Assembly: GCA_001513185.1 (NCBI GenBank) | Contig: LFST01000046.1 | Location: 82,161 to 146,160 of the forward strand | DNA: 64,000 nucleotides | Reading direction: 5' to 3' | Origin: Candidatus Fermentithermobacillaceae bacterium DTU015 | GTDB lineage: Bacteria; Bacillota; Sulfobacillia; Fermentithermobacillales; Fermentithermobacillaceae | Shown: piece by piece, positions 1-64,000 of the stretch | Numbering within the stretch: the first letter of the stretch is position 1 | Layout of the letters: every line of letters begins with the position of its first letter | Made by a program: the position numbers and the translations under genes | The notes under the pieces: model-generated | Databases searched by the model: none | What the model saw: the letters and a program-made list of their open reading frames with translations, nothing else | What the model was told of the DNA's origin: nothing

Positions 1-334
1 GCTTATCGAGAATATTTTCGTGTTTGGGAGCCCTCTTCACGACGGAGCCGTCATTGTAAGAGGAGACAGGATTGCCGCAGCTGCAAGCTTCCTTCCGCCG
101 ACCCAGGACCCCGTAACGGTGGAGCTGGGTTCCAGGCACAGGGCAGCCTTGGGCATCACCCAGGTGTCTGACGCTGTGGCAATAGTAATATCCGAGGAGA
201 CAGGTACGGTTTCCTTGGCATCAGGGGGACGGCTTATCAGGGGCCTCGACGCCAAGACGCTGAGGGAAAAACTCCTGGAGGCCCTTGGGGCTCAGACCAA
301 TAATCAGACCGGCAGCCGGAGGCCTGGCAAATGA
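1..334 (+). CDS. cdaA: Diadenylate cyclase CdaA, C-terminal part (5' end outside window)
   Basis: ORF 20..334 is open to the window edge. Its translation is the C-terminal end of the DAC domain (LHDGAVIVRG...RHRAALGITQVSDAVAIVISEETGTVSLA). It is followed by cdaR and glmM, as in the conserved Firmicutes operon. Confidence 0.8.
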   Translation, partial: LIENIFVFGSPLHDGAVIVRGDRIAAAASFLPPTQDPVTVELGSRHRAALGITQVSDAVAIVISEETGTVSLASGGRLIRGLDAKTLREKLLEALGAQTNNQTGSRRPGK

Positions 335-1545
335 TTCGGAAAATGCTTACTGACGATTACGCAGCTAAAATAATATCGGTGATCCTGGCTATCATCGTAT
401 GGGTTCAGGTGTTTAACGATAAGAATCCCCTTGAGAGGCGGGTTTTCTCTGTTGATGTGGTGCCCAATGAGGCCGCCGGGGAGCTGATCATAGTCTCAGT
501 TGACCCGCCTAAAGTCAATATCACAATGGAAGGCCGCGCCAGGACTCTCGATGAGATAGACGAAGAGCGCCTAAAAGCGGTGGCTGATCTGTCGGATGCC
601 GGAGAAGGCGTATTCACTGCCCAATTGTCGGTGGATGTACCTTATGGCGTGAAAGTGATCGAGATAAGCCCTTCGACAGCCAGTTTCCACCTGGACGTGA
701 TGTATTCGGCTAACGTGGATGTGGCGATTGAAACGGTGGGGATGCCCCACGAAGACTTTGAAACGGGCGAACCTGTGCCTTCAGCGGGCACTGTAAGGGT
801 CACAGGGCCTAAGCGGCTGGTGGAAAGGGTTAGATACGTCCAGGGTTCAGTGGATATCACAGACGCCAGAGAAGCCGTATCCACACTGGTCAATTTGTCA
901 GCCCGGGACGGGGCCGGCAACGAAGTGGCAGGGGTCAATCTTGAACCCAGCCAGGTCCAAGTGACTGTACCCCTAAATCCGCTTCCGCCTTCGAAAATCG
1001 TGCCGGTACAAGCGGTGGTCACAGGCAAGCCAAAGGCGGGATTTGCCGTGGGGCCGATTACAGCCAGCCCGGCTCAGGTCAAGATCCGCGCCGATGAGCA
1101 GGTGCTGAGGACCATCGGGCATATATCTACCAGGCCGATCGATGTGTCTGAGAAGAGCAGTACTTTCTTGCACCAGGCCACTCTAGACCTTCCGCCTGGG
1201 GTGACGGTCCAGGACGGGCGGGTGCTCATTACAGTTGAAATCATCGAGGATATCACGACCAAGACCTACGAAGGCGTAATCGTTCAGCTGGAATCCCCGC
1301 CTGTGGGCTATGCGTGGGAGATCGATCCGGCCATTGTCAATGTGGACATCACAGGGCGGAGCGATATTTTGGATAAGATTGACAAGGACGACATAACAGT
1401 TTATATAGACGCCTACGGCAGGACAGAGGGTGCTTGGGATTTAGTGGTGGCTTACAAGATAAGCACCCCTGAAGGGGTGGATGCAGATGCGCTGCAGGTT
1501 GATATCAAGCCTGCCCGGGTGAAGCTCACTTTGACCCAGCGATAG
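331..1545 (+). CDS. cdaR: CdaA regulatory protein CdaR (YbbR-like repeats, N-terminal TM helix)
   Basis: ATGA start/stop overlap with cdaA. It has an N-terminal hydrophobic helix followed by beta-rich YbbR-type repeats, and its position between cdaA and glmM is the conserved one. Confidence 0.75.
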   Translation: MIRKMLTDDYAAKIISVILAIIVWVQVFNDKNPLERRVFSVDVVPNEAAGELIIVSVDPPKVNITMEGRARTLDEIDEERLKAVADLSDAGEGVFTAQLSVDVPYGVKVIEISPSTASFHLDVMYSANVDVAIETVGMPHEDFETGEPVPSAGTVRVTGPKRLVERVRYVQGSVDITDAREAVSTLVNLSARDGAGNEVAGVNLEPSQVQVTVPLNPLPPSKIVPVQAVVTGKPKAGFAVGPITASPAQVKIRADEQVLRTIGHISTRPIDVSEKSSTFLHQATLDLPPGVTVQDGRVLITVEIIEDITTKTYEGVIVQLESPPVGYAWEIDPAIVNVDITGRSDILDKIDKDDITVYIDAYGRTEGAWDLVVAYKISTPEGVDADALQVDIKPARVKLTLTQR

Positions 1546-1691
1546 GCCGGCCGGCTTCCGGCAACGCACCTTACGCATCTTACGCGCCTGATATATCCGA
1601 TGCGCCTATAACAGCCGGTATATCACATATCCCATGGGAGTTGTGCGTGCCGTAGGCAACGATGCACTGGATGAAACCGGAGGGTACTCAG

Positions 1692-3050
1692 ATGAATTTG
1701 TTTGGGACTGATGGCATTCGTGGTATTGCCAACGCGGATTTGACGTGTGAAATCGCGTTTAAGTTGGGCCAGGCTGTAGGCTTGCGCCTCACTCCACCTA
1801 GACAAGTATGTGTAGGAAGGGACACCAGAGTTTCCGGCAACATGCTGGAAGCTGCCTTGATTGCGGGGATCACCTCTACAGGCAGGGATGTAATCCGCCT
1901 GGGAGTGATCACCACTCCGGGGCTCTCCTTTATCGTGAGACATTTCAACTTAGGCGGCGGGGTGATGATCTCCGCTTCCCACAATCCCTTTGAATACAAC
2001 GGGCTCAAAGTGTTCGGCCCTGACGGGAAGAAGATTTCAGAAGACACCGAGCTAGAGTTTTCCCGGATGATCCTCGGTGAGACCCGGCTTGCTTTGCCTA
2101 CCGGAGACGCTGTCGGCCGGGTGTTTGAAGGCGCCGGGATGGTTGACGCCTACGTCCAATTCCTCAGAGGGTTTGTCCAAGCTGAGATGTCACGGTTAAG
2201 GATCGTGGTGGATACCGCCAACGGTTCCGCGTCCTACCTTGCCCGTCAAGTATGGGGTGCCCTGGGTGCAAACGTGAAGTTCATCCACTGCGAGCCCGAC
2301 GGGGTTAATATCAACAGAAACTGCGGTTCGACCAGCCCGTCGTGTTTGGCAGCAGAGGTGGTCCGGGGCGGGTTCCACGCGGGGTTTGCTTACGATGGGG
2401 ATGGCGACAGGTGCATAGCCGTGGATGAGCAGGGCAATGTGCTAAGCGGCGACCACATAATGGCGATCATGGCTTCCCACATGGCCCAAAACCAGCGGCT
2501 CCGGGGCAATACCGTGGTTGGTACGGTGATGGCCAATTTCGGGCTGGAGAAATACCTGTCTTCGTGCGGGATCAGGCTGATCCGGACGCCTGTGGGAGAC
2601 CGTTTCGTGATGGAAGAGATGGACCGGGGCGGGTATACCCTGGGCGGAGAGCAGTCAGGCCATATCATCTTCGGAGATATTTTGCCTGCCGGCGACGGCA
2701 TGCTTACATCCCTTTGCCTTGCAGGGGTGTTTGCCCGGTCAGGCCGCAAGCTGTCGGACCTTGCTTCGGTGATTGAACCGGTACCCCAAGTGCTGGTGAA
2801 CGTTGAGTCTGCTTGCCCAGGCCAGGTGGTACAGCTGCCCCGGGTGCAGCAAGCTATAAAGCAGGTAAGCGAACGGCTTGAAGGTGTGGGCCGGGTTGTA
2901 GTACGCCCATCGGGTACCGAACCTTTGGTCAGGATAATGGTTGAATCCCTGGATGCCGGCTTGGTCCAAGAGTGCATTGACTACTTAAAGGCCGTGATTA
3001 CCGAGGAAGCGCAGTCAGGGGCTTCCAGCCGGAAACCCCCGACCGTTTAG
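1692..3050 (+). CDS. glmM: Phosphoglucosamine mutase GlmM
   Basis: MNLFGTDGIRG N-terminus and the phosphoserine loop SASHNPFEYNGLKVFGPDG. The start was moved to the internal ATG at 1692, which is preceded by GGAGGG. Confidence 0.9.
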   Translation: MNLFGTDGIRGIANADLTCEIAFKLGQAVGLRLTPPRQVCVGRDTRVSGNMLEAALIAGITSTGRDVIRLGVITTPGLSFIVRHFNLGGGVMISASHNPFEYNGLKVFGPDGKKISEDTELEFSRMILGETRLALPTGDAVGRVFEGAGMVDAYVQFLRGFVQAEMSRLRIVVDTANGSASYLARQVWGALGANVKFIHCEPDGVNINRNCGSTSPSCLAAEVVRGGFHAGFAYDGDGDRCIAVDEQGNVLSGDHIMAIMASHMAQNQRLRGNTVVGTVMANFGLEKYLSSCGIRLIRTPVGDRFVMEEMDRGGYTLGGEQSGHIIFGDILPAGDGMLTSLCLAGVFARSGRKLSDLASVIEPVPQVLVNVESACPGQVVQLPRVQQAIKQVSERLEGVGRVVVRPSGTEPLVRIMVESLDAGLVQECIDYLKAVITEEAQSGASSRKPPTV

Positions 3051-4459
3051 GGCTTCATCAATTCATCAAACAATGCCCTCCAGCGAAGCCATGCCTTCCT
3101 GGCTTGGGTATGGGTGTAGTGTGTGAGCATTGCCCTGGCCTTGTCCGGATCGTGCTTGAAAACCTCGTACACTTGCTGTTCAAACCGGGCCTGCGAGTCA
3201 GCCCACTCCTTTTCCAGGGCGTCCCTTGCCTCTGATATCCTGGGGAACACTTGGGCGTATGCAGCGTCGGCCAGATCTTGCACCGACTGAAAGGCCCACC
3301 ATGCCCGGCTGGGACGGTATGACAGGTCAGCGGGTGGCACGTCAAAGTGGCTGGCCAAGGCTGCTTCCGGGGACATCCAGGTGTAGCCCGGCGGTATGCT
3401 GGTAATTCCCAGGTACCAGGGGACATATGGGCTGGTGCACGGGTTGAGCAGCGTCCGCCATATGCATGTGAATTCAGGTTGCTCCCTAAACTGGATCACA
3501 AAACTCTCCAGGGTGGTTGACGTGCAAATGGTCCGCTTGCCGGTGGTGTGGGGGTTGATGAGATAGCCTTTGGACAAATCATCGTCGGTGCCCTCGTAGT
3601 GGGTGCGGAGGATTGCCTTTACATCCTCTACTCCCAGCTTATGAGGGGGTCTTACTGAAAACGCCCGCACATCTTGTGGCTCAGCCTTGAGGATAAGCCT
3701 CAGTGCGTTTTTGTGGCGCACGATGTTGCCGTCCTGGTTCTTTTCGGGATCCTGGTAAGCCAGGGCGAAACTGAAGTCGCTGTAGTCTCCTGGACGTTTG
3801 GGGGTGTACCAGCCGCGGTCTATAGCATATGTAATTATGTCCGGTGATGCGATGTAATTGGCTTTGTCCGACAGGTCCACTTGGTGGATGGTGTACCAAT
3901 TGGGTATGAACATTACTTCATCATCTGGGACCCTTTTTGCCACATAGTGCTTGCCTTGTACTACTTGGAGCACCCAACCTTCGTGTTTGTCCACGATCTG
4001 GTATGCCCGCCCCGATGCGGTATACCCATATTTCTCTATGAGGGACACTGCGATTTCCACGCCTTCCCTGGCCGTCCGGGCCCTTTGGGCGATGATGTGC
4101 CCCAAGCCGTAGCCGATTCCCCCATTGGTGAGTTCAGGCATATCTTCCCTGGAGGGAGAGCAGTTGTCGGTAGCTACGGCCACGCCCCATTCGTTGATGA
4201 AGGTATCGCTAAATGATGGTTTCCAGCTGGCCCTGGTTTCAGACCAAAGATATGCCCAGGTTTGTTCAACCTGCGGGATTTTGGCGCATTCAGCTTCAAA
4301 CTCAAGCAGTTTACCTGGCTCGTGAGTTGCCCTGGGTACCAAATGCTGTATCATCACGTTATTGCCTGAATCGTCTTCATTATGGCCAAACAGCACTTCG
4401 CCTGTTGCAGAGGCTTCTTTACCTACCAAGATTGCGCTGCAGGCTTCAAGATTGCCCAT
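3047..4459 (-). CDS. C69-family dipeptidase (N-terminal Cys nucleophile)
   Basis: N-terminus MGNLEACSAILVGKEASATGEVLFGHNED matches the C69 dipeptidase signature, with the Cys after a short leader. Length 470 aa. Confidence 0.7.
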   Translation of the reverse strand: MGNLEACSAILVGKEASATGEVLFGHNEDDSGNNVMIQHLVPRATHEPGKLLEFEAECAKIPQVEQTWAYLWSETRASWKPSFSDTFINEWGVAVATDNCSPSREDMPELTNGGIGYGLGHIIAQRARTAREGVEIAVSLIEKYGYTASGRAYQIVDKHEGWVLQVVQGKHYVAKRVPDDEVMFIPNWYTIHQVDLSDKANYIASPDIITYAIDRGWYTPKRPGDYSDFSFALAYQDPEKNQDGNIVRHKNALRLILKAEPQDVRAFSVRPPHKLGVEDVKAILRTHYEGTDDDLSKGYLINPHTTGKRTICTSTTLESFVIQFREQPEFTCIWRTLLNPCTSPYVPWYLGITSIPPGYTWMSPEAALASHFDVPPADLSYRPSRAWWAFQSVQDLADAAYAQVFPRISEARDALEKEWADSQARFEQQVYEVFKHDPDKARAMLTHYTHTQARKAWLRWRALFDELMKP

Positions 4460-4565
4460 GGCTGTGCACCCTCCAGTCTATGTGGCTTGATGCTAATGAG
4501 CTGAATCCGGATGTTGTTTTCAATACCCGGCCGGGGGTCTCCTGCTCGCAAATGCCGATACTTAA

Positions 4566-4594
4566 TTGACAAAGGGGTCCGGTTTGTCTGCAAT
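4566..4594 (+). promoter_or_regulatory. Candidate sigma-A promoter for acpS (TTGACA-N17-TGCAAT/ATATAT)
   Basis: Perfect TTGACA at 4566..4571. An A/T-rich -10-like element lies 17-18 nt downstream, directly upstream of the acpS start. Confidence 0.3.
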
Positions 4595-4616
4595 ATATAT
4601 GAAAGCGAAAGGCGTG

Positions 4617-5045
4617 ATGGATGTGCTTAAGCCCGAACCTCTCCGTGTAGGCCTGGATGTGGTGCTCGTATCCCGGGTGGAGCAGATGTATAACAAACGG
4701 CCCCGGCAATTCGTCCAAAGGTTTTTCGGGGAAGATGAAAGGGAATATTGTCTCGCCCCGTCCCGGCCTGCCTGCCGGTTTCAGCGGTTTGCAGGACGGA
4801 TCGCTGCCAAAGAGGCGGTGATGAAGGTGTTGGGGCAGGGATGGCCCCGCCTGTCGTGGACTGACATCCAGATAGTCAGTGACGGGTCAGGCCGGCCGGT
4901 AGTGGAGCTCCGGGGCAAAGCTCTTGAGATCATGGACCGGCTGGGGCTGGCATCCATACAGGTGTCCATCACCCATGACGGGGACATAGCTGCCGCCGTA
5001 GCGGTTGGGATATCTAGAATGGTTGACAGCGATGGGTTGAACTAA
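4617..5045 (+). CDS. acpS: Holo-[acyl-carrier-protein] synthase AcpS
   Basis: LRVGLDVVLVSRVEQ and FAAKEAVMKVLG motifs of 4'-phosphopantetheinyl transferase. The start was taken at the internal ATG giving MDVLKPEP. The ORF-track start at 4566 coincides with the -35 hexamer. Confidence 0.75.
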   Translation: MDVLKPEPLRVGLDVVLVSRVEQMYNKRPRQFVQRFFGEDEREYCLAPSRPACRFQRFAGRIAAKEAVMKVLGQGWPRLSWTDIQIVSDGSGRPVVELRGKALEIMDRLGLASIQVSITHDGDIAAAVAVGISRMVDSDGLN

Positions 5046-5066
5046 TGGCCTAAAGGGGTTGGTTTC

Positions 5067-6758
5067 ATGTTGATCGTTTCCGCCGAAGAGATGCGCAGGC
5101 TGGACAACATGGCGCAACAACTGGGGGTACCCGCCCTCCTGCTCATGGAAAACGCAGGCAGGGCATTGGCTGATCATGCTGAGCGATTGTTGGCAGGGCT
5201 CCCCTTTGAAGGCCTCACAAGCTGCCAAGCTCAGGCCGGTGACGCGGTGTTGCCCGCACGGCTACCCAAGAAGCAGATTGCCATCTTGGCGGGACCGGGC
5301 CAGAACGGCGGAGACGGGTTTTGCGCCGCCAGGCATCTGGCTGCAAGGGGGCATGAAGTAAAGGTAGGTTTCTTTGGGAAGCAGGCGAAGCTGCCTGAGG
5401 AAGCCCACATGAACTACCAGATGCTTGCCTCATACCCCGTGGAAGTGTATCCGGTTGAGACTATGTCGCCGCAAGAGGTGCTGGATGCCTTGGGCCATCC
5501 CGACCTGATAATCGATGCGCTCTTGGGGATCGGGGGCCAAGGGGACCCCAGGTCGCCTATGGACATGGCAATAAGGTGGGCTAATTCCCAGGATGCGCCT
5601 GTGGTGGCGTGTGACATACCCTCAGGGTTGTCGGCGGATACAGGTTACGCCTATTCTCCTTGCATCCAGGCGGATCTCACCATCACCATGGGGTTTGCCA
5701 AGATCGGGCTCTTAAGCTATCCGGGCAGGATGTACACAGGTCACCTGATTGTTGAGAAACTGAGTTTTCCTCCAGGCATGGTAGTGGATTACCATCGTGA
5801 AGGCGGACAGACCCAAGCAGGCCTTCCAAGCCAGGCACAGGCTGACGGGCCCATTACCATCCTCGCTAAAGCGGCCACTATGGAACAAGCGGCAAGGTTG
5901 ATGCCGGTAAGGCGCGGAGATCACCACAAAGGAGTTTCGGGGCATGTGGTGGTAGTTGCAGGTTGTGTGGGCATGGCAGGCGCCGGGGTTCTGGCTGCCA
6001 AGAGCGCGCTTAGGGCAGGGGCCGGGACAGTCACCCTCATCTGCCCCGGTGGGGCGTACAATGCATGTGCAGGAGCGGTGCCTGAGGTCATGGTGGTACC
6101 TTGCGGCGAGTCGGGCGTGTTCTGCCCGAGTAAAGACTGCATTGAAGTGGTGCGCACAAATCTTGAGAGAGCAGCCGCGGTGGTCTTAGGGCCGGGATGG
6201 GGACGGGGGGATTTTCAGACACAGTTTTTGAAGGAGATCCTCCCTATTGCGTCGAAAAAAACCTGTGTGATAGACGCAGACGCGCTGTTTGCCCTAAGAC
6301 AGCTGGGCGGATTCTCATATCTGGCCGGCCTCCAGGGAAACTTTATTCTGACACCCCATCCAGGGGAGATGTCAGTGCTTACCGGGCTAAGCACCGGACA
6401 GATCCAAAAGGATAGGCCCGGTTACGCCAGGCAAGGGGCGCATGAATCAAACAGCGTGGTGTGCCTGAAAGGTGCCGGAACGTGTACTGCCGGGCCTTCA
6501 GGGCAGCTATGTGTGAATACATCAGGCGGGCCTTACATGGCAACTGCAGGTTCAGGTGATGTCCTCACCGGCGTTATCGCCGCGTTGGCTGCCCAGGGGC
6601 TTCCACCATATGAAAGCGCCTGGTTAGGTGTGTTCTGGCACGGGCTGGCAGGAGAAGCAGCCTTTAGGCGGAAAGGAGCGTACGGCATATTGGCCGGCGA
6701 TATAATAGAATGTTTGCCTGAGGCCAGGGCGCTTATAGGAGCACCCGAGACTAATTGA
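5067..6758 (+). CDS. nnr: Bifunctional NAD(P)H-hydrate repair enzyme Nnr (epimerase + ADP-dependent dehydratase)
   Basis: YjeF-N domain with the GPGQNGGDG loop, then a carbohydrate-kinase-like C-terminal half (GHVVVVAGCVGMAGAG, GSGDVLTG). Length 563 aa. Confidence 0.85.
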   Translation: MLIVSAEEMRRLDNMAQQLGVPALLLMENAGRALADHAERLLAGLPFEGLTSCQAQAGDAVLPARLPKKQIAILAGPGQNGGDGFCAARHLAARGHEVKVGFFGKQAKLPEEAHMNYQMLASYPVEVYPVETMSPQEVLDALGHPDLIIDALLGIGGQGDPRSPMDMAIRWANSQDAPVVACDIPSGLSADTGYAYSPCIQADLTITMGFAKIGLLSYPGRMYTGHLIVEKLSFPPGMVVDYHREGGQTQAGLPSQAQADGPITILAKAATMEQAARLMPVRRGDHHKGVSGHVVVVAGCVGMAGAGVLAAKSALRAGAGTVTLICPGGAYNACAGAVPEVMVVPCGESGVFCPSKDCIEVVRTNLERAAAVVLGPGWGRGDFQTQFLKEILPIASKKTCVIDADALFALRQLGGFSYLAGLQGNFILTPHPGEMSVLTGLSTGQIQKDRPGYARQGAHESNSVVCLKGAGTCTAGPSGQLCVNTSGGPYMATAGSGDVLTGVIAALAAQGLPPYESAWLGVFWHGLAGEAAFRRKGAYGILAGDIIECLPEARALIGAPETN

Positions 6759-6809
6759 CCGGTTTCAGACACTGACTAAGGGCCGGCTTATAAGGAGGCC
6801 GAACCTATC

Positions 6810-7133
6810 TTGGCTAGAATGAAACGAGTGGTTGTAGCATTTCCTGAAGACATATTGGCAGGCATCGATGACATAGTAGTAGAAACAAACAAGACCCGTT
6901 CTGTATTTATACGCGAGGCTTGCTGCTTTTACATGGAAAAGGTGAAGAGGGAAACCATGCGGGAACAGATGAAAGCAGGCTATTTGGAGATGGCCGAGAT
7001 TAACAGGCTCTTAGCTGAAGAGATAGCGTGCGATTTCGATTGTTATCCCAGACTTGGTCCCGTGGAAGAGTATCGCGCGTATATGGCTGAAATTTCCCAG
7101 CATGATGTTTCCGCCAAATGGAGGAAGTCTTGA
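6810..7133 (+). CDS. mazE: Type II antitoxin MazE/EndoAI (ribbon-helix-helix)
   Basis: KRVVVAFPEDILAGIDDIV...RSVFIREACCFYMEKVKRE is the RHH fold. It lies immediately upstream of a MazF/PemK toxin, in the acpS-...-ndoAI-ndoA context of Firmicutes. Confidence 0.8.
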   Translation: MARMKRVVVAFPEDILAGIDDIVVETNKTRSVFIREACCFYMEKVKRETMREQMKAGYLEMAEINRLLAEEIACDFDCYPRLGPVEEYRAYMAEISQHDVSAKWRKS

Positions 7134-7484
7134 TTGGAGCCTTCCAGAGGTGAGATTTACTTTGCCGATCTAAACCCTGTTCTCGGTTCGGAACAAGGGG
7201 GATTTAGGCCGGTCTTAATCATCCAGAACGACATCGGCAACAAGTACAGTCCTACCGTGATCATTTCTGCGATTACTTCCCAGATCCAAAAGGCGAGGCT
7301 CCCGACCCATGTAGAACTCCCTGCACGGATTTCCAATCTTGAGAAGGACTCGGTAATATTGCTTGAGCAGATAAGGACCATAGACAAAAGACGGCTTAAG
7401 AAAAGGGTAGCTAAGCTGGACAGCGACATAATGGCGCAGGTGGATGAAGGCTTGGCCATATCCTTGGGACTAAAGCCTTTGTAG
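7134..7484 (+). CDS. mazF: Type II toxin MazF/EndoA (PemK-family mRNA interferase)
   Basis: [28 protein letters not shown]...[11 protein letters not shown] is a canonical MazF signature. It has a TTG start abutting the antitoxin stop. Confidence 0.85.
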
Positions 7485-7527
7485 CAGTAAGGCCGGTTGC
7501 GGCAGTAAATCTCAAAGGGGAGGATAT

Positions 7528-8238
7528 ATGATGAAACCGGTAATCGGCATCGTAGCCAGTTGGAACGAGGAAAACGAGTCTTCTGTGCTGCCCCACACCT
7601 ATGTTTCCGCTGTGCTGGAAGCGGGCGGAATCCCTCTGGCTATACCCATGGTGGGCAAGGAAGAAGCTGACCAGATTCTGCCCAAACTGGACGGGATGGT
7701 ATTCCCAGGTGGCGCGGACGTGGATCCGGCCAGGTACGGAGAGCGGCCCCATTTGAAACTGGGCAAGGTAAACCCGAGGCTGGATGAGCTGGAATTGTAT
7801 CTGGCCAGAAGGGTATTGGATATGGGGCTTCCGGTTGTCGGGATTTGCCGAGGATGTCAGGTGGTTAACGTTGCAGCCGGCGGTACTTTGGTCCAGGATA
7901 TCCCGTCCCAGGTGGGAGGGGCCATGAAACACCAGCAACAGGCGCCTAGATGGCATGGTACTCACGAAGTAATCATAGATGAAGATTCCTTGGCGTTTGA
8001 CGTGTTTGGCGTCAGGCGGCTGATGGTTAACTCATATCACCATCAGGCAGTCAGGGACCCGGGGGAGGGCTTGGTCGTGTCAGGGCGGGCTCTCGACGGT
8101 GTTACCGAGGTGGTCGAAGGGCGGAAGAATTTCGTACTTCTGATCCAATGGCATCCTGAATGTATGTTTAAGCACAACCGGGTGTTCCTCAGGCCCTTTG
8201 AGGCACTGGTGGAGGCCGCCAGGAATTACCGTGATTGA
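7528..8238 (+). CDS. Gamma-glutamyl hydrolase-type class I glutamine amidotransferase (peptidase C26, PuuD-like)
   Basis: GICRGCQVVNVAAGGTL (catalytic Cys), a HHQAV His motif and the PGGADVDP loop. A GGAGG RBS precedes the start. Confidence 0.75.
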   Translation: MMKPVIGIVASWNEENESSVLPHTYVSAVLEAGGIPLAIPMVGKEEADQILPKLDGMVFPGGADVDPARYGERPHLKLGKVNPRLDELELYLARRVLDMGLPVVGICRGCQVVNVAAGGTLVQDIPSQVGGAMKHQQQAPRWHGTHEVIIDEDSLAFDVFGVRRLMVNSYHHQAVRDPGEGLVVSGRALDGVTEVVEGRKNFVLLIQWHPECMFKHNRVFLRPFEALVEAARNYRD

Positions 8239-8254
8239 GTGGAGGTATCAAGGG

Positions 8255-9361
8255 ATGAACGGTTCCAGGCCCACCTTAAGGGAATTAGGGATTTCTATCG
8301 GAACCCTGCCCACGGGGCGCTACAACGGGATTACTGATGTTCCCGGGGTGCTGGTGGGGCACTCTACGATCATAGAAGGTGAAGGCCCTCTGGTGCCGGG
8401 CATAGGGCCGGTAAGGACCGGGGTCACTGCAATCAAGCCTCATCCTGGCAACTTGTTTCAGTCAAAAGTCCCGGGCGCCGTGTACGTTATAAACGGTTTC
8501 GGGAAAGCCACAGGTATTGCCCAGGTCCAGGAGTTGGGGGTAATTGAAACCCCTATAGTGCTCACTAATACCTTGAGCGTAGGCCAGGCCTGGGATGCGC
8601 TTTGCGAGTACATGCTGGAACAAAACCCTGATATCGGGGTAACCACAGGCACCGTGAATCCCTTGGTACTTGAATGCAACGACGGTTATCTTAACGACAT
8701 AAGGGGCAGGCACGTGAAGCCTCATCATGTATTTGAGGCGCTCAACGGGGCGTCTTCGGGGCCTGTGGCTCAAGGTAACGTGGGAGGCGGTACCGGAATG
8801 TCCTGTTTTGGGTTCAAAGGGGGCATAGGTACGGCTTCCAGGTGCGTAGAGCTTGGTGAAAACCAATGGATTGTGGGCGTATTGGTAATGTCCAACTTCG
8901 GTAGCATGAAGGAACTAAGGATCTCAGGAGTCCCGGTGGGTTTGGAGCTGGAGCGGCGGTTGGGTACACAAGCCAAAGCTCCCCCTGGGTCCATAGTGAT
9001 CGTGTTGGGAACCGATGCGCCTGTGTGCCATAGGCAGCTCATGAGGATCGCCAAGAGGTGCCAGGGCGGGTTGGCCCGGGTAGGGTCTACCTTCCAAAAC
9101 GGAAGCGGCGATTTTGTCGTGGCGTTTTCCACGGCCAACCAGGTGAGTCACAAAGATCCGTCACCTTTTGTAGAGGGGAAATGGTTGCGGGATGATTCCC
9201 GTGAACTCGGCCGGCTTTTCGTGGCTGCGGTTGAAGCCACTGAAGAGGCGATCCTGAATTCCCTGTTTGCCGCAGAAACCATGGTAGGCCGGGATGGCAA
9301 TACCAGGATGGGCCTGCCTGCAGATATGGTACTTGACATTCTTAAAAGCTGGAAACCTTGA
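8255..9361 (+). CDS. DmpA/P1-family L-aminopeptidase (peptidase S58)
   Basis: The translation is rich in Gly motifs typical of DmpA/ArgJ-like Ntn hydrolases (GTAIKPHPGN, GGGTGMSCFGFKGGIGTASR). The start was taken at the internal ATG (MNGSRP). Confidence 0.65.
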   Translation: MNGSRPTLRELGISIGTLPTGRYNGITDVPGVLVGHSTIIEGEGPLVPGIGPVRTGVTAIKPHPGNLFQSKVPGAVYVINGFGKATGIAQVQELGVIETPIVLTNTLSVGQAWDALCEYMLEQNPDIGVTTGTVNPLVLECNDGYLNDIRGRHVKPHHVFEALNGASSGPVAQGNVGGGTGMSCFGFKGGIGTASRCVELGENQWIVGVLVMSNFGSMKELRISGVPVGLELERRLGTQAKAPPGSIVIVLGTDAPVCHRQLMRIAKRCQGGLARVGSTFQNGSGDFVVAFSTANQVSHKDPSPFVEGKWLRDDSRELGRLFVAAVEATEEAILNSLFAAETMVGRDGNTRMGLPADMVLDILKSWKP

Positions 9362-9441
9362 CATAGGGTGCCATATTTTTCAGCAGGATTAATCGAACAA
9401 TCGTCGAATGGTGTAAGAAGCAATTGTTGGGGAGGTTTGTA

Positions 9442-10113
9442 ATGCCGCGGAAGAACAAGGATAGCCAAGCGGAGCAAAGCCGGCCTGGTCAAACGGCCGG
9501 GAGGCCCGCTTATCTCAGGGGCTTAAGGCCCCGGGAAAAGCCCCCGGGTGAGGTCAAGGAGGCTGCTCCTGTTGAAACTCATGAGGAACAAGAACCTAAG
9601 GAAGACGTGGAACTGTACAGGTGGACAAACTGGCTTCTTCCTAGGCGTCCTCTGGTTGCCGTTTTCGTGATTGCCTCGCTCATCGGATGCATAGTGCTTG
9701 CATATTGGGCGGTACCTCAGCCGTTTTTTGTCGCTGTCATCACCATTATATTCCTTAATCGTTTGGCTCCGTATCTGTTTCCCGTCACATTTATCCTTAC
9801 TGAGGAAACGGTAGGTTACAGGACCTTCTTGGCCAGGGATATCCGCAATTGGGATGTGTTTTTGGCCTACAGGGAGTTTCCCGACGGAGTGTTCCTTACC
9901 CACGACATAAGGACTTTCAGGGGGCGTTTGAAGGAGGGGATCTTTCTCTATTATTACGAAGACTGTTCCAACAAAGATGAAATCCTTCGCATAGTCAGCA
10001 CCAAGTTGAAACCTCTCGACGAAGCACTATCTGCACCGCAAGAGAAGAAGGAAAACAAGGGCGGGCTGCGATCGGCTTTTGATCGGATTCGCAGGTTACG
10101 CTCAAAAAAATAA
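9442..10113 (+). CDS. Hypothetical membrane protein (2 TM helices + approx 100 aa cytoplasmic domain)
   Basis: ATG with a GGGGAGG RBS. It has a Lys/Glu-rich N-terminus, two hydrophobic helices, and a C-terminal soluble domain that may be bacterial-PH-like. It sits immediately upstream of the duplicated module. Confidence 0.45.
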   Translation: MPRKNKDSQAEQSRPGQTAGRPAYLRGLRPREKPPGEVKEAAPVETHEEQEPKEDVELYRWTNWLLPRRPLVAVFVIASLIGCIVLAYWAVPQPFFVAVITIIFLNRLAPYLFPVTFILTEETVGYRTFLARDIRNWDVFLAYREFPDGVFLTHDIRTFRGRLKEGIFLYYYEDCSNKDEILRIVSTKLKPLDEALSAPQEKKENKGGLRSAFDRIRRLRSKK

Positions 10114-10216
10114 CTCAGGACTACTCATCCTCCATCATAGCTTTATCTGAGCTTGTTTTTTCCATCGTTCATTAGCCGCTCTTATTAGTCACAGGGGGAG
10201 CAAGGAGGGATCTGGT

Positions 10217-12112
10217 ATGGGAGAGAGAAAAGTTGAGTCTATTTTAGCCACGGACGTTGGCTCTACTACCACTAAAGCCATTCTGATCGAGAAAGTTGGG
10301 GATGAGTACAGGCTGGTTACCCGCGGAGAGATGCCCACCACAGTAGAAGCCCCTTGGGAGAACGTGATGATCGGTGTAAGGAAAGCCATAAGACGGGTGG
10401 AAGAGCTCATAGACAGGCCCCTGCTCGATGAGGATGGCAACCTGATTAGGCCAAAAGACGGTAACAAGGGTGTGGACATGTACGTGTCTACATCTTCAGC
10501 CGGAGGCGGGCTCCAGATGATGGTGGCCGGCCTGGTCAAGTCGATTAGTGCCAGCTCAGCCCACAGGGCGGCCCTGGGTGCCGGGGCGGTGGTGCTTGAT
10601 GTGATATCAGTGGACGACGGAAGGTCCCAGTCAGAGCAAATCACCAGGATCACCGAGTTGCGCCCAGACATAATCCTGGTATCAGGCGGCGTAGATGGAG
10701 GCTCAGTTGCGTACCTGGCGCTGATTGCAGAGATTATCAAACAGGCCAACCCCCAGCCGCGCTTCGGAGCTACTTACAAATTGCCCCTGATTTATGCAGG
10801 CAACAAGGATGCCCAGGACCTTGTGATGCAGATTTGTGGCGATACCATGGACGTGCACCTCGTGCCCAACCTCAGGCCGCGTCACGACATTGAGAATCTG
10901 GGTCCTGCCAGGGAGGCCATACACGATCTGTTCATGAACCACGTGATGGCCCAAGCTCCGGGATACGGTGAACTCATGGAATGGGTAGATACCACCATTA
11001 TGCCTACGCCCGGTGCCGTAGGCAAACTGATTATGGTGCTCGGAGAACAAAATAACCAGAGCATTATAGGTGTGGATATCGGCGGGGCTACCACTGACGT
11101 GTTCTCCAACTTCGAAGATACCTTCACCAGGACCGTGTCTGCTAACCTGGGCATGAGTTATTCGATATGTAACGTGCTTGAAGAGGCAGGTTTTGACAAT
11201 ATTTTGCGCTGGGTGCCCTTTGGTATGGAGCAGTCCCAGATTTCAGACTGGATTGCAAACAAGATGGTAAGGCCTACTACCATACCCCAAACCGTCTTCC
11301 ACCTGGTAGTTGAGCATGCCCTGGCCAGGGAAGCGCTCAGGTTAAGCTTTGAGCACCATAAGAGCCTTGCGAAAAAAGTGGAAGAAGAAAAAGTGGGATT
11401 TGGCCGGGAAACCGGGGTTGCCAAAGCTTCCGGCAGGGACATTATCAACATGATGGAACTTGATATGCTGGTAGGCTCAGGTGGGGTGTTGTGCCATGCC
11501 CCAAGGCGGCAGCAAGCAGCCCTCATGCTCATCGATGCTTTCCAACCGGAAGGGGTTACCCAGCTGGCGGTAGACTCTATCTTCATGATGCCCCACTTGG
11601 GAGTGCTTTCGTCTGTATATCCGGAAATCGCCGCTGAAGTATTCGAGAAAGACTGTTTGGTGAGGCTGGGTACAGTGGTGGCGCCTGTGGGCCCTGCCCC
11701 CAGGAGCGGTGTGTTGGCCACGGTTCACATCACCATGCCCGATGGCCAGCTTGTGGAACGCCAGATCACCAGCGGCGACCTCCAGGTAATTCCTTTGGGG
11801 GTAGGCGAGGTTGCCTCGTGTAAGATCCAGCCCAACGGCGGCCGCATAGATGTAGGTGCCGGCAAGGGCAGGACCTACGAAACCCAGCTCCACGGTGGCG
11901 TTGTGGGACTCATCCTGGATGGCCGGGGCCGTCCCATAGAGCTGCCCGAGAGCGGTGCCGAGCGGGTAAAGAAACTAACCCAGTGGATTGAGTCTATGAA
12001 CGCCTATCCCATGGATCCCATTTACGAGCTTCAGGAGCGGTTCCCGGTTAAAGGGGAAGACACAAAAGGAGGGAAGAAGCGTGGCGGTCTCTTCAGTCTA
12101 TTCAGAAGATAA
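10217..12112 (+). CDS. EutA/GlmL(MutL)-family ASKHA ATPase, paralog 1 (orphan reactivase-like, 631 aa)
   Basis: N-terminal phosphate-1 motif ILATDVGSTTTKAILIE and the internal motifs SSAGGGLQMMVAG, ILVSGGVDGG and IGVDIGGATTDVFS. These parallel EutA (IDIGTTTTQ ... IDIGGGTSNYALF). There is a C-terminal beta-rich extension of about 170 aa. RBS GGAGCAAGGAGGG. Confidence 0.55.
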   Translation: MGERKVESILATDVGSTTTKAILIEKVGDEYRLVTRGEMPTTVEAPWENVMIGVRKAIRRVEELIDRPLLDEDGNLIRPKDGNKGVDMYVSTSSAGGGLQMMVAGLVKSISASSAHRAALGAGAVVLDVISVDDGRSQSEQITRITELRPDIILVSGGVDGGSVAYLALIAEIIKQANPQPRFGATYKLPLIYAGNKDAQDLVMQICGDTMDVHLVPNLRPRHDIENLGPAREAIHDLFMNHVMAQAPGYGELMEWVDTTIMPTPGAVGKLIMVLGEQNNQSIIGVDIGGATTDVFSNFEDTFTRTVSANLGMSYSICNVLEEAGFDNILRWVPFGMEQSQISDWIANKMVRPTTIPQTVFHLVVEHALAREALRLSFEHHKSLAKKVEEEKVGFGRETGVAKASGRDIINMMELDMLVGSGGVLCHAPRRQQAALMLIDAFQPEGVTQLAVDSIFMMPHLGVLSSVYPEIAAEVFEKDCLVRLGTVVAPVGPAPRSGVLATVHITMPDGQLVERQITSGDLQVIPLGVGEVASCKIQPNGGRIDVGAGKGRTYETQLHGGVVGLILDGRGRPIELPESGAERVKKLTQWIESMNAYPMDPIYELQERFPVKGEDTKGGKKRGGLFSLFRR

Positions 12113-13442
12113 GCAGGTCGGCCGGGTTGAACTTATAAGAAAAATGAGGCGGCTGCCCCTGCCAGGGGAGGTCCTGGTTAAGAAGGGAGATAAGGTGCTG
12201 CCTGACACCCCTGTGGCCAAGATAGCCCTCAGGCCCGGCATCCCCTGGGTCATTCCGGCTGCCAGGTTGCTGGGTATAGAACCTTCGGAACTAGGTAAAT
12301 CCATGCTGAAGAAGGTAGGCGACAGTGTCAAGACCCAGGAGGTCATCGCCAGGGCCGAACAGGGGCTGTACGGCAGGAAGGAGATTACCTCGCCCACAGA
12401 CGGTGTAATCGAGGATGTATCCGATCGCTCCGGAAGGATTACCATCCGTGAGGAATTTGGAAAAGAAGAGCCGCCCATAAGCTTCGACGTAGCCTTTGAA
12501 ATCGGCTGCAGGCCCGAGGAACTTCCCAAACACATGTTGAGGCAGGTAGGGCAGGAAGTCAAGAAGGGCCAGATGATCGCCAAAAAGGGCGAAGCTCAGG
12601 CGTTTTTCACCAAGACCGCGCTGGCTCCTGTGTCCGGCATTATATCCAAAATCGATACCGAGACAGGTAAGGTCACTATTGCCAGGCCTTTCAAAGAGGT
12701 CGTGGTAAGTGCGTACGTAGAAGGCACCGTGTCTGAAATCATCGAGAGCCGCGGGTGCATAGTCGATACTGTCGGAATCAGGCTCAACGGGGTGTTTGGG
12801 CTTGGCAGGGAGACCCACGGCGAACTCAAACTGCTTTGTAACAGTCCGGATCAGGTGCTCGAAGCCGACATGATTACCGAAGACTGCAAGGATAAGATCA
12901 TCGTGGGCGGCTCCTTCGCCACCAACGAAGCGCTTTCCCGGGCGCTAGATGTGGGAGTAAAGGGTGTAATCACAGGTACGGTCAACTACTTCAACCTCAC
13001 CCAATCCCTTGGAGTGAAGCTTGGCGTAGGCATAACCGGCCAGGAGGATATCGATATTACCGTCATCCTGATGGAAGGGTTCGGCCACCTGTCCATGCGC
13101 AAGGAAGTATGGGAGACCTTGGCATCCCTTGAGGGCAAGAGGGCTTCGATAAACGGTGCCACCCAAATCAGGGCAGGGGCAATCAGGCCTGAAATCATCG
13201 TACCCTTCCTGGACTATGAAGGAGAGCCGGCCAAACCTGCGGTGTTTGACCCTGACCTGCGGGTGGGCATGCATGTGAGGATCGTCAACGAACCCTATTT
13301 TGGGGCCACCGGGAGGATCTGCGAGATCATCAGGGAGCCTGTGTCAATCGAAACCGAAGCAAGAGTGCCTGTGGTCAAGGTTGAGCTGTTCTCAGACGGG
13401 TCCCATGTGGTGGTTCCCAGGGCTAACGTAGAGCTGTTGTAG
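12081..13442 (+). CDS. Barrel-sandwich-hybrid (RnfC_N/lipoyl-like) repeat protein with KOW-like C-terminus, paralog 1 (453 aa)
   Basis: GTG start with an AAGGAGGG RBS, overlapping the upstream gene by 32 nt. It carries three hybrid-motif half-sites (RRLPLPGEVLVKKGDKV, SPTDGVIEDV, APVSGIISKI). The C-terminus GMHVRIVNEPYFGATGRI...VVPRANVELL is KOW/SH3-like. Confidence 0.5.
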   Translation: MAVSSVYSEDKQVGRVELIRKMRRLPLPGEVLVKKGDKVLPDTPVAKIALRPGIPWVIPAARLLGIEPSELGKSMLKKVGDSVKTQEVIARAEQGLYGRKEITSPTDGVIEDVSDRSGRITIREEFGKEEPPISFDVAFEIGCRPEELPKHMLRQVGQEVKKGQMIAKKGEAQAFFTKTALAPVSGIISKIDTETGKVTIARPFKEVVVSAYVEGTVSEIIESRGCIVDTVGIRLNGVFGLGRETHGELKLLCNSPDQVLEADMITEDCKDKIIVGGSFATNEALSRALDVGVKGVITGTVNYFNLTQSLGVKLGVGITGQEDIDITVILMEGFGHLSMRKEVWETLASLEGKRASINGATQIRAGAIRPEIIVPFLDYEGEPAKPAVFDPDLRVGMHVRIVNEPYFGATGRICEIIREPVSIETEARVPVVKVELFSDGSHVVVPRANVELL

Positions 13443-13451
13443 AATGAGAGG

Positions 13452-13509
13452 GCAGCTTAGACGCCTGATTTCGTGTTTGCCGGGTGTCTAAGCTGCTTGT
13501 TCTCTCTGG
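13452..13509 (+). terminator. Hairpin (11-bp stem GCAGCTTAGAC/GTCTAAGCTGC, 23-nt loop) plus T-rich tail
   Basis: Perfect inverted repeat read directly from the sequence 10 nt after the stop of the 453-aa gene. The loop is long, so it could instead be an attenuator. Confidence 0.4.
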
Positions 13510-13585
13510 TGGCATTATTAGGTTGCAATGACTTGGTTGAAATATTGTAAAATAGAGACAATGCTATCCGCTGGGAGGTGAATAG

Positions 13586-13981
13586 ATGCTTAATTTCCGT
13601 GAACCCATTGATGAGAAGCGGCGGGACGAGTTGCTGGATGCGATAGCGAAGAAGATTCAACAATTCGGGATGACGGTACCTGCGATTTTCTTTTTGGAGA
13701 TGCACAAGCCCTTTAGCTATATTGGCGGACAGATTATGCACTTTTTCTCTCCGATTGTCGGGGTGTTCTTTGAGACTTTCGAAGATTACGCTTACTTCTT
13801 TGATGACAGGAAAAACGTAGAACTCTTGATCCAGAGGCTTGAAGCGATTGCCATGGAAGAAGAGGAAGAAAGACGCAAGCAGAAAGAGATGAAGAAAGCC
13901 GGAAAACAGAAGAAAGCACAGACGACCATGCTGGATGAAGCACTTAAGATGGGGTCGCAAGACACCAAGTCAGAAAAATGA
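13586..13981 (+). CDS. Small hypothetical protein with hydrophobic core and Glu/Lys-rich tail (131 aa)
   Basis: GGGAGGTG RBS 6 nt upstream of the ATG. TVPAIFFLEMHKPFSYIGGQIMHFFSPIVGVFF hydrophobic segment and EEEEERRKQKEMKKAGKQKK tail. It sits between the two module copies. Confidence 0.5.
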   Translation: MLNFREPIDEKRRDELLDAIAKKIQQFGMTVPAIFFLEMHKPFSYIGGQIMHFFSPIVGVFFETFEDYAYFFDDRKNVELLIQRLEAIAMEEEEERRKQKEMKKAGKQKKAQTTMLDEALKMGSQDTKSEK

Positions 13982-14076
13982 TACTAATGTAAGAGGATTT
14001 TTGACGGCAGATGTCGTAATTGAACCAAGTAGTCTTATTGTGTCTTGATGGTGCCAGTGAGGGAGGGGAAGACTTA

Positions 14077-15927
14077 GTGCAGGAGCAAAAATTTGAGCTG
14101 GACAGAGAGATAAACTCTGTATTGGCTACTGACTGTGGTTCCACAACGACCAAAGCTATCCTTATCGAAAAGATCAATGGTGAATACCGCCTGGTCGTGC
14201 GAGGAGAAGCTCCGACAACGGTTGAGGCACCTTTTGAGGACGTTACCATGGGTGCAAGGAACGCTATCAGAGAAATCGAGGAGCTTACCGGCAGGAGATT
14301 TCTCAGCGATCAGGGTGTAATCACCCCGAGGCAACCTGACGGTTCCGGGGTGGACATTTACATGTCGACTTCGTCGGCAGGCGGCGGCCTCCAGATGATG
14401 GTGGCAGGCGTGGTTAAGACCATGACTGCCGAATCTGCCGCGAGGGCTGCATTGGGAGCCGGGGCTATCGTAATGGACGTCATTTCAGTGGATGACGGCC
14501 GGAAGCCCCACGAGAAGATCCAGCGGATCAGACAACTTAGGCCGGACATGATCTTGCTCTCCGGCGGAATTGACGGAGGTACTATCACACACGTAGCTGA
14601 GATCGGAGAGCTCATTGCAGCCGCAGAGCCCAAACCCAGGCTGGGTATCGGGTACAAGCTGCCGATTATCTACGCAGGTAACAAAGATGCACGCAAACAC
14701 ATTACTGACATCCTCGGTGAAAAGACCGACCTAAGGATCGTGGACAACCTCAGGCCTGTGCTTGAAACCGAAGTGCTTGGACCGGCCAGGGAAGAGATCC
14801 ACAACCTGTTTATGGAACACGTTATGGCTCAGGCGCCTGGGTACAACAAGCTTATGCAGTGGACTCCGGTACCCATTATGCCCACCCCAGGTGCAGTAGG
14901 TGCTTGTATGCAGACGGCTGCCAAAGAATACGACATGAGCGTCATTGGGGTTGACATCGGCGGTGCTACCACCGACGTATTCTCAGTGTTCGGTGAGTAC
15001 TTCAACAGGACCGTGTCTGCCAACCTGGGTATGAGCTACTCCATCTGCAACGTGCTTCTGGAAGCAGGTATCAGCAATATCATGAGATGGATTCCGTTCA
15101 GCATCGATGAAGGAGAGCTCAGGAACAGGATCAGGAACAAGATGATCCGTCCTACCACCATTCCTCAAACCTTGGAAGAGCTGATCATCGAGCAATCCAT
15201 CGCGCGGGAAGCTTTGCGCCTTGCGTTTGAACACCACAAGAGCCTGGCAGTGGGGCTCAGGGGTGTACACAGGCAGAGGACGATCGGTGACACCTTCGAA
15301 CAGACCGGAAGCGACGAGACGTACATTGACATGACCGAATTGGGTATGCTCATAGGGTCAGGTGGATGCCTGTCCCACGCACCTAGGCGGGCACAGTCAG
15401 CCATGATGCTGATCGACGCATTCCAGCCAGAATCCACAACCATGCTGGCTGTTGACTCAATCTTCATGATGCCCCAGCTGGGTATCCTGTCATCTATCCA
15501 TCCCAAGGCCGCAATGCAGGTATTTGACAGGGACTGCCTGGTAAAGCTCGGGACGGCAATTGCCCCTGTAGGACCCAGCGGCAAGGCTGAGTTCGGTGCC
15601 CCGTGTCTCGAGGTAACTCTCACTGTCAATGGACAGACCTTTGAGGAATCAGTGCCTTTCGGTTCCATGAAGGTGATTCCGGTTCCTCAAGATACCACTG
15701 CCGAAGCAGTTATCCATCCGACAAGGCAGTTTGACGTCGGTGCAGGCTACGGCCGTGAACTCAAGACCACCGTCAACGGCGGTGTGGTCGGAGTGATCAT
15801 AGACTGCAGGGGACGCCCGATTGTACTGCCGGAAGATGTGAAGACACGCAACGCGAAACTGGTGGAATGGTTCCTTGCGATGAACATGTATCCCGAGGAA
15901 TCACTCAAGAAATATGCTGAGGTTTAA
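14077..15927 (+). CDS. EutA/GlmL(MutL)-family ASKHA ATPase, paralog 2
   Basis: About 60-65% identical to paralog 1 by eye (VLATDCGSTTTKAILIE, SSAGGGLQMMVAG, LLSGGIDGG, IGVDIGGATTDVFS). The start was set at the GTG preceded by GAGGGAGGGG. The ORF-track start at 14020 is a TTG further upstream. Confidence 0.55.
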   Translation: MQEQKFELDREINSVLATDCGSTTTKAILIEKINGEYRLVVRGEAPTTVEAPFEDVTMGARNAIREIEELTGRRFLSDQGVITPRQPDGSGVDIYMSTSSAGGGLQMMVAGVVKTMTAESAARAALGAGAIVMDVISVDDGRKPHEKIQRIRQLRPDMILLSGGIDGGTITHVAEIGELIAAAEPKPRLGIGYKLPIIYAGNKDARKHITDILGEKTDLRIVDNLRPVLETEVLGPAREEIHNLFMEHVMAQAPGYNKLMQWTPVPIMPTPGAVGACMQTAAKEYDMSVIGVDIGGATTDVFSVFGEYFNRTVSANLGMSYSICNVLLEAGISNIMRWIPFSIDEGELRNRIRNKMIRPTTIPQTLEELIIEQSIAREALRLAFEHHKSLAVGLRGVHRQRTIGDTFEQTGSDETYIDMTELGMLIGSGGCLSHAPRRAQSAMMLIDAFQPESTTMLAVDSIFMMPQLGILSSIHPKAAMQVFDRDCLVKLGTAIAPVGPSGKAEFGAPCLEVTLTVNGQTFEESVPFGSMKVIPVPQDTTAEAVIHPTRQFDVGAGYGRELKTTVNGGVVGVIIDCRGRPIVLPEDVKTRNAKLVEWFLAMNMYPEESLKKYAEV

Positions 15928-15944
15928 GAGGAGGGAAGGTATAG

Positions 15945-17066
15945 ATGGCACACGCATACACACCCGGACTTAAAGTTACCGAAAGAGCGATGATTACCAA
16001 GACGCGCCGCCTTCCTATCCTCGGCGAAGTGCTGGTTGAGAAAGGACAGGCGGTTTCGCCGGACACCATTGTGGCTAGGACGAATATCCCGGGCAACCCA
16101 CAGACGGTTAACGTAGCTAACATCCTGGGCGTCGACCCTGATGACATTGCTGACTTCATGAAGAAGAAGGAAGGCGACTCTGTCAAGAAGGGCGAGCTAT
16201 TGGCCGAGTATAAGTCATTTTTCGGGCTTATCAGGCACCATGTGGAATCACCTACTGACGGGACCATCGAGATGATTTCGACAGTTACAGGGCAGGTCAC
16301 GCTGCGTGAACCACCGGTACCCATTGAGATAGACGCCTATATCGAGGGTGTTGTCGAGGAGATCCTCCCCAGGGAAGGCGTAGTTGTGAAAACCGAAGGC
16401 GCCTTTATCCAGGGTATTTTCGGTGTGGGAGGCGAAGCCCAGGGAGTTATCAGGGTTGCAGTTGAGGGTCCCAACGACGTGTTGGATGCCGACGCCGTCA
16501 GGCCTGATGACAAGGGCAAGATCCTCGTGGGCGGCTCCCTGGTTACTGCCGAGGCCATTAAGAGAGCCGGCCAGGTAGGCGCCACGGGAATTGTGGCCGG
16601 CGGTATCATCGACACCGAACTAATCGAATATCTCGGGTTCGACATCGGTGTGGCGATTACAGGGCATGAGGATATCCCGGTCACTGTGATCATCACCGAA
16701 GGCTTCGGTAGGATGAGAATGGCAGACCGTACTTTCAACCTGCTTAAGAAACTGGACGGCTTTAAGGCTTCAATCAACGGTGCAACCCAGATCCGCGCAG
16801 GGGTCATGCGCCCTGAGATCATTGTGCCCGGCTATGAGGCAGAGTCCACAGATGAGGGCTTGGACATCACTGCGGGGCTTGTACCAGGCACACCCATCAG
16901 GATCATCAGGGAGCCTTACTTCGGTATGCTGGCTGAGATAGTCGAACTGCCGCCGGAGCTTGAGGTCATCGAGTCTGAAGCTAAGGTAAGGATCCTTAGG
17001 GCCAGACTGGAAGACGGCAGAGTGGTGACCGTACCCAGGGCCAACGTTGAGATAATCGAAAGCTAA
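15945..17066 (+). CDS. Barrel-sandwich-hybrid / KOW-like protein, paralog 2 (373 aa)
   Basis: RRLPILGEVLVEKGQAV, SPTDGTIEMI and the C-terminal GTPIRIIREPYFGM...VTVPRANVEII match paralog 1. It lacks an insertion of about 80 aa that is present in paralog 1. GAGGAGGGAAGG RBS. Confidence 0.5.
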   Translation: MAHAYTPGLKVTERAMITKTRRLPILGEVLVEKGQAVSPDTIVARTNIPGNPQTVNVANILGVDPDDIADFMKKKEGDSVKKGELLAEYKSFFGLIRHHVESPTDGTIEMISTVTGQVTLREPPVPIEIDAYIEGVVEEILPREGVVVKTEGAFIQGIFGVGGEAQGVIRVAVEGPNDVLDADAVRPDDKGKILVGGSLVTAEAIKRAGQVGATGIVAGGIIDTELIEYLGFDIGVAITGHEDIPVTVIITEGFGRMRMADRTFNLLKKLDGFKASINGATQIRAGVMRPEIIVPGYEAESTDEGLDITAGLVPGTPIRIIREPYFGMLAEIVELPPELEVIESEAKVRILRARLEDGRVVTVPRANVEIIES

Positions 17067-17090
17067 ACATCACATACCTAAGCCGGATGA

Positions 17091-17124
17091 GGAGGAGAGG
17101 GTTTTCCTCTCCTTTTGTTTTTGG
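17091..17124 (+). terminator. Rho-independent terminator (GGAGAGG-GTTTT-CCTCTCC + TTTTGTTTTT)
   Basis: GC-rich stem-loop followed by a T tract immediately after the module. Confidence 0.6.
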
Positions 17125-17269
17125 CACACAATGGCAATACTGAGTTATGTGGACGTTTTGGCATATGTGTTTTACTCTTAGATAAAGGGATAAGATGTTT
17201 GGGCGAAGAACAGAGTTAAGCAGTGACAGCCAAGTCCGCGGAGAAAGGAGGATCAAGCCCCAACACACC

Positions 17270-18214
17270 ATGGACCAACAGATGTATCGCCAATTCATGG
17301 ACGAACACGTAATTCCCCTTAAGGCCAAGCTGGACGACTTCTTGCCTGTGATTTTGGGGTTGCGAAAGGCGGCACAGCTTGTGATGCCTGCAGAACTGCC
17401 CGATGCCGGAATCCTGGGCGCTACCATAGACGACAGGTATAGGCAGAAGATGGCAGGCAAGCGGCTTCCCGGCGAGTCGCTGACCGACTACCTCAAGAGC
17501 AGGACCGCCCTGATGAAACGCAAGAACAGGATCCAGGACGTGCGTTTCCGCCTGCAGCTCCTCAGGGATATCTACAGCGATGTGGTTGAAAACTCCAAAT
17601 CATATCAAGTGTATGTGGACTGGATAGACAAATGGGGGCTAAACCGCAAAGAACTGGAGGCCCGTCCTACCATACGGGAGATATACATTTTCAAAGACGA
17701 AGATATTGCCGTAGAACTCGAGGAACTTCAGGATCTCAGGAAAGACATAAGGTACAATTTCGCCCGGAACCCCGACCCCTCTGTGAGCGCTTCAGTCCGG
17801 ATATTTCCTGAAGAGCATAACGCTACGTTCTTACGCAAAGCCGGGAGCATACTCGGGTTTCCTGACTGCTGCATAGAGCGGTATGTGTTTGACAGGGAGT
17901 CGGGGGTGTTGAGCCCGGAAATGAGAGCCTCAAACCAAATTACCCATTCAGATAACCCCGATGATGTGGATGTGTTTGCGTATTTCACCAAGGATTTCTT
18001 CCCGTGCCAGCCTGATTGTCCTGAAGCTGCGGCCAAGGGCCGGGCTATCCATAAGGCGCTCCAAGCAATAGATCCCGGCCTTGCGAAAGCCTACGAGGAG
18101 CACGTCGCTGCCAACATGAGACTGGTCAAGCAGTACCCTGATATCATACAAAACCGGCTGGCGAGATTGCAGGAGGAAGCAAGGCAACAAGGAGTTGAAC
18201 CAGGTGAAGACTAA
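17270..18214 (+). CDS. Hypothetical Cys-motif protein (GFPDCCIERY...FFPCQPDCPEA)
   Basis: Long ORF 17195..18214 with no recognisable family. The start is uncertain (ATG 17195 or ATG 17270). Its 3' end overlaps the UDG gene by 20 nt. Confidence 0.4.
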   Translation: MDQQMYRQFMDEHVIPLKAKLDDFLPVILGLRKAAQLVMPAELPDAGILGATIDDRYRQKMAGKRLPGESLTDYLKSRTALMKRKNRIQDVRFRLQLLRDIYSDVVENSKSYQVYVDWIDKWGLNRKELEARPTIREIYIFKDEDIAVELEELQDLRKDIRYNFARNPDPSVSASVRIFPEEHNATFLRKAGSILGFPDCCIERYVFDRESGVLSPEMRASNQITHSDNPDDVDVFAYFTKDFFPCQPDCPEAAAKGRAIHKALQAIDPGLAKAYEEHVAANMRLVKQYPDIIQNRLARLQEEARQQGVEPGED

Positions 18215-18932
18215 GCCGCAGATTATCCAACGTTCCCTGTTCGAGGCAGAGGATGTACCCGGGCAGGCTAAACTGTTTGACCCACCCCTTTCTGAGCGGC
18301 CGGATCCTGGTAAGCCTAAGGAGGGTTCCGGGGACCAGCCGTCAGGGCTAGGGCCCCTGGGGCTGGACGGGATTGACGACCTGGAACTTTTGAGGCAGAC
18401 TGTGCTTGAATGCAGGCGGTGCTGCTTAAGGCAGGGCGCCAGGGGTGTAGTGTTCGGCGAAGGCAACCCAAATGCCGAAATAATGTTTGTCGGGGAAGGC
18501 CCGGGTCAAACCGAAGACGAACTGGGAAGGCCCTTTGTAGGGAGGGCCGGGCAGCTCCTGGATCTCATGCTCAAGTCGCACGGGTTTTCAAGGGAAGAGA
18601 CGTTTATCGCCAACATAGTCAAATGCCGCCCGCCTGGAAACAGGCTTCCCACACCCCAAGAAGTGGAAGCGTGTCTTCCCAATCTCATGGCGCAAATCCG
18701 CATTATACGCCCCAAGATAATCGTGACCTTGGGTGCCTTGGCTTCCCAGACCCTGATAGATCCAGGGTTGAGGGTCACCAGGGACAGGGGGAAGTGGTTT
18801 GAGAAAGAGGGAATCAGCTACCTTGTCACATTCCATCCTGCTGCGGTACTCAGAGATGAAAGGAACAAGAAACGCCTGATCTGGGAAGACTTTAGGAGTC
18901 TTAAGCAAAAATATGAACAACTGTACAGGTGA
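18195..18932 (+). CDS. udg: Uracil-DNA glycosylase, family 4 (Fe-S type) with N-terminal extension
   Basis: ECRRC...[36 protein letters not shown] and HPAAVLRD motifs of family-4 UDG. There are about 45 extra N-terminal residues, so the true start may be an internal TTG/GTG. Confidence 0.7.
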
Positions 18933-18946
18933 AGGGATAGCGGCTG

Positions 18947-19471
18947 ATGATGCAGGAAAGTAACACGGCAAGAAGGACGTTTCTGGTTGAATCTGCCGAT
19001 GAGACCAGGTACCTTGGGATGCTTCTGGGTTCCGAGCTTGAAGGCGGCGAGGTCATCCTGCTGGAAGGAACCTTAGGGGCGGGCAAGACCACCATGGTGC
19101 AAGGAATTGCCGCCGGGCTTGGTATACATGAACCTGTGAAGAGCCCAAGTTTCGTCCTGGAGAGGATCTACTGGGGCAGGCTGGTGCTCCATCATTTTGA
19201 TTTCTACAGGCTCACCCAGGAAGATATCATGGAAGCAGGCCTGCTTTACGATATAGACGAATCGGCAGTGGTAGTCATAGAGTGGCCTGAGCGTGCCGGC
19301 GAAGCTTTGCAGGGCTGGACTTTGAAAGTAACCATTGAGTTCTACGATGAACCGGTGAACTCAACGCGGGTGATAGCTGAAAACAAGCGCAAGATCACCC
19401 TTGAAAGCAGCGATGTAAGGTGGGTAGAAGTTATTGAAGCAATCTGGAGACACACGCAACAACACGCCTAA
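18947..19471 (+). CDS. tsaE: tRNA t6A biosynthesis ATPase TsaE
   Basis: [12 protein letters not shown] Walker A and the YHFDFYRL motif. About 170 aa. Confidence 0.8.
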
Positions 19472-20216
19472 AGTCTTGGCAATCGAAACAACCACTGATC
19501 TTTTGGGTGTTGCCCTTGTAGAGGATACGGGCATACGTTGTGAATTTAAGGTTATAGAACCTATGATCCATTCAAAGATGCTGGTGCCTTTGTGTATACA
19601 TGCATTGGAGACGGCAGGGTGGGCACCCCAGGACCTTGATTGCCTGGCCGTGTCAGCGGGCCCTGGATCATTTACCGGGCTCAGGATAGGTTTCGCCATG
19701 GCACAAGGCTTAGGTTTTGCATTGGATAAGCCCATCGTCAAGGTGCCTACCTTCCAAGTTTACCTCAGGCAATGCTCGGCTTACCCAAGGCTTGCCATAG
19801 TGCAAGGCAGGGCACGTAGCCAAACAGTGTGCGCCTTGTACGAGCATGCTGTGCCCGAGATGTCAGACGGTGAGGAGGGTTTTCGCGAAATCCTTGCTCC
19901 TACCGCTGTGTCTTCCAAAGAGTTCTTGGACTATGTAGCGGATTACCTGGGCGATACCCCTTCGGTGCCTGTGTGGGTGACGGGGGATGCGGCTGAGCAG
20001 TTTGCCAAGCTGGCTTTGGAAGCTGAGATTGAGGGCGTCACGGCGGTTGCCCCCCACCTCAGGCTGCCTGCACCAGGGCTCTTAGGCCTGATTGGGCTCA
20101 GGATGTTCCTTGAAGGTGAGGCAGTGCCTGCAGCTGCAGCTCTGCCTGATTACTACCGGAAATCCCAGGCCGAAGTGGTATTTGCCCGCAAGGCAAAGGG
20201 GGAACGACTTGATTAG
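19434..20216 (+). CDS. tsaB: tRNA t6A biosynthesis protein TsaB
   Basis: VLAIETTTDLLGVAL is the inactive Kae1/YeaZ-like N-terminus. The start is uncertain: ORF-track ATG 19434 or TTG 19476. Confidence 0.75.
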   Translation: MKQSGDTRNNTPKVLAIETTTDLLGVALVEDTGIRCEFKVIEPMIHSKMLVPLCIHALETAGWAPQDLDCLAVSAGPGSFTGLRIGFAMAQGLGFALDKPIVKVPTFQVYLRQCSAYPRLAIVQGRARSQTVCALYEHAVPEMSDGEEGFREILAPTAVSSKEFLDYVADYLGDTPSVPVWVTGDAAEQFAKLALEAEIEGVTAVAPHLRLPAPGLLGLIGLRMFLEGEAVPAAAALPDYYRKSQAEVVFARKAKGERLD

Positions 20217-20241
20217 CGCTAAGAACCTTGTGATTAGCAAG

Positions 20242-20709
20242 ATGACCCCAAGGGACCTTGACGAGGTGTTAGCTATCGAACGGCAGTCATATCCTACGCC
20301 GTGGTCCAGACATGCGTTTACTTCCGAACTCACGGCAAATGTGTATGCCCATTACTTCACAGCCCGCCTTGACGGCAAGCTGGTGGGCTATTTCGGGATG
20401 TGGGTGTTTTTTGACGAAGCCCATATCACCAACATAGCAGTTCATCCCGACTTCCGGCGCCAAGGCATAGGTGAGCAGATGATGCGGTTTGCGTTTAAGA
20501 AAGCCAGGGAGCTGGGGGCCACTAAGATGACCCTCGAGGTCAGGCTTTCCAACCATGGTGCCCAAGCGCTTTACCGGAAACTCGGGTTCCAGGACAGGGG
20601 CATACGCAAAGGCTATTACTCCGATACCAACGAAGATGCCATCATCATGTGGAAAGATGATCTAGGCCCAGACTCCCCGCAAGAAGACAAAGTCAAGTGG
20701 ATGCTATAG
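20242..20709 (+). CDS. rimI: Ribosomal-protein-alanine N-acetyltransferase RimI (GNAT)
   Basis: GNAT motifs (QSYPTPWS, RRQGIGEQMM) in the tsaE-tsaB-rimI position. Alternative starts are TTG 20209 and GTG 20230. Confidence 0.75.
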   Translation: MTPRDLDEVLAIERQSYPTPWSRHAFTSELTANVYAHYFTARLDGKLVGYFGMWVFFDEAHITNIAVHPDFRRQGIGEQMMRFAFKKARELGATKMTLEVRLSNHGAQALYRKLGFQDRGIRKGYYSDTNEDAIIMWKDDLGPDSPQEDKVKWML

Positions 20710-21661
20710 TGGCCGAGTTAATGTCGTCCCTGGCTTTTTCCGCTGCCTTGGCCATGGCTTCCAGGATGTCAGCGTGATCCGGATTGGGGTGGCTTTCGTA
20801 GGCGAAAATAATGCCCCTGGAGGAAGCCACCACTGCGCCTGTGCCATCGGGGTAAAACGCCGGCTTTACATCGTCAGGGGTTCCCCCTTGTGCGCCGTAA
20901 CCTGGTACGAGGAACACGGCCTTGGGCATGATTTGCCTCATGAGTTCCAGGTGCTCAGGGTAAGTGGCTCCTACCACCGCACCTATGTTTGAAAAGCCCG
21001 ACGTACCTATGTTGGATCTTCCCAAGCTGTCCACGGCTTCTGCCACCTTGGCCGCCACAGATCCCGGAGCCTCCTCAGGCCTGTCTACCACCTTAAGGTC
21101 TTGAAATGCGCAGGAACCTGGGTTGGACGTTTTGACCAGCACAAACAGGCCGCACCCGTTTCGCTTTGCCATTGCTACAAATGGTTCTAGGGTGTCAGGT
21201 CCAAGATAGGGATTTACGGTGAGCGCGTCCGCAAAAAACTCAGACTCAGGGTGGAGGTAAGCCTGGGCGTAGGCGCTTGCGGTGTGGCCTATATCGCCCC
21301 GCTTTGCGTCAAGGATCACAGGGATGCCGTGTCTCCTGGCGTTTTGGATGCATGAAGCCAGGGCCTTCCAGCCCAAGATCCCCATGCTTTCGAAAAACGC
21401 TGCTTGGGGCTTGACCGCGCATGCGTAGGCTTGGGCTATCTCTATGACGGTAGAACAGAAGGCGTCCAGCAGGTACTCATCGGATTTGCCCGGGAAGGCG
21501 CCCCTGAACTTGGAATCCGGGGCAAGCAGCCGTCTTGGGTCAGGATCGATGCCGATTACAATCCTTGAACCGGTGCTACTTATCCGGCCGTAAAGCTTAT
21601 CTGCAAAGTGCATCTTACCTACCTCGCAATCCAAGGAAATCGCTTCACTTAAAGATTTCAT
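20693..21661 (-). CDS. pyrF: Orotidine-5'-phosphate decarboxylase, type 2 (long form)
   Basis: IVIGIDPD, VKPQAAFFE and ILDAKRGDIGHT motifs. It is on the opposite strand from its neighbours and no other pyr genes are in the window. Confidence 0.65.
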   Translation of the reverse strand: MKSLSEAISLDCEVGKMHFADKLYGRISSTGSRIVIGIDPDPRRLLAPDSKFRGAFPGKSDEYLLDAFCSTVIEIAQAYACAVKPQAAFFESMGILGWKALASCIQNARRHGIPVILDAKRGDIGHTASAYAQAYLHPESEFFADALTVNPYLGPDTLEPFVAMAKRNGCGLFVLVKTSNPGSCAFQDLKVVDRPEEAPGSVAAKVAEAVDSLGRSNIGTSGFSNIGAVVGATYPEHLELMRQIMPKAVFLVPGYGAQGGTPDDVKPAFYPDGTGAVVASSRGIIFAYESHPNPDHADILEAMAKAAEKARDDINSATIAST

Positions 21662-21803
21662 GAATGGCCCGGGCTGTCAATAGTGCACCGACTATACCCG
21701 GAGTTGCGCTGGGCAGGGTACTTCAGGGCAAAGCCTGTCAAACCCTAGGGACTGTGCCGCGGGATTCAGGGTATAATTGGGATAAGTTTTGAGAGGTGAT
21801 CGC

Positions 21804-22838
21804 ATGCTCATACTTGGGATTGACACATCTTGCGATGATACTTCGTGTGCTGTTGTCAAAGACGGGCGTCAGGTCTTGTCGAATATCGTAGCTTCCCAGA
21901 CCAAGCTCCACGAGAAGTTTGGAGGGGTTGTGCCTGAAATAGCTTCCAGGAGACATCTGGAGGTGCTCGTGCCTGCGTGTCAGGAGGCTCTCCAGCAGGC
22001 AGGAGTGACCCTCAAGGATATTGACGGGATTGCTGTTACCAACGGGCCTGGCCTTTTGGGCTCCCTCCTGGTCGGGGTTGGTTTTGCCAAGGCCCTGGCA
22101 TATGCAGCCAAAGTCCCGCTAATCGACGTCCACCACATCGCAGGACATATCTACGCCAACTTCCTTGGCGAAACCCTGCCTGAATTCCCCCTGCTCAACC
22201 TGGTGGTGTCAGGAGGGCACTCTGAGCTCATCCTGATGGAATCCCACGGGCAGTTTCGTTTGTTGGGGGAAACCAGGGACGATGCCGCAGGGGAAGTGTT
22301 TGACAAAGTCGCCAGAGAGATGGGGCTGGGTTATCCCGGCGGGCCGTACCTAGACCGTCTGGCCGAAACAGGAGATCCCGCCAGGATACCGTTTCCGCTG
22401 CCTAAGATCCGTGGCTCCAGGTACGATTACAGTTTTTCAGGGATTAAGACCCGGGCGCTGCTGGAACTTGAAGCGGGTGAAAAGAGCGAAGCGTTCATGC
22501 GTGATTTGGCGGCCGGCTTCAGGAAGGGCGTGGTCGATCAACTTTTGAACCCCGTAGAAGACCTTATAAGACAAACCGGCGCCAGGGGTTTTGCCCTGTC
22601 GGGAGGGGTTGCAGCCAACAGGCTGCTCAGGCGGGAGAGCCAGGCGCTGGCCCAAAAACTCAACATCCCGCTGTTCGTGCCCCCGATGGAACTGTGTACC
22701 GACAACGGGGCTATGATCGCGTCAGCCGGATACTACAAGTACAAGCTGACCGGCGGCAGCCGTTCTCAGCTTGAAACCTTGTTGCTGGAATGCTCCGCAG
22801 GGCTGCCGCTTCGGTCGTGGGAGGTGGATGTGGGATGA
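21804..22838 (+). CDS. tsaD: tRNA N6-adenosine threonylcarbamoyltransferase TsaD
   Basis: MLILGIDTSCDDTSCAVV and the HIAGHIYA metal-binding motifs. Confidence 0.9.
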   Translation: MLILGIDTSCDDTSCAVVKDGRQVLSNIVASQTKLHEKFGGVVPEIASRRHLEVLVPACQEALQQAGVTLKDIDGIAVTNGPGLLGSLLVGVGFAKALAYAAKVPLIDVHHIAGHIYANFLGETLPEFPLLNLVVSGGHSELILMESHGQFRLLGETRDDAAGEVFDKVAREMGLGYPGGPYLDRLAETGDPARIPFPLPKIRGSRYDYSFSGIKTRALLELEAGEKSEAFMRDLAAGFRKGVVDQLLNPVEDLIRQTGARGFALSGGVAANRLLRRESQALAQKLNIPLFVPPMELCTDNGAMIASAGYYKYKLTGGSRSQLETLLLECSAGLPLRSWEVDVG

Positions 22839-24172
22839 CGCTCCAACGGATCCCGCCTCCGTCTATGGAAGCCATGCTGTACCATGCCCAGATGGAAGGG
22901 GTCCTGCCCCTTACTTCCCAATGCAACATGGGCTGTATCTTCTGTTCCAATGCGTACAACCCTGAGACCTGCGAGGTGTTTAGCATCCCTCCCAGGCCCC
23001 TCTCTGACATCGAAGCCACTATACTCTGGCTTACAGGCTCCAGGGGGCCTATCGTGATCGGTGAATCGATTACCAGGATCAATGAAGGGGAACCTCTTAC
23101 CCATCCGGAGTTTGCTGCCATCCTCGAACTGTTGCGGGAACACTATCCTGACAGGATCATCAGGGTTACCACCAACGCTTCACTGCTCACACACGATCTT
23201 ATCAAACGGCTTTCAGATCTTGACGTGGAGCTGATGGTGTCCCTTAACACCGTGGGCCACAGAGAGCGGATCATGGGTGACAAGGAGCCCGAAAAGACCT
23301 TGCGCAATGTGGAAGCCCTGGGAGGCAAGGTGAGATTCGAAGGCAGTATAGTTGCACTCCCTTTTCTCACGGGCTGGGAGGATGTGAGGGATACTGCCAA
23401 GTTTCTGAAAGACTCTGGTGCGTGGTCTATAAGGATGATGGCGCCGGGATTTTCAAGGTATCACCCGCTTAGCAAGTACGCAGCCGAGTTCAAACTGGAT
23501 GAAGCCAGGGAAGTTGCCCGGGACCTCCAGAAAACACTTAAAATCCCTGTATTGTTTGAACCTCCTGGAATTACCACCATAACTCCGGAAGTTGAATACG
23601 TGCTGCCCAGGTCTCCGGCGAGACGGGCAGGGCTGAGGCCGGGGGACGTGATCACACATGTGCTTAGGCGGCCGGTGATGACCAGGAAGGAAGCCTTTGA
23701 GCGGATAAGGGATCACGCCAAGCCTCAGGTGGTTTACAACAGAGAAGGGGGCATTTACGAGACTGTGATCAACAAGCACAGATTCCAACCTTCAGGGTTG
23801 GTGATGTACGATGACCTGGACACTGAAGCATGGTTTGAATGGGAACTCAAGTCCAGGGTAAAGCGCAGGCGGGTGTTGGTGCTTACCTCGGAACTGGCAA
23901 AACCGATTATCGAACATGCCTTGGAAGTACGGAACTTGGAGGCAAGGGTTGAGGCTGTACCTTCGTTGTTCTTCGGAGGCAATATCGGCGCCGCCGGCCT
24001 GCTTACCGTGAGAGATTTCCTCGCCAAGTACGAGCAGATCGGCGGTTCAGGTTACGAACCTGACGTGGTGACCCTGCCTAAGAGGGCTTTTGACCCCTGG
24101 GGCAGGGACCTGGAAGGCATAAGCTACAGAAGTTTTGAGCAAATCTCGGGGAAACCTGTTGTACTTGCGTAA
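22835..24172 (+). CDS. Radical SAM protein with internal PDZ domain (DUF512-like architecture)
   Basis: C-x3-C-x2-C (CNMGCIFC) near the N-terminus and a PDZ segment GLRPGDVITHV. Its ATG overlaps the tsaD stop (ATGA). Confidence 0.65.
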   Translation: MTLQRIPPPSMEAMLYHAQMEGVLPLTSQCNMGCIFCSNAYNPETCEVFSIPPRPLSDIEATILWLTGSRGPIVIGESITRINEGEPLTHPEFAAILELLREHYPDRIIRVTTNASLLTHDLIKRLSDLDVELMVSLNTVGHRERIMGDKEPEKTLRNVEALGGKVRFEGSIVALPFLTGWEDVRDTAKFLKDSGAWSIRMMAPGFSRYHPLSKYAAEFKLDEAREVARDLQKTLKIPVLFEPPGITTITPEVEYVLPRSPARRAGLRPGDVITHVLRRPVMTRKEAFERIRDHAKPQVVYNREGGIYETVINKHRFQPSGLVMYDDLDTEAWFEWELKSRVKRRRVLVLTSELAKPIIEHALEVRNLEARVEAVPSLFFGGNIGAAGLLTVRDFLAKYEQIGGSGYEPDVVTLPKRAFDPWGRDLEGISYRSFEQISGKPVVLA

Positions 24173-24244
24173 GTATTGGCAGGATTGTCCGGCGTTCCAG
24201 AGAATGTTAATCATACAACATACGTTGCTTAGGGGGTTAGGCGA

Positions 24245-25306
24245 TTGGACTTAAAAGAGTTCCTTAAGAAGGCCTCGCTGGCCCATGGGGTATCCGGTTT
24301 TGAGTACATGCATATCGCCCAAGTGGTGAAAGATGCAATGGCGGGCCTGGTAGATGAAGTCAAGACCGACGCGCTTGGCAACGTCATAGGGATAAAGAAC
24401 GGCCACGGTCCTGATCCAAGGCCCCGGATAATGCTTGCAGGCCATATGGACGAAATCGGCCTTATGGTCACCAAGATTGAGGAAGGCGGGTTCCTGAGAT
24501 TTGCCCCTGTAGGCGGGGTAGATCAGCGGGTCCTGCCTGGCCATGAAGTAATCGTTTACGGCAAGCGGCCGCTTACAGGAGTAATCGGAGTGAAGCCACC
24601 CCACCTCACTTCACCTGAAGAGACCAAGAAGGCCCACAAGATGGAAGACCTGTTCATCGACACCGGCTTGCCTGAAGCAGAAGTGAGGAACCTGGTCCGC
24701 GTAGGCGACGTGGTCACCTTCAAGCGCCAGGTGAGCGAGCTTATGGGTGACAGGCTATCAGGCAAGGCCCTGGACGACAGAGCAGGGGTTGCGGTCATTT
24801 TGGCTTGCCTGGAAGAACTCAAGAAGTACAAGGTGGACGCAGACGTATACGCCGTAGCTACCAGCCAAGAAGAAGTAAGCTTAGGGGGCGCCCTGGTTTC
24901 GTCTTACGGTCTCCAGCCGGACATCGGCATAGCCATCGACGTGTGCCACGGTGAGACCCCAGGGGTGCCTGAATGGCGGACCTCATCTGTAGGCAAAGGC
25001 CCGGCGCTGGCCCAAGGTGCCAACATTCATCCCAAGGTGTTTGAGGCACTTGAAAAGGCCGCCAAAGAAGTGGGCGTAAGCGTACAAAAAGAGATCGCGC
25101 CTGCAGCCACAGGTACTGATGCATGGGCCATCCAGGTGACCAGGGCAGGAGTTGCCACAGGCCTGGTTTCCATCCCTTTGAGGTACATGCACACGTCAGT
25201 TGAGACCCTTTCAATGGGCGATATAGAGGGGGCAGGCAGGTTATTGGCCAGGTTTATTGCGTCGGTGGACGCAGGTTTTGTGAAGGAGTTGAAGACATGG
25301 ATCTGA
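24245..25306 (+). CDS. M42-family glutamyl aminopeptidase (FrvX/YsdC/TET-like), copy 1
   Basis: Pattern HMDEIGLMVTKIEEGGFLRF...GKALDDRAGV and the M42 metal ligands. Confidence 0.8.
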   Translation: MDLKEFLKKASLAHGVSGFEYMHIAQVVKDAMAGLVDEVKTDALGNVIGIKNGHGPDPRPRIMLAGHMDEIGLMVTKIEEGGFLRFAPVGGVDQRVLPGHEVIVYGKRPLTGVIGVKPPHLTSPEETKKAHKMEDLFIDTGLPEAEVRNLVRVGDVVTFKRQVSELMGDRLSGKALDDRAGVAVILACLEELKKYKVDADVYAVATSQEEVSLGGALVSSYGLQPDIGIAIDVCHGETPGVPEWRTSSVGKGPALAQGANIHPKVFEALEKAAKEVGVSVQKEIAPAATGTDAWAIQVTRAGVATGLVSIPLRYMHTSVETLSMGDIEGAGRLLARFIASVDAGFVKELKTWI

Positions 25307-26316
25307 GGACTCTCACTTCACTTTCAGGGGTATCCGGAAACGAAAACGAAGTAAGGTCTGCGATAATAAAACAACTTGAGTCCATGGGGATTGATTATGA
25401 GTGCGACGTGATGGGCAACGTAATCGCCAAGCAGGGCAACCAGGGCCCCAAGGTTATGATCGACGCCCACATGGACGAAGTGGGGCTTGTAATCACCCAC
25501 ATTGAGAAGAACGGGTTCTTGAGGTTTGCCCGTGTGGGCGGGATAGATCCCCGGGTATTGGTTTCCAAGCGGGTGCTCGTGGGGAAGGACAAAATTCCCG
25601 GTGTGATAGGGGCTAAAGCCATTCACCTTCAAGAACGGGATGAAAGGTCACGTGTAATCCCCATAGACCAGCTGTTTATCGATATCGGTGCCGAATCCAG
25701 GGAACAGGCCCAGGGCAAGGTCAAACCCGGCGACTACGTGGTGTTCGATACAGAGTACGAAGAACTTGCCCCTGGGATCATCAAGGCCAAGGCGCTGGAT
25801 GACAGGGTCGGATGTGCCCTGCTGCTTGAAATCCTCAAGCAAGATTGGCAGGACGTACAGGTATATGCAGTGTTCTCGGTCCAGGAAGAGATCGGGCTCA
25901 GGGGAGCCAGGGTAGCTGCGTTTGCAGTTGAGCCTGACATGGGTATCGCGCTTGAGGGCACGGTTTGCGCCGACATACCTGGGACGGACAAAGAGTTTCA
26001 GGCAACCAGGCTGGGCAAAGGTGCTGCCCTGAGCATCATGGACAGAGGCTCTATACCCAACCGTGCAATGCTGGATCAACTGATTAAGATCGCCGAGTCC
26101 GAGGGAATTGCCTATCAGTTCAGGGAAGCTACGTCAGGGGGCAACGACGCAGGCGCCATCCAGCAAGCCAAGGCAGGTTGTCCGGTAGTATCGGTATCAG
26201 TACCATGCCGGTACATACATACCCCCTGTTCCATCATGTCAATGTCAGATTTTGAAGCTGCGCGCAAATTGGTCATCAAGTTCCTAGAGAGTGTTGAGGG
26301 AGGTTTCAGGCCGTGA
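25297..26316 (+). CDS. M42-family aminopeptidase, copy 2
   Basis: HMDEVGLVITHIEKNGFLRF...AKALDDRVGC. It overlaps copy 1 by 10 nt. Confidence 0.8.
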   Translation: MDLRTLTSLSGVSGNENEVRSAIIKQLESMGIDYECDVMGNVIAKQGNQGPKVMIDAHMDEVGLVITHIEKNGFLRFARVGGIDPRVLVSKRVLVGKDKIPGVIGAKAIHLQERDERSRVIPIDQLFIDIGAESREQAQGKVKPGDYVVFDTEYEELAPGIIKAKALDDRVGCALLLEILKQDWQDVQVYAVFSVQEEIGLRGARVAAFAVEPDMGIALEGTVCADIPGTDKEFQATRLGKGAALSIMDRGSIPNRAMLDQLIKIAESEGIAYQFREATSGGNDAGAIQQAKAGCPVVSVSVPCRYIHTPCSIMSMSDFEAARKLVIKFLESVEGGFRP

Positions 26317-27308
26317 AAGACCTTATCAAGCGACTCACTGAAACTTTTGGGCCTGCAGGTTCCGAGGGGCCTATAAGGGAACTTATTAGGAAAGAAGTGG
26401 AGCCCTACGTTGACGAGATAAAGGTAGACGCTTTGGGCAACCTCATATGCCTTAAGAAGGGGACCGGCGGAGGCAAAAAGGTAATCTTGGACGCCCATAT
26501 GGACGAAATCGGTGTCATAGTGACCCATATAGACGAAAATGGTTTCCTGAGGTTCAGCAATATCGGCGGGGTATCCCCAGTGGTTGCCCTTGGGCAACGG
26601 GTGTACTTCGAAAACGGGACTTTCGGTGTAATCGGGAGCGAAAAGCTGGATGACATAAAGGATCTCAAGCTCGACAAACTCTTCATCGACATCGGCGCCA
26701 CCAGCCTTGAAGAAGCTGCCAAGAAGGTCAAGGTAGGCGACATGGCCGCGTTCTACCAGCCTGCAATCGACCTGGGCAACCGTATGGTGGCCAAAGCCAT
26801 GGATGACAGGATCGGGTGTGCAGTGGTGATTGAAGCCTTGAAGCGGCTCAAGCAGACCCAGCACGACATCTACGCCGTGTTTGCCGCCCAGGAAGAAGTG
26901 GGGCTACGGGGAGCCAGGGTGGCGGCCTACGGGATCGATCCCGATGTGGGCATAGCTTTTGACGTTACCCGGACCGGAGATACCCCCAAGGCCCACACCA
27001 TGGAAGTATCCCTGGGCAAAGGGGCAGCTATAAAGGTCAAGGATATGAGCCTCATCTGCCATCCCGGACTCAGGAATTATCTTGTCAAACTGGCCGAAGA
27101 CAATGACATCCCGTACCAGATGGAAGTACTGGAGCGAGGAGGCACAGACTCGGGCGCCATCCAGCTCACGCGCGCGGGAGTACCTGCCGGGGTGATATCC
27201 ATTCCGTCAAGGTACATCCACAGCCCCAGCGAGATGGTGGACTTGGGGGACGTGGAAGCCTGCGTCAAGCTGTGCGTGGCTGCGTGTGAGAGCCCCTTGG
27301 ATTTCTGA
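26313..27308 (+). CDS. M42-family aminopeptidase, copy 3
   Basis: HMDEIGVIVTHIDENGFLRF...AKAMDDRIGC. ATGA overlap with copy 2. Confidence 0.8.
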   Translation: MKDLIKRLTETFGPAGSEGPIRELIRKEVEPYVDEIKVDALGNLICLKKGTGGGKKVILDAHMDEIGVIVTHIDENGFLRFSNIGGVSPVVALGQRVYFENGTFGVIGSEKLDDIKDLKLDKLFIDIGATSLEEAAKKVKVGDMAAFYQPAIDLGNRMVAKAMDDRIGCAVVIEALKRLKQTQHDIYAVFAAQEEVGLRGARVAAYGIDPDVGIAFDVTRTGDTPKAHTMEVSLGKGAAIKVKDMSLICHPGLRNYLVKLAEDNDIPYQMEVLERGGTDSGAIQLTRAGVPAGVISIPSRYIHSPSEMVDLGDVEACVKLCVAACESPLDF

Positions 27309-27362
27309 GCAGGAACCGAAACTTAAGGCACAAAAATCCCTGTGGTGACAATAACTTATAAA

Positions 27363-27410
27363 GGCGGCTCCCCCGGTCAGCTGAGGGGAGCCGCCCTGTA
27401 TTTTCGGCTT
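27363..27410. terminator. Bidirectional terminator (11-bp perfect stem GGCGGCTCCCC/GGGGAGCCGCC)
   Basis: The hairpin is flanked by an A-run upstream and a T-rich tract downstream, in a convergent intergenic region. Confidence 0.6.
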
Positions 27411-27505
27411 TTCCGGCGAGGCTGTCGTGAGCGTGGCCGCTGTGATGGTGCCGGCCGCTGTTGATGCTGCCTGCGTGTCCGTCGGCAGCAGGTTGCGCCC
27501 TGGTT

Positions 27506-29728
27506 CTAGTAAATACCCGCCCCGGAGCCGGCTGCGAAGTACTCTTCAAGGGCTTTGAATATACCCTTGGCCGCCAGCTCCTGAACGTAGTCTTGTTTGA
27601 GTAGGTTTTCCTCCCTGGGGTTAGAAAGGTACATTACTTCCACCAACACTGAGGGGCAATGGGCCTCCCTGTTGACGAAGAAGTTTGCGTCCCTTACTCC
27701 CCTGTCCTGGGTGCCCAGGCTTGCAGTGAGATGTTTCTGGATCAGCGCCCCCAGCCGCCTGGACTCAGATGAGTTCAGGGTGCTGCTGCAGATATATGAA
27801 GTTGTGCCAGCAGTCTGTGGGTTGCTGTGCCAATCGTTATGTATCGAGACGAACGCATGGGCTTTCTGGGACCATGCCACCCGCTTGGCCAGGTCTCCGG
27901 AATATTCGTCGATGTCAGGCTTCCAGTCTTCAGGGGGCGTTGCGTCTTCAAACTCGCCCAGCCTGGTGAGGATTACCGTTGCACCCGCAGATTCCAGGAG
28001 ATCCCGGAGCTTTACTGCGATTTTCCAGTTTACCGTACGTTCCTGGTAGCCGGTGGGGCCTGACGCGCCTGGGTCGTTGCCTCCGTGTCCAGGGTCGACC
28101 ACAATCACTTTGCCTTTAAGCCCAGGGTTGGGGAAGAAGGCTTCAATGGCATTGGCGTTTTTCTTAAGCAGGTAAGCGCCGCTTAAGGATGTATCCAGGG
28201 ACAGGCTCACCCCGTCGGTTGCGGTGCCGATGTCTACTTGTCTCACCAGTTCCCCTCTTACCCGGGAAGCTTGTCCGGTGTAAGAGGCGCCCGGCAGGAA
28301 CATGGTGACTGAGTTGCCGTTCCTGGTAACAGTGGGCCAGGTGTAACCCAAAGTATGTACGGTGAGTAGTTCCCCGTCGTCCTGGCGCTTTACGTCCACC
28401 GCAGTTACAGTGGGCGCAAATCCAAGCACTACTTTGCCAGGTGATTGTTCCTGGACTACGTAAGATGGCGTTTCTGAGAACTTGATGGTAACATCGCTGC
28501 CTTCAACCTTAACCGACTCAAACTCGTAGGCGTTGATGTCTAGCCTGCCTGCTGCCTTGAAAAACTCGGAAGTGCTTATTATCAGGGTATTGTCTTCCTG
28601 ACGCACAAGCTGGCAGTTCTGAAACGGGCCCTGTACGGTAAGCGTGCGTATGCTGGAGCTTGCATCAAGAGCCACAGAGAACCCAGGGGTTGTGCTTGAA
28701 GGGGCTCCCGTGGTGAGCCACGAAGCTACCCAACCTACCACTCCCTTGGGGGATATTCCCCGGATCCAGCGGTCCCGCACTTCCAGCACACGGATTACGT
28801 CGCCTTTTTGCACCATGGATATCACAGGGTAATTGGTGCCGGGGCCTGCCCTAAAGTTGACGTCGGTGGCGTTTACCGTGGTGGTGCTGTACTTGCCAAG
28901 CGACCATGAGGTTTCAGATATCCCGAATGAAAGGGCAGGATCATTTATGGCGGAAATCACTGCATCAGGCCCGTATACCCAGCCCCTTATTCCGGACGAA
29001 GTCTGGACTGCGATCCAGGCTCCCCTTGAAGTGATATATTTGGCCGAGTCCCCGGACCTCAAGGTGGCCATCACAGTAGATCCCTTGATGGGCCTTTGGT
29101 ACACAGTCACAGAACTACCCCGGGGATTGACCACCATGTCGCCTGCCACCGGCACGGTTTCTTCAATTACCGGGAGGGTGAGCTGCAGAAGTTCAGCATA
29201 TATCCAGGCGGTCCTGCCGCCTCCCAGGGACACCCTTACCCAGTCATTTCGCTTGGCCTCAGCAAGGTACGTGTAGCCCCTCTGGGTCATCCCTACCACA
29301 GGGTAATCAGTGCCGGGCCCCTGGCGCATGTTTACGTCGGTCCTTGTGATCACTGCGGTTATGCCCCTGGAACCCAGGTCGATGTCCACCAGCCACCCTG
29401 CGATCCATGCTTCTCTGCCTTTGTAAGAGATCTTAAGCCAATCGTTTTCCATGGATATTATGTCAAGCCAAGTGCCTTCCAGCACTGTGCCTACGACGCT
29501 GTAGTTGGTACCGGGGCCGGATCTTAGATTGCACACGTCCCCTACTACAACCCCTTTAAAACCTGAGAAGTCAGACGGCAAAAGCGGGGTGCTGCTGTTA
29601 GACCATGCGGTACTGGAACATAGTGCAAGATGGAGGGTTACAGCTAGGAGCAGTACTCCGGGCAATACCCGGCAGGCTAGTTTGGAACGTTTGTTTAGGC
29701 TGTGCCTTATGTGTTTTGACATATGCAT
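27506..29728 (-). CDS. Secreted N-acetylmuramoyl-L-alanine amidase (Amidase_3) with four SH3b repeats
   Basis: Signal peptide and four GPGTNYxVVG-type SH3b repeats. C-terminal amidase_3 (VIVVDPGHGGNDPGASGPTGYQERTVNWKIA ... EVMYLSNPREE). Confidence 0.75.
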   Translation of the reverse strand: MHMSKHIRHSLNKRSKLACRVLPGVLLLAVTLHLALCSSTAWSNSSTPLLPSDFSGFKGVVVGDVCNLRSGPGTNYSVVGTVLEGTWLDIISMENDWLKISYKGREAWIAGWLVDIDLGSRGITAVITRTDVNMRQGPGTDYPVVGMTQRGYTYLAEAKRNDWVRVSLGGGRTAWIYAELLQLTLPVIEETVPVAGDMVVNPRGSSVTVYQRPIKGSTVMATLRSGDSAKYITSRGAWIAVQTSSGIRGWVYGPDAVISAINDPALSFGISETSWSLGKYSTTTVNATDVNFRAGPGTNYPVISMVQKGDVIRVLEVRDRWIRGISPKGVVGWVASWLTTGAPSSTTPGFSVALDASSSIRTLTVQGPFQNCQLVRQEDNTLIISTSEFFKAAGRLDINAYEFESVKVEGSDVTIKFSETPSYVVQEQSPGKVVLGFAPTVTAVDVKRQDDGELLTVHTLGYTWPTVTRNGNSVTMFLPGASYTGQASRVRGELVRQVDIGTATDGVSLSLDTSLSGAYLLKKNANAIEAFFPNPGLKGKVIVVDPGHGGNDPGASGPTGYQERTVNWKIAVKLRDLLESAGATVILTRLGEFEDATPPEDWKPDIDEYSGDLAKRVAWSQKAHAFVSIHNDWHSNPQTAGTTSYICSSTLNSSESRRLGALIQKHLTASLGTQDRGVRDANFFVNREAHCPSVLVEVMYLSNPREENLLKQDYVQELAAKGIFKALEEYFAAGSGAGIY

Positions 29729-29880
29729 TTACCTCTCACTTCCGTTTGGGGTTTAGATGATTTGTATCTCATATAGTAATCGGAACAACTCATGTTGTTG
29801 AGACGAAATTTCCAAGATATATGTTCCGTTTCGACAATTTTAGCAGCAAAGCGACATTGTGGGAATAAAGGGAATAAGCG

Positions 29881-29915
29881 AAAAAAACAGCTGCCGGGGT
29901 AATCCGGCAGCTGTT
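29881..29915 (-). terminator. Rho-independent terminator of the isc operon (10-bp stem CAGCTGCCGG, T7 tail on minus strand)
   Basis: AAAAAAA-CAGCTGCCGG-GGTAAT-CCGGCAGCTG on the + strand, i.e. a hairpin followed by TTTTTTT on the minus strand downstream of iscU. Confidence 0.65.
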
Positions 29916-29962
29916 GGAACCACTCATATTTCCTACATTTAGTGTTCAGCGGTGTGTTCGTG

Positions 29963-30373
29963 TTAGTGGCCGTGTTCATCGTGTCCTACTTCGATGTCTA
30001 CGTCGATACCTTGCCTCTCGTAATAATCCTTGATAGCTGCCCGCACTGCATCTGCTGCTAGGTTTGAGCAATGGAGCTTCTGCGGGGGTAACCCGCCGAG
30101 GGCTTCAGCCACATGCTTGTTGGAGACTTCCAGGGCCTCTTCCAGGGTCAGCCCCTTGACCAGCTCGGTTACCATTGAACTGGTGGCGATGGCAGCCCCG
30201 CACCCGAAGGTCCTGAACTTGATGTCTTCAATCCTGTTGTCCTTAACCTTCAGGGTGATCCTCATCATGTCCCCGCAGATGGGGTTGCCCACCTGGCCGA
30301 CTCCGTCGGGATTTTCAATTTCCCCTACGTTCCTGGGATTGAAAAAGTGGTCCATAACCTTGTCATTGTACAT
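29963..30373 (-). CDS. iscU: Fe-S cluster scaffold IscU/NifU
   Basis: MYNDKVMDHFFNPRNVG...GNPICGDMM and the three-Cys scaffold. Confidence 0.85.
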   Translation of the reverse strand: MYNDKVMDHFFNPRNVGEIENPDGVGQVGNPICGDMMRITLKVKDNRIEDIKFRTFGCGAAIATSSMVTELVKGLTLEEALEVSNKHVAEALGGLPPQKLHCSNLAADAVRAAIKDYYERQGIDVDIEVGHDEHGH

Positions 30374-30393
30374 ACGTCATCCCTGCCTTTACA

Positions 30394-31584
30394 TCATAAA
30401 CCACTGCCTGGGCCTAAAGGTGACATGGAGCGGAGTTTCTCCACTATAGGTGGCAGAACTTCCAGCACGTAGTCGATGTCCTCTTCCGTATTGGATCTGC
30501 CCAAGGTAAACCTGAGGGATCCATGGGCAGTCTCGTGGGACAGCCCCATCGCCAGGAGCACATGGGACGGCTCCAGGGATCCTGAAGTACAGGCTGAACC
30601 TGACGAGGCAGCCACGCCCATCCTGTCCAGGTTGAGCAGTATGGACTCCCCTTCCAAATACTTGACGCTCACGTTGACGTTGTGGGGCAGCCTGAGGGTG
30701 GGATGCCCGTTGAGCACCACGTCGGGGATTTTGTCCAGGATACCTTGGATCAACTTGTCCCTCAGGTTTGCGAGCCTTTGTGATTCTTCAGGGAGATCTG
30801 CTTTGGCCAAGCGGCACGCTTCCCCGAACCCGACTATACCGGGCACATTTTCGGTCCCGGCCCGCATCCTTCTTTCGTGGGCGCCCCCGGTAATCTGAGG
30901 GACCAGCCTTACCCCTTTCCTTACATATAGGGCTCCCACACCTTTGGGGCCGTAGATTTTGTGGCTGGAAACGGTGAGCAAGTCGATGTTCATATCCCTT
31001 ACGTCAATAGGGACCTTGCCTGCGCTTTGCACTGCGTCGGTATGGAACAACACCCCGTGCTCCCGGGCTATTGCCCCGATGTCTTTTATAGGCTCTATGG
31101 TGCCCACTTCGTTTTGGCCGTGCATTATGGAAATCAGGATGGTGTCTTTCCTGATAGCTCGCTTTATGTCATCCGGATCTATCAATCCGTATTTGTCGCA
31201 TGGGACGAAAGTGACCTCAAACCCCTCCTTCTGGAGGGCTTCAAAGGTGTGGAGCACTGCATGGTGTTCAATCTGGCTCGTAATAAGGTGCTTGCCCTTT
31301 GCCTTCCTGGAATGGGCAACGCCTCTTATGGCCAGGTTGTCAGATTCAGTGCCCCCGGAAGTGAACAGTATCTCATTGGGAGAGGCCTCGATCAGGGAGG
31401 CTACCTTTTCCCTGGCGTCATTGATGGCTTGCCTGGCCTCGTATCCCCACCTGTGTACGCTTGAAGCGTTGCCGAATTTGTTCGCAAAGTATGGTAACAT
31501 GGCGGCCAGCACTTCGGGTCTTACCGGAGTGGTTGCCGAATGGTCTAGGTAGACCAGCCTTTCAGGGTTTGGCTGACTACTCAT
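30394..31584 (-). CDS. iscS: Cysteine desulfurase IscS/NifS
   Basis: PLP-lysine region SSHKIYGPKGVGALYV and the catalytic SSGSACTSGS loop. Start chosen at MSSQPNPERLVYLDHSATTP. Confidence 0.85.
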   Translation of the reverse strand: MSSQPNPERLVYLDHSATTPVRPEVLAAMLPYFANKFGNASSVHRWGYEARQAINDAREKVASLIEASPNEILFTSGGTESDNLAIRGVAHSRKAKGKHLITSQIEHHAVLHTFEALQKEGFEVTFVPCDKYGLIDPDDIKRAIRKDTILISIMHGQNEVGTIEPIKDIGAIAREHGVLFHTDAVQSAGKVPIDVRDMNIDLLTVSSHKIYGPKGVGALYVRKGVRLVPQITGGAHERRMRAGTENVPGIVGFGEACRLAKADLPEESQRLANLRDKLIQGILDKIPDVVLNGHPTLRLPHNVNVSVKYLEGESILLNLDRMGVAASSGSACTSGSLEPSHVLLAMGLSHETAHGSLRFTLGRSNTEEDIDYVLEVLPPIVEKLRSMSPLGPGSGL

Positions 31585-31984
31585 GGTCAATGTCCCCCTT
31601 TGTTTCGATGTGGACGGTCCCCTCAACCAAGTCCTGCAAAGTTATGGAATTGAGGACACCTTCTATGGCATTTCCAACTTTTTGCCAAACATGCTTGGCT
31701 TTGCAATCATCAGGGCAGTCGCAGCCGGAAAAATCCTCGTGGACGCACTTTACCGGCGCCACGGGACCTTCCGCCACTTGGACGATTTCACCCACGGTAA
31801 TCTCAGCCGCAGGCCTGGCAAGCCTGTAGCCGCCGCCAAATCCCCGCTTACCTTGAACCAGCCCATGCTCTCTCAAGGGAATCACGATCTGTTCAAGATA
31901 GCCCTGAGATACTCTTTGGGCAGCGGAGACGTCGGCAAGTGATATGAACTCGTCTCCTGCTTTAGCCAGTTCATACATGAGCAA
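31577..31984 (-). CDS. iscR: Rrf2-family transcriptional regulator (IscR-like); true N-terminus probably extends to 32023
   Basis: Rrf2 HTH (LADVSAAQRVSQGYLEQIV) and the Cys cluster C..C....C. The conserved N-terminal KLSFSLSTKGHYAVLL lies upstream of the first canonical start (see findings). Confidence 0.7.
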   Translation of the reverse strand: MLMYELAKAGDEFISLADVSAAQRVSQGYLEQIVIPLREHGLVQGKRGFGGGYRLARPAAEITVGEIVQVAEGPVAPVKCVHEDFSGCDCPDDCKAKHVWQKVGNAIEGVLNSITLQDLVEGTVHIETKGDIDHE

Positions 31985-32063
31985 GACTGCGTAATGCCCT
32001 TTGGTGGACAGGGAAAAAGACAGTTTCTCTCACCTCAGTCAGGATTTAAGTCTATCCGCATCT

Positions 32064-32098
32064 AATCCTATTATTCTACTAGGATTATTGTAAGTCAA
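32064..32098 (-). promoter_or_regulatory. Candidate isc promoter (TTGACT-N17-AATAAT, minus strand) overlapped by inverted repeat AATCCTA-N9-TAGGATT
   Basis: -35 at 32098..32093 and -10 at 32075..32070 on the minus strand. The 7-bp inverted repeat covers the -10 and spacer, and a third AGGATT half-site is at 32041. This suggests an Rrf2/IscR operator. Confidence 0.35.
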
Positions 32099-32220
32099 GT
32101 GAATTCTGATTGGATGGGAATTAGTTTTGGAGAACATCTATGAGGAGGTATTATAACAACTAGAGGCGAAGAACAAGGGTGAATGACGACTATACTTTAC
32201 AAGTATCGTGAGGGGTTAAC

Positions 32221-33678
32221 GTGAGCAACATGAACATTGATGAAAAGTCGCTTCGGGCAATTGTCAAGAACCTCGAAAGAGACGTCGAGAAGCGGCCTAG
32301 AGACGTGGCTACAAGGCTTCAGCTCGCCCTGTCGTATATGAGGCTTGCAGAGGCGGACAAGGCCCGGGAGCACCTGGAGAAAGTAATAGAGTTGGATAAA
32401 CGCAATGTTGAAGCCCATTATTACCTCGGCATCCTTTGGGCTGATACAGGCAAGCTGGAAGAAGCCAAGAACGCATTTAAGCGGACTATTGCTCTGGATA
32501 GATCCCATTCGCCGTCCCACTATTTCTTGGGGAAAATCTACGCACTTGAAGGCAACTTGGATGCTGCCATTTCACAAACTGAGAAAGCCAGGGACGCAGC
32601 TCCCGGCAACGTGCTGGCCCGGGTGCAGCTGGGAGAGCTGTATCTGGCCAAGGGCAGGATCAGGGACAGCCTGGATGAATGGCTTGAAATCTTGAAGTTA
32701 GAGCCCGCCAACCTCCAGGCGCTGCACAACGTAGGTGCCATATATACTGATCTTAAGATGTTTGACGAAGCCCTTGAAGTGCTGGAGCGGGCAGAGCGGT
32801 TGGGTTCAGACACTTCCCTCTTGTTCTACAACAAGGGGCTTTGCTTTATGGGCAAGCAGGAGTACGCCAAGGCAATCGAAGCCCTCACCAAAGCACATGA
32901 ATTGGAACCGGAGAATACTATGACCCTCACCACCCTGGGCGAAGCTTACGCCATGTCAGGGGATATTGACACGGCCATGGGCAAGTGGCAGCAAGTACTT
33001 GACGCCAACCCTGATGACCTGTTTGCCACCTACAATTTGGGGCTTGCCTTCCTTGAGAAAAATGAGATGGACAAAGCGGTAGACATGTGGGAAAAATGTG
33101 TGTCCCTAAACCCCGCGTACATACCTGCACGCCAAAACCTTGCCACCTTGGCGGTCAACGCAGGAGATTTCAACAAAGCCATAGCACATTGGCGTGCAAT
33201 CAACCAGCTGGATCCCGGCAGCCCCAGGCCTCAGATGATCTTGGGGGAACTGTATTACAGGGCAGGGGACTTAGATCAAGCCTTGCGGCTCACCGAGGAA
33301 CTTGTGGAGAAACTCGGGCAGGTTGAACCCAAGGACAAAGAAGAGCGTAAACTAAGGTCGGATACTGAATTCCTGCATGGCACGGTGCTCATGGCCTCGG
33401 GCAGTCCCCGGGACGGCTTGGATCATTGGGTCAAGGCACTTAACTACAATCCCAACTTTGCCCTTGAAGCCAGCGGGTTTATATCCAGGGCCATTTGGCC
33501 GGAACTGCTCAAATTTGCAGAGGAGCATGCTCAGACTGAAGACCACAGGAAGGTAATCAGCCTGGTAAGCAGTTTCGTCAAGGAAGATACCAGGCCTCCT
33601 GAGGGTGTGGAGGCAGTTCCCAAAGTAGAGGAACGGAGAAAGGTCGGTTTCAGGTGGTTCTCACGGGGAAAGAAATAG
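32221..33678 (+). CDS. Tetratricopeptide-repeat protein
   Basis: About ten TPR units (EAHYYLGILWADTGKLEEA, NAFKRTIALD and others). GTG start with a GAGGGG RBS. Confidence 0.7.
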   Translation: MSNMNIDEKSLRAIVKNLERDVEKRPRDVATRLQLALSYMRLAEADKAREHLEKVIELDKRNVEAHYYLGILWADTGKLEEAKNAFKRTIALDRSHSPSHYFLGKIYALEGNLDAAISQTEKARDAAPGNVLARVQLGELYLAKGRIRDSLDEWLEILKLEPANLQALHNVGAIYTDLKMFDEALEVLERAERLGSDTSLLFYNKGLCFMGKQEYAKAIEALTKAHELEPENTMTLTTLGEAYAMSGDIDTAMGKWQQVLDANPDDLFATYNLGLAFLEKNEMDKAVDMWEKCVSLNPAYIPARQNLATLAVNAGDFNKAIAHWRAINQLDPGSPRPQMILGELYYRAGDLDQALRLTEELVEKLGQVEPKDKEERKLRSDTEFLHGTVLMASGSPRDGLDHWVKALNYNPNFALEASGFISRAIWPELLKFAEEHAQTEDHRKVISLVSSFVKEDTRPPEGVEAVPKVEERRKVGFRWFSRGKK

Positions 33679-34514
33679 CAACCGAGCCGGGCCTGCAGGG
33701 CATCGAAGTGATCGCTCTTGTGGGACCAAGCGGCACGGGCAAGTCCCACCACGCAATGTGGGTTGCCCAGGAATACGGGTGCCGGGCAATCATCGACGAT
33801 GGCCTGTTGATTTCCGGCTCAAGGATAGTCGCAGGTAAATCGGCTAAACGGGAAGAGACCAAGACCGCGGCGGTGAGAAGGGCGGTGTTTACTTCTGCCG
33901 CCCACGCTTTAGAGGTCAGGGCAGCTCTTGAGGACCTAAAGGTAGAGCGGGTGTTGGTGCTCGGCACTTCGGTTTCAATGATACAGCGCATAGTGTCAAG
34001 GCTGGGCCTCTCTGAGCCTTCGCTTATATTGGACATAAGGGATTTAGCTAGCGAAGAGGAGATCAGGGAGGCCTTGTGGCGAAGGCGGCAAGAGGGCAAG
34101 CACGTGATCCCGGCCCCCGCCTTCGAGGTCAAGAAAACCTTCTCAGGCTACCTGGTAGATCCTCTTAAGATCTTCGTGAGGGCCAGGGAAAAGATGCCGG
34201 CCGTTATGGAAAGAAGCGTGGTCAGGCCTACATACAGCTACTTTGGCAACTTCTACATCGCAGACAACGTTGTAATGCAGATGGCTACAAAGATCTGCTA
34301 CGAAATCGAGGGCGTGAAGCGGGTGCTGCGGGTCCTGGTGCTCACCACAGGCGACGGCGCCATGCTTGAAGTTGAACTGGTACTTAAGTCCGGCTTCCCT
34401 GTGTTTGAAGTGATGCAGGAAGTTCAGTCCAAGCTCAAGCAAAAGCTTGAGTACCTTACCGGAATTTACCTGCTTAGCGTGGATGTGATCACCAAGAAAA
34501 TCGGCTTGGATTAG
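33654..34514 (+). CDS. Fusion protein: HprK/RapZ-like P-loop domain + Asp23/Gls24 (DUF322) domain
   Basis: N-terminal half IALVGPSGTGKSHHAMWVAQEYGCRAIIDDGLLI resembles the HprK C-domain Walker A plus ADD motif. C-terminal half has the Asp23-family pattern (YSYFGNFYIADNVVMQMA...GVKRV...V). The GTG start overlaps the TPR gene by 25 nt. Confidence 0.5.
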   Translation: MVLTGKEIATEPGLQGIEVIALVGPSGTGKSHHAMWVAQEYGCRAIIDDGLLISGSRIVAGKSAKREETKTAAVRRAVFTSAAHALEVRAALEDLKVERVLVLGTSVSMIQRIVSRLGLSEPSLILDIRDLASEEEIREALWRRRQEGKHVIPAPAFEVKKTFSGYLVDPLKIFVRAREKMPAVMERSVVRPTYSYFGNFYIADNVVMQMATKICYEIEGVKRVLRVLVLTTGDGAMLEVELVLKSGFPVFEVMQEVQSKLKQKLEYLTGIYLLSVDVITKKIGLD

Positions 34515-34573
34515 GCTTGGACCTGGGCTAACGACGAGCGGTGTTGAAATAGTAATAGTATGGGAGGGGGACC

Positions 34574-35953
34574 ATGAAACCGGCCTACGGCCTAGAACTA
34601 ATTCAGACACAGAAGCTCGTCCTCACGCCTGAGCTGCATCAAGCCATTATGATCTTGCAGATGAACGTTCAGGAGCTGTCGGCCCTGCTATTGGAGGAAG
34701 TTGAGACAAACCCGCTCTTGGAATTGGCCGGCCACATTGCAGAAAAATCATACGATGATTCCCCCGGTGACGAAGAAGACTGGATAGCTTACTTCTTCGA
34801 CTCTTCAGACCTCGGCCTCGGAGGAAGGGAAGCGCGCAGGAGCTCCGGCGGGCTTTCAGATGAATGGAGACCTTTGGATTACGCTCCTGTCCAACCTAAT
34901 ACCTCAATCAGGGGGCACCTGTTGTCCCAGCTGGGGGTGTTACACCTTACCGAGAAAGAGCAGGCTATCGCCTGCTTCATCATTGAAAGCATAGATGATA
35001 ACGGCTATCTCCAAGCCACCACCGAGGAGATTGCCTCAGCTACGGCCAGCACCCCGGAGCAGGTTGAGGCCGTGCTCGAGCTCATCCAGAGATTCGATCC
35101 CCCCGGGGTTGCTGCCAGGAACTTGAGGGAATGCCTTAAGCTGCAGGCCGAAGCAAGAGGGCTTGGAGAGCTTGTGTTGCAGATCATACAGCATCATCTG
35201 GATGATCTCGCAAAGGGCAGGTACACCAAGATATCCCAAAGCACCGGAACTTCGCTTCAGCAGGTGTTAAGGGCCAGGGACGCCATATTAGGCCTTGAGC
35301 CCAAACCAGGGGCGGCGTTTTCAGGCGGCCACGTCACTTTCATAGTGCCCGACGTTGCCGTGCGGAGGCTTGGCGATGAATTTGTGGTGATTCTAAACGA
35401 CAGCGCTTTGCTGGCAATCAGGTGGAATCCCTACTACAGGAAACTGCTTGCCGCCGGCGAACAAGATGCCAGAAACTATCTGATTAAGCAGATGAGGAGG
35501 GCCCGTTTCCTGCTGAGAAGCATAGAACAAAGACGGTTGACAATATCAAGGGTAATGGAAGCCATCGTCGAGCGGCAGCGGCGGTTCTTCATGGAAGGCC
35601 CGGGACATCTTGAACCTATGACCCTCAAGGATATTGCCAGCCGGCTGGATATGCACGATTCCACGGTATCCCGGGCGGTGGCGGGCAAGTATGTGGATAC
35701 TCCATTCGGGGTGTTCCCGTGCAAAATGTTTTTTACCCCAGGGGTGGAATCGCGTGGGCAAGAGGTATCCCAATACAACATAAAGAAGCTTATCGAACAA
35801 ATGGTCCGCAGCGAAGATCCTGGCAACCCGCTCACCGACAGCCAAATCGCCCATGCCCTAAACCGGCGGGGAATAGACATTGCAAGGCGCACGGTTGCCA
35901 AATATCGCTCTCAATTGGGGATTCCTCCCTCAAATCGCAGGAAGAAATTATAA
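34574..35953 (+). CDS. rpoN: RNA polymerase sigma-54 factor
   Basis: N-terminal activator-interacting region LxLxQxLxPxLQQAIxLLQ and the C-terminal RpoN box ARRTVAKYR. Confidence 0.9.
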   Translation: MKPAYGLELIQTQKLVLTPELHQAIMILQMNVQELSALLLEEVETNPLLELAGHIAEKSYDDSPGDEEDWIAYFFDSSDLGLGGREARRSSGGLSDEWRPLDYAPVQPNTSIRGHLLSQLGVLHLTEKEQAIACFIIESIDDNGYLQATTEEIASATASTPEQVEAVLELIQRFDPPGVAARNLRECLKLQAEARGLGELVLQIIQHHLDDLAKGRYTKISQSTGTSLQQVLRARDAILGLEPKPGAAFSGGHVTFIVPDVAVRRLGDEFVVILNDSALLAIRWNPYYRKLLAAGEQDARNYLIKQMRRARFLLRSIEQRRLTISRVMEAIVERQRRFFMEGPGHLEPMTLKDIASRLDMHDSTVSRAVAGKYVDTPFGVFPCKMFFTPGVESRGQEVSQYNIKKLIEQMVRSEDPGNPLTDSQIAHALNRRGIDIARRTVAKYRSQLGIPPSNRRKKL

Positions 35954-36005
35954 ATTTAGCCCCGGATTGCTTAAGGATGCAAGACCTTCAAACAGGGCTT
36001 GTTAT

Positions 36006-36034
36006 TTGACGTTTGGCGGGTTAGGCACTACAAT
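36006..36034 (+). promoter_or_regulatory. Sigma-A-type promoter upstream of rnfC (TTGACG-N17-TACAAT)
   Basis: Hexamers and spacing read directly from the sequence, about 65 nt upstream of the rnfC GTG. Confidence 0.45.
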
Positions 36035-36099
36035 TATCACTGTATAACATGTGATCTCTGAATTCTCTGTAAACTAAAGTACCAGGTTATATTTTTGTT

Positions 36100-37461
36100 G
36101 TGGCAATTGAGGTGGAAACAGTGATTACCATCATAAAAAAGATGATCGGAGGCGTGCCGGTTCCTGACAAAAAGGAACTGTCGGAGAAGGCTCCGGTAGA
36201 GTTCGCAGGGATTCCTGATGAACTCGTTCTTTTTATGTCCCATCATATAGGTGCTCCGGCTGTGCCCTTGGTCAAGCCCAAGGACACGGTCAAGCGCGGG
36301 CAGCTGATAGCTGAACCCCAGGGGTTGGTGAGCGCTGCCTTACACGCCCCTACTTCCGGAGTGGTAAAGGCTATTGAGCCGAGATTTCATCCGGTGCTAG
36401 CTTGCATGTCAGAAGCCATTGTGATTGAGCCTGACGGCAAGCATGAACCGGTTGAAGGGCTGGCTCCTAAAGCGTCTGATTTGGATAGCCTTTCAGCTGA
36501 ACAGATCAGGGCCATAGCCAGGGAAGCCGGAATTGTGGGGCTCGGAGGTGCATGTTTCCCTACGTCTGCTAAGATTACTCCGCCTGAGGACAAGCATCTG
36601 GATACTTACTTGCTCAACGGGTCTGAATGTGAGCCCTATCTTACTGCAGACCACAGGGTGATGCTGGAAGAGGCGGAAAAGGTGATCTTCGGGTTTAAGG
36701 CACTTATGAAGGCGTCAGGCGTAAGCCGCGGGATCGTGTGTATAGAGGATAACAAGCCTGATGCTATTGAAGCCATGAAGCAAGCCATGTCCGGTTACGA
36801 CGGATTGGAGCTTGCAGTGCTGACCACCCGGTATCCCAGGGGTGGAGAAAAGCAGCTCACTCAGGCTGTATTGGGCAGAGAAGTGCCTCCGCCGCCTGGC
36901 TTGCCTTACGATGTGGGTGTCTTGGTATCAAACGTAGGTACTGCCTATGCGTTGGCAGAGGCTATACTTACAGGCCTTCCGCTGGTGGAAAGAGTCGTAA
37001 CCGTTACCGGCGAAGGGGTAGCCAAGCCGTCTAACTTCAAGGCCCTTATAGGCACTCCGGTATCATACTTGATTGAAAAGGCAGGCGGGTTTGCCGGCAC
37101 TCCGGGCAAGGTGATAATGGGAGGCCCAATGATGGGCTGCGCCCTAAAGAGCCTGGATGTTCCGGTATTGAAGGGTACTACCGGAATACTGGTGCTCACT
37201 AAAGAACAAGCGGTCCAAGAGCCTATCCTTCCCTGCATCAAGTGCGGTAAATGCATTGACGCGTGCCCTCTGGGATTGCAACCCTTGTGGATTTCGGCCT
37301 ATGCCGAGCGGGGGTTCATTGAAGAAGCTGAAAGCTTCAGGGCAATGGATTGTATGGAATGCGGGTGTTGTGCTTATATCTGCCCTGCAAAAAGGCCTCT
37401 TGTGCAATTGATAAAGATGGCCAAGGCAGAAATTTCATCGAGGCGGAAGGCTCGCAGATGA
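36100..37461 (+). CDS. rnfC: Rnf complex subunit C (NADH-binding, 2x[4Fe-4S])
   Basis: RnfC_N hybrid motif (VKRGQLIAEPQGLVSAALHAPTSGVV) and CIKCGKCIDACP / CMECGCCAYICP ferredoxin motifs. Confidence 0.85.
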   Translation: MAIEVETVITIIKKMIGGVPVPDKKELSEKAPVEFAGIPDELVLFMSHHIGAPAVPLVKPKDTVKRGQLIAEPQGLVSAALHAPTSGVVKAIEPRFHPVLACMSEAIVIEPDGKHEPVEGLAPKASDLDSLSAEQIRAIAREAGIVGLGGACFPTSAKITPPEDKHLDTYLLNGSECEPYLTADHRVMLEEAEKVIFGFKALMKASGVSRGIVCIEDNKPDAIEAMKQAMSGYDGLELAVLTTRYPRGGEKQLTQAVLGREVPPPPGLPYDVGVLVSNVGTAYALAEAILTGLPLVERVVTVTGEGVAKPSNFKALIGTPVSYLIEKAGGFAGTPGKVIMGGPMMGCALKSLDVPVLKGTTGILVLTKEQAVQEPILPCIKCGKCIDACPLGLQPLWISAYAERGFIEEAESFRAMDCMECGCCAYICPAKRPLVQLIKMAKAEISSRRKARR

Positions 37462-37494
37462 GCTGGGCCTGTGTGTAGATACGGAGGTATAGAC

Positions 37495-38472
37495 ATGGGA
37501 GACAGACTACTGGTAACACCACCACCGCATGTGAAGAGTGCCAAGACGGTGCAGGGAATTATGCTGGATGTGGTAATAGCCCTCTGCCCAGCTGCGATAG
37601 CCGGCATTGTACTGTTTGGGTTCAGGGCGGCGCTGATCATACTTGCTTCAGTGGTTTCTGCGGTAGCTTCAGAAGCTATCTACCAGAGAGCGGTCAAGAA
37701 GCAAGTCACAATCAACGATTTTTCCGCGGTGATCACGGGATTGCTGTTGGCGTTGACACTCCCGCCAAATGTGCCTGTGTGGATCCCGGTCATAGGGGCT
37801 GCGTTTGCGATTGTGGTTGTGAAACAGCTTTTCGGCGGTTTGGGGAACAACTTCCTCAACCCTGCCCTGGCTGCCAGGGCGTTCTTGCTTGCCGCGTGGC
37901 CCTTGCACATGACCCAGGATTGGGTCAATCCCATGAGCTATGACGCAGCAACATCTGCAACGCCTCTTGCCGGGTTCAATGCCACGGGGCAGACTGCATT
38001 GACGTTTAAGGAAATGCTGCTTGGTCAAAGGCTCGGCTCTATTGGAGAGACTTGCATACTGGCGCTCTTGCTGGGTGGGATATACCTGCTCGCCAGGGAT
38101 GTAATAGACTACAGGACCCCCTTGGGTTACCTGGGTACCCTGGCTGTAGGCACGTGGATTTTCGGTAAGCCCGGAGAGCTTTTCCAGGGCAATCCGCTAA
38201 GCGCCATCTTCCTGGGCGGGGCCTTTATCGGTGCGTTTTTCATGGCCACCGACTACGTGACCTCACCTGTCACCCCGAGGGGCAGGTTGTACATGGGAAT
38301 AGGCTGCGGCTTGATCACCCTGGTAATTAGGCTTTGGGGCGGCTATCCTGAAGGGGTCACTTACGCGATCTTGTTCATGAATCTTGTTACGCCGCTGATT
38401 GATAAGTACGTAGTGCCGAGGTATTACGGTTCTGGCCATGACAAAATGGCCCGTAAAGGCGGCGGGAGGTGA
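37495..38472 (+). CDS. rnfD: Rnf complex subunit D
   Basis: Polytopic NqrB/RnfD-like sequence. The start was taken at the ATG with an ACGGAGG RBS. Confidence 0.85.
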   Translation: MGDRLLVTPPPHVKSAKTVQGIMLDVVIALCPAAIAGIVLFGFRAALIILASVVSAVASEAIYQRAVKKQVTINDFSAVITGLLLALTLPPNVPVWIPVIGAAFAIVVVKQLFGGLGNNFLNPALAARAFLLAAWPLHMTQDWVNPMSYDAATSATPLAGFNATGQTALTFKEMLLGQRLGSIGETCILALLLGGIYLLARDVIDYRTPLGYLGTLAVGTWIFGKPGELFQGNPLSAIFLGGAFIGAFFMATDYVTSPVTPRGRLYMGIGCGLITLVIRLWGGYPEGVTYAILFMNLVTPLIDKYVVPRYYGSGHDKMARKGGGR

Positions 38473-38478
38473 AACCAG

Positions 38479-39126
38479 ATGAACGAAAAGCGAGCATCTC
38501 TCGGTTATGACTTTATCAAGGGATTCATAAAGGAAAATCCGACGTTTGCCCTGGCGGTAGGCATGTGTCCTACTCTGGCGGTTACAACGTCTTTGGTTAA
38601 CGGGTTTTGGATGGGTATTGCGGTAATCTTTGTGCTTACCTTTTCCAACGTGTTTGTGTCTTTGTTGCGGAAAGTCATCCCTGATGAAATCCGCGTGCCC
38701 ATCTTTATCATTTTGATTGCAACTCCCGTTGTGATAGTGGAATTGGTGATGAAGGCGTACATGCCTGCGATGTATAACATCTTGGGCATTTTCGTACCGC
38801 TCATAGTGGTTAACTGTATAATTTTGCATCGGGCAGAGTCTTTCGCGCATAAGAACCCGATATTGAACTCGGTAATGGATGCCCTGGGATCAGGGATGGC
38901 TTTTACCCTTAACCTGATGGTTATCGGCGCTATACGGGAATTCCTGGGGACTGGCCAGCTTGCCATTGGAAGCCTTGTATTTCCCAAAGCTCCCTTGTTT
39001 GAGCCTGCAGTAGTGATGCTTACGCCTCCTGGCGGGTTCATAACGCTGGGAGTGCTGATGGCTTTGCTCAACATCGTTGTAGCCCGGGCAGGCAAGCGCA
39101 AGCAAACCGAGTCCCCCAGGGGTTAA
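38479..39126 (+). CDS. rnfE: Rnf complex subunit E
   Basis: ALAVGMCPTLAVTTS motif of RnfE/NqrD. It is 6 nt after rnfD, so there is no room for rnfG. Confidence 0.85.
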   Translation: MNEKRASLGYDFIKGFIKENPTFALAVGMCPTLAVTTSLVNGFWMGIAVIFVLTFSNVFVSLLRKVIPDEIRVPIFIILIATPVVIVELVMKAYMPAMYNILGIFVPLIVVNCIILHRAESFAHKNPILNSVMDALGSGMAFTLNLMVIGAIREFLGTGQLAIGSLVFPKAPLFEPAVVMLTPPGGFITLGVLMALLNIVVARAGKRKQTESPRG

Positions 39127-39153
39127 GGCGGCAGCCGGAAGGAGTGAATATGC

Positions 39154-39741
39154 ATGGAAGTGCTGGGTATAATTCTGGCAGGCGTGCTAATAAATAACTT
39201 TGTCTTTATGCAGTATCTGGGGATATGCCCGTTCTTGGGGGTTTCAAAAAACCTGGATATGGCTACAGGTATGTCAGGCGCAGTGATTTTTGTCATGACC
39301 CTTGCCTCAGCGGTGACCGCTGTGCTTGAACAGTACGTGCTGAAACCTATGGAACTGGAATACTTGCGGACGATTGCATATATCCTGGTGATTGCTTCGT
39401 TCGTGCAATTGGTGGAAATATTCATGAAGAAGACCTTACCAGGCTTGTATCAGGCCTTGGGAATATATCTTCCCCTTATTACCACCAACTGCGCCGTGTT
39501 GGGTGCTGCTATGCTTAATGTCACCAAATCATACGGGGTGGCGTTGAGTACCCTTAATGGATTCGCAGGAGCCCTTGGTTGGAGTCTTGCGATAATAATC
39601 TTCGCGGGGATACGTGAAAGGTGGAAGCTCATGGATATTCCTGCCACTCTGGACGGCTTCCCGCTTGCCCTGATCTCAACCGGGCTCATGTCCCTTGCGT
39701 TCCTGGGTTTTTCAGGGCTGTTTAGCAACTTGGTAAAGTAG
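39154..39741 (+). CDS. rnfA: Rnf complex subunit A
   Basis: NNFVFMQYLGICPFLGVS motif of RnfA/NqrE. Confidence 0.85.
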   Translation: MEVLGIILAGVLINNFVFMQYLGICPFLGVSKNLDMATGMSGAVIFVMTLASAVTAVLEQYVLKPMELEYLRTIAYILVIASFVQLVEIFMKKTLPGLYQALGIYLPLITTNCAVLGAAMLNVTKSYGVALSTLNGFAGALGWSLAIIIFAGIRERWKLMDIPATLDGFPLALISTGLMSLAFLGFSGLFSNLVK

Positions 39742-39753
39742 GGAGGGAGCGAG

Positions 39754-40566
39754 ATGTTGTCTGCGGTTTTGACATTGGGCATAGCGGGGCTTGTGTTTGG
39801 AGGCTTCCTGGCTTTGGCCGCCCAGAGGTTTAAGGTAGAAGAAGATCCCAGAGTGGCTGAAATCCTTGCGGCGCTACCCGGAGCCAACTGCGGGGCGTGC
39901 GGTTTCCCCGGATGCGCGGGTTTGGCTGAGGCGGTAGCCAGGGGCGAAGCTCCCTGCAACGCCTGCATACCAGGGGGAGACGCAGTTGCAGAGAAGCTGG
40001 CTTCTATCATGGGTATGGCCTGCGAAGCGGTTGAGCCCATGAAGGCCGTAGTATATTGCCAGGGGGACAATGATCGTGCCCAGATAGCGGCAGAGTACCA
40101 TGGGGTCGAAGACTGTCATGCCCTGCACCAGCTAGGCGGCTCAAAGACATGCCCTTATGGGTGCCTTGGGCTTGGAACCTGCGTGAGGGCGTGTCCTTTT
40201 GACGCCATGTATATGGCGCCCAACGGGTTGCCCGTTGTTATCGAGGAAAAGTGCACCGGCTGCGGGGCATGTGTAAGGGCGTGCCCTCGGGACGTGATCG
40301 ACTTGGTACCTGCCGACAAACAGGTGCACATCCTTTGCAAGTCCTACGACAAAGGGGCTCAGGTCCGGAAGTATTGCCAGGTAGGCTGCATTGCATGCCG
40401 TATCTGCGTCAGGGCATGTCCCCAGAAGGCGATATCTATGGATAAGGACACTTTGGCAGTGATCGATTACTCCCTGTGCGACAATTGTGGGATTTGCGCC
40501 ACCAAGTGTCCAATGAAGACTATAGTAGACAGGCAACAACCAAAGGAAGACAAACAAGCTTCTTAG
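39754..40566 (+). CDS. rnfB: Rnf complex subunit B (polyferredoxin)
   Basis: N-terminal TM helix and the CGACGFPGCAG motif, followed by several CxxCxxCxxxCP ferredoxin motifs. Confidence 0.85.
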   Translation: MLSAVLTLGIAGLVFGGFLALAAQRFKVEEDPRVAEILAALPGANCGACGFPGCAGLAEAVARGEAPCNACIPGGDAVAEKLASIMGMACEAVEPMKAVVYCQGDNDRAQIAAEYHGVEDCHALHQLGGSKTCPYGCLGLGTCVRACPFDAMYMAPNGLPVVIEEKCTGCGACVRACPRDVIDLVPADKQVHILCKSYDKGAQVRKYCQVGCIACRICVRACPQKAISMDKDTLAVIDYSLCDNCGICATKCPMKTIVDRQQPKEDKQAS

Positions 40567-40635
40567 GAGCTTGCCTTGTCCTGGGCTGTGCCAATCTATA
40601 CCCTCTAAAGGGATTTGGTGCCTAGGAGGTAAGAC

Positions 40636-41679
40636 GTGTCAAAGCAGGGTGACAGACGAAATAGCAGCGCTGCCTGGAATAAGCGGATCCTCTTCAGGCT
40701 TGTTCCGGCGGTGCTGCTTTTTGCTTTGAGCGGCTGTTGGCTTATTGGTGGCACGGGCGAACCTGTTGAAAAGCAGGTGTTCGACATAATGGATACAGAT
40801 GTGAGCGTGAGAGCCTACGGCCCCAATGCTGAACAAGCCATTGAACAGGCAATAGATGAAATCAGGCGGCTTGATTTGCTGCTCAGCGCGTATAACCCTG
40901 ATTCTGAAGTGTCGGCGATAAACCAGATGGCAGGGGAAGCCCCCGTCAAGGTATCACACGATACCCTGGAGGTGATCGCAAGAGCCCTCTACTTCGCCGA
41001 GATTTCCGGAGGCGTGTTTGATCCCACTATCTTGCCTGTTTCCAGGCTGTGGTCTGCAGCCCGGGAACAAAAGCAGGTGCCCTCCGGGGAAGATATAGCA
41101 GCTGCCCTCGAGTTGGTAGATTACACCCAGGTGCAGATCGATATGGATGAAGCTACTGTGTTTCTCCCTAAGACAGGGATGGGCCTGGACCTGGGTGCCA
41201 TAGCCAAGGGATATGCTGTCGACAAGATGGCCCAGATACTCAGAGACGCAGGCGTGGAATCATTCCTCATCAATGCCGGAGGGAATGTTTATGCAGGGGG
41301 CAGGAAGCCCGACGGTTCCCTGTGGCGGGTGGGGGTCACTGATCCCAGGGACCCTGGGGATATCATCGGTGTGATGGCTGCAGAAGACATGTCGGTGGTA
41401 AGTTCAGGCGATTACAGGAGGTATTTTGTAGCAGACGGCATCAGGTACCACCATATCATAGATCCCAGGACAGGGTATCCTGCCAGCATCTGCCGCGGAA
41501 CCACGGTATTTATCCCTTCGTCTACAGATGCAGACGCCCTATCCACCATTATGTTTATACTCGGGCCCGATGACGGCCAGGCCGTCTTGGAGCACTTCCC
41601 CGGTGCGGGAGTTATCTACGTCACCCAAGACGGGAGCATTGTCACCGAAGGGCTTGTTGACGGGTTTGAGTTCAAATAG
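40636..41679 (+). CDS. apbE: FAD:protein FMN transferase ApbE (lipoprotein)
   Basis: Lipobox LSGC and ApbE-family core (DIMDTDVSV, GxGLDLGAIAKGYAVD). GTG start with an AGGAGG RBS. Confidence 0.8.
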   Translation: MSKQGDRRNSSAAWNKRILFRLVPAVLLFALSGCWLIGGTGEPVEKQVFDIMDTDVSVRAYGPNAEQAIEQAIDEIRRLDLLLSAYNPDSEVSAINQMAGEAPVKVSHDTLEVIARALYFAEISGGVFDPTILPVSRLWSAAREQKQVPSGEDIAAALELVDYTQVQIDMDEATVFLPKTGMGLDLGAIAKGYAVDKMAQILRDAGVESFLINAGGNVYAGGRKPDGSLWRVGVTDPRDPGDIIGVMAAEDMSVVSSGDYRRYFVADGIRYHHIIDPRTGYPASICRGTTVFIPSSTDADALSTIMFILGPDDGQAVLEHFPGAGVIYVTQDGSIVTEGLVDGFEFK

Positions 41680-41734
41680 TATTGCAGGTAAGATAGATTT
41701 TGTAGAGTTTGAGCGGGTATAAGTTGGGAGGAAT

Positions 41735-41986
41735 ATGGCCATGAGGAGACAGTCCCGCACCTGGGTGTTGTTTATAGCCTTACTTGCCGGGGCAATCGTA
41801 GGCAGCGTTATAGGCGAGGTGCTTTCAGATGTGGCACCTATTCTGTCCAGGGGGTTTTCCATAGGGTTGCAACCGCCTTTCCATCTGGACCTCAATGTGG
41901 TTTCACTCACCTTCGGGTTTAACATCCGTCTCAACCTGGCAGGGGCAATACTTGTGCTGTTGCTGGTACTGATGCTTGGCAGGTGA
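41735..41986 (+). CDS. Small membrane protein (DUF4321-like, two TM helices)
   Basis: 83 aa with two hydrophobic helices, immediately upstream of maf. Confidence 0.45.
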   Translation: MAMRRQSRTWVLFIALLAGAIVGSVIGEVLSDVAPILSRGFSIGLQPPFHLDLNVVSLTFGFNIRLNLAGAILVLLLVLMLGR

Positions 41987-42582
41987 ACTATTTGAGGTTA
42001 GTGCTTGCATCCCGGTCTCCCCGGAGGAAGGCCCTGCTGGAAGCTATAGGGATTGAGCCGCTGGTGGTGCCCTCTAAGTTCGATGAATCCCGGTTTGACC
42101 CAAGCGATATGAGTCCCCGGGAGCTGGCCATGGCCTTGGCCAGGGGGAAGACGGCTGCAGTAGCCCGGGAATACCCGGACGATGTGGTGCTGGGCGCCGA
42201 TACCATCGTGGTGCTGGACGGAAAGATGCTGGGCAAGCCTGCGACCCCCACTGAAGCTGCACAAATGCTGGAGCACCTTTCAGGAAACACCCATGAGGTT
42301 TACACCGGCATTGCACTCTATGAGCCCAAATCAGGGCAGGTGTTTTGCGATGTGGCCCGCACTCTTGTGACCATGCGACACATGGAGCCCCATGAGATCG
42401 AATGGTATGTGGGTACCGGCGAGCCCATGGACAAGGCCGGCGGCTATGGAATCCAAGGCAAGGCTGCCTTGTTTGTCACCGGCATAAATGGGGATTATAC
42501 TGGTGTAATAGGGCTGCCATTATCGAAATTTTATGAGATACTTAAGAGGGCCGGACTCTTGATTACAAACTTTTTGGTTTAG
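41983..42582 (+). CDS. maf: Nucleoside triphosphate pyrophosphatase Maf
   Basis: LVLASRSPRRKALL and the GADTIVVLDG motifs. Alternative start TTG at 41992. Confidence 0.85.
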   Translation: MNYLRLVLASRSPRRKALLEAIGIEPLVVPSKFDESRFDPSDMSPRELAMALARGKTAAVAREYPDDVVLGADTIVVLDGKMLGKPATPTEAAQMLEHLSGNTHEVYTGIALYEPKSGQVFCDVARTLVTMRHMEPHEIEWYVGTGEPMDKAGGYGIQGKAALFVTGINGDYTGVIGLPLSKFYEILKRAGLLITNFLV

Positions 42583-42668
42583 TGTATATTGAAAGATACA
42601 TAAGATATCATGTTTGGGGTTGGCTGCGAAGGGGAATATAGAAGGAGGTAGTCATAACCCTGAACAGA

Positions 42669-43376
42669 TTGACTATAAAGGATTGGCCCGAGCATGAGAA
42701 GCCCAGGGAGAGACTGTTCAGAGTGGGGGCTCAGGCTCTGTCCGATGCTGAACTGCTTGCGATCTTGCTGGGCACTGGGAATAAGACGGATACAGCGCTC
42801 GATCTAGCCAAGCAGTTGTTACATTGGGGTGAGGCAAACTACGGTCCCGGGCTTGGTTTCCTGAAAGAAGCTTCTAAGCAAGAACTTATGTGCCTATCAG
42901 GAATTGGTATGGCCAAAGCCGCCAGACTCAAAGCGTGCGTTGAGATTCACAGGCGGTTGCAGCAGTCAGGACAGCATCTTATGCCGCGGATTGAAATAAG
43001 CTGCGGGCGCGACGTGTACGAGCTGTTGAAGGCCGACATGGAGCAACTGGACAGGGAGCAAGTCTGGATCCTGATGCTCAATGTGAGAAATCACCTCATC
43101 CACCGGGAAGTAATATCTGTCGGGAGTCTGGACACGTCGATCGTACATCCGAGAGAAATATTCAAGAATTGCATAAAGCGGAGCGCGGCTGCCGTTATTA
43201 TTGCCCATAACCATCCCAGCGGTGATGCGGCACCGAGCGACGACGATATAAGGATGACAAAAAGAATAATTGAAGCAGGGAAAATCGTGGGGATTACCGT
43301 GTTGGACCATGTGATCATAGGGCGTGGTGAGTACATCAGCCTGAGAGAGTCTTTTGCAGGGTGGTTTACTTGGTAA
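42669..43376 (+). CDS. radC: RadC-family JAMM protein
   Basis: IKDWPEHEKPRERL, HhH, and the JAMM motif HNHPSGDAAPSDDD. TTG start. Confidence 0.85.
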   Translation: MTIKDWPEHEKPRERLFRVGAQALSDAELLAILLGTGNKTDTALDLAKQLLHWGEANYGPGLGFLKEASKQELMCLSGIGMAKAARLKACVEIHRRLQQSGQHLMPRIEISCGRDVYELLKADMEQLDREQVWILMLNVRNHLIHREVISVGSLDTSIVHPREIFKNCIKRSAAAVIIAHNHPSGDAAPSDDDIRMTKRIIEAGKIVGITVLDHVIIGRGEYISLRESFAGWFTW

Positions 43377-43414
43377 GTCCTGACGGTTTGTAACTTAGAG
43401 GGGAGTGGCAGAAG

Positions 43415-44440
43415 GTGCAATGGCTTTTCAACTATATTACCAGGGATATTGCCATAGATCTGGGGACCGCTAACACCTTGGTACATCTCAGGGGCAAGGG
43501 TATTGTGCTGGTTGAACCCTCGGTGGTTGCCATCCATGCAGAGACCAAGGAACTGCTCGCCGTCGGCACTGAGGCAAAGCAGATGATCGGACGGACCCCT
43601 GGTAATATAATCGCTATCAGGCCTATGAAAGACGGAGTTATCGCCGATTTTGACGTAACCCAGACCATGATGCACCACTTCATCAGGAAGGCTTACCGGC
43701 GTGGGCTGCTCAAGCCCAGGGTTATCGTGGCCGTTCCGTCGGGCTGCACTGAAGTCGAAAGAAGGGCCGTGTTGGATGCGGTGCTCAGGGCAGGCGCCAG
43801 GGAAGCTTATACCATCGAAGAGCCCATGGCTGCAGCTATCGGTGCAGGGCTGCCCGTGGATGAACCTACAGGCAACATGATTGTGGACATCGGCGGCGGA
43901 ACAAGCGAAGTGGCTGTGATCTCCCTGGAAGGGATCGTAGCTTCCAGGTCAATCAGGGTAGGCGGGGACGAAATGGATGAAGCGGTGGTCAACTACGTAA
44001 AACGCGCTTACAACCTGCTCATAGGCGAACGCACCGCTGAGGAAGTAAAAACCACCATTGGATCTGCCTACGAGCTTGAGCAAGAACAGACCATGGAAAT
44101 CAGAGGCCGGGATCTGGTCACAGGCCTGCCCAGGACCATCAGCGTCGACTCACGGGAAATACGGAAAGCCCTGTCTGAGCCGGTGAACGCTATTTTAGAA
44201 GCTGTTAAAGAAACCCTCGAGAGCACTCCCCCTGAACTTGCTGCGGATATTATGGATCGGGGAATCGTCATGACAGGCGGCGGGTCAATGCTCAAAGGGC
44301 TGGATAAGCTCATCAGCCAGGAAACGGGCATGCCTGTCCATACAGTGGACGAGCCGATGTACGCAGTGGTAAGAGGGGCTGGAAAAGCCTTGGAAGAGAT
44401 TGATACTCTGAGAAAAGTGCTGGCTTCTTCCAAGCGTTGA
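43415..44440 (+). CDS. mreB: Rod shape-determining actin homolog MreB
   Basis: [13 protein letters not shown] and the [13 protein letters not shown] actin-fold phosphate motifs. Confidence 0.9.
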
Positions 44441-44460
44441 AAGAGGAAGGATGACTTTCT

Positions 44461-45273
44461 TTGAGGCGGCTGTTTCCGTATAAGAAGCTCATAACCCTTA
44501 TACTTCTTGTAGCCGCCTCAGTATTTTTGATGAACATTACCGGGAGTTCCGGGGACAACCCCTCCTTATGGGAAAAACTCTTGTGGAAAGGGATGCAGCC
44601 GTTTCTTGGAGGTTTCCTGGCCGTCAAGCACAAGTTTGACGAGTACAGCGTATTGTTCCAGCAAAAAGAAGCCCTCTTGGAAGAAAACCGGGAGCTCAAG
44701 AGCCGGTTAGATTCGCTTGAGTCCCTGCTTATCCGCCTTAAGGAGATTGAAACCGAAAACCAGCGGCTCAAGGAACTCCTGGGATTCAGGGAACAGCTTG
44801 AGCAGGAGTACAAGGCAGCCGATGTCATAGGGCGGAGCCCGAGCAAATGGTTTTCAACCATAACCATTTCTCTTGGCAGCGAAGACGGCGTAACGGTGGA
44901 TGCGCCTGTGATTTCAAGGAAGGGGCTGGTGGGCAGGGTGCTAAAGCTTGATGCCCGCAGCGCCCAGGTGTTGTTGCTCACTGACCCGGAAAGCGGGGTA
45001 GGGGCCCTGATATCAAGGTCCAGGGACTACGGGGTGGTAGTCGGAGGGAGCGGCCCGGACACTCTGGTAATGCGGTTCTTTTCCAAGGATGCTGATGTCC
45101 GTCCTGGGGATCAGGTGCTTACTTCAGGTGTGGGGAGCGTGTATCCGGAAGGATTGGTTATAGGGGAGGTTGCCGAGGTTTACGTGCCCCAACCGGGACT
45201 GGTGAAAGAGTGTTACGTAAAGCCTGCGGTTGATTTCGCACACCTGGAAGAAGTGCTAGTGATGATCAGATGA
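44461..45273 (+). CDS. mreC: Rod shape-determining protein MreC
   Basis: N-terminal TM, coiled-coil (LKSRLDSLESLLIRLKEIETENQRLKELL) and beta domain. Follows mreB. Confidence 0.8.
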   Translation: MRRLFPYKKLITLILLVAASVFLMNITGSSGDNPSLWEKLLWKGMQPFLGGFLAVKHKFDEYSVLFQQKEALLEENRELKSRLDSLESLLIRLKEIETENQRLKELLGFREQLEQEYKAADVIGRSPSKWFSTITISLGSEDGVTVDAPVISRKGLVGRVLKLDARSAQVLLLTDPESGVGALISRSRDYGVVVGGSGPDTLVMRFFSKDADVRPGDQVLTSGVGSVYPEGLVIGEVAEVYVPQPGLVKECYVKPAVDFAHLEEVLVMIR

Positions 45274-45794
45274 ACGGTAAGAGGCTGAGTTTCTTTATCG
45301 CATATGCATTGCTTACGCCGCTAATGCTGCTGGCCCAGTACGTCTACCTGGGAAGTACCACCGGATTGGACTTAGGCGCCGTACTGGCATGTTCTGCCGG
45401 GTGGCTGGTTCCTGTGCCGGCCAGCTGGTTAGCCGGCTTTGGCATAGGGCTCATCCAAGATGTATTTGTAGGGCGGACTCTTGGGTTTTGTGCTTTGTCG
45501 CTATCGTTGGTTGCCATGGTAACATCGTGGGTCCGGCGATTCCTCAATCCGCGGATGCCGTTTGCAGCCAGCATCGCGGCAATGGTCTCCACAGGTATCG
45601 GGGATTGCGTGTCTTACGCTGTGTTGCGGCTAAGCAAGACCCAGCTTGCTTGGGAGTTTTTCCTCAGAGGGATATTGCCCTATAGCTTGATATGGGCGTT
45701 TGCACTGATAATCCCTGTCAACCTTATGGTCAACGGACTGTCGGGGATTATAGCCATGATATGGCCGGACAACAGGGAAAAGGGGTCGGTATAA
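45270..45794 (+). CDS. mreD: Rod shape-determining protein MreD
   Basis: Small polytopic membrane protein with an ATGA overlap with mreC, at the conserved position. Confidence 0.65.
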   Translation: MNGKRLSFFIAYALLTPLMLLAQYVYLGSTTGLDLGAVLACSAGWLVPVPASWLAGFGIGLIQDVFVGRTLGFCALSLSLVAMVTSWVRRFLNPRMPFAASIAAMVSTGIGDCVSYAVLRLSKTQLAWEFFLRGILPYSLIWAFALIIPVNLMVNGLSGIIAMIWPDNREKGSV

Positions 45795-45800
45795 CCAGCC

Positions 45801-47672
45801 ATGAATCTCGGTTATAGAAACAGGGAAAACAGCTCCGGCAATTTGCCTGCCAGGGAACTCAAGCGAATCAGGGATTTCGTCCTCATCGTGATAATCACGT
45901 GTTTTGCCATAATTATTGCCCAGCTGTTTAACCTTCAGATCATCCAAGGTGAGAAGTACCGGGCCCTTTCTGAAAATAACTACATGAGAATCACCCCTAT
46001 CCCTGCCCCGAGAGGAGAGGTATTCGACAGAAACGGGGAGGTACTGGTTACTTCGAGGCCGGCATTTACGGTGTTTTACTGGTACCTTGATGAAAGCGAG
46101 GCTGCAACCACCTTGCCCCGTTTGGCAGAGATTCTAGGGATGGACCTGGCCGAAGTCGAGGAGAAGGTCAAGCGATACGAAGGCAGGTATTTTGAGCCTG
46201 TGCCTATTGCCAGGGATATCCCCCCTGAGACTTACACCAAGATCGTGGAAGATGCCCCTAACCTGCCTGGTGTGTTTATAGACCCCCAGCCCATCCGGTA
46301 CTATCCCCATGATGACCTGCTTAGCACCACCTTAGGGTACGTAGGTGAGATCACCCAGGCCCAGCTGGATGATCCCAGGTGGGAAGGTTACAAAATGGGG
46401 AGTATCGTGGGCCAGCAGGGGCTGGAACTCCATTATGAGGATATCCTCAAGGGGAAAAACGGGGGATACCAGGTAGAGGTGGATTACAGGGGGAGGCCTA
46501 CCGGCAACGTGGGCCCGGGCATCGAACCGCAGCCAGGTAAATCGCTTCAGCTGGAAATTGACCTTGAACTTCAAAAGGCAGTAGAGGATGCGCTAAAAAG
46601 CACCCTGGAGAAAAACCCCGACGCCCAAGGAGCTTCGGTGGTAGTGCTGGATGTCAAGACGGGCGGGGTCTTGGCCATCGCTTCAGTGCCGGGGTTCGAT
46701 CCCAATAGGCTCATCTCAGGGATAAGCGCAAAAGACCTAAACCAGAAAATCACATCAGGGGAATGGCGGTTTGCCAATCTGGCTACTACAGGACTGTACC
46801 CGCCGGGCTCAGCTTTTAAGATTGTCACCGCGGTTGCAGCCCTGGCCGAGGGTAAGACAGACCCCGATGAAGAGATTTTCGACCCTGGCTATCACCCTTC
46901 GGCTCCCACTTTGGTGTGCCACAGGCGGGGTGGGCATGGATATGTCAACCTAGAACGAGCATTGGAAGTGTCTTGCAACACCTACTTCTACGAGATGGGC
47001 AGGCGGCTTGGAGTAGATACCCTCGCTGAATACTGCCGCGCCCTAGGCTTGGGCATGAAGACGGGGATAGATCTGGGCGGCGAAAACTATGGTACCGTGC
47101 CAAGTACCGAATGGAAGGCAAAAGCTTACGGCGAAGGCAGGGTGGCTCAGCCGGAGTTCCTGTTTTCAGAACACATGATGGTAGCCATGGGACAGGCTTT
47201 CCATCTGTACACGCCCATCCAAATGGCTTCGGTAACTCAGGCCATCGCCAACGGCGGGGTAAGGATGAGGCCGAGGCTTGTATCCAAAGTGCTAGACTCA
47301 GAACATAACGTGGTTGAAGAATTCTTGCCGGAAGTAGCCGGTGAGCTTAACGTTGATCCCGGCGTTTTTGATATTGTAAAGGCTGGGATGCTCCGGGTGA
47401 CCAATGAGCCGGGCGGGACTGCATATTGGATCTTCCATGATTGTCCGATAAAGGTATGTGGGAAGACAGGAACTGCCCAAAACCCCCTTGGGGATGACCA
47501 TGCGTGGTTTGTGGGATTTGGGCCTTACGAAAATCCCGAGATTGCCTTGGCTGTGGTTGTAGACCAAGGCGGTTCTGGCTCAGGCGTGGCAGCTCCTATA
47601 GCCAGACAGATATTCGATGCGTATCTGGCGATTTCACAGCCCCAAGAGGCAGAGCACATAACGATGGATTAA
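45801..47672 (+). CDS. mrdA: Penicillin-binding protein 2 (elongasome transpeptidase)
   Basis: PBP dimerisation domain, then the transpeptidase motifs SAFK, SCN and KTGT. Confidence 0.85.
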   Translation: MNLGYRNRENSSGNLPARELKRIRDFVLIVIITCFAIIIAQLFNLQIIQGEKYRALSENNYMRITPIPAPRGEVFDRNGEVLVTSRPAFTVFYWYLDESEAATTLPRLAEILGMDLAEVEEKVKRYEGRYFEPVPIARDIPPETYTKIVEDAPNLPGVFIDPQPIRYYPHDDLLSTTLGYVGEITQAQLDDPRWEGYKMGSIVGQQGLELHYEDILKGKNGGYQVEVDYRGRPTGNVGPGIEPQPGKSLQLEIDLELQKAVEDALKSTLEKNPDAQGASVVVLDVKTGGVLAIASVPGFDPNRLISGISAKDLNQKITSGEWRFANLATTGLYPPGSAFKIVTAVAALAEGKTDPDEEIFDPGYHPSAPTLVCHRRGGHGYVNLERALEVSCNTYFYEMGRRLGVDTLAEYCRALGLGMKTGIDLGGENYGTVPSTEWKAKAYGEGRVAQPEFLFSEHMMVAMGQAFHLYTPIQMASVTQAIANGGVRMRPRLVSKVLDSEHNVVEEFLPEVAGELNVDPGVFDIVKAGMLRVTNEPGGTAYWIFHDCPIKVCGKTGTAQNPLGDDHAWFVGFGPYENPEIALAVVVDQGGSGSGVAAPIARQIFDAYLAISQPQEAEHITMD

Positions 47673-47693
47673 CCATGGGGAGGAACACCTAAG

Positions 47694-48416
47694 ATGGCTC
47701 GAAAACAAGATGTGATCTTTAAGGGCAGCAAAGACGGCCTGCGCCTTATATTCAATGACCAGCAGGATTACGAGATATTAAAAGAGAAACTTAAGGCTCA
47801 TTTGCAAAAGGCTGAGTTGTTCTTCCAAGGTGCCGATGTGGTACTGGATATCGGAAATCTCGAGTTTTCCATCGATCAGATCCTGGAGATCCAGAACATA
47901 CTTGCGTTTCCCCATGGATTGCGGCTTAGGAAGGTTATACACGGCGGCAAGGAGCCCAGGCCGGTAGCGAAAACTGTCGATAAGCAAAGGACATTGGAAC
48001 CGGAGAAGCGAAACATAGATTACAAGCAGCAAGTTGTCGAAAATTGGGCCCGGGCGCCAAAGACTCCGGATACTTTCCTGTACAAAGGAACGCTAAGGTC
48101 CGGACAGCGCATCACTCATGACGGCAATGTGGTGATTGTGGGTGATGTCAACCCAGGTGCTGAGGTACGGGCTACAGGGGACATAATCGTAATGGGTAAC
48201 CTCAGAGGGCTTGCCCACGCCGGTGCAGGGGGCGCTACCGACGTGGTGATAGTGGCTTTCAAGCTGGAGCCTACGCAGATAAGGATCGGGGACGTAATCG
48301 GGAGGCCCCCCGAAGGGGAACTGGGCGCTCCAAGGGAACCTGAAGTTGCCAGGCTCAAAGACGGCGTGATCTTGGTTGAACCCTTAGATGGAAGTCGTTG
48401 GGAGGGAGAACGGTGA
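47694..48416 (+). CDS. minC: Septum site-determining protein MinC
   Basis: C-terminal beta-helix repeats (GNVVIVGDVNPGAEVRATGDIIVMGNLRG). Confidence 0.8.
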   Translation: MARKQDVIFKGSKDGLRLIFNDQQDYEILKEKLKAHLQKAELFFQGADVVLDIGNLEFSIDQILEIQNILAFPHGLRLRKVIHGGKEPRPVAKTVDKQRTLEPEKRNIDYKQQVVENWARAPKTPDTFLYKGTLRSGQRITHDGNVVIVGDVNPGAEVRATGDIIVMGNLRGLAHAGAGGATDVVIVAFKLEPTQIRIGDVIGRPPEGELGAPREPEVARLKDGVILVEPLDGSRWEGER

Positions 48417-49207
48417 GTGAAGCAATAGTCATAACATCCGGCAAAGGTGGCGTGGGGAAGACCACCGCCTGTGCCAACCTGGGAGTGGCCCTCGCGTCCA
48501 TGGGGCACAAGGTGGTGCTTGTGGATGCGGATATAGGGCTCAGGAACCTGGATGTGGTAATGGGCCTTGAGAACCGTATCGTGTATGACCTTGTTGATGT
48601 AGTCGAAGGATTTTGCAGGCTGAGGCAGGCGTTGATTAAGGACAAGCGGCTTGACGGGCTGTTTTTGCTCCCGGCAGCTCAGACAAAGGACAAAACGTCG
48701 GTAACTCCCGACCAGATGAAGCAGCTGGTTGACCAGTTAAAGGAAGATCACGATTACATACTGGTGGATTGCCCGGCGGGAATTGAACAAGGTTTCAAGA
48801 ATGCCATTGCCGGGGCCGACAGGGCTCTGATTGTGACCACTCCTGAAGTAGCTGCAGTAAGGGATGCTGACAGGATAATCGGCCTGCTAGAGTCATCGGG
48901 GTTTGACGATCCAGGATTGATAGTCAACAGGCTAAAGCCTAAAATGGTGGCCAAAGGCGATATGATGGACATACCTGATATTATAGATATACTGGCCATC
49001 CGCCTTATGGGAGTAGTCCCTGATGATGAGTACATAGTTGTATCTACCAACCGGGGTGAACCGGCGGCGTTGGCGGCTGAGAAATCAAAAGCCGGGCAAG
49101 CGTTTAGGAACATAGCCCGGCGTATCCTGGGAGAGGAAGTGCCTTTCCTGGACCTTAACGAACAGGAAACCTTTTGGGAAAAATTGATCAGGCTAATCAG
49201 GGCTTGA
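48413..49207 (+). CDS. minD: Septum site-determining ATPase MinD
   Basis: Deviant Walker A SGKGGVGKTT. GTG start with a GGGAGGGAGA RBS overlapping the minC stop (GTGA). Confidence 0.9.
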   Translation: MSEAIVITSGKGGVGKTTACANLGVALASMGHKVVLVDADIGLRNLDVVMGLENRIVYDLVDVVEGFCRLRQALIKDKRLDGLFLLPAAQTKDKTSVTPDQMKQLVDQLKEDHDYILVDCPAGIEQGFKNAIAGADRALIVTTPEVAAVRDADRIIGLLESSGFDDPGLIVNRLKPKMVAKGDMMDIPDIIDILAIRLMGVVPDDEYIVVSTNRGEPAALAAEKSKAGQAFRNIARRILGEEVPFLDLNEQETFWEKLIRLIRA

Positions 49208-49223
49208 CGAAGGGGGTATAGGC

Positions 49224-49487
49224 TTGTTTGGATGGTTTGGCAGGAAAGAGCAGTCTAAGGATGTAGCCAGAGACAGGCTCAAGCTGGTGCTCATGCAAGA
49301 CAGGATGGCCCTTGCCCCCCATACGATGGAACAGATGAAAGATGCCGTGATAATGGCGATCTCCCAATTTGTTGAGATAGACGAAAAAGGGCTTGAATTT
49401 GAGTGGAAAGGCAATGAGAGGAGCAAAGCCTTGGTTGCCAACATACCTGTGAGATCCGTAAGAAGGAGGGTTAAGACCAACGATTGA
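49224..49487 (+). CDS. minE: Cell division topological specificity factor MinE
   Basis: 87 aa, MFGWFGRKEQSKDVARDRLKLVL N-terminus. Confidence 0.8.
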   Translation: MFGWFGRKEQSKDVARDRLKLVLMQDRMALAPHTMEQMKDAVIMAISQFVEIDEKGLEFEWKGNERSKALVANIPVRSVRRRVKTND

Positions 49488-50622
49488 ACTGCCCAACATC
49501 AGGATTGAAACCAGAGCGGTACGGCGCATAGACTTCTGGCTCTTAGGCGCGGTACTGTTTCTTGAAATCCTGTCGCTTCCACTTATAGACAGTGCTACCC
49601 ATTCAACCGGCGGACATTATTACCTCAAGCGGCAGCTGCTTTTGGTAGTATTGTCTTTGTTGATGATGGGAGTGGCTACCTTCATCGACTACCGCGATCT
49701 GGTATGGTTGTCTCCGTGGATACTAGGTGTCAACACATTGCTCCTGGTGGCCGTGCTGTTTGTCGGCAGAACCGCAGGTGGTTCCACCCGCTGGATTTCA
49801 CTAGGGTTTTTTGACCTGCAACCTTCAGAGTTGTTCAAGCTTACAGCCATATTGTTCGCCACCAGGGTGTTGTGTTCCCTGGACAGGCCGGTTGATTCCA
49901 TCTTTTCGATAGTGGCATTTTACTCGTGGCTGGCAGTTCCGGCGTTCTTGATCCTCAAACAACCTGACCTTGGTACCACCTTGGTGATTATCGCCATCGT
50001 CACAGGTATGCTGTATTTTGCAGGCACTCCCGCCAAATCAATATTCAGCTTGGTCCTGGTGGGCATAATCATAGTGGGGCTCCTGTTGTGGCTTTATCTG
50101 TACGTGGGTGTACCCTTGCCCATAGAAGAGCACTGGATCGACCGGCTGGTGACTGGGTTCAACCCGGAAAAGGATCCCTTGGGCAAGGGCTATCAGGTGC
50201 TCCAATCCAAGATAGCCATAGGTTCGGGCTCGGTGTGGGGTAAAGGCCTGGGGAAAGGTACCCAGAACCGGCTGGATTTCATACCCCACCAGGAGACAGA
50301 CTTTATCTTCTCAGTGGTCGGCGAGGAACTGGGATTTGTGCGCACAACCATAGTGTTGGGCGTGTATGTGCTCATCTTGATTAGGTGTTTGATAGCTGCG
50401 GTTACGTCTGCCGACAAAGAGGGAACGCTAATAGCCGGCGGGGTGCTGAGCATGCTCTTGTTCCAAAGCATGGTCAACATCGGGATGACCATGGGTATCA
50501 TGCCGGTTACAGGTATCCCTCTGCCGTTTCTAAGCTACGGTGGTACCGCGTCGGTAGTGAATGCGTTTGCAATTGGGCTCGTGCTCAATGTAGGCTGGAA
50601 ACGGCACAAGATCTTATTCTGA
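49483..50622 (+). CDS. rodA: Peptidoglycan glycosyltransferase RodA (SEDS family); start codon non-canonical/uncertain
   Basis: SEDS motifs throughout. The conserved N-terminal segment RIDFWLLGAVLFLEILSLPLIDSAT is in frame but upstream of the first ATG/GTG/TTG (49642). The 5' limit was set at the ATT overlapping the minE stop. Confidence 0.7.
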   Translation: MELPNIRIETRAVRRIDFWLLGAVLFLEILSLPLIDSATHSTGGHYYLKRQLLLVVLSLLMMGVATFIDYRDLVWLSPWILGVNTLLLVAVLFVGRTAGGSTRWISLGFFDLQPSELFKLTAILFATRVLCSLDRPVDSIFSIVAFYSWLAVPAFLILKQPDLGTTLVIIAIVTGMLYFAGTPAKSIFSLVLVGIIIVGLLLWLYLYVGVPLPIEEHWIDRLVTGFNPEKDPLGKGYQVLQSKIAIGSGSVWGKGLGKGTQNRLDFIPHQETDFIFSVVGEELGFVRTTIVLGVYVLILIRCLIAAVTSADKEGTLIAGGVLSMLLFQSMVNIGMTMGIMPVTGIPLPFLSYGGTASVVNAFAIGLVLNVGWKRHKILF

Positions 50623-50641
50623 CGAATTTGGGGGTAGCGGA

Positions 50642-51064
50642 GTGCAGGAGATAGGGATGGTGGTCTCAGTCCAGGACCGCTCGGTTACGGTAGAGGTGAA
50701 AAGGAAAGACGCCTGTTCCACGTGTGGGCGGTGCGGCGGCCATTTGGCCCCAGGCCGGGATGTGATGGTCGTGGAAGCCGTGAAGACCGGCAATCCGAAA
50801 CCCGGCGATTTGGTTGTCTTAGAACTCCCGGATGAAGACTACTTGAGGCTTTCGTTCTTGGTATATATGTTACCCCTGCTGTGTTTAGGATTGGGCTATG
50901 CGCTAGGATGGTTGCTGGGCAGGTTCTTGGGTAACCCTTCAGTATGGGGAGCTGTGTTTGCCGCAGGCGGCATGGTAGCTTGTTTCGCTTGGCTCAGGAG
51001 TTACGATGCTGCTTCCAGGAAGACAGGTAAGTATATGCCTGTAGCCAGGCCGCTAGACGGCTGA
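50642..51064 (+). CDS. RseC/MucC-family protein (SoxR-reducing-system/positive sigma-E regulator-like)
   Basis: N-terminal OB-like domain (GMVVSVQDRSVTVEVKRKDACSTCGRCGG) plus two TM helices, the RseC architecture. Confidence 0.55.
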   Translation: MQEIGMVVSVQDRSVTVEVKRKDACSTCGRCGGHLAPGRDVMVVEAVKTGNPKPGDLVVLELPDEDYLRLSFLVYMLPLLCLGLGYALGWLLGRFLGNPSVWGAVFAAGGMVACFAWLRSYDAASRKTGKYMPVARPLDG

Positions 51065-52639
51065 TTCAGTATGCCTGACGGCAGCCTTGGTGCCGGATTT
51101 GACTTTTGGCATGTATCCTTCTTCCGACAGCGCTTCGACCAGAGTCTGATAAGACTCCCTGTCTACCACGATGTATCGCGGGCCTACTTTCTTCTTGAGA
51201 TACGGTTTGATCCTGGGCGACATCATGAGCTCGTCGGCAAGCTCCTTGGAGTCGCATTTTAGGAGGATCACGTCTTCAAACTCTATCCGTCCGTAAGAAG
51301 TACCCCATTGGGATATTGAGTAACTCACGTTCTGGGGGATGGGGATCCTGGAATGCTCCCCGAGAAACTCTTCAATGGTCTGAGGGTGATACCCATGGAG
51401 CATCGCACGGTATACTGAGTCTTTGGACAGCTTGTACACCAGCATCTGGTCGACTTTGACTATGTCTGCAAAACCGTCGATTGTCCATAGAATCTTGGGC
51501 TCCACGGTGCACGGTACCAGTATCTCAAAGTTGGGCTGGACGTAGATGTCGGTGTCAAATCTCTCTTCAGGCCATGGGGCCAGTCCGAACAGGGCCTTGC
51601 CTGTGGGCGTCACCTTGATCATGGTATCATTCCGTGCCTCGCACACTTCAAGTACCCCAAGGTATTCCAGCATGTCTACCAGGTTTTTCTCGACCCTGAG
51701 GTTTAGGCCGTGGGACGAGTGGCTGGTGGACAAGGCTTCCATTTCTTCCATCAGCGCAGATACTGACAGGACGGTATCTTGAGGGCATCTTTCAATCAGC
51801 CATAAAAGCGTCTGGAGATCTGAGTCTTGTTCGATAAATGTTTGTCTCCAGTACTTGTAAAGCTCCTGGCGCCATTGTGAATACGGGACATCCAGCCACT
51901 TGGCGGTTTCAGAACCAAGCCTCAGGGTGTTATTCCGCTCTTCGCACAGACTATGAGATTTGGCGAAAAACAGCAGGAACGCCAGGCGCGGTGGATACCT
52001 TACAGGGAAGAAGGACTCTTCGAGGCTCCGTTCGTCTTCCTCTATGATGACCACCAAGTCATCCTGGCATTTCTTGAACAAAGAGCCTGATTGGGTGATC
52101 CTGACCTCGTTTTTCCTCACATATGATAGGAGCAAGCATATGTGCCTGAGGGGAGCCGCAAAGTCGAACCGGTAACGGGGGGTGAAACGGCCAGGGTCAA
52201 TGCTCGCCCTTTGAAAGATTTCAGACAGGAAAAAGTCTGAAAGCACTTTGCGCAAGTCAGTGGGCACGAAATACTTCTGCCTGTACCCTTCTCTCCTGGT
52301 AAACACAAGGCCCCTGGAGATCAAGCCTTCTATTACCTTGAACCCGTTCCTGCGCCATTTGCGCGAGAGCTGGTTAAGCTTCTGGTGGCATTGTTCCACG
52401 ATTACGCCGCTTCCTCCGCCTGAAATGGTGATCATGCGGAGTGCCAGGATTTCTTCGTCGTTGAGCCCGTTCATGGCGACCAACGCATTGGCAGGGATAA
52501 GCAGGTGGCTTGCGATGAGCTCGGCCAACTTAGGCCCGTAGTCATCTTCAGGGACCTCAGGCAAGGAGATCCCATAGAAGTAAGCCATAGAATTCAGGCG
52601 TTCAGTGGGTAGTGCAGCCAGAGCTTCCCTCAGGTTCAT
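51053..52639 (-). CDS. XPB-helicase-associated partner protein (528 aa, function unknown; possible Bax1-like)
   Basis: ATGA coupling to the XPB gene. No catalytic motif identified by eye. Confidence 0.45.
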   Translation of the reverse strand: MNLREALAALPTERLNSMAYFYGISLPEVPEDDYGPKLAELIASHLLIPANALVAMNGLNDEEILALRMITISGGGSGVIVEQCHQKLNQLSRKWRRNGFKVIEGLISRGLVFTRREGYRQKYFVPTDLRKVLSDFFLSEIFQRASIDPGRFTPRYRFDFAAPLRHICLLLSYVRKNEVRITQSGSLFKKCQDDLVVIIEEDERSLEESFFPVRYPPRLAFLLFFAKSHSLCEERNNTLRLGSETAKWLDVPYSQWRQELYKYWRQTFIEQDSDLQTLLWLIERCPQDTVLSVSALMEEMEALSTSHSSHGLNLRVEKNLVDMLEYLGVLEVCEARNDTMIKVTPTGKALFGLAPWPEERFDTDIYVQPNFEILVPCTVEPKILWTIDGFADIVKVDQMLVYKLSKDSVYRAMLHGYHPQTIEEFLGEHSRIPIPQNVSYSISQWGTSYGRIEFEDVILLKCDSKELADELMMSPRIKPYLKKKVGPRYIVVDRESYQTLVEALSEEGYMPKVKSGTKAAVRHTESAV

Positions 52640-54342
52640 GGACTGTTACTCCTTTTCCACCGTGCAAGGAAATTTTCGCTTTCCCAAATGGTATACTTAT
52701 ATCCTTGCTCCGTCAAAAACAATTGCCGCTTTTGGCTAAACTCCTGATCCTTGGTATTCCGCGTGACTAAGGTGTAAAATGTGGCGCTTTCGCCCTGGGG
52801 CTTGGGGCGCAGAATCCTGCCGAGGCGCTGTGCCTCTTCTTGGCGGGAACCAAAAGTGCCTGACACCTGTATCGCCACACTTGCATCAGGCAGGTCCACT
52901 GCGAAATTGGCCACTTTGGACACCACCAGCACCCGGATTTCGCCTTCCCTGAATTTGGCATAAAGCTCCTCCCTGACATTGTTTGGCGTCTGGCCGTAAA
53001 TCATGGGCGCATCCAGGAGGTCCGATATTTCTTCGAGCTGATCGATATACTGCCCCAACACAAGTATCTGGTCGTCTGTGTGGTGCTCTACGATTGCCTT
53101 TACCAAGGGGAGCTTTTCAGGATTGGTAGCCGCTATCCTGTACTTCTCCCTTTCCCCGGCTGTATGGTATTCAAGCCGTTTGTCCTGAGGAAAATCCACT
53201 CTGATTTCATGGCAATGGGCGGTAGCGATCCAGTTTTGGGCCTCGAGCTCCTTCCAAGGCTTATCGAACTTCTTGGGTCCTATCAAGCTGAATACGTCAT
53301 CTTCCCGGCCGTCTTCCCTGACCAGGGTGGCCGTAAGCCCCAACCTTCTCCTGGCCTGGAGATCTGCGGTGATCCTAAATACCGGCGCAGGCAGAAGGTG
53401 GACTTCGTCGTAGATTATAAGTCCCCAGTTTCTCTTGTTGAACAAATCGAAGTGGGGGTAGATCTCTTCGGAAGTGCCCCGCTTCCTGTAAGTCAGGATT
53501 TGGTATGTGGTGACGGTCACCGGGCCTACTTCCTTTTTTTCCCCGCTGTATTCTTTCACCATATCTTCGGTGAGATTGGTCTTGTCCAAAAGCTCGTTTA
53601 TCCATTGCCTGAGGGCCACCACGTTGGTGGTGAGGATAAGCGTCTGGGCTCCCACAAGTTCCATGACTGCCATGCCCACGATTGTCTTGCCTGCCCCGCA
53701 TGGAAGCACAATCACACCGCTTCCGCCCCGCACGCTGCCACCGGCCCAAAACGCGTCCCTGGCTGCCTCTTGATATGGCCTCAGGCTGAAGGGTTTGCCT
53801 TCCCCGGTTACGTCCAAGAGGAATATGTCGAGAGGATCACCTTCAGTGTAACCTGCCAGGTCTTCGCAAGGATAGCCCATCTTTATGAGGATCTGCTTCA
53901 CCAAGCCCCGCGAGTACGGCTTAATTATCAGCGAGTGTTTGCTTAAGGGTCTTTCAATGTGTGGCTTCATTTTGTCAGACCGCTTTATTTCTTCCATGAT
54001 GAACTCGTCAGAGCAGGTGAGGATCAGGTTCCCGTCCTCATGGGTGAGCTTTACGATGCCGAATTTTTCCATGGTGTCTCTTATGTGCACCACGATATTT
54101 TCCGGCACCGGGTATCTGGAATACCTGCTTAGTTCGTCAATGACCTGTTCGGGGGTGAAGCCGCACGAAGCAGCGTTCCACAAGGATAGCACAGACAGCC
54201 GGTAAGTATGGATGTACTCGGGGCTCTTCACCAAATCGGCAAACCGCATGATGGCATCGCGGGCGTTTTCATATTCGGGATTGTCCACTTCCAGCAATAT
54301 TGTGCCGTCGCTTAATACCGTAGCTGGCAGATTTCTTGACAA
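52636..54342 (-). CDS. XPB/RAD25 (ERCC3)-type SF2 DNA helicase
   Basis: XPB N-terminal damage-recognition-like region (TILLEVDNPEYE, YRLSVLSLWNAASCGFTPEQVIDEL). Walker A VLPCGAGKT, DEVH box and the RED-like motif. The start was moved to the TTG with an AGGAGG RBS (MSRNLPATV). The ORF-track start is at 54396. Confidence 0.8.
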   Translation of the reverse strand: MSRNLPATVLSDGTILLEVDNPEYENARDAIMRFADLVKSPEYIHTYRLSVLSLWNAASCGFTPEQVIDELSRYSRYPVPENIVVHIRDTMEKFGIVKLTHEDGNLILTCSDEFIMEEIKRSDKMKPHIERPLSKHSLIIKPYSRGLVKQILIKMGYPCEDLAGYTEGDPLDIFLLDVTGEGKPFSLRPYQEAARDAFWAGGSVRGGSGVIVLPCGAGKTIVGMAVMELVGAQTLILTTNVVALRQWINELLDKTNLTEDMVKEYSGEKKEVGPVTVTTYQILTYRKRGTSEEIYPHFDLFNKRNWGLIIYDEVHLLPAPVFRITADLQARRRLGLTATLVREDGREDDVFSLIGPKKFDKPWKELEAQNWIATAHCHEIRVDFPQDKRLEYHTAGEREKYRIAATNPEKLPLVKAIVEHHTDDQILVLGQYIDQLEEISDLLDAPMIYGQTPNNVREELYAKFREGEIRVLVVSKVANFAVDLPDASVAIQVSGTFGSRQEEAQRLGRILRPKPQGESATFYTLVTRNTKDQEFSQKRQLFLTEQGYKYTIWESENFLARWKRSNSP

Positions 54343-54450
54343 AAGTGTGTTCCTCCTGAATCTGTAATGATACCTGCAAAATAGGCAATAACCCAAGATC
54401 TTTATTCTACGTCGGAAGTCTGAGTTCCTGCAACTGGGGCTTTCAAGCTT

Positions 54451-54480
54451 TTGCCCGCCGGTGAGGGTATCCGTTATAAT
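54451..54480 (+). promoter_or_regulatory. Sigma-A-type promoter upstream of pcrA (TTGCCC-N18-TATAAT)
   Basis: Consensus -10 TATAAT at 54475..54480, 38 nt upstream of the pcrA TTG start. Confidence 0.45.
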
Positions 54481-54518
54481 CTAGGTGTTCAAGTATTCCT
54501 GATGGCGGTGTATGGATT

Positions 54519-58829
<4,311 letters not shown>

Positions 58830-58849
58830 ACAAAAGAGGTGTCTGGTAG

Positions 58850-60361
58850 ATGGAGATACGGGGTATGCCCGCAAGGGATATTTTGAGGTACATATCATCA
58901 GGGGAGGTTTCCGCCGCTGAGGTAGTGGAAACTTACCTTGACGCAATCAGGGAAATAGGCCCTCAAACCAATGCGTTTATCGAAGTGCTGGAGCCTGCGG
59001 CAAGGGCGGATGCATCCAGGATAGACAAGGAGCTGCGGGATGGCGGCTCTCCGGGGATCTTGGCGGGGCTGCCTGTGGCGATCAAGGACAATATTTGCGT
59101 AAAAGGCGCCGGCTGTACCTGTGGTTCTAAGATTTTGGAAAACTGGATCGCCCCCTATGACGCTACCGCGGCAAGACGGCTGCGGGAACAAGGCGCAGTC
59201 ATCATCGGGAAGACCAACATGGATGAGTTTGCCATGGGTTCTTCCACCGAGACCTCGGCCTACGGAGTCACAAGGAACCCCTGGGACTTGAGCCGGGTTC
59301 CAGGCGGCTCAAGCGGGGGATCAGCGGTTGCGGTTGCGGCCGGGATGGCGCCTTTGGCGTTGGGGACTGATACGGGAGGTTCCATCAGGCAGCCTGCAAG
59401 CTTTACCGGAATCTGCGGGCTCAAGCCTACCTACGGGCTGGTGTCCCGGTATGGCGTGACGGCGTATGCCTCGTCTTTGGATACAGTAGGGCCTTTTGGG
59501 GAAGGTGTTTGGGATTGTGCCCTGCTCTTGGAGGTTATCGCCGGGCACGATCCCCTGGATGCCACATCGCACGCCAAGGAGCCTGTGACGTATACCAAGG
59601 CACTCGATGGTAACGTGGCCGGGCTCAGGGTGGGCGTACCGCAGGAATTGCTAAGGGGAGTGTCCGCTCCGGTCAAAGCGGTATTCGAGAGCACCCTCAG
59701 CACTATGGAAGACATGGGTATGATCGTTGAAGAAATGAGCCTGCCTTCGCTAGCCCATGCAGTTGAAGCCTACTATGTGATTGCTGCTGCCGAAGCCTCA
59801 TCCAACCTAGCCAGGTTTGACGGGGTCAGGTTCGGCCGGAGGGCTGACGCCGGCACCCTGGACGAGATGTACACCAGGTCCAGGGGGGAGGGGTTTGGCA
59901 AGGAAGTAATCAAGCGGATCATCTTGGGTACTTTTGTGCTGGATACCGGCAACAAAGACAGGTATTACAGGCGGGCGGCCCAGGTAAGGACCCTCATCAA
60001 AGATGAATTCCAGAAGGCATTTGAAAGGTTTGACCTAATCGTTTCCCCTGCCGCGCCTGATGTGGCGTTCAAGATAGGAGAAAAGATCCAGGATCCCCTG
60101 ACCATGTACCTTGCTGACCTGATTACAATACCTGTCAACATGGCTGGGGTATGTGCCCTTTCCATGCCGATGGGATTCGCAGAGTGTGATGGCGTGAGCC
60201 TACCTTGCGGCTTGCAGATAATCGGCAAGCCCTTTGACGAGCAAACTGTGCTCAGGGCAGGCTACTGTTTGGAGCAAGAAATCGGGGCAGGGATCCGCGA
60301 GAAGGTCCGCCATATGCGGCAAAACCTCGGCCCTGTCAGGGAGTGTGAGTTAGTTGACTGA
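58850..60361 (+). CDS. gatA: Amidotransferase subunit A (amidase signature)
   Basis: GGSSGGSAVAVAAGMAPLALGTDTGGSIRQPA amidase signature. Confidence 0.9.
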   Translation: MEIRGMPARDILRYISSGEVSAAEVVETYLDAIREIGPQTNAFIEVLEPAARADASRIDKELRDGGSPGILAGLPVAIKDNICVKGAGCTCGSKILENWIAPYDATAARRLREQGAVIIGKTNMDEFAMGSSTETSAYGVTRNPWDLSRVPGGSSGGSAVAVAAGMAPLALGTDTGGSIRQPASFTGICGLKPTYGLVSRYGVTAYASSLDTVGPFGEGVWDCALLLEVIAGHDPLDATSHAKEPVTYTKALDGNVAGLRVGVPQELLRGVSAPVKAVFESTLSTMEDMGMIVEEMSLPSLAHAVEAYYVIAAAEASSNLARFDGVRFGRRADAGTLDEMYTRSRGEGFGKEVIKRIILGTFVLDTGNKDRYYRRAAQVRTLIKDEFQKAFERFDLIVSPAAPDVAFKIGEKIQDPLTMYLADLITIPVNMAGVCALSMPMGFAECDGVSLPCGLQIIGKPFDEQTVLRAGYCLEQEIGAGIREKVRHMRQNLGPVRECELVD

Positions 60362-61796
60362 TCGGTATGAAATGACCATTGGGTTGGAAGTCCACGTAGA
60401 GTTGGCTACCGCCACCAAGATGTTCTGCCGGTGTTCATCCCGGTTCGGAGATCCGCCCAATACAAATATATGTCCTGTGTGCCTCGGGATGCCCGGTGCG
60501 TTGCCCCAGGCCAACATGGAAGCGGTGCGGCTGGCTACCAGAGCGGCCCTGGCCCTTAACTGCACCATCAATCCTGTAAGCAGGTTTGACCGCAAGAACT
60601 ACTTCTACCCCGATCTGCCCAAGGGATATCAGATTACCCAGTACTATGAACCTCTTGCCCAGAATGGGCACATCTGGATAGACGACCCGCAGAAGAAGAT
60701 AAGAATAAACAGGGTCCACATTGAAGAAGACGCAGGCAAATCCCTACACGCCGGCGACGAGATCACCACCGCTGAGTACTCGCTCGTGGACTGCAACCGG
60801 GCAGGAGTGCCTTTGATTGAAATTGTCAGCGAACCGGATATGTCATCCCCTGAAGAAGCCAGGCAATACCTGGAGAAGCTCCAGCGGGTGCTCAAATTTG
60901 CCGGGGTTTCTGACGTGAAGATGGAAGAAGGCTCCATGCGGGTTGATTGCAACATTTCGGTGAGGCCGGAAGGCAGCAAAGCGCCCGGGGTAGTCGTGGA
61001 GATGAAGAACCTGAGCTCGTTCAGAGCGGTGGCTAGGGCCCTGGCGTATGAGTTTGAGCGGCAAGTCAAAGTGCTCAGCCAGGGCGGGAAAATAGTACGC
61101 GAGACCAGGCACTGGGATGAAACCGAACAGGTTACCAAGCCATTGCGTTCCAAAGAGTCCAGCGACGACTACAGGTACTTCCCTGACGCTGATTTGCCAA
61201 AGCTGGAGCTAAGCCACAGGTTCATCGAGGAGATCAAGAGGGAAATGCCCAAGCTTCCCGACGAAATTGTGGCCTACTATGTAGATGAACTTGGGCTTCC
61301 AGAGTACGACGCCCAAGTACTTACCCTTGATCCTGCGTTGTCGCAGTTTTTCGATGCCTGCGTTGCCTTGGGCGCCGATCCTAAGACAGCCTCCAACTGG
61401 ATTATGGTGGAACTCCTGGGCTACATGAAGGCAAATAACATACCATATGAAAATATCCCTTTGCGTGCTGAATATCTTGTATCGATGCTCGAACTTATTA
61501 ACGAAGGTGTTATCAGCGGCAAGATTGCCAAAGACGTACTGGTTCTCATGATTGAGACCGGGCAGGATCCGCGTACAATAGTTAAGGGGCGTGGTTTGGA
61601 ACAGATTTCAGATGAGGAGAGCATTGCACGGGTCGTAGACGAGGTTATAGCACAGCACTCATCGGTAGTAGAAGAAATTAAGGCAGGGAAGACTAAAGCC
61701 CTTGGCTTTTTGGTCGGACAGGTTATGAAGCGCACCAAAGGGAAAGCTAACCCGGCCAAGGTCAATACAATATTAAGGGACAAACTACTATCATGA
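60354..61796 (+). CDS. gatB: Amidotransferase subunit B
   Basis: YEMTIGLEVHVEL N-terminus and the GatB/YqeY C-terminal domain. Confidence 0.9.
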   Translation: MTDRYEMTIGLEVHVELATATKMFCRCSSRFGDPPNTNICPVCLGMPGALPQANMEAVRLATRAALALNCTINPVSRFDRKNYFYPDLPKGYQITQYYEPLAQNGHIWIDDPQKKIRINRVHIEEDAGKSLHAGDEITTAEYSLVDCNRAGVPLIEIVSEPDMSSPEEARQYLEKLQRVLKFAGVSDVKMEEGSMRVDCNISVRPEGSKAPGVVVEMKNLSSFRAVARALAYEFERQVKVLSQGGKIVRETRHWDETEQVTKPLRSKESSDDYRYFPDADLPKLELSHRFIEEIKREMPKLPDEIVAYYVDELGLPEYDAQVLTLDPALSQFFDACVALGADPKTASNWIMVELLGYMKANNIPYENIPLRAEYLVSMLELINEGVISGKIAKDVLVLMIETGQDPRTIVKGRGLEQISDEESIARVVDEVIAQHSSVVEEIKAGKTKALGFLVGQVMKRTKGKANPAKVNTILRDKLLS

Positions 61797-61833
61797 TGAG
61801 GGAGCATAGTTTATTGAGAGAGGAGGAGCGGCC

Positions 61834-62802
61834 ATGGGCGGTGGAAGCGCTGATTCCAGGGAGATCTATGAACACATCGCGTCTTCATTGAGCAACTCTC
61901 AGGTGCTATTTTCCGAACCCATGTCAAATCATACGTCTTTCCGGATAGGTGGGCCATGTGACCTCCTCATCATCCCCGGTACCCGTGAAGATGCAATCAA
62001 GGCCTGGGTGATGTGCAAGCAGCTTAAGGTACCCTGCCACACCATTGGAAACGGGACCAATCTGCTGGTGAGAGATGGAGGCGTGCGGGGCTGCGTACTC
62101 AAGTTGGCCTCAGGATACACAGGGATCGAAAGAAACGGCTCCAAAAGCCTCATGGTCAGCTCCGGAACCCTGCTTCAGACGATTGTTGAAGCCAGCGCCG
62201 ACTATGAATTGTCCGGCCTGGAGTTTGCAGTGGGAATCCCAGGGAGTATGGGCGGTGCGGTTACCATGAACGCAGGTGCTTACGGAGGCGATGTAGGTTC
62301 CTTGGTAAGCAGGGTTGAAGTGGCAACGGCCGACGGCACTACTGAATGGATTCCCAGCGATGAGATCGGGTTTGCATACAGGGACTCTTTGTTTTTGCAC
62401 AACGAGGATCTCCTTATCCTCAATGTGGAGATTGAGCTTGAGCCGGGCGACAGGGACAGGATCCGCCAGGTTATGATGGAGCATCTCAAACAAAGGGAAG
62501 CGAAGCAGCCGCTGAATATGCCTTCCGCCGGGAGCGCGTTCAGGCGGCCTCCTGGCAGGTATGTCGGTGCAATGATAGAAGAGCTGGGGCTCAAGGGATT
62601 CTCGTGCGGGGGCGCCATGGTTTCGCCAAAACATGCAGGGTTTATCGTAAACAGCGGCGGCGCCACTGCCAAGGACGTGCTTACCTTGATGGATTTCATA
62701 AAGCGCAAGGTATACGAGAACTACGGGGTTGTGATCGAACCCGAAATCATCGTGATCGGCGAGGATTTGGAACCTGAGGAAGTTTCCAAGGCACAGCAAT
62801 AG
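61834..62802 (+). CDS. murB: UDP-N-acetylenolpyruvoylglucosamine reductase MurB
   Basis: FAD-binding HTSFRIGGP / GNGTNLL and the C-terminal MurB domain (SAGSAFRRP). Confidence 0.85.
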   Translation: MGGGSADSREIYEHIASSLSNSQVLFSEPMSNHTSFRIGGPCDLLIIPGTREDAIKAWVMCKQLKVPCHTIGNGTNLLVRDGGVRGCVLKLASGYTGIERNGSKSLMVSSGTLLQTIVEASADYELSGLEFAVGIPGSMGGAVTMNAGAYGGDVGSLVSRVEVATADGTTEWIPSDEIGFAYRDSLFLHNEDLLILNVEIELEPGDRDRIRQVMMEHLKQREAKQPLNMPSAGSAFRRPPGRYVGAMIEELGLKGFSCGGAMVSPKHAGFIVNSGGATAKDVLTLMDFIKRKVYENYGVVIEPEIIVIGEDLEPEEVSKAQQ

Positions 62803-62876
62803 GGTTTGGCTTGGCGGGTGAACCGCCGGTTAAAGCTTTCCGGTTGAAGCAGGTTCCTTATGTTCAAGTAAACGCA

Positions 62877-62919
62877 AGAGTCGTGAGACAGGTATCAGGC
62901 TCACGACTCTTATTTCTTG
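62877..62919. terminator. Bidirectional terminator (11-bp perfect stem AGAGTCGTGAG/CTCACGACTCT + T-rich tail)
   Basis: Read from the sequence in a convergent intergenic region. Confidence 0.55.
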
Positions 62920-62938
62920 CAAGACCTGGGTATCTTTA

Positions 62939-64000
62939 TCATTCCAAGCTGTAGGTTTTCCTGGTAACCCCGCCCCTTTGGCTCCTGTATTCAACGGTGA
63001 AGCAGGGAGGAGGCGATTGCCCGGGATGCCTGGGAGGTACTTTGATCACCCACGACAGCTGGACCGCTGACTTGGCAGGGCCTTTGGTGCCGCTCATGTA
63101 GCCTTCCAGGAAATCAGTTTCCTGTTGGGCTTTGCCTATTACTTCTACCCCAGGCCCTGGTTTGAGTTCAGCACAGTCTTTCTTAACAACCTTAAGCTGC
63201 ACAGCCTTGTTGGTGATGTTTGTAGGCAGGTATCCCCAGTTTTCAATCACGGCGGTTACCTTCTTCAAGGTGCCGTTCAGGTCACTTACCCTGATATCGG
63301 TAATGTTGACCCAGGGTAAGGCAGAGGCGTGCTGCAGAACCCACAAAGTGGCCTTGCGGCATTCTTCTTCCAGCAGATGAGGCGGCGGGTTCTGGACGCA
63401 GAACTTCCTATCCCAGCCGCCGATTTCAACTTGCCCCAGCTGGGGGTGTTCAAAGGGGGTCCAGTCTGTAAACCCTTTGCCTGAAAGCTCGCGGTCGTTC
63501 CACTCAAGCAGCTTCAGCTGGAGTTCCTCGAACTTATCAGGGAACTTATCCGGGTCTGATTTGTCCCTTACGTCTTCAAGGGATATGCCGGCCCGTTCAT
63601 AGCGGTTCCAGAGTTCTGTGGTGTAGGCGATTATGCCCCTGTGTTCATATGCCCATTCAGTCAAGGTTGAACTGTTGGGCGACTTGACGTCCGGGTACCC
63701 GGTGACCTTGGTGCCCTGGCGGGCAATGGCCTTGGTGGCGATAAGGTCTTGGGAATCCATCTTGCTCTCTTCGTATTTACAGGGGTTTCTGAAAAAGAAG
63801 CCGCCTGCGGTGTGGAGGGCTTGAACTGCGCCGATGTTGGGATGGTCTACTATGAACTGTACTATGGACCGGGTCTCCGGTTCCCTGGCAGGATAATCCC
63901 CGCCGCCCGGTACCCCGGGTTCCCAGTTGGAGGGGAAGTTGCGGTTGAGATCCAAGCCCCATGGTACTTTATGTACTGTGAAAGGTTCACCCTCGTAGTC
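62939..64000 (-). CDS. M14-family zinc carboxypeptidase (partial; N-terminus beyond window end)
   Basis: DLNRNF motif typical of the M14 catalytic domain. The reading frame is open to the window edge. Confidence 0.6.
   Translation of the reverse strand, partial: DYEGEPFTVHKVPWGLDLNRNFPSNWEPGVPGGGDYPAREPETRSIVQFIVDHPNIGAVQALHTAGGFFFRNPCKYEESKMDSQDLIATKAIARQGTKVTGYPDVKSPNSSTLTEWAYEHRGIIAYTTELWNRYERAGISLEDVRDKSDPDKFPDKFEELQLKLLEWNDRELSGKGFTDWTPFEHPQLGQVEIGGWDRKFCVQNPPPHLLEEECRKATLWVLQHASALPWVNITDIRVSDLNGTLKKVTAVIENWGYLPTNITNKAVQLKVVKKDCAELKPGPGVEVIGKAQQETDFLEGYMSGTKGPAKSAVQLSWVIKVPPRHPGQSPPPCFTVEYRSQRGGVTRKTYSLE

Follow-up and report, generated by a model that had tools for sequence, protein, structure and literature searches.

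The locus and the architecture of its central gene

The window, i.e. the whole stretch of 64,000 nucleotides that was analysed, carries three consecutive genes on the plus strand coding for a TPR-repeat protein, for an uncharacterised protein, here called X, and for sigma-54 (Table 1); both neighbours of X are firmly identified. Gene X (33654-34514, +) begins with GTG, and its stop codon lies inside this range. The open reading frame was found as described in a first-pass annotation of the window. It starts inside the 3' end of the TPR gene, with which it overlaps by 25 nt, and stops 59 nt before rpoN, the ATG of which lies at 34574. No terminator-like sites were found between the TPR gene, X, and rpoN. 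Because of these spacings (-25 and +59 nt) and the lack of a terminator-like site in between, the three genes form an apparent operon as judged from the sequence. X appears to be co-transcribed with the gene for the cytoplasmic TPR protein and then with rpoN, and it is probably translationally coupled to the TPR gene. An overlap of -25 or -28 nt between these two genes is kept in 22 loci of the window's clade. Neither an Rfam family nor a tRNA was found anywhere in the 64,000-nt window.

Table 1. Features of gene X and its immediate neighbours, in positions of the window
Feature	Position	Strand	Details or basis
TPR-repeat protein gene	32221..33678	+	485 aa; Pfam TPR_2 E = 1.2e-53, 10 stretches
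Gene X, P-loop kinase-like/Asp23 fusion	33654..34514	+	286 aa, GTG start
X N-terminal extension, clade-specific, residues 1-17 (MVLTGKEI...)	33654..33704	+	alignment of relatives
X P-loop NTP-binding domain, likely kinase-like, residues 18-148	33705..34097	+	AF2 model, Foldseek, conservation
X Walker A, G24-P-S-G-T-G-K30-S31	33723..33746	+	direct sequence reading
X I46-I-D48-D49-G50 motif, end of strand 2	33789..33803	+	candidate Mg2+ ligand or catalytic base
X family-specific linker, residues 149-197	34098..34244	+	alignment; no Pfam model
X Asp23/Gls24-like C-terminal domain, residues 198-286	34245..34511	+	Pfam PF03780, model
X-rpoN spacer, 59 nt	34515..34573	+	rpoN ribosome-binding site GGGAGGGGG at 34562-34570
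rpoN (sigma-54), 459 aa	34574..35953	+	TIGR02395 431.8 bits; Sigma54_AID, CBD, and DBD all present

X belongs to a narrow, mostly Bacillota, uncharacterised family of one fixed architecture, in which a divergent P-loop domain of ~130 aa is followed by a conserved linker of ~50 aa and an Asp23/Gls24-type domain of ~90 aa. The proposed two-domain protein is genuine and conserved, with full-length homologues in at least 587 species genomes. A sequence search with X gave 5502 matches at E <= 1e-3. With a profile of the N-domain, 1.84 billion proteins yielded only 857 clusters at the same threshold, and nearly all of the matches listed have the architecture of X. Full-length homologues, 270-290 aa in size, are found down to 30-47% identity, and the family size is 255-310 aa in 112 of the 150 representatives listed, with a median of 275 aa. 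The protein could also be confirmed as uncharacterised: a database protein identical to X (P0001) lies on 302 contigs and is annotated as 'hypothetical protein', and a search of the literature on P-loop/Asp23 fusions, including Fermentithermobacillus, found nothing on the family. Since, in addition, neither the N-domain nor the linker has a Pfam or NCBIfam model, the family is a legitimate annotation target.

For the C-terminal part, an Asp23 domain of 130 residues had been proposed; its presence is supported at the level of the family, and its length was corrected to the last ~90 residues (~198-286). In X itself, the PF03780 score stays just below the Pfam cut-off (26.9 and 28 bits, respectively; E = 7.1e-6), with residues 233-281 aligned to profile positions 57-105 only, and P0001 carries a precomputed PF03780.19 assignment. 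The Asp23 profile matches all 32 of the 32 aligned family members at E <= 0.01, with a best E of 3.1e-13, and in one homologue (P0203) the match spans positions 3-105 of 108. This part of X is modelled as an alpha/beta domain with a block pLDDT of 79-96. In a Foldseek search, the full-length model matched CDF transporters such as MamM in their ferredoxin-like C-terminal domain (TMt 0.81-0.84). The full-length search is uninformative on the N-domain; the C-terminal ferredoxin-like domain dominates its matches.

The Asp23 profile in the last ~90 residues is shared with the Asp23/Gls24 family, i.e. Asp23 of S. aureus, YloU and YqhY/RfaA of B. subtilis, and Gls24 of E. faecalis, and homologues of X carry the database name 'Asp23/Gls24 family envelope stress response protein'. 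Canonical Asp23 proteins are small, stand-alone proteins, often present in several paralogous copies, and S. aureus Asp23 is tethered to the membrane via AmaP. Unlike these, X has 286 aa, with a P-loop domain of 130 aa and a linker of 50 aa ahead of the Asp23 part, which is its least conserved region. Canonical members are encoded by separate genes within operons such as accBC-yqhY and yloU-yloV, so that YqhY and YloU are tied to an ATP-using enzyme by the operon (PMC5437119), whereas in X the tie is a fusion.

The linker has the consensus GKHVIPAP.FEVKK.FSGYLVDP ... EKSVVRPT.S. Its invariant residues in a 32-sequence alignment are H150, V151, P153, P155, F163, S164, G165, Y166, D169, P170, S188, V190, R191, P192, T193, and S195, of which only H150, P153, and P192 are still at least 95% conserved in 113 wider sequences. 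It is poorly modelled, with a pLDDT below 50 for residues 149-200 of the full-length model.

The P-loop domain and its proposed function

In the N-domain, strand 1 leads into Walker A and helix 1; strand 2, with DD at its end, is followed by a beta-hairpin and two helices; then come strand 3, which ends in GTS, one more helix, strand 4, and finally the helix that contains R144. The N-terminal extension ahead of it is kept as MV(L/F)xGKE(I/V) in close relatives and is missing from distant homologues, which start at about residue 17-18 of X (e.g., MEVIALVGPSG). Invariant across the family, i.e. at least 95% conserved among 113 sequences that are 30-47% identical to X, are G24, G27, G29, K30, S31, D48, D49, G50, G61, S63, K65, T105, S106, and R144. 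Positions of this kind concentrate in the P-loop domain (Walker A, DDG, G-x-S-A-K, T-S, and R144, and also H150), which in the same sequences has a mean top-residue frequency of 0.58 as compared to 0.31 for the Asp23 part. Walker A and DD are spaced as GPSGTGKS(H), 16 residues, IIDD in X, and the hhDDG motif occurs in 148 of 150 representatives of the family. In one homologue, Walker A is interrupted by an intein, which sits exactly between its K and its S. Both the conservation pattern and this intein point to a functional active site.

An AF2 model of the N-domain (pLDDT 91.9, pTM 0.87) has only four core strands, within residues 11-152. Its best Foldseek matches were adenylate kinases 5 and 1 and shikimate, gluconate, UMP-CMP, and dTMP kinases (probability 0.8-1.0, TMq 0.45-0.53), with FtsY and SRP54 also found, all of them weak (E 3.9e-3 to 3e-2, TMq 0.32-0.53 overall, none reaching E <= 1e-3). 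Comparison of the family with E. coli kinases by hhalign gave 89.5% for AroK and 88.5% for GntK, and the profile similarity to any kinase ended after helix 1 or strand 2. The Pfam matches listed for X and 24 homologues in this domain were confined to generic, sub-threshold P-loop families (AAA, ABC_tran, AAA_33, IPT, and Cytidylate_kin), and no Pfam kinase family was above threshold for X or 24 homologues. A PDB profile search with the full-length alignment found, among the matches listed, only Walker-A-level similarity to ABC transporters (best E = 0.005). Some homologues are named 'YloU/adenylate kinase family enzyme' or 'YloU/cytidylate kinase' in their source annotation. Because all structural matches are weak, with a TM of about 0.5, the classical P-loop kinase type is the likely, not proven, fold class of the modelled N-domain. 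With human AK5 (2BWJ) and E. coli AroK (1KAG) and GntK (1KO5), X shares Walker A and, going by the predicted model, Asp residues directly behind strand 2, a Walker B position in strand 3 that is not acidic, and a helix behind strand 4 with an Arg, the putative lid residue; in this model the invariant D48, D49, and R144 lie at the secondary-structure positions expected for P-loop kinases. Unlike NMP, shikimate, and gluconate kinases, X has the beta-hairpin in place of the helical NMP- or substrate-binding subdomain.

The reading that we favour, with reservations, is that X is an ATP-dependent kinase-like protein with an Asp23 module for partner binding, and that its TPR/rpoN setting is the remnant of an ancient block. 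Going by fold and conservation pattern, the N-domain would be an ATP-dependent phosphotransferase similar to adenylate, shikimate, or gluconate kinases. K30 and S31 would bind phosphates and Mg2+, and D48-D49, which close strand 2, might be a metal ligand or the general base for an acceptor hydroxyl, whereas T105-S106 would occupy the Walker-B position and R144, in the helix after strand 4, may act as a lid arginine. By analogy, the Asp23 domain and the linker may provide oligomerisation or the binding of a partner or substrate; a partner module is suggested because stand-alone Asp23 proteins, e.g., YqhY/RfaA, work beside ATP-using enzymes.

B. subtilis and S. aureus express Asp23/DUF322 proteins at high levels (PMC5437119). 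The domain is widespread and its molecular function largely obscure, with a proposed role, that of a protease adaptor, only for YqhY/RfaA. Its natural and strongly conserved fusion with a kinase-like domain gives a "Rosetta-stone" hint of cooperation between Asp23 modules and ATP-using enzymes, and X offers a compact, soluble test object for Asp23 function.

X might also not be a kinase at all and instead be a nucleotide-gated switch or adaptor, in which binding and hydrolysis of ATP or GTP steer the oligomerisation of the Asp23 domain or its partner binding; we regard this as possible, if doubtful. In one variant, a client might be targeted to a protease or sequestered on the TPR scaffold, similar to the action of RfaA/YqhY as an adaptor for ClpEP. 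Such a role fits with the presence of the GTPases SRP54 and FtsY among the Foldseek matches of the N-domain, with the apparent translational coupling of the TPR partner to X, and with the linker, which is conserved, predicted to be unstructured, and rich in proline and aromatic residues, resembling a binding peptide. TPR proteins bind peptides of this kind. Within the Asp23 family, RfaA/YqhY binds both AccC and ClpE as an adaptor (bioRxiv 10.1101/2024.02.19.580884), and S. aureus Asp23 is reported to oligomerise in vivo (PMC6954212). Against a switch, phosphotransferases are the best structural and profile matches, the TPR partner is found in only three of 13 sequence clusters, and the GTPase specificity motif NKxD was not noticed on inspection of the alignment. 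The invariant DD after strand 2 and the T-S instead of an acidic Walker B also suit small-molecule kinases better, features known from shikimate and gluconate kinases as compared to hydrolase switches.

A broader proposal, which we consider unlikely, sees in X a new family of P-loop kinases or switches that would dock with the Asp23 domain and linker on the co-encoded TPR protein, on sigma-54, PhoR, or a regulator of glycolysis, or on the TPR protein together with one of these, and thereby couple the ATP or phosphate status to transcription of the neighbouring regulons. If true, this would be a first direct mechanistic handle on Asp23 domains as accessory modules for ATP-using enzymes.

Gene order in other lineages

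The first-pass annotation had drawn from the rpoN locus a link to sigma-54, which does not extend to the family as a whole: rpoN lies within 5 kb of X in 9 of 57 loci outside the window's clade, and phosphate genes follow X in 19 of these 57. Outside the clade, X lies directly upstream of rpoN in L024, L027, L028, and L029, and also in L089, a locus that was retrieved separately. Within the clade, rpoN is missing from this position in two genomes (L019 and L020). Sites resembling sigma-54 promoters (TGGCAY-N5-TTGCW, one mismatch) occur three times in the window as compared to 5.4 expected, none of them near the locus. As far as gene order can tell, the adjacency of X and rpoN is best explained as a lineage-restricted, inherited arrangement of this clade and a few deep lineages, i.e. 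the remnant of an ancestral block of argG-argH, TPR, X, (phoPR/pst/NaPi), rpoN, and gap-pgk-tpi, for which a function specific to sigma-54 is not required. The tight spacing of X and rpoN in L027-L029 and L089, where X is 47-50% identical, could reflect a real functional coupling.

Other members of this block are seen in part of the lineages. In the distant locus L089, X is preceded by a collinear TPR orthologue (31% identity over 415 aa, E = 5e-71), and tblastn matches to the TPR protein were also found ahead of X in L026, L027, L035, and L047. In some lineages X adjoins the gap operon, and in others it is apparently transcribed alone. The order is DUF6873, ytxC, and X alone in a Clostridial clade, and GH18, X, and nuoEF-like genes in a Tepidanaerobacter-type clade, both without Pho genes nearby. 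The gaps of 400-690 nt upstream of the Clostridial orthologues had no Rfam match, so that no riboswitch or leader was found there; they contain a conserved, terminator-like hairpin, which most likely terminates the preceding gene, ytxC.

The Pho genes have led us to weigh a role in phosphate homeostasis, in which X would be an accessory of the Pho cluster that senses the status of nucleotides or Pi, or passes it on to PhoR, to Pst, or to Na/Pi transport, with the adjacency to rpoN being incidental. The 19 loci, in which phoP-phoR, pstS/C/A/B, or a Na/Pi-PhoU transporter gene lies downstream of X on the same strand, comprise five of 13 clusters formed at 60% identity. In most of them the Pho gene is immediately next to X, with spacers of -47 to +79 nt, and in one further locus (L093) pstS comes after X. 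Three kinds of Pho gene adjoin X in different lineages. The count of 19 is inflated by shared ancestry, because most such loci fall into one 25-member cluster, and the Pho genes may merely belong to the same ancestral block. Furthermore, PhoP-box-like repeats were found upstream of X in none of 18 Pho-linked loci, as judged with a B. subtilis consensus that may not suit these lineages, and the window's clade lacks Pho genes nearby, as do the Clostridial and Tepidanaerobacter-type clades. In view of these points, a phosphate-specific role is quite improbable.

Comparison with HprK and RapZ and integrity of the fusion

What had made the locus appealing was the claim of an HprK/RapZ-type regulator beside sigma-54, namely that X has an N-domain of this type and is a nucleotide-dependent regulator tied to sigma-54, comparable to the proteobacterial rpoN-ptsN-rapZ-npr module. 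The failure of this claim, which we now rate as very improbable, lowers the immediate interest of the finding. The motif from which it started is real: Walker A, a helix of 16 residues, hhDD, and a beta-strand are present and invariant in the family. HprK (PF07475; 1JB1/1KKL and 1KO7) resembles X in GxSGxGKS, the helix, hh(A/D)DD, and the strand, with 39-41% identity over 32-33 columns, and the DD pair is invariant in both. The second Asp of this pair is catalytic in HprK. Since the Walker A-helix-hhDD motif is real and family-invariant, the idea of a kinase with an Asp base survives.

Membership in the HprK or RapZ families is unsupported, and comparison of the N-domain with both families gave matches only to the segment from the P-loop to DD for HprK and to the P-loop for RapZ. 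Against HprK P-loop segments (1jb1 and 1ko7), hhalign aligned 33 columns through DD with 39% identity and a probability of 47.8%, whereas against the whole HprK catalytic domain of 171 aa the match comprised 32 columns, had a probability of 18.7%, and stopped at column 53 of X. Nothing in X aligned with the HprK signature region (LLEIRGLGIIxV) by hhalign, the beta-rich remainder of the HprK catalytic domain is unmatched, and the Glu that follows GKS in HprK (GDSGVGKSE...LIADD) is a His in X. E. coli RapZ gave 14 columns and 15.6%, and the scores of both families are thus below those of the E. coli shikimate and gluconate kinases. The N-terminal domain of HprK and the C-terminal domain of RapZ are both absent from X. 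Pfam listed neither Hpr_kinase_C (PF07475) nor RapZ for X at E <= 1, and neither was among the 25 most frequent Pfam families in 24 homologues at E <= 10. Of 91 PDB sequence matches at E <= 10, the 60 that were listed include no HprK or RapZ chain, and no HprK, RapZ, or PEPCK chain was in the Foldseek top 50 for the N-domain model. The outcome that the first-pass annotation had itself named as counting against its reading was essentially obtained, with Pfam matches only to generic P-loop families and the HprK and RapZ families not listed. Kinship with HprK was rejected, as Pfam, the PDB profile search, hhalign, and Foldseek leave only a motif match of 32-33 columns, and kinship with RapZ was rejected, as the hhalign match is confined to the P-loop.

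RapZ/YvcJ (PF03668) is, like X, a P-loop protein encoded beside rpoN, and its N-domain, too, is of the kinase-like P-loop type. The position of X directly upstream of rpoN in the window's clade and in the five loci named above speaks for a connection. Against it, 48 of the 57 loci outside the clade are without rpoN within 5 kb, L019 and L020 lack it within the clade, and no sigma-54 promoter lies near the locus. In addition, E. coli rapZ and npr are downstream of rpoN, with rapZ following rpoN-hpf-ptsN, whereas X is upstream of rpoN and usually does not adjoin it.

That X is an artefact, be it a chance ORF or separate P-loop and Asp23 genes joined by a frameshift or an assembly error, can practically be dismissed, given the fused architecture in the 112 of 150 representative clusters listed and in 80 of 80 genome loci, the identical protein on 302 contigs, and the strong conservation across the domain junction. 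Separate genes for the two halves in related genomes, as after a frameshift, had been raised as a concern and were checked for; the fused architecture is kept throughout the 80 loci, where tblastn matches are ~262-288 aa long. A frameshift or fusion artefact was rejected on the basis of the full-length homologues, these 80 loci, and the 857 clusters. Among the longer representatives, one intein insertion, one probable chimera with CWB2 repeats, and no other fusion were seen. Most of the short representatives (120-195 aa) stop within the P-loop domain or the linker, or run out into sequence of another kind, a pattern that would fit fragments or frameshifted calls rather than two separate genes.

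Architecture and spread of the fusion

The open reading frame of the P-loop/Asp23 fusion gene, its P-loop and IIDDG motifs, the overlap with the TPR gene and the proximity to rpoN had been described in the first-pass annotation, and all were confirmed by the ORF list, direct reading of the sequence and Pfam or TIGR models. The start of the fusion gene lies within the 3' end of the TPR gene (overlap 25 nt), 59 nt separate its stop from the rpoN ATG, and a GGGAGGGGG ribosome-binding site lies before the start of rpoN. Between the TPR, fusion and rpoN genes there is no terminator-like site. A sigma-70-like promoter is located just 5' of the ORFs read as rnfC and rnfD, which suggests that the rnf genes are transcribed apart from the TPR, fusion and rpoN genes; the labels rnf, iscS and Rrf2 come from reading ORF translations only, without Pfam. 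Opposite the fusion gene, two antisense ORFs (33650-34132 and 34143-34610, both minus strand, 160 and 155 aa) are most likely non-coding shadows, as the same DNA encodes a protein that is strongly conserved.

Features in the window and at other loci (L numbers) carrying orthologues of the fusion gene
Feature	Position or loci	Strand	Basis or remark
Fusion gene ORF, 286 aa, GTG start	33654..34514	+	ORF list
Walker A, G24-PSGTGK-S31	33723-33746	+	direct reading of sequence
I46-I-D-D-G50, sixteen residues after Walker A	33789-33803	+	direct reading of sequence
TPR gene, 485 aa	32221..33678	+	Pfam TPR_2, E = 1.2e-53
rpoN, ATG start	34574..35953	+	TIGR02395, 431.8 bits
Sigma-70-like promoter, TTGACG, 17 nt, TACAAT	36006-36034	+	next such promoter on the strand of the fusion gene, 5' of the 453-aa ORF read as rnfC
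ORFs read as rnfC and rnfD	36100-38472		from translations
Phosphate genes downstream of the fusion gene, tight, co-strand	L025, L026, L030, L038-L041, L043-L046, L053-L055, L063, L065, L067, L069, L072, L093		
Hairpin between ytxC and the fusion gene, about 150-300 nt upstream of the latter (about 80 nt in L077)	L048, L050, L052, L057, L058, L068, L071, L074, L076-L078, L080		
6S RNA (SsrS)	L060:8177-8390; L076:8253-8468; L077:8947-9151		Rfam RF00013, 61-67 bits

A protein 100% identical to the fusion protein (P0001) was found on 302 contigs and is annotated as "hypothetical protein" from uncultured Bacillota. Among the matches listed, homologues were full-length at 270-290 aa down to less than 50% identity. 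In one-genome-per-species contigs, at least 587 of the 600 pattern matches listed encoded a relative, and among the carriers are Fermentithermobacillaceae (the clade of the window), Symbiobacteriaceae, Thermaerobacter, Tepidanaerobacter, Thermovorax, Fervidicola, Hungateiclostridiaceae and Clostridium. An exhaustive search of 1.84 billion cluster representatives with an HMM of the N-domain retrieved only 857 proteins at E <= 1e-3 (331 at E <= 1e-30). From 150 listed representatives, 112 measured 255-310 aa and 12 were shorter than 200 aa, most of the latter stopping within the domain or linker or finishing in unrelated sequence. Given so few matches, mostly of this length, and full-length homologues, the N-domain is an isolated family with essentially a single architecture. 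The full-length homologues, the 302 contigs and the predominant length also led to the rejection of a frameshift or of two separate genes as the origin of the fusion, and the fused architecture stands. One homologue (P0207, 548 aa) begins with the family's P-loop domain, and three CWB2 cell-wall-binding repeats take the place of linker and Asp23 part; these extracellular repeats have no preceding signal peptide, and the protein is therefore probably an assembly or gene-call chimera. No description of the fusion was found in the searched literature, and database names for the family are "hypothetical protein", "Asp23/Gls24 family envelope stress response protein" and "YloU/adenylate kinase family enzyme".

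The Asp23-like domain comprises about residues 198-286; the reported fusion to an Asp23 part was thus right, but its size of 130 residues was not. Pfam PF03780 scored 26.9 bits on the fusion protein against a cut-off of 28, yet all 32 homologues gave matches, the best at E = 3.1e-13. By structure search, the modelled alpha/beta C-domain resembles ferredoxin-like C-terminal domains of CDF transporters, and no solved Asp23 structure was among its matches. The protein belongs to the Asp23 family through its C-terminal domain only. Between the two domains, residues 149-197 form a linker (GKHVIPAP.FEVKK.FSGYLVDP ... EKSVVRPT.S) that hardly varies among relatives of at least 47% identity but has a pLDDT below 50 in the predicted structure; it probably needs a partner or oligomer to fold. 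Neither linker nor N-domain has a Pfam or NCBIfam model. Mean conservation was 0.58 in the P-loop domain, 0.50 in the linker and 0.31 in the Asp23 part.

Character and possible function of the N-domain

The first-pass annotation had assigned the N-domain to HprK/RapZ-like P-loops. Pfam and NCBIfam searches with the protein and 24 homologues gave sub-threshold generic P-loop matches only (AAA, AAA_33, ABC_tran, IPT, Cytidylate_kin, IstB), Hpr_kinase_C and RapZ families being unlisted even at E <= 10, and when all PDB sequences were searched with a profile, only Walker-A matches to ABC transporters emerged (best E = 0.005). A confident AlphaFold2 model of residues 11-152 (pLDDT 91.9, pTM 0.87) shows the order strand 1, P-loop, helix 1, strand 2, beta-hairpin, two helices, strand 3, helix, strand 4, helix. 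The best Foldseek matches of this model in the PDB were adenylate kinases 5 and 1, shikimate kinase, FtsY/SRP54, UMP-CMP kinase, gluconate kinase and dTMP kinase (E 3.9e-3 to 3e-2, probability up to 1.0, TMq up to 0.53), and neither HprK nor RapZ chains occurred among the best 50. With hhalign, the family aligned to E. coli shikimate kinase AroK at 89.5% probability (27 columns), gluconate kinase GntK at 88.5% (30 columns), adenylate kinase Adk at 20.6% (31 columns) and RapZ at 15.6% (14 columns). For HprK, genuine sequences from the PDB were used: the P-loop segment (1jb1 and 1ko7) gave 47.8% (33 columns), and the full-length family profile aligned to the entire 171-aa catalytic domain at 18.7% (32 columns). 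These HprK alignments span Walker A to the DD motif at 39-41% identity, and the HprK signature region had no aligned counterpart. The Walker A/DD motif first noticed is thus real but local. The most fitting description of the N-domain is a highly diverged P-loop kinase-like domain of the classical type, similar in predicted fold to the classical P-loop kinases, whereas HprK is matched in one local motif only and membership of the HprK and RapZ families was rejected.

In 113 sequences 30-47% identical to the fusion protein, residues conserved in at least 95% were G24, G27, G29, K30, S31, D48, D49, G50, I53, G61, S63, K65, A77, F79, T105, S106, M109, I113, L117, I128, A140, R144, H150, P153 and P192. 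This set looks active-site-like: besides Walker A, it includes the Asp pair ending strand 2, a G-x-S-A-K loop that follows the hairpin, T-S ending strand 3 (the Walker B position) and an Arg in the helix that follows strand 4. In one homologue (P0235), a mini-intein of about 145 aa lies exactly between the Walker A Lys and Ser (GPSGTGK|CVSP...ILTHN|SHRA). It has the canonical Cys1 and ends in His-Asn, the Walker A Ser being the +1 nucleophile; Pfam Intein_splicing matched weakly (E = 5.8e-5). The interior of Walker A is the kind of site that inteins typically occupy in functional ATPases.

The analysis shows a nucleotide-binding fold with an invariant Walker A and a set of invariant polar residues resembling an active site, a fixed Asp23 fusion and a gene packed against a TPR gene as in an operon. 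In the favoured reading, whose likelihood is a little short of even, the N-domain would be an ATP-dependent phosphotransferase. K30 and S31 would hold the beta/gamma phosphates and Mg2+, and D48 and D49 could bind the metal or act as general base on an acceptor hydroxyl, as Asp residues in the equivalent place do in shikimate kinase and HprK. R144 may be a lid arginine, and hairpin, S-A-K loop and linker would together form the acceptor site. A nucleotide-gated switch or adaptor without phosphotransfer is the alternative mechanism and seems rather unlikely. The Asp23 domain would act in oligomerisation or docking to a partner, by analogy with YqhY/RfaA, which binds AccC and ClpE (bioRxiv 10.1101/2024.02.19.580884), and with the conserved accBC-yqhY and yloU-yloV operons (PMC5437119).

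Gene neighbourhoods

Outside the clade of the window, phosphate genes identified by Pfam (phoP-phoR, pstS/C/A/B, Na/Pi-PhoU transporter) follow the fusion gene in 19 of 57 loci, which fall into 5 of the 13 clusters formed at 60% identity, and additionally in L093, which is not part of this count. In most of the 19 loci the very next gene is a Pho gene (spacers -47 to +79 nt). PhoP-box-like repeats do not precede the fusion gene in any of the 18 Pho-linked loci examined, a set that does not include L093. A specific role in Pi homeostasis is improbable; as a physiological role it could be combined with either mechanism, kinase or switch, so that the likelihoods of these readings are not exclusive.

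Within the clade (23 loci, L001-L023), minus-strand iscS and Rrf2 genes are usually followed by TPR, fusion gene, rpoN and rnfCDG, with a recurring TPR/fusion-gene overlap of -25/-28 nt. In L019 and L020 (CAYPVF01, CAZXSP01), the TPR and fusion genes are followed by rnfC and rpoN is absent (176-nt gap, about 5861-6074); the fusion gene is kept where rpoN was lost or moved from this position. In the more distant member L022, gap-pgk-tpi replaces the rnf genes after rpoN. Outside the clade, rpoN lies at most 5 kb downstream in 9 of 57 loci, either directly adjoining (L024, L027, L028, L029) or one to three genes away (L026, L035, L046, L061, L069). A metagenomic locus (L089) has the order argG, argH, TPR, 77-aa ORF, fusion gene, rpoN, gap, pgk, tpi, pgm, its TPR protein being a collinear orthologue of that in the window (31% identity over 415 aa, E = 5e-71), and in L051 and L090-L092 the fusion gene stands straight before gap-pgk-tpi-pgm-eno. 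The simplest account is an ancestral block of argGH, TPR, fusion gene, (pho), rpoN and gap operon, of which lineages retained different parts; the fusion gene always takes the 5' side and runs in the same direction. Hence, adjacency to rpoN exceeds chance, yet is neither family-wide nor specific. A search detected no sigma-54 promoter near the locus. The proposed HprK/RapZ-type regulator tied to sigma-54 is very improbable. The protein is of value as a Rosetta-stone hint to what Asp23 domains do, rather than as a sigma-54 regulator.

Other surroundings occur as well. In the Tepidanaerobacter-type order, a c16 protein (read as copper-amine-oxidase/GH18) precedes the fusion gene and nuoEF-like genes follow, with labels by sequence reading, not Pfam. 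Clostridial orthologues follow DUF6873 and ytxC, have long intergenic gaps on either side and begin at a conserved TTG with a GGAGG ribosome-binding site. Owing to these gaps, a conserved TTGAC...ACAAT promoter-like element and a probable upstream ytxC terminator, they look monocistronic. Between ytxC and the fusion gene, a rho-independent terminator-like hairpin, TCCGGG(G)AAAAGAAAAGAGAGTC...GGCTCTCTTTTTCCC, is strongly conserved and most likely represents the ytxC terminator. In three Clostridial loci, 6S RNA genes are located about 2.5-3 kb downstream of the fusion gene.

What the first reader, a model, noticed from the sequence alone, without database searches (positions are those of the whole stretch)
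51053..54342. Bacterial XPB/RAD25-type helicase translationally coupled to a 528-aa partner protein
The 569-aa protein (after start correction) carries the full XPB architecture. This includes the N-terminal damage-recognition-like region with YRLSVLSLWNAASCGFTPEQVIDEL, Walker A VLPCGAGKT, DEVH and two RecA-like domains. Its stop overlaps the ATG of a large partner gene (ATGA).

In archaea XPB partners with the nuclease Bax1. The partner here has no nuclease motif obvious by eye but is of similar size.

The pair is on the opposite strand to all flanking genes. It sits between rseC-like and pcrA-ligA, consistent with an inserted repair or defence-like module. XPB-partner pairs in Firmicutes are poorly characterised.
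Basis: partly seen in the sequence, partly recalled or inferred. Interest (0 to 1): 0.55.

Follow-up and report, generated by a model that had tools for sequence, protein, structure and literature searches.

The report
Bacterial XPB helicase with p52-like partner
A bacterial XPB repair helicase gene overlaps a partner gene that looks like a relative of p52/Tfb2, the protein that holds and switches on XPB in the eukaryotic factor TFIIH, and not like a Bax1-type nuclease.

Summary
On the minus strand a 568-aa XPB helicase (52636-54342, TTG start after AGGAGGA) ends in an ATGA overlap with a 528-aa gene (51053-52639). The helicase passes NCBI's XPB equivalog model and has Walker A, DEVH, the RED motif and the eukaryote-type N-terminal domain.

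The partner is not Bax1-like. No nuclease family or fold matches it. Its AlphaFold model matches p52/Tfb2 chains of TFIIH over its whole length (Foldseek E 1.9e-14). The N-terminal 355 residues modelled alone also hit p52 first, including the clutch-free p52 crystal structure. Its C-terminal domain is a paralogue of the XPB N-terminal domain, as the p52 "clutch" is, and shares p52's "V-E-T-N-F" strand.

The pair is adjacent in 46 of 77 related loci from several phyla, and 30 of 44 keep the 4-nt overlap. It lies in conserved core-genome synteny with normal composition, is absent from phages, and is not in a defence island.

Most likely it is a minimal two-subunit XPB-p52 translocase module. Physical binding and function are inferred, not shown. 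I found no paper describing a bacterial p52 homologue. The protein scores below Pfam's Tfb2 cut-off, so I call it p52-like, not a curated family member.

The parts
52636..54342 (-). XPB/ERCC3/Rad25-type SF2 helicase gene, 568 aa, TTG start
   Evidence: ORF. NCBIfam NF045503 'DNA repair helicase XPB' 854 bits, cut-off 610. PDB phmmer: yeast Rad25 E 2.7e-84, human XPB about 4e-78, archaeal AfXPB 2e-42. Homologues are 564-569 aa.
54351..54357 (-). Ribosome-binding site AGGAGGA, 8 nt upstream of the TTG start of XPB
   Evidence: Sequence read directly.
54404..54433 (-). Putative sigma-A-type promoter of the XPB-partner operon (TTGCAG-18 nt-TAGAAT). It is divergent from the pcrA promoter at 54451-54480 (+).
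   Evidence: The hexamers are conserved in the intergenic alignment of 10 related loci. The pcrA promoter TTGCCC-18-TATAAT was found by the scan. The XPB promoter itself falls below the scan's threshold, so it is inferred from conservation only.
53962..54318 (-). XPB N-terminal domain (Pfam Helicase_C_3), the counterpart of the p52-binding NTD of eukaryotic XPB
   Evidence: PF13625 E 3e-31. Aligns to yeast Rad25 137-237, i-Evalue 2.9e-11. Coordinates verified.
53320..53790 (-). RecA-like domain 1, with Walker A GAGKT (53683-53697) and DEVH (53398-53409)
   Evidence: Pfam ResIII E 1.1e-17. Motifs verified by translation.
53311..53319 (-). RED motif (R342-E343-D344)
   Evidence: Aligns with human XPB R472-E473-D474 in a near gap-free alignment. 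Invariant in 10 paired sequences. Verified by translation.
52684..53247 (-). RecA-like domain 2 (ERCC3_RAD25_C)
   Evidence: PF16203 E 1.7e-45. Aligned to human XPB 444-689.
52636..52639 (-). ATGA overlap of the XPB stop codon and the partner start codon (translational coupling), with GGAG at 52649-52652
   Evidence: The same 4-nt overlap is present in 30 of 44 related loci, including Desulfosporosinus.
51053..52639 (-). Partner gene, 528 aa: p52/Tfb2-like 'helicase-associated domain' protein
   Evidence: AF2 model pLDDT 87.7. The top 22 Foldseek PDB hits are all p52/Tfb2 chains, best E 1.9e-14, with about 530 aligned columns. Profile against PDB: human p52 E 2e-3. Pfam Tfb2 is matched by 36 of 38 family members at E<=1, best 1.8e-7.
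51575..52639 (-). Partner residues 1-355: multi-winged-helix array resembling p52 NTD+MD1
   Evidence: Modelled alone, pLDDT 90.3 and pTM 0.86. With Foldseek, 12 of 13 hits at E<=1e-3 are p52/Tfb2, best 2.9e-6. They include 6tru (p52 1-321, no clutch) at E 1e-4 with TM 0.38-0.41. No p52 signal by sequence.
51194..51544 (-). Partner residues 366-482: clutch/MD2-like domain (Pfam Helicase_C_3), a paralogue of the XPB NTD. It includes the V367-Q-P-N370-F371 strand at 51524-51541.
   Evidence: PF13625 E 3.1e-23. BLASTP against the window's own XPB NTD: 29% identity, E 2e-12. With the sub-profile, Tfb2/p52 (E 1.3e-3) rank above XPB (about 1e-2), and VQxNF aligns with yeast Tfb2 V341-E-T-N-F345.
51104..51274 (-). 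Partner residues 456-512: C-terminal beta-alpha-beta-beta-alpha module, in the position of the p52 CTD (the p8-binding module in TFIIH)
   Evidence: Secondary structure of the model. Highly conserved columns L467 E470 P487 L504 G508 Y509 P511. Equivalence to the p52 CTD is inferred only from position and from the full-length Foldseek alignment.

Best explanation
The two genes encode a minimal, two-subunit bacterial counterpart of the XPB-p52 submodule of TFIIH.

XPB is the ATP-driven DNA translocase/helicase. The partner is a p52/Tfb2-like scaffold and regulator.

By analogy with TFIIH, the partner's clutch domain would pair with the homologous XPB N-terminal domain as a pseudo-symmetric heterodimer. 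Its C-terminal module would pack against RecA2 and put the two RecA domains into an ATPase-competent state. Its N-terminal winged-helix array would tether the motor to DNA or to another protein.

The genes are made from one operon with coupled translation, as expected for a stoichiometric complex. The complex would act in chromosomal DNA repair or transcription-associated DNA opening, not in phage defence.

Shown here: the identity of XPB, the p52-like fold and clutch paralogy of the partner, the operon structure, and conserved linkage across phyla.

Inferred: physical binding, ATPase regulation and the cellular role.
For: XPB identity:
-.

Partner resembles p52:
- Full-length Foldseek: top 22 hits are all p52/Tfb2, best E 1.9e-14.
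- The N-terminal 355 aa modelled alone still give p52 as the best hit, including 6tru, which lacks the clutch.
- Kappenberger et al. (PMC7708078) state that the p52 NTD, MD1 and MD2 have no other structural homologues.
- The clutch domain is a paralogue of the XPB NTD, E 2e-12. This mirrors the p52 clutch/XPB NTD relation in human TFIIH (PMC6422496).
- The clutch sub-profile ranks Tfb2/p52 above XPB and aligns VQxNF with Tfb2 VETNF. The ctp52 residues of the MD2 sheet whose mutation was tested for XPB ATPase activation include E359, R363 and Y365.
- The Tfb2 Pfam model is hit by 36 of 38 family members.

Linkage to XPB:
- XPB lies directly upstream in 46 of 77 loci: Bacillota including Desulfosporosinus, Tepidibacillus and Limnochordia, plus Latescibacterota and Myxococcota.
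- The pair is also adjacent in Paenibacillus.
- It is linked in Streptomyces and Nonomuraea, with the gene order reversed.
- The 4-nt overlap occurs in 30 of 44 loci.

Conservation pattern:
- 21 of 35 invariant columns lie in residues 366-511, the predicted XPB-contacting part.
- XPB itself stays about 60% identical across phyla.

Experimental hint:
- In an M. tuberculosis Tn-seq, ercc3/Rv0861c (LFC -1.45) and the upstream gene Rv0862c (LFC -1.68) are both rifampin-hypersusceptible. Their neighbours are not (PMC10534295 supplement).
Against: - Binding is therefore not shown even in silico.
- TM-scores to p52 are low (0.24-0.41). This is expected for flexible multi-domain chains but weak on its own.
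- The N-terminal 290 residues, and separately residues 280-395, show no sequence similarity to p52. They show only generic winged-helix similarity to STN1 and MarR.
- The window protein scores 12.6 bits on Pfam Tfb2 against a cut-off of 34.5.
- No p8/Tfb5-like gene is evident in the operon. The other core TFIIH subunits that p52's N-terminus binds (p34, p62) were not looked for here and are reported as not found in bacteria.
- In most of the Chloroflexota loci (mainly Chloroflexia) examined, a longer form of the partner has no XPB within 8 kb.
- I did not verify by sequence that Rv0862c is a member of this family. A transposon in it could also be polar on ercc3.
Confidence: 0.7

Rival explanations
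1. The partner is a bacterial winged-helix adaptor or regulator that acquired a copy of the XPB N-terminal domain by duplication. Its overall likeness to p52 would be convergent, because tandem winged helices are common. It may still bind XPB through the duplicated domain, but it would not be a p52 homologue and need not regulate the ATPase in the same way.
For: - p52-specific signal at sequence level is weak: E about 1e-3 and confined to the clutch.
- The N-terminal profiles hit only generic winged-helix proteins.
- TM-scores are 0.24-0.41.
- After p52, the next Foldseek hits are other tandem-winged-helix proteins: STK19, RPC62 and Dcc1.
- The protein is below the Pfam Tfb2 cut-off.
Against: - p52 chains take 12 of 13 significant hits for the N-terminal part alone and all of the top 22 for the full length.
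- The order of the modules (winged-helix array, clutch, small C-terminal module) and their sizes match p52.
- The clutch sub-profile prefers Tfb2/p52 over XPB and shares the VETNF-type strand.
Confidence: 0.2
2. One reading: the partner is a functional analogue of archaeal Bax1, a nuclease that cuts the DNA opened by XPB.
For: The only support is the analogy of a partner gene of similar size next to XPB, as in archaea (PMC7672443 and PMC13024598).
Against: - No nuclease or Bax1 (DUF790) family appears at E<=1 in any of 38 family members.
- There is no sequence hit to any PDB chain at E<=10 with the single sequence.
- There is no nuclease among the top 50 Foldseek hits, while XPB-Bax1 complexes are in the library.
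- The fold is all winged helix plus clutch.
Confidence: 0.02
3. The pair is a horizontally inserted defence or mobile-element module, consisting of a helicase plus a sensor.
For: - The pair is on the opposite strand to its neighbours.
- XPB gives weak generic helicase hits to PADLOC models such as PbeA.
- Long forms of the partner carry a WYL domain, which also occurs in defence regulators.
Against: - The same flanks (minD-rodA-rseC and pcrA-ligA) occur in the related loci with enough flank, where partner identity ranges from 84% down to 56%.
- GC, GC3 and codon usage fall within the window's normal range.
- The partner has no PADLOC hit.
- There are 0 hits in 50,697 phage records and only 2 in 72,556 plasmid records, both on chromosome-like replicons.
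- The flanks in other phyla are housekeeping or transport genes with no conserved third gene.
Confidence: 0.05

Closest known systems
XPB-p52(-p8) submodule of eukaryotic TFIIH (human XPB/GTF2H4/GTF2H5; yeast Ssl2/Tfb2/Tfb5)
   Same: - The helicase has the same domain order: NTD, RecA1 with the RED motif, then RecA2. It is more similar to yeast and human XPB (287 and 266 bits) than to archaeal XPB (148 bits).
- The partner has the same module order as p52: a winged-helix NTD/MD1-like array, a clutch that is a paralogue of the XPB NTD, and a small C-terminal module.
- p52 recruits XPB through a pseudo-symmetric NTD-clutch dimer and activates its ATPase (PMC6422496, PMC7708078).
   Different: - The bacterial version is two genes in one bacterial operon with overlapping stop and start codons.
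- No p8/Tfb5 gene is evident.
- p34, p44, p62 and XPD-MAT1, which dock on p52 and XPB in TFIIH, were not looked for here, and p44 is reported as not found in bacteria. The N-terminal array must therefore bind something else.
- XPB lacks the eukaryotic C-terminal extension.
- Sequence similarity of the partner to p52 is marginal and below Pfam's Tfb2 cut-off.
- Actinomycetota and Chloroflexota versions add a C-terminal WYL domain.
Archaeal XPB-Bax1 helicase-nuclease complex
   Same: An XPB-family helicase encoded next to a dedicated partner of about 500 aa that is thought to form a complex with it.
   Different: - Bax1 is a nuclease that binds the ThM/HD2 region of XPB through its N-terminal domain (PMC13024598).
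- The partner here has no nuclease family or fold.
- The partner carries a copy of the XPB NTD. The XPBs crystallised with Bax1 (A. fulgidus, S. tokodaii) align with this helicase only from about residue 185 onward, and A. fulgidus XPB is reported to lack that NTD (PMC3353954).
Mycobacterial XPB (Rv0861c/Ercc3), the biochemically studied bacterial XPB
   Same: - It belongs to the same bacterial XPB family, with an NTD, the RED motif and no C-terminal extension.
- It is a 3'->5' helicase with DNA-dependent ATPase and ATP-independent strand annealing (PMC3353954).
- It is encoded next to an uncharacterised upstream gene (Rv0862c). This parallels the partner-then-XPB order seen in Streptomyces and Nonomuraea.
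   Different: - It was studied as an isolated protein.
- The authors stated that p52 and p44 homologues had not been found in bacteria.
- Gene order is reversed relative to this window.
- Membership of Rv0862c in the partner family was not verified here.

Membership tests
XPB/ERCC3/Rad25 helicase (NCBIfam NF045503; Pfam ERCC3_RAD25_C) | Scores above the curated equivalog cut-off over the full length | tested here: met
   854.1 bits against a cut-off of 610, with profile positions 3-547 of 548 matched.
XPB/ERCC3/Rad25 helicase (NCBIfam NF045503; Pfam ERCC3_RAD25_C) | SF2 motifs (Walker A GxGKT, DExH) and the XPB-specific RED motif | tested here: met
   GAGKT, DEVH and RED were verified by translation. 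RED aligns with human R472-E473-D474.
XPB/ERCC3/Rad25 helicase (NCBIfam NF045503; Pfam ERCC3_RAD25_C) | Thumb-like (ThM) motif in RecA2 | tested here: inconclusive
   The segment between motifs III and IV aligns with human and yeast XPB with no gap in that segment. Balasingham et al. consider the archaeal ThM insertion shortened or missing in bacterial and eukaryotic XPB. No structural check was made.
XPB/ERCC3/Rad25 helicase (NCBIfam NF045503; Pfam ERCC3_RAD25_C) | DNA-dependent ATPase and 3'->5' helicase/translocase activity | not testable with these tools
   Shown only for the M. tuberculosis orthologue in the literature (PMC3353954).
TFIIH subunit p52/Tfb2 (Pfam PF03849 Tfb2) | Scores above Pfam's gathering threshold for Tfb2 | tested here: not met
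   The window protein gives 12.6 bits, E 0.067, against a cut-off of 34.5. Of 38 relatives, 36 match at E<=1, best 1.8e-7. I therefore describe it as p52-like and do not file it as a curated Tfb2 family member.
TFIIH subunit p52/Tfb2 (Pfam PF03849 Tfb2) | Clutch/MD2 domain homologous to the XPB N-terminal domain | tested here: met
   PF13625 E 3.1e-23. BLASTP to the window's own XPB NTD, E 2e-12. The profile hits human p52 223-406 at E 2e-3. The clutch sub-profile ranks Tfb2/p52 above XPB and aligns VQxNF with VETNF.
TFIIH subunit p52/Tfb2 (Pfam PF03849 Tfb2) | N-terminal NTD+MD1 fold | tested here: met
   In structure only. Residues 1-355 modelled alone (pLDDT 90.3) give p52/Tfb2 as 12 of 13 hits at E<=1e-3, including 6tru (p52 1-321) at E 1e-4. 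Caveats: TM is 0.26-0.41, and there is no sequence signal.
TFIIH subunit p52/Tfb2 (Pfam PF03849 Tfb2) | C-terminal domain that dimerises with p8/Tfb5, and presence of a p8 gene | not tested
   A beta-alpha-beta-beta-alpha module sits in the right position. No residue-level comparison was made and no search for a p8-like ORF. None is present inside the operon, because the partner gene ends convergent with rseC.
TFIIH subunit p52/Tfb2 (Pfam PF03849 Tfb2) | Binds XPB and stimulates its ATPase | not testable with these tools
This needs biochemistry.
Bax1 nuclease (archaeal XPB partner) | Bax1/DUF790 domain with a nuclease active site | tested here: not met
   No such Pfam hit at E<=1 in 38 members. 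No PDB sequence hit. No Bax1 chain among the top 50 Foldseek hits listed, although 6p66, 6p4f and 6p4o are in the library.
Known anti-phage defence systems (PADLOC-DB) | A component matches a defence-system model and sits in a defence or mobile-element context | tested here: not met
   The partner has 0 families. XPB gives only generic helicase matches. The genome context is conserved core genome. The family is absent from phages and true plasmids.

The most novel reading that the evidence does not exclude
Bacteria widely carry an XPB-p52 heterodimer, making this a prokaryotic version of the translocase core of TFIIH. The eukaryotic XPB-p52 pair would then have entered the eukaryotic lineage as a ready-made two-gene bacterial module, rather than being assembled around an archaeal XPB. 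In bacteria the complex would work on transcription-associated DNA, for example at stalled or inhibited RNA polymerase. That would explain why both M. tuberculosis genes confer rifampin tolerance.
Probability: 0.25. Interest if true: 0.85.

Novelty: new variant of a known kind. Interest (0 to 1): 0.62.

Why it matters
The role of bacterial XPB has been open since the 1990s, and the enzyme has been studied only as an isolated protein.

Current literature says that TFIIH subunits other than the helicases are missing outside eukaryotes. A 2012 paper states that p52 and p44 homologues had not been found in bacteria. A 2026 perspective states the same for Archaea.

A conserved, operon-encoded p52-like partner changes the experiment to be done:
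- Purify the pair rather than XPB alone.
- Test for ATPase activation.
- Solve a small, tractable model of the XPB-p52 "clutch", which is mutated in human XP and TTD.

Cultured hosts are available: Paenibacillus, Streptomyces and mycobacteria.

The finding also bears on where the TFIIH translocase module came from. The partner family is large: 465 clusters at E<=1e-30 and 2,667 at E<=1e-10 among 1.84 billion representatives. RefSeq names its members only 'helicase-associated domain-containing protein'.

Tried and rejected
1. Complex prediction. I joined XPB and the partner with a Gly-Ser linker in a 10-row paired alignment. No interface could be modelled.

2. Natural fusions as Rosetta-stone evidence. 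My script reported a 1098-aa fusion in L004. Inspection showed a TAG stop, 3 nt, then ATG in the same frame, so this was an artefact. The L069/P0063 'fusion' is a decaying locus with an internal stop and a deletion. I make no fusion claim.

3. Sequence-only tests of the N-terminal part. The profile of residues 1-290 and the profile of residues 280-395 found only generic winged-helix proteins in the PDB.

4. Single-sequence search of the partner against the PDB. It found nothing at E<=10.

5. Verification that M. tuberculosis Rv0862c belongs to the partner family. My last protein search, with the Streptomyces homologue, listed only Streptomyces proteins. The cluster look-up of long forms returned Chloroflexota names. 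This remains unverified.

6. A conserved third gene, such as a nuclease, p8 or XPD. Flanks in Tepidibacillus, Desulfosporosinus, Latescibacterota, Myxococcota, Streptomyces and Paenibacillus differ.

7. A LexA/Cheo box in the XPB-pcrA intergenic region. None was found.

8. Literature. Nine searches found no description of a bacterial p52/Tfb2 homologue. The library lacks most subscription journals, so absence is not proof.

Full report
**Observation**

The region holds two minus-strand ORFs.
- The helicase ORF can be read from TTG at 54396 (586 aa). The TTG at 54342 has an AGGAGGA 8 nt upstream and gives 568 aa. That is the length of its closest relatives.
- Its TGA stop overlaps the ATG of a 528-aa ORF (51053-52639) as ATGA, with a GGAG 9 nt upstream.
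- Walker A (GAGKT), DEVH and RED translate at the expected coordinates.
- The flanking genes are on the plus strand. Upstream in window coordinates are minC/minD/minE-like ORFs, a RodA/FtsW-like ORF and an RseC_MucC protein. Downstream are a PcrA/UvrD helicase and an NAD-dependent-ligase-like ORF.

**The helicase**

- It passes NCBI's equivalog model for 'DNA repair helicase XPB' (854 bits, cut-off 610).
- It carries Pfam Helicase_C_3, ResIII and ERCC3_RAD25_C.
- Against solved structures it is closer to yeast Rad25 (E 2.7e-84) and human XPB (about 4e-78) than to archaeal XPB (2e-42).
- Its first 110 or so residues align with Rad25 137-237. This is the N-terminal domain (NTD) that binds p52 in TFIIH.
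- RED aligns with human R472-E473-D474.
- The region where the thumb motif lies aligns without gaps to the eukaryotic proteins. Whether that counts as a ThM is a matter of definition.

**The partner**

By sequence:
- It has one Pfam domain, Helicase_C_3, at residues 366-482. This is the same family as the XPB NTD.
- BLASTP of the window's XPB NTD against the partner's C-terminal part gives 29% identity, E 2e-12.
- There is no nuclease family and no PADLOC family.
- A profile of 38 homologues hits the XPB NTD (E 3e-4) and human p52/GTF2H4 residues 223-406 (E 2e-3) in the PDB.
- Pfam Tfb2 is matched by 36 of 38 members at E<=1, best 1.8e-7. The window protein scores only 12.6 bits against a cut-off of 34.5.
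- A sub-profile of residues 356-436 ranks Tfb2/p52 (E 1.3e-3) above XPB (about 1e-2). It aligns the invariant V-Q-x-N-F strand with yeast Tfb2 V341-E-T-N-F345.

By structure:
- The AlphaFold model (pLDDT 87.7, pTM 0.78) gives p52/Tfb2 chains as its top 22 Foldseek hits in the PDB. The best E is 1.9e-14, over about 530 aligned columns. XPB NTD hits come only after these.
- The shared clutch could drive that result, so I modelled residues 1-355 alone (pLDDT 90.3). Of 13 hits at E<=1e-3, 12 are p52/Tfb2 (best 2.9e-6). They include 6tru at E 1e-4, the crystal structure of p52 residues 1-321 (NTD+MD1), which has no clutch.
- The authors of that structure noted that the p52 NTD, MD1 and MD2 had no known structural homologues.

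Caveats:
- TM-scores are low (0.24-0.41). I attribute this to flexible multi-domain chains, but it keeps convergence of winged-helix arrays alive as a rival.
- Sequence profiles of the N-terminal part find only generic winged-helix proteins.

**Linkage and context**

A scan of one genome per species returned 77 loci.
- XPB lies directly upstream of the partner on the same strand in 46 of them. These cover all Candidatus Fermentithermobacillaceae-type loci that have upstream sequence, plus Tepidibacillus, Desulfosporosinus, Limnochordia, Latescibacterota and Myxococcota.
- The 4-nt overlap is kept in 30 of 44 evaluated loci.
- In Paenibacillus cellulosilyticus, RefSeq annotates 'DNA repair helicase XPB' overlapping a 'helicase-associated domain-containing protein'.
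- In Streptomyces and Nonomuraea the order is partner first, then XPB 1-4 kb downstream. The partner there carries a C-terminal WYL domain.
- In most of the Chloroflexota loci (mainly Chloroflexia), a 750-800-aa form, in some records named as a WYL protein, has no XPB within 8 kb. Chloroflexota do encode XPB. Genome-level co-occurrence there was not tested.
- No third gene is conserved next to the pair.

Within the window's own family, the neighbours minD-rodA-rseC on one side and pcrA-ligA on the other are the same in the loci with enough flank, where partner identity ranges from 84% down to 56%.
- GC (0.52 against 0.539 ± 0.023), GC3 and codon usage are ordinary.
- The partner has no match in 50,697 phage records. 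It has two matches in 72,556 plasmid records, both on chromosome-like replicons.

The 'inserted or defence-like module' idea is therefore not supported.

**Mechanism**

In TFIIH, the p52 clutch and the XPB NTD have the same fold and form a pseudo-symmetric dimer that recruits XPB (PMC6422496). p52/p8 activates and caps the XPB ATPase. Single substitutions in the clutch sheet abolish that activation (PMC7708078).

The bacterial pair has the same two homologous domains, the same module order in the partner, and coupled translation. Conservation is concentrated in the part of the partner predicted to touch XPB, with 21 of 35 invariant columns in residues 366-511.

I therefore infer three things:
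- A stoichiometric XPB-partner complex forms, in which the partner licenses the motor.
- The N-terminal winged-helix array targets the motor to DNA or to another protein, because p34 and p62, its partners in TFIIH, are not known in bacteria.
- The WYL domain of the long forms would add a nucleic-acid or ligand input.

None of this is shown directly.

**A hint from experiment**

In a transposon screen of M. tuberculosis, ercc3/Rv0861c and the gene just upstream, Rv0862c, are both rifampin-hypersusceptible in rich broth. Their LFC values are -1.45 and -1.68, with adjusted p of 1e-9 and 1e-11. Their neighbours are not affected, and neither gene scores in the two other supplementary tables, which I take to be the isoniazid screens (PMC10534295 supplement). 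The ercc3 deletion was validated.

The gene order matches the actinobacterial partner-then-XPB arrangement. However, I could not verify by sequence that Rv0862c belongs to the family. A polar effect on ercc3 would also give the same result. It is a lead, not evidence.

**Comparison and novelty**

The closest known system is the XPB-p52(-p8) submodule of TFIIH. The archaeal XPB-Bax1 pair is analogous only in being a helicase with a partner.

The partner fails Pfam's Tfb2 threshold, so I do not file it as a curated Tfb2 member. I claim that it is p52-like in architecture and probably a distant homologue.

Nine literature searches found no description of a bacterial p52. [quoted passage not shown] A 2026 review calls bacterial XPB function elusive. 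A 2026 perspective says the non-helicase TFIIH subunits are absent from Archaea. The library omits most subscription journals, and precomputed Pfam Tfb2 hits on some relatives exist in databases. Someone may therefore have noticed this already.

The window's pair is one ordinary member of a large family: 465 clusters at E<=1e-30. The interest lies in the family-level reading, not in this locus.

**Verdict**

- Best explanation: a bacterial two-gene XPB-p52-like module, confidence about 0.7.
- Interest: 0.62.

Noticed in passing
window 54404-54480 (XPB-pcrA intergenic region): The divergent promoter-like hexamers are conserved in relatives: TTGCAG-18-TAGAAT towards XPB and TTGCCC-18-TATAAT towards pcrA. 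No LexA/Cheo box is present, so the operon does not look SOS-regulated.
   Followed up: partly
L078 6001-11332 (Streptomyces inhibens); L080 (Nonomuraea); clusters of P0258 and P0329 (Chloroflexota): Actinomycetota and Chloroflexota versions of the partner are 730-880 aa. The Streptomyces forms, and at least one Chloroflexota cluster, carry a C-terminal WYL domain. In Streptomyces a zf-CGNR gene sits between the partner and XPB, and the gene order is partner first.
   Followed up: partly
PMC10534295 supplementary file 4 (M. tuberculosis Tn-seq): Rv0861c (ercc3) and the adjacent Rv0862c are both rifampin-hypersusceptible (LFC -1.45 and -1.68), while flanking genes are not. Rifampin targets RNA polymerase, which hints at a transcription-linked role. 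Family membership of Rv0862c and polarity effects were not resolved.
   Followed up: partly
L069 3988-6765 (Desulfosporosinus MAG) / protein P0063: This is a decaying copy of the module. XPB has an internal stop and an internal deletion and is read through into the partner frame. It is annotated in NCBI as one 853-aa 'helicase-related protein'.
   Followed up: yes
protein P0153: An XPB 61% identical to the window's bacterial XPB is labelled as coming from a Candidatus Methanospirareceae archaeon MAG. This is either transfer of the bacterial-type XPB into archaea or bin contamination.
   Followed up: no
L047 9426-9923 (Tepidibacillus) and L079 6987-7808 (Paenibacillus): In both of these members of class Bacilli, the gene just downstream of the partner is a YlbF-family regulator, followed by ylbG in Paenibacillus. 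This is a second, lineage-specific conserved neighbourhood, different from the one in the window.
   Followed up: no
window 13457-13960 (-): A 167-aa minus-strand ORF has atypical composition: GC 0.45, GC3 0.52 and codon-usage distance 0.34, against a window mean of 0.19. It lies in the lowest-GC kilobase of the window. It may be foreign or not a real gene.
   Followed up: no
window 47694-51064 (+): Upstream of the pair is a conserved cell-division/shape block: a MinC-like ORF, MinD, a MinE-like ORF, a RodA/FtsW-family ORF and an RseC_MucC protein. Its stop region (51064) overlaps the 3' end of the partner gene (51053) convergently by 12 nt.
   Followed up: partly
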